The notes beneath the pieces are model-generated. The model was not told the origin of the DNA, did not search any database, and worked only from the letters and a program-made list of their open reading frames with translations. Below are positions 1 through 33,792 of a DNA stretch of 33,792 nucleotides, piece by piece (positions within the stretch are counted from its first letter, which is position 1; each line of letters opens with the position of its first letter). Position numbers and translations under genes: made by a program. The DNA is from Macrostomum lignano (Eukaryota). The stretch spans positions 1-33,792 of the forward strand of contig NIVC01000574.1 of the NCBI GenBank assembly GCA_002269645.1. The letters run 5' to 3'.

Positions 1-9106: not shown

Positions 9107-9517
9107 TTAAAATTTCTTTAATCCTTTTCCACCTTTAATAGTATTTAACATTTTATTAAAATCCTGAATATCTTTATTACTTATTGGTGCGCTTTTCGTG
9201 GGGGTTTCTGTTGGTTGTGCGGCTTGGGTTGCTTCCTGTGCTAATTTCAAATCTTTTATTGCTTTTATCTGTGAGAGGGTATCGTTAAATTCTCTCAATT
9301 TCTTTAGTTCTTCTGCTGATCTAGCTGCATCAATTCCGCCCTTTACGGCGTTGGTTATAGAGCCTGCTGCAGAGCCAGCTTGCCCTATAAGCCCCATATT
9401 GTCTTTAACGAAATTTGCTGCTGTTCCAACCAAATCAAAAAGCCCCTCACCTCGGTATTCAATTGGATCTCCTACCTGATACTCATTTATATTTTGCACA
9501 TGTGTAACGTGTGTCAT
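9107..9517 (-). CDS. Adenovirus pVI-like membrane-active core protein candidate (136 aa)
   Basis: Short leader, then RGEG-LFDLVGTAANFVKDN amphipathic segment, and a C-terminal GGKG-LKKF basic peptide. The pVI analogy is inference. A conserved paralogue in element B supports coding. Confidence 0.65.
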   Translation of the reverse strand: MTHVTHVQNINEYQVGDPIEYRGEGLFDLVGTAANFVKDNMGLIGQAGSAAGSITNAVKGGIDAARSAEELKKLREFNDTLSQIKAIKDLKLAQEATQAAQPTETPTKSAPISNKDIQDFNKMLNTIKGGKGLKKF

Positions 9518-9585
9518 TTTTTGTTCTATTTTTAGTAACAGAAAAAGACCCTACGCGCCTGCGGCGCGGCCTGGGGTTATAAAGT

Positions 9586-9889
9586 AGTAGTAGGTAAAAG
9601 TACGCTTCTAGATCAGACCTATTGAAAATGATGATTTGAAGGGCTAGTGGGGGGACACGAGGGGATTGTTATTGATGATTTGGGAGTGTTATTGGTGATT
9701 TGGGAGAGTTAGTGGTGATTTGTGTTGTTTTGTGGTGTTGGGGGTGTTGGTGGGAGGTAGTGTGTTTAAGGGGGGTAAAGGGTGTTTAGATGTGTTTTTT
9801 TAGTACCCCCTCGTGTCCCCCCACTAGCCCTTCAAATCAGCATGTTAAATAGGGGTTCTGGGGCTAGAAGCGTACTTTTACCTACTACT
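9586..9889. repeat. Terminal fold-back of element A: internal inverted copy (9586-9664) of the terminal ~85 bp
   Basis: AGTAGTAGGTAAAAGTACGCTTCTAG...GATTTGAAGGGCTAGTGGGGGGACACGAGGGGG at 9586 pairs with CCCCCTCGTGTCCCCCCACTAGCCCTTCAAATC...CTAGAAGCGTACTTTTACCTACTACT ending at 9889. Confidence 0.93.
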
Positions 9890-9908
9890 GATGCTTTTAA
9901 ACAAAGAT

Positions 9909-10303
9909 ATGGAGTTGACACAACTAATAATATCGAATTAACAAATTAGGCGCGGCAATTAAAAATAAAACCATTCAGATGTGTTATGCGCGATGAAATG
10001 AAAGATTTACCAAAATATGGATCATTCATTGTAAATATTGAAACGACAAAAGAAAATGGTGTTCATTGGTCAGCGGTTTATTCAAAACCAAAAGTTGTTT
10101 ACTTTTTTATTCTTATGCATTACCTCCATTGTAGGAAATAAAAGACAAATTTAATCATACAAAAAATCGATTATGTGGAGATTACCACGAACAGTTTCAA
10201 ACCTTTGATAAAAAGTTATTGCGGACAGGCGGCATTGTATTTTTTGTATCGAATTAATAATTCTAACCAATCAGAGTCATTTTAAAAATATTTTAGACTA
10301 TAA
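9909..10303 (+). pseudogene. Adenain-like (Polinton) cysteine protease pseudogene
   Basis: Manual translation across a TAG and frameshifts: TTNNIELTN*ARQLKIKPFRCVMRDEM...FIVNIETTKENGVHWSAVY...YF/SYALPP...QFQTFDKK/YCGQAALYFL. The catalytic HW and Q...CG motifs are recognisable. Not in the ORF track; start position approximate. Confidence 0.8.
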
Positions 10304-10317
10304 AATAGGCTCTAAAA

Positions 10318-11335
10318 ATGTTATTTTCTGGAGCACCTTCATGGAATGGAACAACAAGCAGCGGTGGTGGTGGGGAATCAAGTGGGATTAGTGTTACATT
10401 TGAAAACAATAGGTATATAAATGACGATGAAGGTTATAAAAAAGTGAAATAGATACTAAATTAAATTTAAAACGAAATATAGCAGATTCGTATACCAAAA
10501 CAGAAATAGGTAATTCATTAAACTTAAAACGGAATACAGCAGATTCTTATACCAAAACTGAAATAGATAATTCATTAAACTTAAAAAGAAATATACTTGA
10601 TTCTTATAGTCAAGCTGAGTTGATTCTGCAGATAATGAAAAAAGAGATATAACGGATTCTTTTTCTAGAACTGAAATAGATAATTCATTAAATTTAAAAC
10701 GGAATATATCAGATTCATATACCAAAACCGAAGTTGATAATTCATAAAATTTAAAACGAAATATATATGATTCATATACCAAAACCGAAGTTGATAATTT
10801 GGTAAACACATCTAGTGGTTATACAAAAACAGAGACCGACAATTTATTAGATATGAAACAAGACAGATTTAATTTGACAGAAACTGGTCAAATTCCAACC
10901 ATGGCTGATTGGAGTGGAAATGGTTTTGCAATTACAGCCAGCTCAGAATTTAACACAACTGATTTTGCAAGCTGGAAAGCGTTTGATGCAGATTCAACAA
11001 CTGATTGGGCTACTGCTGGAGTTCAAACCGATTATTGGATAAAAGTTCAATGCCCATCTGCAATACTTTGTAATAAAATTGATTTGACTGGGAGAGCATC
11101 GCCATCTACCGAGCACCCCGCGTCATGGAGATTTAAAGGGAGAAATGACAATACAAGTTGGGACATATTAATTCTAACAGAAAATACTGCATTATCATCG
11201 ACAACCCGAACATTTAATGTCACACAAAATTTTGGTAAAGAATATTTATATTTCAGATTATTTTGTCTTACTTCAACATCCGGTTCAACAAATCCGGGTC
11301 TATCCGCAATGCAGATTTATCGTCAGACTTCATGA
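10318..11335 (+). pseudogene. Element B fibre-like gene: LNLKRN..DSYTKTE repeats (frameshifted) plus a discoidin-like head
   Basis: Starts TAAAAATG (MLFSGAPSWNGTTSSGGGG...). Same 57-bp repeat family as A with stops and indels. The intact 3' part 10799-11335 has TASSEF...WKAFD...DWAT...WIKVQ...YFRLF discoidin motifs. Confidence 0.8.
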
Positions 11336-11350
11336 TCAGCGGTTCTTAAA

Positions 11351-11920
11351 ATGAATTTAGGAATAATTGATCAAGTAATTGATATGGGTGGAAATGCTAT
11401 TACCAATCTACCGAATCCAACCAACGATAGCGAAGCCGTTACTAAGTTTCAATTTGACAGATTGAAAAATGTTAATGGGCACATTCCAACTTTATTTGAT
11501 AATAACGACCCCACATTTCTTGTAACAACATCAACAAATTTTACAGGATATGAAGGATTTCGCGCTTTTAATCAGAATTTTGCTTCGGATAATGAGTGGG
11601 CAACAAATGGTGAAACAGCAAACAGGAAATGAAGAATTCAACTTCCGGACGCAGTAAGAATTTGGAGATTTTCTTTAGTTGGTAGATTGAGTGGTGAAAA
11701 CCCAAACGATATTATCTTTCAAGGAAGTAATGACGGATCCACATGGACTGATTTACTATCAACTACTGCTGGTTTAGTTGGAACAGCAATTAAATATTTT
11801 AATTTACCGTATACAACAATTGCTTATAGTTTTTATAGATTGTTTTGCACAACCGCTACTGGTGGTTCGGGCAATCCAGGAGTTTCATATTTGCAGATTT
11901 ATCCATATTTTGAAGTATAA
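11351..11920 (+). pseudogene. Short stalk plus discoidin-like protein interrupted by one in-frame TGA (11630-11632)
   Basis: ORFs 11351-11632 and 11687-11920 share a frame: ...WATNGETANRK*RIQLPDAVRIWRFSLVG...FQGSNDGSTWTDL...YSFYRLF. N-terminal DMGGNAITNLPNPTNDSEAVTK stalk motif. Confidence 0.8.
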
Positions 11921-11923
11921 AAA

Positions 11924-12124
11924 ATGAAGGAAACTATAGATATTATTGAAGTTATTTTGGTATACTTTGAGGAAGAGAATACAATGTTACATATACATAT
12001 GTTTAAAACAAAATTAGAAGATTATTTAGGAGTTTTAAATGATCCAAAAAATTCCAAGCCGCCAGGTAAAGAGGGCTTATATTTTGGGTATTCTGAACCA
12101 ATTGATGATGTAAAAAAATTATAA
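11924..12124 (+). CDS. Hypothetical protein of element B (66 aa)
   Basis: TATAAAAAATG start 3 nt after the previous stop; no recognised motif. Confidence 0.45.
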   Translation: MKETIDIIEVILVYFEEENTMLHIHMFKTKLEDYLGVLNDPKNSKPPGKEGLYFGYSEPIDDVKKL

Positions 12125-12136
12125 AAAATTATAGTT

Positions 12137-12397
12137 ATGAGTCATAGTTCAATTTCTCAATTGGAGCCTTTTAGGAGTTATGTTGCATGTGAAAATAGCG
12201 CAAAAAGAAGATCAAGATATGCCTTTTGGTATGAAGATTACAAACGAGCGTGTGAAAGAATATTAGAGTTTCAGAAAAAATATAAAACATCTGCCGAGCA
12301 GGATTTAATGATCGAGCGATATTTCACCCTATTTTATATTGGAATTGATTTTTCCATCCCAACAAAATTTTTATTAGAAATTACTAAGCTTAAATGA
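12137..12397 (+). CDS. Hypothetical protein of element B (86 aa), 3' end near the internal deletion junction
   Basis: ORF packed after the previous gene; its end abuts the truncated pX-like paralogue. Confidence 0.45.
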   Translation: MSHSSISQLEPFRSYVACENSAKRRSRYAFWYEDYKRACERILEFQKKYKTSAEQDLMIERYFTLFYIGIDFSIPTKFLLEITKLK

Positions 12398-12583
12398 GAT
12401 TGGTCTTCCTTTTTGTGCATATTTTCCAGCAAGTTTAAACGTGTCAATATCATAATCCAATTTTTTACCCAATCTATCGATTCGTTTTAAAATTGTGTGG
12501 CTATGTTTGTTATCATCTAAATTTAAACTGTCTACTATTTCAGATAAGAAAAGTGTGCGATTTTCATCATTATCTGAGTCCAT
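12390..12583 (-). pseudogene. Truncated paralogue of the pX-like core gene (N-terminal ~65 aa only)
   Basis: MDSDNDENRTLFLSEIVDSLNLDDNKHSHTILKRIDRLGKKLDYDIDTFKLAGKYAQKGRPISFK aligns to the first 65 aa of 8104-9096; homology stops near 12390. Confidence 0.9.
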
Positions 12584-12593
12584 TTTTATATTA

Positions 12594-13903
12594 CTAAAAC
12601 TTCTTTAATCCTTTTCCACCTTTAATTGTGGTTAACATTGAAATACTGGCTGTTTGCTTCCCGGATTAGGCCCTTGCGGATTACCTTAAGACTCGAGCCT
12701 CTTCAGTGGGAAGTTCTCTCAACTCTTAGTAGCGTAGGTAGTGCTGCCACCAGTTCCTTCAGGTCTCGGCCTTCGATGAGGTGAGCTTCCCGTCGGAACG
12801 AAATAAACAAGTCAACGAACTCAGCACAGCGTGCAGATTTGCAGATTAATGAACAAGGCGTCCTGATCAGCAGATCCCCGCCGGGCTCAGGGGTGGCTGG
12901 GAAGGCAGTGTTAGCCTCCCTTAGGCTTGGGCTTTAGTGGGGTCTCAGTCAGACCAGTACAAACGGATTCAGTACGCAAAGGGCACTTAGTTAGACACTG
13001 ACGCACACGGGATCTTAGTGAATTCTCCGCAGATAAGAAGCCTCCTTGACGGAAACAAGGGGAGAGGGGTCCTATTTATAGACGGGAAACACCCACGCAC
13101 AAGACCTCGTGACTCGTTCTATTTTTAGAACTGACGTCACTTGAGGTCTCCGGCCAGAGTACACGCGGCTGTGACTCAGTTGCTATTTTTAGCAACATGA
13201 GTCACTCCTCTCCTTAGAGAAGTGAGGGGTCCGAAAGCACGTGATTCTCCCGGTAAACATGTTTACTGCACTTTAGGACTCGAAGAACACAGAGTCTGTC
13301 ATGTGACTTGCTCACATGACAGAGGAAAACGGGACGGGAACGAAACAGAGACAGCCCACAGCAGAGAAGCTGAGGGCTGAGAACAGACGCAGAAGGGCAG
13401 AACAGGCCAAGGGCAGCAACAGACGGGCCAAGGGGGGCGGGAAGCTGACCAGCGGCAGACAGCAACCCAGGGCGAGGGCGAGGGAGACTGCTGACAAAGT
13501 GGGACGCCTAACATCAACTAGCGGATCACTACAACATTTTATTAAAATCTTGGATATCTTTATTGCTCAATGGGTTACTTTTAGTAGGTGTTTTAGTAGC
13601 TTGTGCGGCTTGAGCAGCTTCTTGTGCTAGCTTTAAATATTTTATTGCTTTTATTTGCGAGAGGGTGTCGTTAAATTCTCTCAATTTCTTGAGCTCTTCT
13701 GCTGCCTTAGCTGCTTCTATTCCACCCTTGACTGCGTTGGTTACAGAGCCTGCTGCTGAGCCTGCTTGTGCTATTAGTGGCATATTATCTTTTATTGTAT
13801 TTGCTGCGGCGCCTATTATGTCAAAAAGACACTCACCTCGGTATTCTACTGGGTCTCCTATTTGCAATTCATTCAGATTGTATACTTGCGTATGGTGTGC
13901 CAT
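12594..13903 (-). pseudogene. pVI-like paralogue split by a solo LTR: complement join(12594-12638,13538-13903)
   Basis: 13903-13538 matches 9517-9151 (RGECLFDIIGAAAN...KDIQDFNKM). The C-terminus LTTIKGGKGLKKF-TAG resumes at 12638-12594. Confidence 0.92.
12639..13533. mobile_element. Solo LTR (895 bp), probably Ty3/Gypsy-type
   Basis: TG...CA ends, exact 4-bp target duplication ACAT (12635-12638 and 13534-13537), higher GC than the flanks, TATAAATAGG on the minus strand at 13071-13080. Removing it restores the gene sequence seen in element A. Confidence 0.88.
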
Positions 13904-14257
13904 TTTTGTCTATTTTTAGTAACAGAAAAATTAATGCGTGAATACTCAAAAGAATAGGCTAGATTCCATAGGAGCTTAGTGTGGCTAGAATTGGCGCTTT
14001 TCTTTATAATTATAAAGATTGGCGCTAGTTGAGTTGCCGCATTTATCTATGTAAAAGGAACAATGAGGAGTAAGAGAGTAAATAATTTTGTTAAGTGTTA
14101 GTTTAGTTTGACTCAGTTGGCGCTTTTCTTTATAAATGTTATACATTATAAAACTGTTGATAGTGGCTAAAATGGTGTGGAATTATAAACTGTTATTGAA
14201 TAATGGCTAAAACAAGCGATTCAGTTATTATCAGTTATTTAAAACAAATAAAATCAA

Positions 14258-14989
14258 TCATTTCCGATGGCTAATAGAAACTTTCCGGCTGATCCCCACT
14301 GCTATTTTGTCATCGCGTCCTTCGAATTGTGGCGTCAGAGGTGTCTTCAACATCGAGCAAAAGTCTTCGTCTGAGTTTGCAGCAGACTCACTGGTGGTTT
14401 TATACTGCAAAATTGTGTTATATGCGTATGGCGCGAAACGAAGAGCCGGATAGTCTTCACAAAGTTTGTGGAAAGTTTTCATTCGTGAAACATAGTTGTC
14501 GCCGCACTTAAGACGACTTTGAATTTCCTGATTGCTCATAGTCTCGGATAGAAACGCGATGGTGTCGGCTTTTTGGCGCCAATTACTCCCTTAATCTCAT
14601 CGACCTTTTCTTCAATGATGCATAGCTCCGCGTATAAGCTAGTAGCAGTGTCGTCAGATGTGATTTCAGCCTTGATCAGCTTCTCCAGCTCTCGATAGTC
14701 TGTCTTGATATGAATCGCCTCAGTGTGATGCTTAGATAGCCACGCTTTCAAGTTGACAATGAATCTCGCACTTTGTTCGGCTTTGTTTGATTTCTTCTTG
14801 TTGCTACTAGATTCGTCATCCTCAATCGTCTTATCGGTGGCTTGATGAACGAGGCTTACCAAAGTATCATTGAAGGAACCGCGTTTTTCTTTTGGAAGGC
14901 GATTCAAAAATAAAGCAATTGATGTATTGCTTTTCTTTGTTAGACTCTTCAAATTGCTCATAAATGCTTTCAATTTCCTTGTCGTTCAT
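14258..14989 (-). pseudogene. Frameshifted accessory gene in element B (unknown function)
   Basis: TAAAATG at 14989 starts MNDKEIESIYEQFEES..., shifting into the 14536-14973 frame, then via an overlapping ATGA into 14258-14539 (YVSRMKTFHKLCEDYPALRF, a helical motif I recall from transposon/virus-derived invertebrate ORFs). Confidence 0.5.
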
Positions 14990-15311
14990 TTTACTAGCTG
15001 CTTAATGATAAGATATTGAGAGAACTAATAGAGCTGAAAAACAATATAAGCGCATTCAAAGAACCTCACAACCTTGCTCAGAAAAATTTGCGAAGATAAA
15101 ATATGTGAGCTAATTCATGCTCTGGGGTGCTCATATATATATATATTTTCATGATAATAGAAAGAATTCATGCATTCCATTCTAGTCACGTGGCGAGAGC
15201 AAAACGTGAGAAAAAATTTTCGAAAATCAAAAAAAAAATTTAGCCTCACGTTTTGGTTTGAATAAAATGCAAGGCTCAGAATATCGTGCTGTGGGTGAAT
15301 GGGCACTTGAA

Positions 15312-15580
15312 GACCCCGAATTCCTGTGTTAGTCATAAACTGTGTCTGCGTCCCTTCGGGTGATAAAATGAAGTTTACTATAGTCGACCCTATTGTTGTG
15401 ATGTGAGCTTGTTTGTGAGTAGCGCGAGTAGACCCCGAAATTCCTGTGTTAGTCATCAGACTGTGTCTGCGACCCTTCGGGCGATAGAATAAAGTTTGCT
15501 ATAGCCGTCTATATTGTTGCAATGCAAACTTGTTTGTGTGTAGCGTGAATAGAACCCCGAATTCCTGTGTTAGTCATCAG
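15312..15580 (+). repeat. ~120-bp direct repeat, 2 full copies and 1 partial, with CCCTTCGGG hairpins
   Basis: GACCCCGAA(A)TTCCTGTGTTAGTCAT at 15312, 15431 and ~15552. Confidence 0.85.
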
Positions 15581-15680
15581 ATAAAAGCCTTTGTGCCCCA
15601 AGCGCCTGCGGCGCGGTCGGGGGTTAGAAAGAGTTGTGGGTGTTGGAAGTGTTGGAAGAGTTAGTAAGTGTTGGTTGTGT

Positions 15681-15920
15681 AGTAGTAGGTAAAAGTACGC
15701 GTATAGGACTGTGCACCTATTAAACATACGATTTGAAGGTCTTGTGGGGGGTACTAGGGGGTTAGATTCAGATTTTGTTTTTGGTTTTTTTCGATTGTTG
15801 GGGAGATTAGATGTGTTTATTTGTGTTTTTTTAAGTTTCCCCTAGTACCCCCCACTAGACCTTCAAATCGTATGTTTAATAGGTGCTCTCAGGGATAGAC
15901 TCGTACTTTTACCTACTACT
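15681..15920. repeat. Terminal fold-back of element B: internal inverted copy (15681-15761) of the terminal ~82 bp
   Basis: AGTAGTAGGTAAAAGTACG...GCACCTATTAAACATACGATTTGAAGGTCTTGTGGGGGGTACTAGGGG pairs with CCCCTAGTACCCCCCACTAGACCTTCAAATCGTATGTTTAATAGGTGC...CGTACTTTTACCTACTACT. Confidence 0.93.
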
Positions 15921-16405
15921 CCCCAGTCTGGGTCATATAGAATCCCCAGTCTGGGTCATCCAGAATCCCTAGTCTGGGTCATACAGAATCCCCAGTCTGG
16001 GTCATACAGAATCTACAGGATCTGGGTCATACAGAATCCCCAGTCTGGGTCATGCAGAATCCCCTGTCTGGGTTATACAGAATCCCCAGTCTGTGTCATA
16101 CAGAATCCCCAGTCTGGGTCATACAGAATCCCCAGTCTGGGTCATACAGATTCCCCTGTTCGTGTCATACAGAATCCCCAGTCTGGGTCATACAGAATCT
16201 ACAGTCTGGGTCATACAGAATCCCCAGTCTGTGTCATACAGAATCCCCAGTCTGGGTCATACAGAATCCCCAGTCTGGGTCATACAGATTCCCCTGTTCG
16301 TGTCATACAGAATCCCCAGTCTGGGTCATACAGAATCTACAGTCTGGGTCATACAGAATCCTCAGTCTGAGTCATACAGAATCCACAGTCTGGGTCATAC
16401 AGAAT
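15921..16405 (+). repeat. 23-bp minisatellite (CAGAATCCCCAGTCTGGGTCATA)n
   Basis: About 21 direct tandem copies with variants, starting immediately after element B's terminus. Confidence 0.95.
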
Positions 16406-16765
16406 CTGACAGAAGGTGATATTGACTATTTATCAAATGATAAAGTTGAAATAAAAAAACGTTTCTTTTGTTATTAATTACTAAAAGCAATACGGGTCAA
16501 TTCTCTCGTCTGTAATTGGATTCGAACGAACTGCACGTTTCAAAATCTACTCCCTCTGTCTTTCGCATCCATGTTATGTCTGTCCTGTTCGATTCGATTC
16601 GCGCGTGCCTTAGCCTTGGTTATGCTGTACAGTTGGAAAACAGGTTAACTAATTAATCGTTTGCGGTATTGGCGGCAGTCTGTCTATTGACTGACTTGCT
16701 TTGTTATAAGCCGCTTGTGTCTGTGCGTGTGGTTTTTTACTGCTTTATCTGCTAACTTGCCCAGC

Positions 16766-17040
16766 TAATGAGGATCTGGGAGGCTGTGACCTAGTAACTG
16801 AGGATCTGGGAGGCTGTGACCTAGTAACTGAGGATCTGGGAGGCCAGCCCAGAAACTGAGGATTGGAGAGGCTGGCCCAGCAACTGAGGATTGGAGAGGC
16901 TGGCCCAGCAACTGAGGATTGGAGAGGCTGGCCCAGCAACTGAGGATTGGAGAGGCTGGCCCAGCAACTGAGGATTGGAGAGGCTCCCCCAGCAACTGAA
17001 GATTGGAGAGACAGGCTCAGTAACTGAGGATCTGGGAGAC
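16766..17040 (+). repeat. 28/30-bp minisatellite (AACTGAGGATTGGAGAGGCTGGCCCAGC and variant)
   Basis: Direct tandem copies visible. Confidence 0.9.
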
Positions 17041-18137
17041 TGGCGGCTTCAACATAAGGCGTCCCATTTTTATAAATTTTATTTCCTAGTCCTTGGACTG
17101 ACTGACCGAGTATCTGTATCTGAGACTGCACTGCACAGACCCGCGAGGCCGATTCATTCGTGGGCAATTCTAATGGACCCACGCGAAAGATTATATATTG
17201 CAGCCAAGAGGATAGTTTTGAATGTTTTAGATTTCCTTTGTATGTAAATTCATATCATGCAATTGGAATCGCATTGTTTCGGTTGTACTGAATCCTACCT
17301 TTTCGCGCCGGAGCTTAGAAATACAAAAGCTCCGTTCCTGCCGACATGGTCAGCAGGGCTGGCCATAGACCATAGCTAGAATCTTAATGCGCCCCTGTGC
17401 AAAGCCTTTCTAGCCGAGAATGGAGCATTTCACGAGCTATACTTGGCTTGGACCACAGATTCTATAAACCGAATCTGTGGCTTGGACAAATCTAGGGTCG
17501 AAAAAAGCAGTTCAAAGTGCATTTCACTTAATTCTCTCTGAATAGATTATGCAGTGTGTACACTCGATATCTAACAATAGACACTACAGTTCGCTTTAAA
17601 ATCTGCAAACAGGCCTTTTTGAAAGAGAAAGCACTGCACCTCCTTAATACGAGTAGTGCATCATTTTATTGAAAAGTAAATCAGCTACAACCATGGATAT
17701 TTTTGCATACATCGGATTCTGAGACTGATGATGTCATCACAGAGAATGCTGAAACCGACTCGCTGCATTCCATTGCAGATAAGTAGGACATTTTTCACCC
17801 ATTCTTCGTATGATCAGCGCTGCTGACCATGCTTGGCAGGAACGCCTAATGTGCAGCTCATAACTTTTCTTTTACCATAGACTCCAAAAAATTACTAGCA
17901 GTAAAGGCTGTTGGCCCATGGTCAGCAGCTGACCATCCGGCAGCTTAAAGTTAAATATTTATTTAACTGCGTTTCATGTGTATATCTCAAGTTTAATGAA
18001 GCTGGCAGTATAACTGAGCAGTACAGTAGTTACAGGTTATCAGAACAAAAATAGCTAAAATTAAGTCTACTACAACGTAAGTTAAATGAGTTACTTGCGT
18101 GAATTAAGGTTCTGGAATCAAGCAGAAATCTTGAGCT

Positions 18138-21100
18138 TGGCCTAGTCAGCTCAAAAAGCCACTTAAAGTGGTCTAGTCAGCTCAAAAAGCCACTTAAAGT
18201 GGTCTAGTCAGCTCAAACAGACACTTGAAGTGGCCTAGCTCAAACAGACACTTGAAGTGGTCTAGTCAGCTCAAACAGACACTTGAAGTGGTCTAGTCAG
18301 CTCAAACAGACACTTGAAGTGGTCTAGTCAGCTCAAACAGACACTTGAAGTGGTCTAGTCAGCTCAAACAGACACTTGAAGTGTTCTAGTCAGCTCAAAC
18401 AGACACTTGAAGTGGTCTAGTCAGCTCAAACAGACACTTGAAGTGGCCTAGCTCAAACAGACACTTGAAGTGGTCTAGTCAGCTGAAACAGACACTTGAA
18501 GTGGTCTAGTCAGCTCAAACAGACACTTGAAGTGGCCTATCTCAAACAGACACTTGAAGTGGTCTAGTCAGCTCAAACAGACACTTGAAGTGGTCTAGTC
18601 AGCTCAAACAGACACTTGAAGTGGTCTAGTCAGCTCAAACAGACACTTGAAGTGGCCTAGCTCAAACAGACACTTGAAGTGGCCTAGCTCAAACAGACAC
18701 TTAAAGTGGTCTAGTCAGCTCAAACAGACACTTGAAGTGGCCTAGCTCAAACAGACACTTGAAGTGGTCTAGTCAGCTCAAACAGACACTTAAAGTGGTC
18801 TAGTCAGCTCAAACAGACACTTGAAGTGGTCTAGTCAGCTCAAACAGACACTTGAAGTGGTCTAGTCAGCTCAAACAGACACTTGAAGTGGTCTAGTCAG
18901 CTCAAACAGACACTTGAAGTGGTCTAGTCAGCTCAAACAGACACTTGAAGTGGTCTAGTCAGCTCAAACAGACACTTGAAGTGGCCTAGCTCAAACAGAC
19001 ACTTGAAGTGGCCTAGCTCAAACAGACACTTAAAGTGGTCTAGTCAGCTCAAACAGACACTTGAAGTGGCCTAGCTCAAACAGACACTTGAAGTGGCCTA
19101 TCTCAAACAGACACTTGAAGTGGTCTAGTCAGCTCAAACAGACACTTGAAGTGGTCTAGTCAGCTCAAACAGACACTTGAAGTGGTCTAGTCAGCTCAAA
19201 CAGACACTTGAAGTGGCCTAGCTCAAACAGACACTTGAAGTGGCCTAGCTCAAACAGACACTTAAAGTGGTCTAGTCAGCTCAAACAGACACTTGAAGTG
19301 GCCTAGCTCAAACAGACACTTGAAGTGGTCTAGTCAGCTCAAACAGACACTTAAAGTGGTCTAGTCAGCTCAAACAGACACTTGAAGTGGTCTAGTCAGC
19401 TCAAACAGACACTTGAAGTGGTCTAGTCAGCTCAAACAGACACTTGAAGTGGTCTAGTCAGCTCAAACAGACACTTGAAGTGGTCTAGTCAGCTCAAACA
19501 GACACTTGAAGTGGTCTAGTCAGCTCAAACAGACAATTGAAGTGGTCTAGTCAGCTGAAACAGACACTTGAAGTGGCCTAGTCAGCTGAAACAGACACTT
19601 GAAGTGGCCTAGCTCAAACAGACACTTGAAGTGGTCTAGTCAGCTGAAACAGACACTTGAAGTGGTCTAGTCAGCTCAAACAGACACTTGAAGTGGCCTA
19701 GCTCAAACAGACACTTAAAGTGGTCTAGTCAGCTCAAACAGACACTTGAAGTGGCCTAGCTCAAACAGACACTTGAAGTGGTCTAGTCAGCTCAAACAGA
19801 CACTTAAAGTGGTCTAGTCAGCTCAAACAGACACTTGAAGTGGTCTAGTCAGCTCAAACAGACACTTGAAGTGGTCTAGTCAGCTCAAACAGACACTTGA
19901 AGTGGTCTAGTCAGCTCAAACAGACACTTGAAGTGGCCTAGCTCAAACAGACACTTGAAGTGGCCTAGCTCAAACAGACACTTAAAGTGGTCTAGTCAGC
20001 TCAAACAGACACTTGAAGTGGCCTAGCTCAAACAGACACTTGAAGTGGTCTAGTCAGCTCAAACAGACACTTAAAGTGGTCTAGTCAGCTCAAACAGACA
20101 CTTGAAGTGGTCTAGTCAGCTCAAACAGACACTTGAAGTGGTCTAGTCAGCTCAAACAGACACTTGAAGTGGTCTAGTCAGCTCAAACAGACACTTGAAG
20201 TGGTCTAGTCAGCTCAAACAGACACTTGAAGTGGTCTAGTCAGCTCAAACAGACACTTGAAGTGGCCTAGCTCAAACAGACACTTGAAGTGGCCTAGCTC
20301 AAACAGACACTTAAAGTGGTCTAGTCAGCTCAAACAGACACTTGAAGTGGCCTAGCTCAAACAGACACTTGAAGTGGCCTATCTCAAACAGACACTTGAA
20401 GTGGTCTAGTCAGCTCAAACAGACACTTGAAGTGGTCTAGTCAGCTCAAACAGACACTTGAAGTGGTCTAGTCAGCTCAAACAGACACTTGAAGTGGCCT
20501 AGCTCAAACAGACACTTGAAGTGGCCTAGCTCAAACAGACACTTAAAGTGGTCTAGTCAGCTCAAACAGACACTTGAAGTGGCCTAGCTCAAACAGACAC
20601 TTGAAGTGGTCTAGTCAGCTCAAACAGACACTTAAAGTGGTCTAGTCAGCTCAAACAGACACTTGAAGTGGTCTAGTCAGCTCAAACAGACACTTGAAGT
20701 GGTCTAGTCAGCTCAAACAGACACTTGAAGTGGTCTAGTCAGCTCAAACAGACACTTGAAGTGGTCTAGTCAGCTCAAACAGACACTTGAAGTGGTCTAG
20801 TCAGCTCAAACAGACACTTGAAGTGGTCTAGTCAGCTGAAACAGACACTTGAAGTGGCCTAGTCAGCTGAAACAGACACTTGAAGTGGCCTAGCTCAAAC
20901 AGACACTTGAAGTGGTCTAGTCAGCTGAAACAGACACTTGAAGTGGTCTAGTCAGCTCAAACAGACACTTGAAGTGGCCTAGCTCAAACAGACACTTAAA
21001 GTGGTCTAGTCAGCTCAAACAGACACTTGAAGTGGCCTAGCTCAAACAGACACTTGAAGTGGTCTAGTCAGCTCAAACAGACACTTAAAGTGGTCTAGTC

Positions 21101-23991
21101 AGCTCAAACAGACACTTGAAGTGGTCTAGTCAGCTCAAACAGACACTTGAAGTGGTCTAGTCAGCTCAAACAGACACTTGAAGTGGTCTAGTCAGCTCAA
21201 ACAGACACTTGAAGTGGTCTAGTCAGCTCAAACAGACACTTGAAGTGGTCTAGTCAGCTCAAACAGACACTTGAAGTGGTCTAGTCAGCTGAAACAGACA
21301 CTTGAAGTGGCCTAGTCAGCTGAAACAGACACTTGAAGTGGCCTAGCTCAAACAGACACTTGAAGTGGTCTAGTCAGCTGAAACAGACACTTGAAGTGGT
21401 CTAGTCAGCTCAAACAGACACTTGAAGTGGCCTAGCTCAAACAGACACTTAAAGTGGTCTAGTCAGCTCAAACAGACACTTGAAGTGGCCTAGCTCAAAC
21501 AGACACTTGAAGTGGTCTAGTCAGCTCAAACAGACACTTAAAGTGGTCTAGTCAGCTCAAACAGACACTTGAAGTGGTCTAGTCAGCTCAAACAGACACT
21601 TGAAGTGGCCTAGCTCAAACAGACACTTGAAGTGGCCTAGCTCAAACAGACACTTAAAGTGGTCTAGTCAGCTCAAACAGACACTTGAAGTGGCCTAGCT
21701 CAAACAGACACTTGAAGTGGTCTAGTCAGCTCAAACAGACACTTAAAGTGGTCTAGTCAGCTCAAACAGACACTTGAAGTGGTCTAGTCAGCTCAAACAG
21801 ACACTTGAAGTGGTCTAGTCAGCTCAAACAGACACTTGAAGTGGTCTAGTCAGCTCAAACAGACACTTGAAGTGGTCTAGTCAGCTCAAACAGACACTTG
21901 AAGTGGTCTAGTCAGCTCAAACAGACACTTGAAGTGGTCTAGTCAGCTGAAACAGACACTTGAAGTGGCCTAGTCAGCTGAAACAGACACTTGAAGTGGC
22001 CTAGCTCAAACAGACACTTGAAGTGGTCTAGTCAGCTGAAACAGACACTTGAAGTGGTCTAGTCAGCTCAAACAGACACTTGAAGTGGCCTAGCTCAAAC
22101 AGACACTTAAAGTGGTCTAGTCAGCTCAAACAGACACTTGAAGTGGCCTAGCTCAAACAGACACTTGAAGTGGTCTAGTCAGCTCAAACAGACACTTAAA
22201 GTGGTCTAGTCAGCTCAAACAGACACTTGAAGTGGTCTAGTCAGCTCAAACAGACACTTGAAGTGGTCTAGTCAGCTCAAACAGACACTTGAAGTGGTCT
22301 AGTCAGCTCAAACAGACACTTGAAGTGGCCTAGCTCAAACAGACACTTGAAGTGGCCTAGCTCAAACAGACACTTAAAGTGGTCTAGTCAGCTCAAACAG
22401 ACACTTGAAGTGGCCTAGCTCAAACAGACACTTGAAGTGGTCTAGTCAGCTCAAACAGACACTTAAAGTGGTCTAGTCAGCTCAAACAGACACTTGAAGT
22501 GGTCTAGTCAGCTCAAACAGACACTTGAAGTGGTCTAGTCAGCTCAAACAGACACTTGAAGTGGTCTAGTCAGCTCAAACAGACACTTGAAGTGGTCTAG
22601 TCAGCTCAAACAGACACTTGAAGTGGTCTAGTCAGCTCAAACAGACACTTGAAGTGGCCTAGCTCAAACAGACACTTGAAGTGGCCTAGCTCAAACAGAC
22701 ACTTAAAGTGGTCTAGTCAGCTCAAACAGACACTTGAAGTGGCCTAGCTCAAACAGACACTTGAAGTGGCCTATCTCAAACAGACACTTGAAGTGGTCTA
22801 GTCAGCTCAAACAGACACTTGAAGTGGTCTAGTCAGCTCAAACAGACACTTGAAGTGGTCTAGTCAGCTCAAACAGACACTTGAAGTGGCCTAGCTCAAA
22901 CAGACACTTGAAGTGGCCTAGCTCAAACAGACACTTAAAGTGGTCTAGTCAGCTCAAACAGACACTTGAAGTGGCCTAGCTCAAACAGACACTTGAAGTG
23001 GTCTAGTCAGCTCAAACAGACACTTAAAGTGGTCTAGTCAGCTCAAACAGACACTTGAAGTGGTCTAGTCAGCTCAAACAGACACTTGAAGTGGTCTAGT
23101 CAGCTCAAACAGACACTTGAAGTGGTCTAGTCAGCTCAAACAGACACTTGAAGTGGTCTAGTCAGCTCAAACAGACACTTGAAGTGGTCTAGTCAGCTCA
23201 AACAGACACTTGAAGTGGTCTAGTCAGCTGAAACAGACACTTGAAGTGGCCTAGTCAGCTGAAACAGACACTTGAAGTGGCCTAGCTCAAACAGACACTT
23301 GAAGTGGTCTAGTCAGCTGAAACAGACACTTGAAGTGGTCTAGTCAGCTCAAACAGACACTTGAAGTGGCCTAGCTCAAACAGACACTTAAAGTGGTCTA
23401 GTCAGCTCAAACAGACACTTGAAGTGGCCTAGCTCAAACAGACACTTGAAGTGGTCTAGTCAGCTCAAACAGACACTTAAAGTGGTCTAGTCAGCTCAAA
23501 CAGACACTTGAAGTGGTCTAGTCAGCTCAAACAGACACTTGAAGTGGTCTAGTCAGCTCAAACAGACACTTGAAGTGGTCTAGTCAGCTCAAACAGACAC
23601 TTGAAGTGGTCTAGTCAGCTCAAACAGACACTTGAAGTGGTCTAGTCAGCTGAAACAGACACTTGAAGTGGCCTAGTCAGCTGAAACAGACACTTGAAGT
23701 GGCCTAGCTCAAACAGACACTTGAAGTGGTCTAGTCAGCTGAAACAGACACTTGAAGTGGTCTAGTCAGCTCAAACAGACACTTGAAGTGGCCTAGCTCA
23801 AACAGACACTTAAAGTGGTCTAGTCAGCTCAAACAGACACTTGAAGTGGCCTAGCTCAAACAGACACTTGAAGTGGTCTAGTCAGCTCAAACAGACACTT
23901 AAAGTGGTCTAGTCAGCTCAAACAGACACTTGAAGTGGTCTAGTCAGCTCAAACAGACACTTAAAGTGGTCTAGTCAGCTCAAACAGACAC
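18138..23991 (+). repeat. 5.85-kb satellite of 31-bp and 27-bp units (AGTCAGCTCAAACAGACACTTGAAGTGGTCT) with higher-order structure
   Basis: Roughly 190-200 contiguous near-identical units; the 27-bp variant lacks GTCA and has GGCCT; no unique spacers. Confidence 0.98.
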
Positions 23992-24419
23992 AATTGAGCA
24001 AGAAATGAACAAGTATTTTTAAAAGTCAGAATTTGCACAACTTGAAGTAGCACAATTTCAATTCAACATATTAATGCTGTTTATTCGTCATCAATAACCT
24101 GACAAGGCACCGCACCTCTATGATTACTAGTCATAAGAAGTGTATGAATTTATAGAAAATTTTACAGAAACTAACAATTTATAAAGGAACAAATTTGAAT
24201 TTAGGATAAAATCTGGGCAGGTACGAGCTATGCTTAAAACTGGAGTTCATTTTAAATGTTAAGCTGTGTAAGTATGTAGAATTTTACTGGATGCATCAGA
24301 ATCATGTGTGATCTTAGACTCTTACATGATATACTGCTTGTGCTTAATTTGTACACATTTTCAAGGACTGGCCTTGTGACCATTTGAGGAGCTGAATTTT
24401 TACCCTTTTACGCTCGTAG

Positions 24420-25160
24420 GACCCTCTATTAACTGTCGTTTTGAGTCCATTGGGGACCTTCTATTAACTGAAGCTTTGAGTTCATTGAGGACAATCTGTT
24501 AACTGTAGCTTTGAGTCCATTCAGGGCCCTCTATTATCTGTAGCTTTGAGTCCATTGGGGACCCTCTATTAACTGCAGCTTTGAGTCCATTGGGGACCCT
24601 CTATTAACTGTAGCTTTGAGTCCATTCAGGGCCCTCTATTATCTGTAGCTTTGAGTCCATTGGGGACCCTCTATTAACTGCAGCTTTGAGTCCATTGGGG
24701 ACCCTCTATTAACTGTAGCTTTGAGTCCATTCAGGGCCCTCTATTATCTGTAGCTTTGAGTCCATTGGGGACCCTCTATTAACTGTAGCTTTGAGTCTAT
24801 TGGGGACCCTCTATTAACTGTAGCTGTGAGCCCATTGAGGACCCTCTATTATCTGTAGCTTTGAGTCCATTGGGGACCCTCTATTAACTGCAGCTTTGAG
24901 TCCATTGGGGACCCTCTATTAACTGTAGCTTTGAGTCAATTCAGGGCCCTCTATTATCTGTAGCTTTGAGTCCATTGGGGACCCTCTATTAACTGTAGCT
25001 TTGAGTCTATTGGGGACCCTCTATTAACTGTAGCTGTGAGCCCATTGAGGACCCTCTATTATCTGTAGCTTTGAGTCCATTGGGGACCCTCTATTAACTG
25101 TAGCTGTGAGCCCATTGAGGACCCTCTATTAACTGTAGCTGTGAGCCCATTGAGGACCCT
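24420..25160 (+). repeat. 35-bp minisatellite (CTTTGAGTCCATTGGGGACCCTCTATTAACTGTAG)n
   Basis: About 20 tandem copies with recurrent variants. Confidence 0.95.
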
Positions 25161-25298
25161 GTTCTGTACTTGTAGTCTAGGGACCAATAATGCCCTGCTA
25201 TTAAAAGATATTTTGGAATGAAGCCATCAAACTTGCACCCTTAAATCATTCGAGAAGCACCACATTTCACTTTGGCTTCATCGGCAATGTCTCAGTTT

Positions 25299-26354
25299 TC
25301 AGCTCGCCCTGGCCATGTTAGACTTGCCGTGGCGCCACACCTGGGTGTGGTACTGGATGGCGTAGCTGGAGTTGTAGCGCCTGCGGCAGGTCTCCAGCTC
25401 ATCGGCCGTCATGCCGTTAAGGGTCCGGCAGGCTGGGTCACTGCCGAACCAGCTAAACGGGTTGAAGAACTCCGGCCTGTAGAGACAGACGGAGCCACTG
25501 TAGCTTGCCCAGTTCCTCTTCAGCAGCCGCATCAGCATCAGCGGCCCGGTGCGGTCCTCCTCTAGCGGGTAGCTGCCCGTCAGCAGACTCCACCGGCGCT
25601 GGCTGGCGATACGCTGAACCTCCTGGATTGCGTCCAGCCAGATCTGCTGGCCCGGCCGGCTGTACATCAGCGAGTTCTGCACAAGGCCGGACGGCATTCG
25701 CCAAGCTGTCCAGCCGGACCCGACGGACATCGAGCCCAGGACCACGCTGCAGTTGGCCAGCAGGTGGTGGAACGGGTGCAGGCACTCCGAGTCCAGGTCG
25801 GCGTACAGGCCGCCCATGCTGTACAGGTACAGGTACCGGACAGAGTCCACTCGCTCAATCTTTGTCGGCAGCGAGCGCCAAGTCGGATAGAAGTCGGGAA
25901 ATTTCCGACGCACAAAGTCGGCATTGTCGGCGTCCGTCCACAGCCGGTGCTGCCAGTCCGGGAAGCAGCGGCGCCAGCTGGCCGACCAGACAGAGAACCG
26001 GTTTGGAAGGCTGGCCGACTTCCACGACTGGTGCACGAAGCTCGGAGGGATGCCTCGGCCGCTGGCGCTGGCGCCGGTCGAGTGCAGGGGCAACATCGGT
26101 ATGGCCGGGAAGAACTCCAGCTCCTTGGCCAGCCGGTGCGCCAGATGCGAGGCGATCATCAGCGTCAGGAGCAGAGCTGGGAGGCCGAGTGCCAGCCGGA
26201 GCTTCGGGCTGCGAATTCGCATCCGGTTTAGGTGGCGCCGGGCGGGGCCGGGGCAGCGCTTCATCAGCTGCCGCCACACCAACGAGTCGTGTCGAGCGTG
26301 CCCAGCTGCAGCTGAATAAATTGGCGATCGAAAGCTCAGATTGATGGTGGACAT
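25299..26354 (-). CDS. Glycosyltransferase family 32 (DXD sugar-binding, OCH1/SUR1-like), type II membrane protein, intronless CDS
   Basis: Transmembrane anchor LALGLPALLLTLMIA; IP..VHQSWK; W...FPDWQHRLWTD; RVDSVRYLYLYSMGGLYADLD; TGP motif; GC-rich host-like codon use. Confidence 0.9.
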   Translation of the reverse strand: MSTINLSFRSPIYSAAAGHARHDSLVWRQLMKRCPGPARRHLNRMRIRSPKLRLALGLPALLLTLMIASHLAHRLAKELEFFPAIPMLPLHSTGASASGRGIPPSFVHQSWKSASLPNRFSVWSASWRRCFPDWQHRLWTDADNADFVRRKFPDFYPTWRSLPTKIERVDSVRYLYLYSMGGLYADLDSECLHPFHHLLANCSVVLGSMSVGSGWTAWRMPSGLVQNSLMYSRPGQQIWLDAIQEVQRIASQRRWSLLTGSYPLEEDRTGPLMLMRLLKRNWASYSGSVCLYRPEFFNPFSWFGSDPACRTLNGMTADELETCRRRYNSSYAIQYHTQVWRHGKSNMARAS

Positions 26355-26627
26355 GAGAGGCTGTGTAGCAATTAGGTGATTAATATATACTTATTATGTA
26401 CTCGTATTAGTCATTTTTAGAACTCCAAATGCCTCATATATATTTGTTGCAGTAGCAGCCTGTGAATAATGTCTATGGTCAAACTGTTTGATTTTATCGA
26501 TTTAGTGCAAATGTACATTTTTCACACCCGTCCAGATGGTCTGTGGCGAATCTTCTTTTGCTTCTGTGCTTAACTTATCGCCCGTGAGGGCTAACCGTTA
26601 GGATACAGAATGAGTACCGAAAGTATC

Positions 26628-27695
<1,068 letters not shown>

Positions 27696-28497
27696 ATAAG
27701 TAATAAAATCAAAATTTCCCAGTCTTACCAGCCAGGGTGAGATTGCCGCTTCTGTTCTTCAAGTGCTGAATGGAGGCCCACACCTATTCTTCCTGCTTGT
27801 TGCGGTGGCAGATTATTGCTTCTTCTCTTTGCTGATCACTCCAGCATAGCTATTACTCTAATTCTGTTTTCAGAAACAGCAGCTGCACAATGTTGGATTG
27901 GCCTACACACTACGGTTACAGTTCTGAGCGACAAAGTCCTGAGATATTAGGGCAGATGCTTTTGTTAGACACTCGCGGAGAATAGGGGGAGGTTGTGGGG
28001 TGGCGGCGGTACGGGAGTGACGGCTGAGCGGGCCTCGCTGAACTCAATGAAGTTTTGAGCAGTGAGCAGTTAACCAATGAGCAGGCAATGGGATGGTAGA
28101 ACGGCTCTCAGCATTGTCTGCTGCCGGTCTCTCCCCCCCCATCGCCTTCCCACCCTCCGCCATTCTAGTCAGGTGTATGGGAAAGTTGGAGAAGCGGGAA
28201 GGGAGAGGCCCGGGAAGGTGGCTGCATGGTAAAGGAGGAGAGGAAGGGTATACTGTAAGTGCGCTTACAAGCTACTCATTGGCGCGCAATCTCTATGCTC
28301 AATAATTCCCATGGGATTTTAAGCTTTAAGGTAAGACAGACCAGGTGAGAAATATTTATGTTGGTACAGCAGCCGTATGAGCCTTCATCGCCAACCCCAC
28401 CCAGTGCAAACTGAGGAACCGGAGAATTCAAGCCATGCCGTTTTGATAGATTAAATTTGTAGCGTGCGCTTGAGGCCTCTCAAAGCATAGTTTATGT

Positions 28498-28977
28498 CAG
28501 GGGTCGGGAATTTTTTCTAACCTTAACGGCCAGATGGAGAATCTGGCTCATGGCTGCCAGCCAGATGATAGCGGAGAGGAGAGGAAAGGGAGAGAGAGAG
28601 AGAGAGAAAAGAGGAAGGAAAGATGAGATTTGAGAGAGGAGAGAAAGGAGATGAGATGAGAGATGAATGAGAGAACATGCAGGTGACAGAAGATGGGAGA
28701 GAAGAGAGGAGAAAAGGGAGAAGAGAGGAGGGGAGAGAAGAGAGAAGAGAAGAGGGGTTAGAAGAGAGAAGAGAGAAGAGAGGAAGGGAGAGAAGAGAGA
28801 AGAGAAGAGGGCTGAGAAGAGAGAAGAGAGGAAGAGAGAGAAGAGAGAAGATAAGAGGGCTTAGAAGAGAGAAGAGAGGAGGGGAGAGAAGAGACTTAAA
28901 CCCAAAGCGAGCCGGATTGCTTATTGTGAAGTTTCAAATAACCCGAGGGCCGTATAGAGAGACTTTGCCGACCCCAG
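28498..28977. mobile_element. hAT (Charlie/Buster-like) MITE containing a GA-rich expansion
   Basis: TIRs CAGGGGTCGGGAA / TTGCCGACCCCAG; 8-bp flanks GTTTATGT and GTTTATAT (7/8 match, central TA). Confidence 0.75.
28575..28893 (+). repeat. Polypurine GA-rich simple repeat inside the MITE
   Basis: GAGAGAAGA-type units. Confidence 0.9.
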
Positions 28978-29629
28978 GTTTATATATCTAGATACTTGAA
29001 ACACAAAGTTCTCTATATCAGATACTGTCTCTAAGCGTGAAGTGCGGCAACCAGTAGCAAATTGATATTTTTGTATGTTTATTTCGCAGAAATTGCAGCC
29101 AGTCTAAACGATGGATAGGTTGATTTTAGAATTTTCAGTCTTGGTTTTTCTTACCCATTTTTAAAATGCATTATATCCTTAGCTGATCGCAACATTTTGA
29201 TCCTTTGTCAACAACCCGGTTATTTGAGTAGGATACTCTGACCAAGTTAAGTAGTCATGTTTGCACCTCCTACTTATCCTATTTGAATAGTCTGTGTGCT
29301 CAGATTTATACAAATCTGAATACTCTAGGAGGTGCAATTAATCTGACTGTTTATTCCATTAAACTAATTGCAAACCTAGCGACACACTACTTAATAAGTA
29401 GGCTTGTTTCGCGTATTTTTTCTAAAAAGAACTGTTTCTATAAGTGTTTTTAGTTTGCTGTTTAATTAAATTTGTTATGATCTATCTTAGCTAAAATTAA
29501 AACAATTAATTAAAACATAATGAGCCACAGTCAGGCAAATTTTCCATTATATGCGACTGCTTCGTTTGGAAATCCATTGGCACAATTGTACTTTGACACA
29601 AAGCTAATGAAGTGCCCGGTGTCAGGAAA

Positions 29630-29792
29630 GTTTCTAAAGTGTCAGTTAGTGTCAGGGAGGCTACATAAGTGTCAGTAATGTCAGGGGAGTTACTGCAGTG
29701 TTAGTAGTGTCAGGAGAGTTAGTATCGATAGCTGCAGTGTCAGTAGTGTCAGGGGAGCTACTGCAGTGTCAGTAGTGTCAGGAGACTGTCAG
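29630..29792 (+). repeat. Degenerate GTGTCAGTAGTGTCAGGGGAG short tandem repeat
   Basis: Several imperfect copies visible. Confidence 0.65.
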
Positions 29793-30474
29793 GGGGTCAT
29801 AGGGTACCACAGTAAGTTATGGTTCTGAGAGTGAGAGGGCCGGGAACAGCAGATCACTCAAGACAAGAACAGTGACAATAAAGTTGCGGTCTCGGCAACT
29901 GCAGAGCCAGACAATGCTGGGCAAACACAATTGCTGGGCCAGATGGCACAGAGCACACAAACCCGATTCAATGGATGCGTCACGTGCTTCTCCGCAACCC
30001 TATCCCGCCCGACTGTGGACTGTCCCGTTTTCAAGGCCAGCTCTCCCAAACCGAGGAGTTCTTTTAGCTCGTAACTCGGTTTTGTTTAGAGAAGAATTAC
30101 CAGACACAGAAGCTAAAACATCAAACACTCATGAAGATACGTTAGAATTTTTTTAATATAGAGATGATTAATTATCAATTAATCATTAATAATTAGTATT
30201 AACATTTTTTAATAAAAATGATCATTTGTCCTACTAGTTTATCTTACGCTGTGTTACAATCCAGATGGCAGATTTTAGCATTCCATGGCGTAACAGTCCT
30301 CCAAAGCAATCCGCATATAGCTAGTTACAGCTGTCAGACCGGGTTCTTTGTCCCATCCATATAGGACCATGGAGATCTAGAACTAGACTTGGAGTTACCA
30401 GCTCTTACCTATCACATCGATTTTTAGACAACTGTAGGCTGATTGCGGTTTTTCGCTTCAGCCGAGGGAGGGAC

Positions 30475-30945
30475 TTCACAAGCTCGAAACTTTATCACGA
30501 TTCACAAGCTCGAAACTTCACTGCACGATTCACAAGCTCGAAACTTCATCACGATTTACAAGCTCGAAACTTCATCACGATTTACAAGCTCGAAACTTCA
30601 TCACAAGCTTGAAACTTCATCACAAGCTCGAAACTTCATCACAAGCTCGAAACTCCATCACAAGCTTGAAACTTCATCACAAGCTCGAAACTTCATCACA
30701 AGCTCGAAACTTCATCACAAGCTCGAAACTTCATCACAAGCTCGAAACTTCATCACAAGCTCGAAACTTCATCACAAGCTCGAAACTTCATCACAAGCTC
30801 GAAACTCCACCACAAGCTCGAAACTTCATCACAAGCTCGAAACTTCATCACAAGCTCGAAACTCCATCACAAGCTCGAAACTTCATCACAAGCTCGAAAC
30901 TCCACCACAAGCTCGAAACTCCATCACAAGCTCGAAACTCCATCA
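30475..30945 (+). repeat. 19-bp minisatellite (CACAAGCTCGAAACTTCAT)n
   Basis: About 24 tandem copies. Confidence 0.95.
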
Positions 30946-31531
30946 AGATGTCAAGACTTACTTGGGGAATTGCTGAAATATCAAGTCTTAAGGGGGGTCA
31001 AAAGCTACGTGGTTTATTTTAAAAAAATTATTATATTCTTTGTTTGTTCCCTGGCCTACGGGGGCGTAGATATCTAGTCCTGATCACTAAAAGTGTCAAT
31101 ACTTGTCGAAAACTTTCAGCCTAAAATTGTCTGAAGACCTGCTAGTCCAAGTTCTAGTTCTGGGTCGCCTTGAAAGGAGCCACTGTATATCAGTCTATAG
31201 GAGGGGAAAACTGGGGGAAGCCCGGGTTGCGCTCTCAATGAACAGTCAGCATTCCTTCCTATTGGCTAAGTCCGGGGGCATTCGGCATGTGTTTATTAAG
31301 CAACCTCTGTGAACCGATTGGACCACACGAGGCCACCAAGACAGTCTGCTTAAACAAGTTCATTAGAAATCTGAATGGTTGAAGCCATAAGCGGCACTGC
31401 ACTTCATTGTCTCTTGTACAAGGCTGACCGGAGCCTCTTTATACTTATATTCCCAGAGCACGCACAGTAGGATTCCCTTCAATCGATATTGTCTTCTCCA
31501 ACGAGTCAGCAGCGGAGCGAAAATTATTCGC

Positions 31532-31743
31532 ATGTCAACTATGCGTCCGCTGCTGGTGTTGCTCATTTTGCAAGGCCGCTTATCATTGCTGCTTGTTGTC
31601 GAGGCGACCTGCGCGGTTAACAATTCAATTGATGAGGAAGAGATCGTTGGAGCGCTGCTGGACCCGAAACAGTACAACAAAAATCACCGGCCACTGAACA
31701 GATGGACTGGGCAGGCAGCTTCAAACAACAGCGGAACCACCAG
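31532..31743 (+). CDS. Exon 1 of a Cys-loop ligand-gated ion channel subunit (signal peptide and N-terminal helix)
   Basis: Hydrophobic signal peptide, then EEEIVGALLDPKQYNKNHRP (helix/Y..RP motif); donor CAG|GTAATT at 31743/31744, phase 2. Confidence 0.75.
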
Positions 31744-31854
31744 GTAATTGCTCTCTTGACTTTGGCCACTTGTAGCTATTGTTAGTTTTTGTCACCTCTT
31801 TATAAGGCAAGCGCTGGCCAAGGAGGCATGGAGGGTTGGCCCCCATTTTTGGAG

Positions 31855-32725
31855 CTTAAACACTCCCTCTTGAAATTAAACACTCATTTCAGAGCTTAAA
31901 CACTCATTTTAGAGTTTAAATACTCATTTTGGAGTTTAAACCCCATTTCAGAGTTTAAACACTCATTTCAGAGTTTAAACACTCATTTTAGAGTTGAAAA
32001 ACTCATCTCAGAGTTTAAACGCTCATTTCAGAGTTTAAACACTCATTTCAGAGTTTAAACACTCATTTTAGAGCTTAAATACTCATTTTAGAGCTTAAAA
32101 ACTCATTTTTGAGTTTAAACACTCATTTCAGAGTTTAAACCTCATTTTAGAGCTAAAATACTCATTTCAGAGCTTAAACACTCATTTCAGAGTTTAAACA
32201 GTCATTTCAGAGTTTAAACACTCATTTCAGAGTTTAAACACTCATTTCAGAGTTTAAACACTCATTTTAGAGTTGAAAAACTCATCTCAGAGTTTAAACG
32301 CTCATTTCAGAGTTTAAACACTCATTTCAGAGTTTAAACACTCATTTTAGAGCTTAAATACTCATTTTAGAGCTTAAACACTCATTTTAGAGTTTAAACG
32401 CTCTTTTTAGAGTTTAAAACTCATTTTAGAACTTAAACACTCATTTTAGAGCTTAAACACTCATTTTTGAGTTTAAACACTCATTTCAGAGTTTAAACCT
32501 CATTTTAGAGTTTAAACCTCATTTTAGAGCTAAAATACTCATTTCAGAGCTTAAACACTCATCTCAGAGTTTAAACACTCATTTCAGAGTTTAAACAGTC
32601 ATTTCAGAGTTTAAACACTCATTTCAGAGTTTAAACACTCATTTCAGAGCTTAAACACTCATTTTAGAGTTTAAATACTCATTTCAGAGTTTAAACACTC
32701 TTTTTAGAGTTTAAACGCTCATTTT
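31855..32725 (+). repeat. 20-bp intronic minisatellite (AAACACTCATTTCAGAGTTT)n
   Basis: About 40 tandem copies with variants. Confidence 0.95.
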
Positions 32726-32821
32726 AGTAACACCCATTTCACAGATTCAACATTTTATTTGATGCTTTGTTTGGGGCTAAGTTACTCCTTTCAACAATTT
32801 AAACATTTATTTCGGCCACAG

Positions 32822-33149
32822 CACTAAAAATTCGGTACTGATATGCTTCAAGGATTGCTCGGCGGCCACAGACGTGCTGGTGAATCTGCACATTGTGTCA
32901 TTCAGCACCCTGAGCGTGCAGAACATGGACTTCACCGTGAACATCTACTTGCGCATGATCTGGGAGGATGCCCGTTTGGCCTATTCAGCCTCCAATCCTA
33001 ACGCTTCCGTCAGTCTGCACTCGATGAAAGACAAAATCTGGATGCCGGATATCTTCTTTCGCAACGCAAAGCAGGTGGAAAATCATGCTGATCCGGTGCC
33101 CAACATCCTGGTCAAGCTGCGGCCGACGGGGCGCATCTACTTCTCACAG
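32822..33149 (+). CDS. Exon 2 of the Cys-loop channel, anion-channel type (GluCl/GlyR-like)
   Basis: [61 protein letters not shown]. The acceptor ...TTTCGGCCACAG|32822 is phase-compatible with exon 1; donor CAG|GTGAAC at 33149. The 5' boundary is less certain. Confidence 0.85.
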
Positions 33150-33164
33150 GTGAACTCAGCCTGA

Positions 33165-33792
<628 letters not shown>

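Follow-up and report, generated by a model that had tools for sequence, protein, structure and literature searches.

An inverted inner copy of the terminus at one end of two nested Polinton elements in Macrostomum lignano, and its possible short-range fold-back

According to the accessible text of the cited works, Polinton/Maverick elements (adintoviruses) encode a protein-primed B-family polymerase (pPolB) and an adenain-like protease and carry a 5'-(AGT)2//(ACT)2-3' end motif, with (AGT)2 or (AG)3 reported (PMC8097293), while nesting and pPolB-less derivatives are also described (bioRxiv 10.64898/2026.07.28.741278 and 10.1101/2025.02.07.637071). For protein-primed replicons, the panhandle is the standard model of origin regeneration and homology restoration, and the available portion of the same account states that not even adenovirus and PRD1 have so far provided direct evidence for it (PMC11886824). 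Two further systems have self-complementary sequence at or near their ends, as far as the accessible parts of their descriptions go: Halocafeteria virophages and PLVs carry 52-nt terminal palindromes, which are proposed to fold and prime as hairpins (bioRxiv 10.64898/2026.07.28.741278), and DIRS1-like retrotransposons contain, near one end, an internal complementary region (ICR) that matches the termini in complement and by which the terminal sequence is constrained (PMC3266345). Palindromes inside casposon TIRs, as outlined in the accessible text, are among the nearest published layouts. The excision, copying and end maintenance of Polintons currently rest on models. To our knowledge, their single-stranded replication intermediate has been proposed but not observed.

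We analysed a stretch of 33,792 nucleotides of Macrostomum lignano contig NIVC01000574.1 (the window), which contains two nested elements of this kind. Element A starts before the window, ends at position 9889, has an intact pPolB gene and is inserted inside the putative protease gene of element B; B is a decayed relative of A that has no pPolB but retains the terminal module, its end at 15920 lying in a minisatellite with a 23-bp unit. The pPolB ORF of element A (4106–7846, minus strand), which measures 1246 aa from stop to stop and includes an Endonuclease VII domain, matched 4621 of 8000 candidates at E ≤ 1e-20 with a best identity of 52%; PF03175 was found on some of these relatives, and on the ORF itself Pfam returned Endonuclease_7 and no other domain. 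The ends at 9889 and 15920, one for each element in the window, read ACTACT, the (AGT)2-type motif. Together with the pPolB relatives, this end bears out the assignment to a Polinton-type element with an (AGT)n terminus that an earlier note had made from the letters of the stretch. The terminal module of A is adjoined by two ORFs on the minus strand (8104–9117 and 9107–9550), whose homologues in B lie at 12389–12604 (a fragment) and 13529–13909. Amino-acid identity of these last two ORFs between A and B is 78–79%, with 79% (317/400) for 9107–9550 versus 13529–13909.

The remaining genes fit the nested arrangement. The broken, putatively adenain-like protease gene of B (9890–10280, plus strand) is interrupted by A near its 5' end, a placement that follows from loose ends at 9890 and 9899 in the assembled reads of three runs (X1, X11, X13), which show other sequence ahead of this gene at other sites. 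Its piece at 9950–10135 scored 0.95–0.96 to Preplasmiviricota clusters in the ESM Atlas, with Peptidase_C5 on 13% of the members, and had no Pfam match and no meaningful match in a PDB search. On the plus strand, A carries an ORF with 19-aa repeats (2–1930, extending beyond the window), which we take to be fibre-like, and B has its broken homologue with an F5/8-type domain (10320–11920); the 57-bp (19-aa) tandem repeats occupy 2–418 in A and 10391–10855 in B within these homologous ORFs, and the C-terminal parts gave no mutual tblastn match. Retroviral-like integrase, packaging ATPase and major capsid protein were absent from the 14 ORFs scanned, the rest of A and B being upstream of the window; Pfam matches to SseC, URO-D, NMT and YlmH fell below the cut-off and were rejected. 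In addition, B contains an 895-bp insert at 12639–13533, bounded by TG...CA and duplicating 4 bp (ACAT), which resembles a solo LTR. Elsewhere in the window, we observed 23-bp inverted repeats 441 bp apart (17345–17367 and 17809–17831), possibly a small non-autonomous DNA transposon, a GC-rich intronless glycosyltransferase ORF of 363 aa amid satellite arrays (25299–26390; Gly_transf_sug, E 1.3e-11), and a Cys-loop channel exon (32781–33164), in keeping with a probable animal host.

Each of the two elements carries, shortly before its end, an inverted copy of that end. Specifically, a 79-bp inner copy in A (9586–9664, plus strand, with one extra AGT before it at 9583–9585) faces an outer arm at 9807–9889 (minus strand), which reaches the true terminus at 9889, has a different gene directly after it and coincides with the loose ends 9890/9899 in the read contigs. 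In B, an inner copy of 80 bp (15681–15760, plus strand) faces an outer arm at 15839–15920 (minus strand), whose terminus at 15920 abuts the 23-bp host minisatellite. The arms are 89% identical in either element, over 83 columns in A and 82 in B, so the inverted copies of the terminal ~80 bp that had been suggested at 9586 and 15681 are confirmed. The 19-mer AGTAGTAGGTAAAAGTACG has exactly four exact occurrences in the window (9586 on the plus strand, 9871–9889 on the minus strand, 15681 on the plus strand and 15902–15920 on the minus strand), and matches to it appeared in 0 of 100 shuffles. The inner arm is shorter than the outer one by 4 bp in A and 2 bp in B. The A pair is identical over nt 1–26, mismatched at ~nt 27–36 and at three further positions at ~nt 44–50, and then shares a 33-bp identical block, and the B pair is identical over nt 1–19, mismatched at ~nt 20–32 and then identical in blocks of 30 and 17 bp; these positions and the shorter inner copy agree with the earlier description, which had put the main differences at about nt 20–38. 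Both inner copies begin at nt 1 and end at the same G-run.

Between A and B, a terminal block of ~108 bp inward from 9889 and 15920 is conserved at 83%, which is longer than the inner copy, and sequence common to the two elements continues leftward of the units but stops at their right edge. The outer arms are therefore the termini and the inner arms partial copies. Both ends in the window adjoin the homologous ORFs 9107–9550 and 13529–13909 and are thus the same end of the family, the opposite ends falling outside the window; conservation of the copy in two diverged elements stands, while the plural "termini" of the earlier wording reduces to one end seen in both. We also observed GT directly before both inner copies (15679–15680 in B, within the AGT at 9583–9585 in A). 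This GT is missing from the integrated outer ends and might, speculatively, template bases lost in integrase processing.

The arms are separated by spacers of unusual composition: 142 bp in A (9665–9806), with 57 G and 1 C on the plus strand and with 9782–9806 inside the terminal block conserved with B, and 78 bp in B (15761–15838), with 19 G and 2 C. Both loops have a predicted fold of 0.0 kcal/mol on either strand. Folded as single-stranded DNA, unit A reaches a predicted -89.5 kcal/mol (z -16.5) and unit B -80.8 kcal/mol (z -17.7), with equally stable shuffles in 0 of 100 cases for each, in line with the proposal that the end is able to fold back locally. On one and the same strand, the inner arm can thus base-pair with the final ~80 nt, the loop between them being unstructured.

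By analogy with known protein-primed systems, we propose that the element maintains the inner arm as a subterminal copy, complementary to the replication origin at this one end of the family, through which the displaced strand would re-form a duplex origin locally and the end would be kept repaired; we give this reading a probability of roughly 45%. The replication steps in it are modelled on the panhandle proposed for adenovirus and PRD1. The pPolB would copy the linear element by protein-primed strand displacement from the far end, and the displaced plus strand, whose 3' end is this terminus, could fold onto the inner copy 140–220 nt away, yielding a duplex origin of ~80 bp without pairing to the far end of the element. 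Priming on the fold-back duplex would displace the inner arm, repair or template use within the fold-back would transfer changes between the arms, and fold-back repair could restore a frayed or integrase-processed end. The 2–4-bp shortening of the linker (nt 20–36) may, speculatively, prevent the inner copy from being used in duplex DNA, whether as an origin or by the integrase as an end. Folding of the minus strand would occupy its 5' end, and the model therefore calls for a corresponding structure at the opposite end of the element.

A different history of the unit, which we regard as unlikely, is that an internally deleted derivative of ~300 bp, made of a left and a right end, was inserted by the hairpin that precedes the inner copy and supplied, with its far end, the new terminus of the family; the inner arm would then be a relic left end kept similar by passive gene conversion. 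The unit indeed resembles a MITE with imperfect TIRs, the linker difference between inner and outer arms could be an old left/right asymmetry, and nesting is common in such elements, as far as the accessible text of one survey goes (bioRxiv 10.64898/2026.07.28.741278). The slot by the hairpin also takes insertions, with a 1.7-kb sequence between the last ORF and the hairpin of B (13930–15595) that has no counterpart in A, and a third sequence at 9548 in contigs of runs X2 and X13. However, flanking duplication is absent at either unit, the left flank differing from the right in both, and neither unit is followed by traces of an earlier end. A functionless relic should moreover decay or be deleted over ~20% divergence, whereas the inner arm persists with the same limits in A, B and further variants. 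The slot is a possible cargo site; in B it contains ORFs at 14258–14985, of which 14258–14590 has weak HTH-like ESM Atlas matches (recognition 2261), and three ~120-bp repeats with small hairpins at 15311–15581.

All four arms were aligned. Of the 88 columns, 56 are invariant (nt 1–19, CCTATT, GATTTGAAGG and the G-run), 10 are element-specific, 1 is position-specific, 0 are crossed and 21 fall in none of these classes. Each inner arm's sequence tracks its own terminus, that is, the arms change together. The binomial p value for element-specific versus position-specific columns is 0.012, which is overstated given that 6 of the 10 element-specific columns are adjacent, leaving ~5 events versus 1. 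Among the changes common to both arms of one element are an indel and letters that lie beyond the invariant blocks. The concerted change gives indirect support to pairing of the arms and would, on our proposal, arise because repair takes place inside the fold-back duplex; inverted repeats in general can be homogenised by conversion without function. Fold-back is also supported in that the arms are concerted although the ORFs of A and B are only 79% identical, and in that B kept the terminal module after the loss of pPolB.

The 56 invariant columns would suit a second binding platform in duplex DNA, with sites for integrase, terminal protein/polymerase or packaging ATPase, or a promoter for the ORFs reading away, where both arms co-evolve with the binding protein and folding is incidental. 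Subterminal repeated binding sites are common in DNA transposons, examples being the IR/DR of Sleeping Beauty and the internal repeats of piggyBac. We nevertheless hold this explanation to be improbable, as the common indel and the letters outside the invariant blocks suggest copying, not parallel selection, and the virtually C-free unstructured loop is left unexplained.

An identical GC hairpin upstream of the inner copy, likewise pointed out earlier, was verified in both elements (9548–9577 in A with its core at 9555–9569, and 15596–15622 in B with its core at 15602–15616); the core GCGCCTGCGGCGC occurs in the window only at 9555 and 15602. From the core start, the inner copy lies 31 bp away in A versus 79 bp in B, and the spacing is not conserved. 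In B, a C-free G/T tract of 55 bp (15626–15680, 0 C) leads from the hairpin to the inner copy, and its counterpart in A is 8 bp. In A it falls in the deepest of 30 read-contig bins in runs X2 and X13, so that among the non-coding signals of this Polinton family the hairpin may be the best conserved; it could be a promoter, a terminator, or a packaging or replication signal. Rfam returned three generic hairpin matches, all far below the gathering threshold.

The uneven position of the copy, 8 bp after the hairpin in A and 55 bp in B, speaks for the idea that it is a recurrent by-product of template switching in protein-primed replication, generated independently in A and B and so mimicking concerted evolution. 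Adenovirus mutants with embedded ITRs form a template-switch precedent, which our literature search did not recover. That the nearest match of each inner arm is its own terminus and that the spacers of A and B, with the last 30 nt removed, show no significant likeness (the score was reached by 176 of 500 shuffles) would also suit such an origin. We find it hard to credit, since the copies of A and B agree in both limits and in the place where the linker is shortened, and similar units recur in further variants seen in read contigs.

Those variants come from assembled sequencing reads, in which 16 of the 18 runs listed, from 6 studies, contain part of 7900–10380. For unit A, we examined contigs mapped on 9000–10300 at 85% likeness in four runs (X1, X2, X11 and X13; three samples, three studies), one of which may be the source of the window sequence. 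This view covers 24 of 238 loose ends and 32 of 2025 pieces among the matches listed, and contig depth in it is a rough measure, not copy number. An exact contig of X1 (9635–9779) joins the inner arm to the A spacer, and contigs with one difference (9750–9862; X2 and X13) join the spacer to the outer arm. Three joints at least (9603>9864, 9617>9857 and 9630>9852) mark contigs with both arms and another interior, at depths of 12–52. Loose ends at 9620 (X2, X11, X13) and 9827 (X1, X11), among the matches listed, show a further variant in an inner-type and an outer-type arm; we infer that the two belong to one variant, the short contigs being unlinked. A variant inner arm also occurs on A's own spacer, as seen from loose ends at 9646 (X2, X11) and from spacer contigs that align only from 9658 (X2, X11, X13), and the match between inner arm and terminus is therefore closer in some of these near-identical copies than in others.

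Mean depth over 9000–9571 was about 37,000 in X2 and 4,000 in X13, and the bin at 9704–9747, in the A spacer, was the lowest or second-lowest of the 30 bins in all four runs (212, 59.7, 32.5 and 32.9). Contigs at 9750–9862 were 2.2–3.8 times deeper than the spacer contig, and the outer-block bins were 3.9–5.9 times deeper than the inner-block bin, so that the inner arm may be missing or divergent in many copies. The depth step at 9750 hints weakly at a TIR of no more than ~140 bp, with the left end perhaps diverging there.

For A's spacer type, a free high-copy MITE family or an assembly artefact is largely refuted and, although the flanks of the at least three contigs with both arms are unseen and some could be free units, very improbable overall, because neither unit has a flanking duplication (TSD), the A spacer is among the shallowest bins in four of four runs, and exact or near-exact short-read contigs from three studies tile the A unit across both arm–spacer joins and show two-armed variants. 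The same lack of flanking duplication and of excess spacer depth for A in the four runs disfavours the self-contained 240–304-bp mini-replicon or integrase substrate that the earlier note had envisaged, while its suggested check for an assembly artefact came out, at the level of short-read contigs, in favour of a genuine structure.

We found no similar end outside Macrostomum lignano in the collections searched, which is weak evidence because they hold few intact animal Polinton ends. Polymerase alignment A2 yielded 29 related IMG/VR loci from 116 pattern matches; most were incomplete, and their 40 contig ends included one AGT-type end (L013) and 0 inner inverted copies. Scans with the single pPolB protein, with alignment A1 in viral_contigs and genome_contigs, and in the phage collection gave no match, nor did the terminal ORF scan. 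Neither the terminal 19-mer nor the hairpin pattern had a match in viral_contigs, and the two matches of the 19-mer in metagenome_contigs were dismissed as chance, both lying inside a bacterial ORF, presumably ftsY. Paired 9-mer patterns hit 36 IMG/VR loci, all rejected, with real arms in 0 of 36: over the 17 bases that follow, no locus had more than 9 matches (13 in one simple repeat), versus 17 in A and 14 in B. One IMG/VR pPolB element (L005) has a long TIR (1–737 and 15080–16141), the right copy of which contains ~320 extra bases between matching blocks.

Several observations speak against fold-back: the depth steps, the variable inner arm on the A spacer, the hairpin spacing of 31 versus 79 bp, the counterpart at the opposite end that minus-strand folding calls for and that was not seen, and the lack of an inner copy in L013, which alone among the related IMG/VR loci has an AGT-type end. 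We advance the broader statement more tentatively than the fold-back of the arm itself: a Polinton lineage may possess a selected, ICR-like end module, consisting of hairpin, inner origin copy, unstructured loop and terminus, that rebuilds or repairs the origin by short-range fold-back. If so, the concerted evolution of the arms would be a genomic trace of the single-stranded replication intermediate. An end of ~300 bp with its own pairing partner and co-evolving arms makes the panhandle model testable from genome copies and with a short synthetic strand. On the practical side, TIR and MITE finders would take such units for short elements in their own right and so set the Polinton boundary at the wrong place.

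The feature, seen at one end, is real, common to several subfamilies in this host and apparently undescribed in the literature searched. No description of an inner inverted terminus copy in a Polinton was found in the accessible text of PMC6431247, PMC8097293, PMC8363768, PMC8502044, PMC3014272, 10.1101/2024.01.15.575659, 10.1101/2023.08.22.554363, 10.1101/2025.02.07.637071 and the other works cited here, whose supplements, like the Repbase annotations of the host, could record one. The elements here resemble described Polintons in the pPolB (A), the AGT-type end, the nesting and the pPolB-less derivative (B), whereas the accessible descriptions give simple TIRs of 46–1447 bp and do not mention an inverted terminus copy inside one end. 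In comparison with MITEs, the units are also short, non-coding and bounded by inverted repeats, but they have no TSD, show no sign of high copy number and here always lie at an element end. The Halocafeteria virophage and PLV palindromes, as the accessible text presents them, are likewise self-complementary ends of integrated polinton-related elements with a proposed help in replication; theirs lie at the extremity (gap limit 10) and are linked to non-pPolB elements, whereas the arms here are ~80 bp, imperfect and 78–142 nt apart, and element A encodes a pPolB and has ends of the protein-priming type. The likeness to the DIRS ICR is an analogy of working only: judging from the accessible account, DIRS elements are RT/tyrosine-recombinase retroelements without TSD in which two joined ICRs serve both ends, while here there is one copy, the element has a pPolB, and neither reverse transcriptase nor tyrosine recombinase was found among the 14 ORFs scanned. 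As in the panhandles outlined for adenovirus, PRD1, bidnavirus and casposons in the available portions of PMC11886824, PMC4938981 and PMC4046053, a displaced strand would pair with itself to give a duplex origin; there, however, the two genome ends pair, whereas here the partner lies 240–304 bp from the same end.
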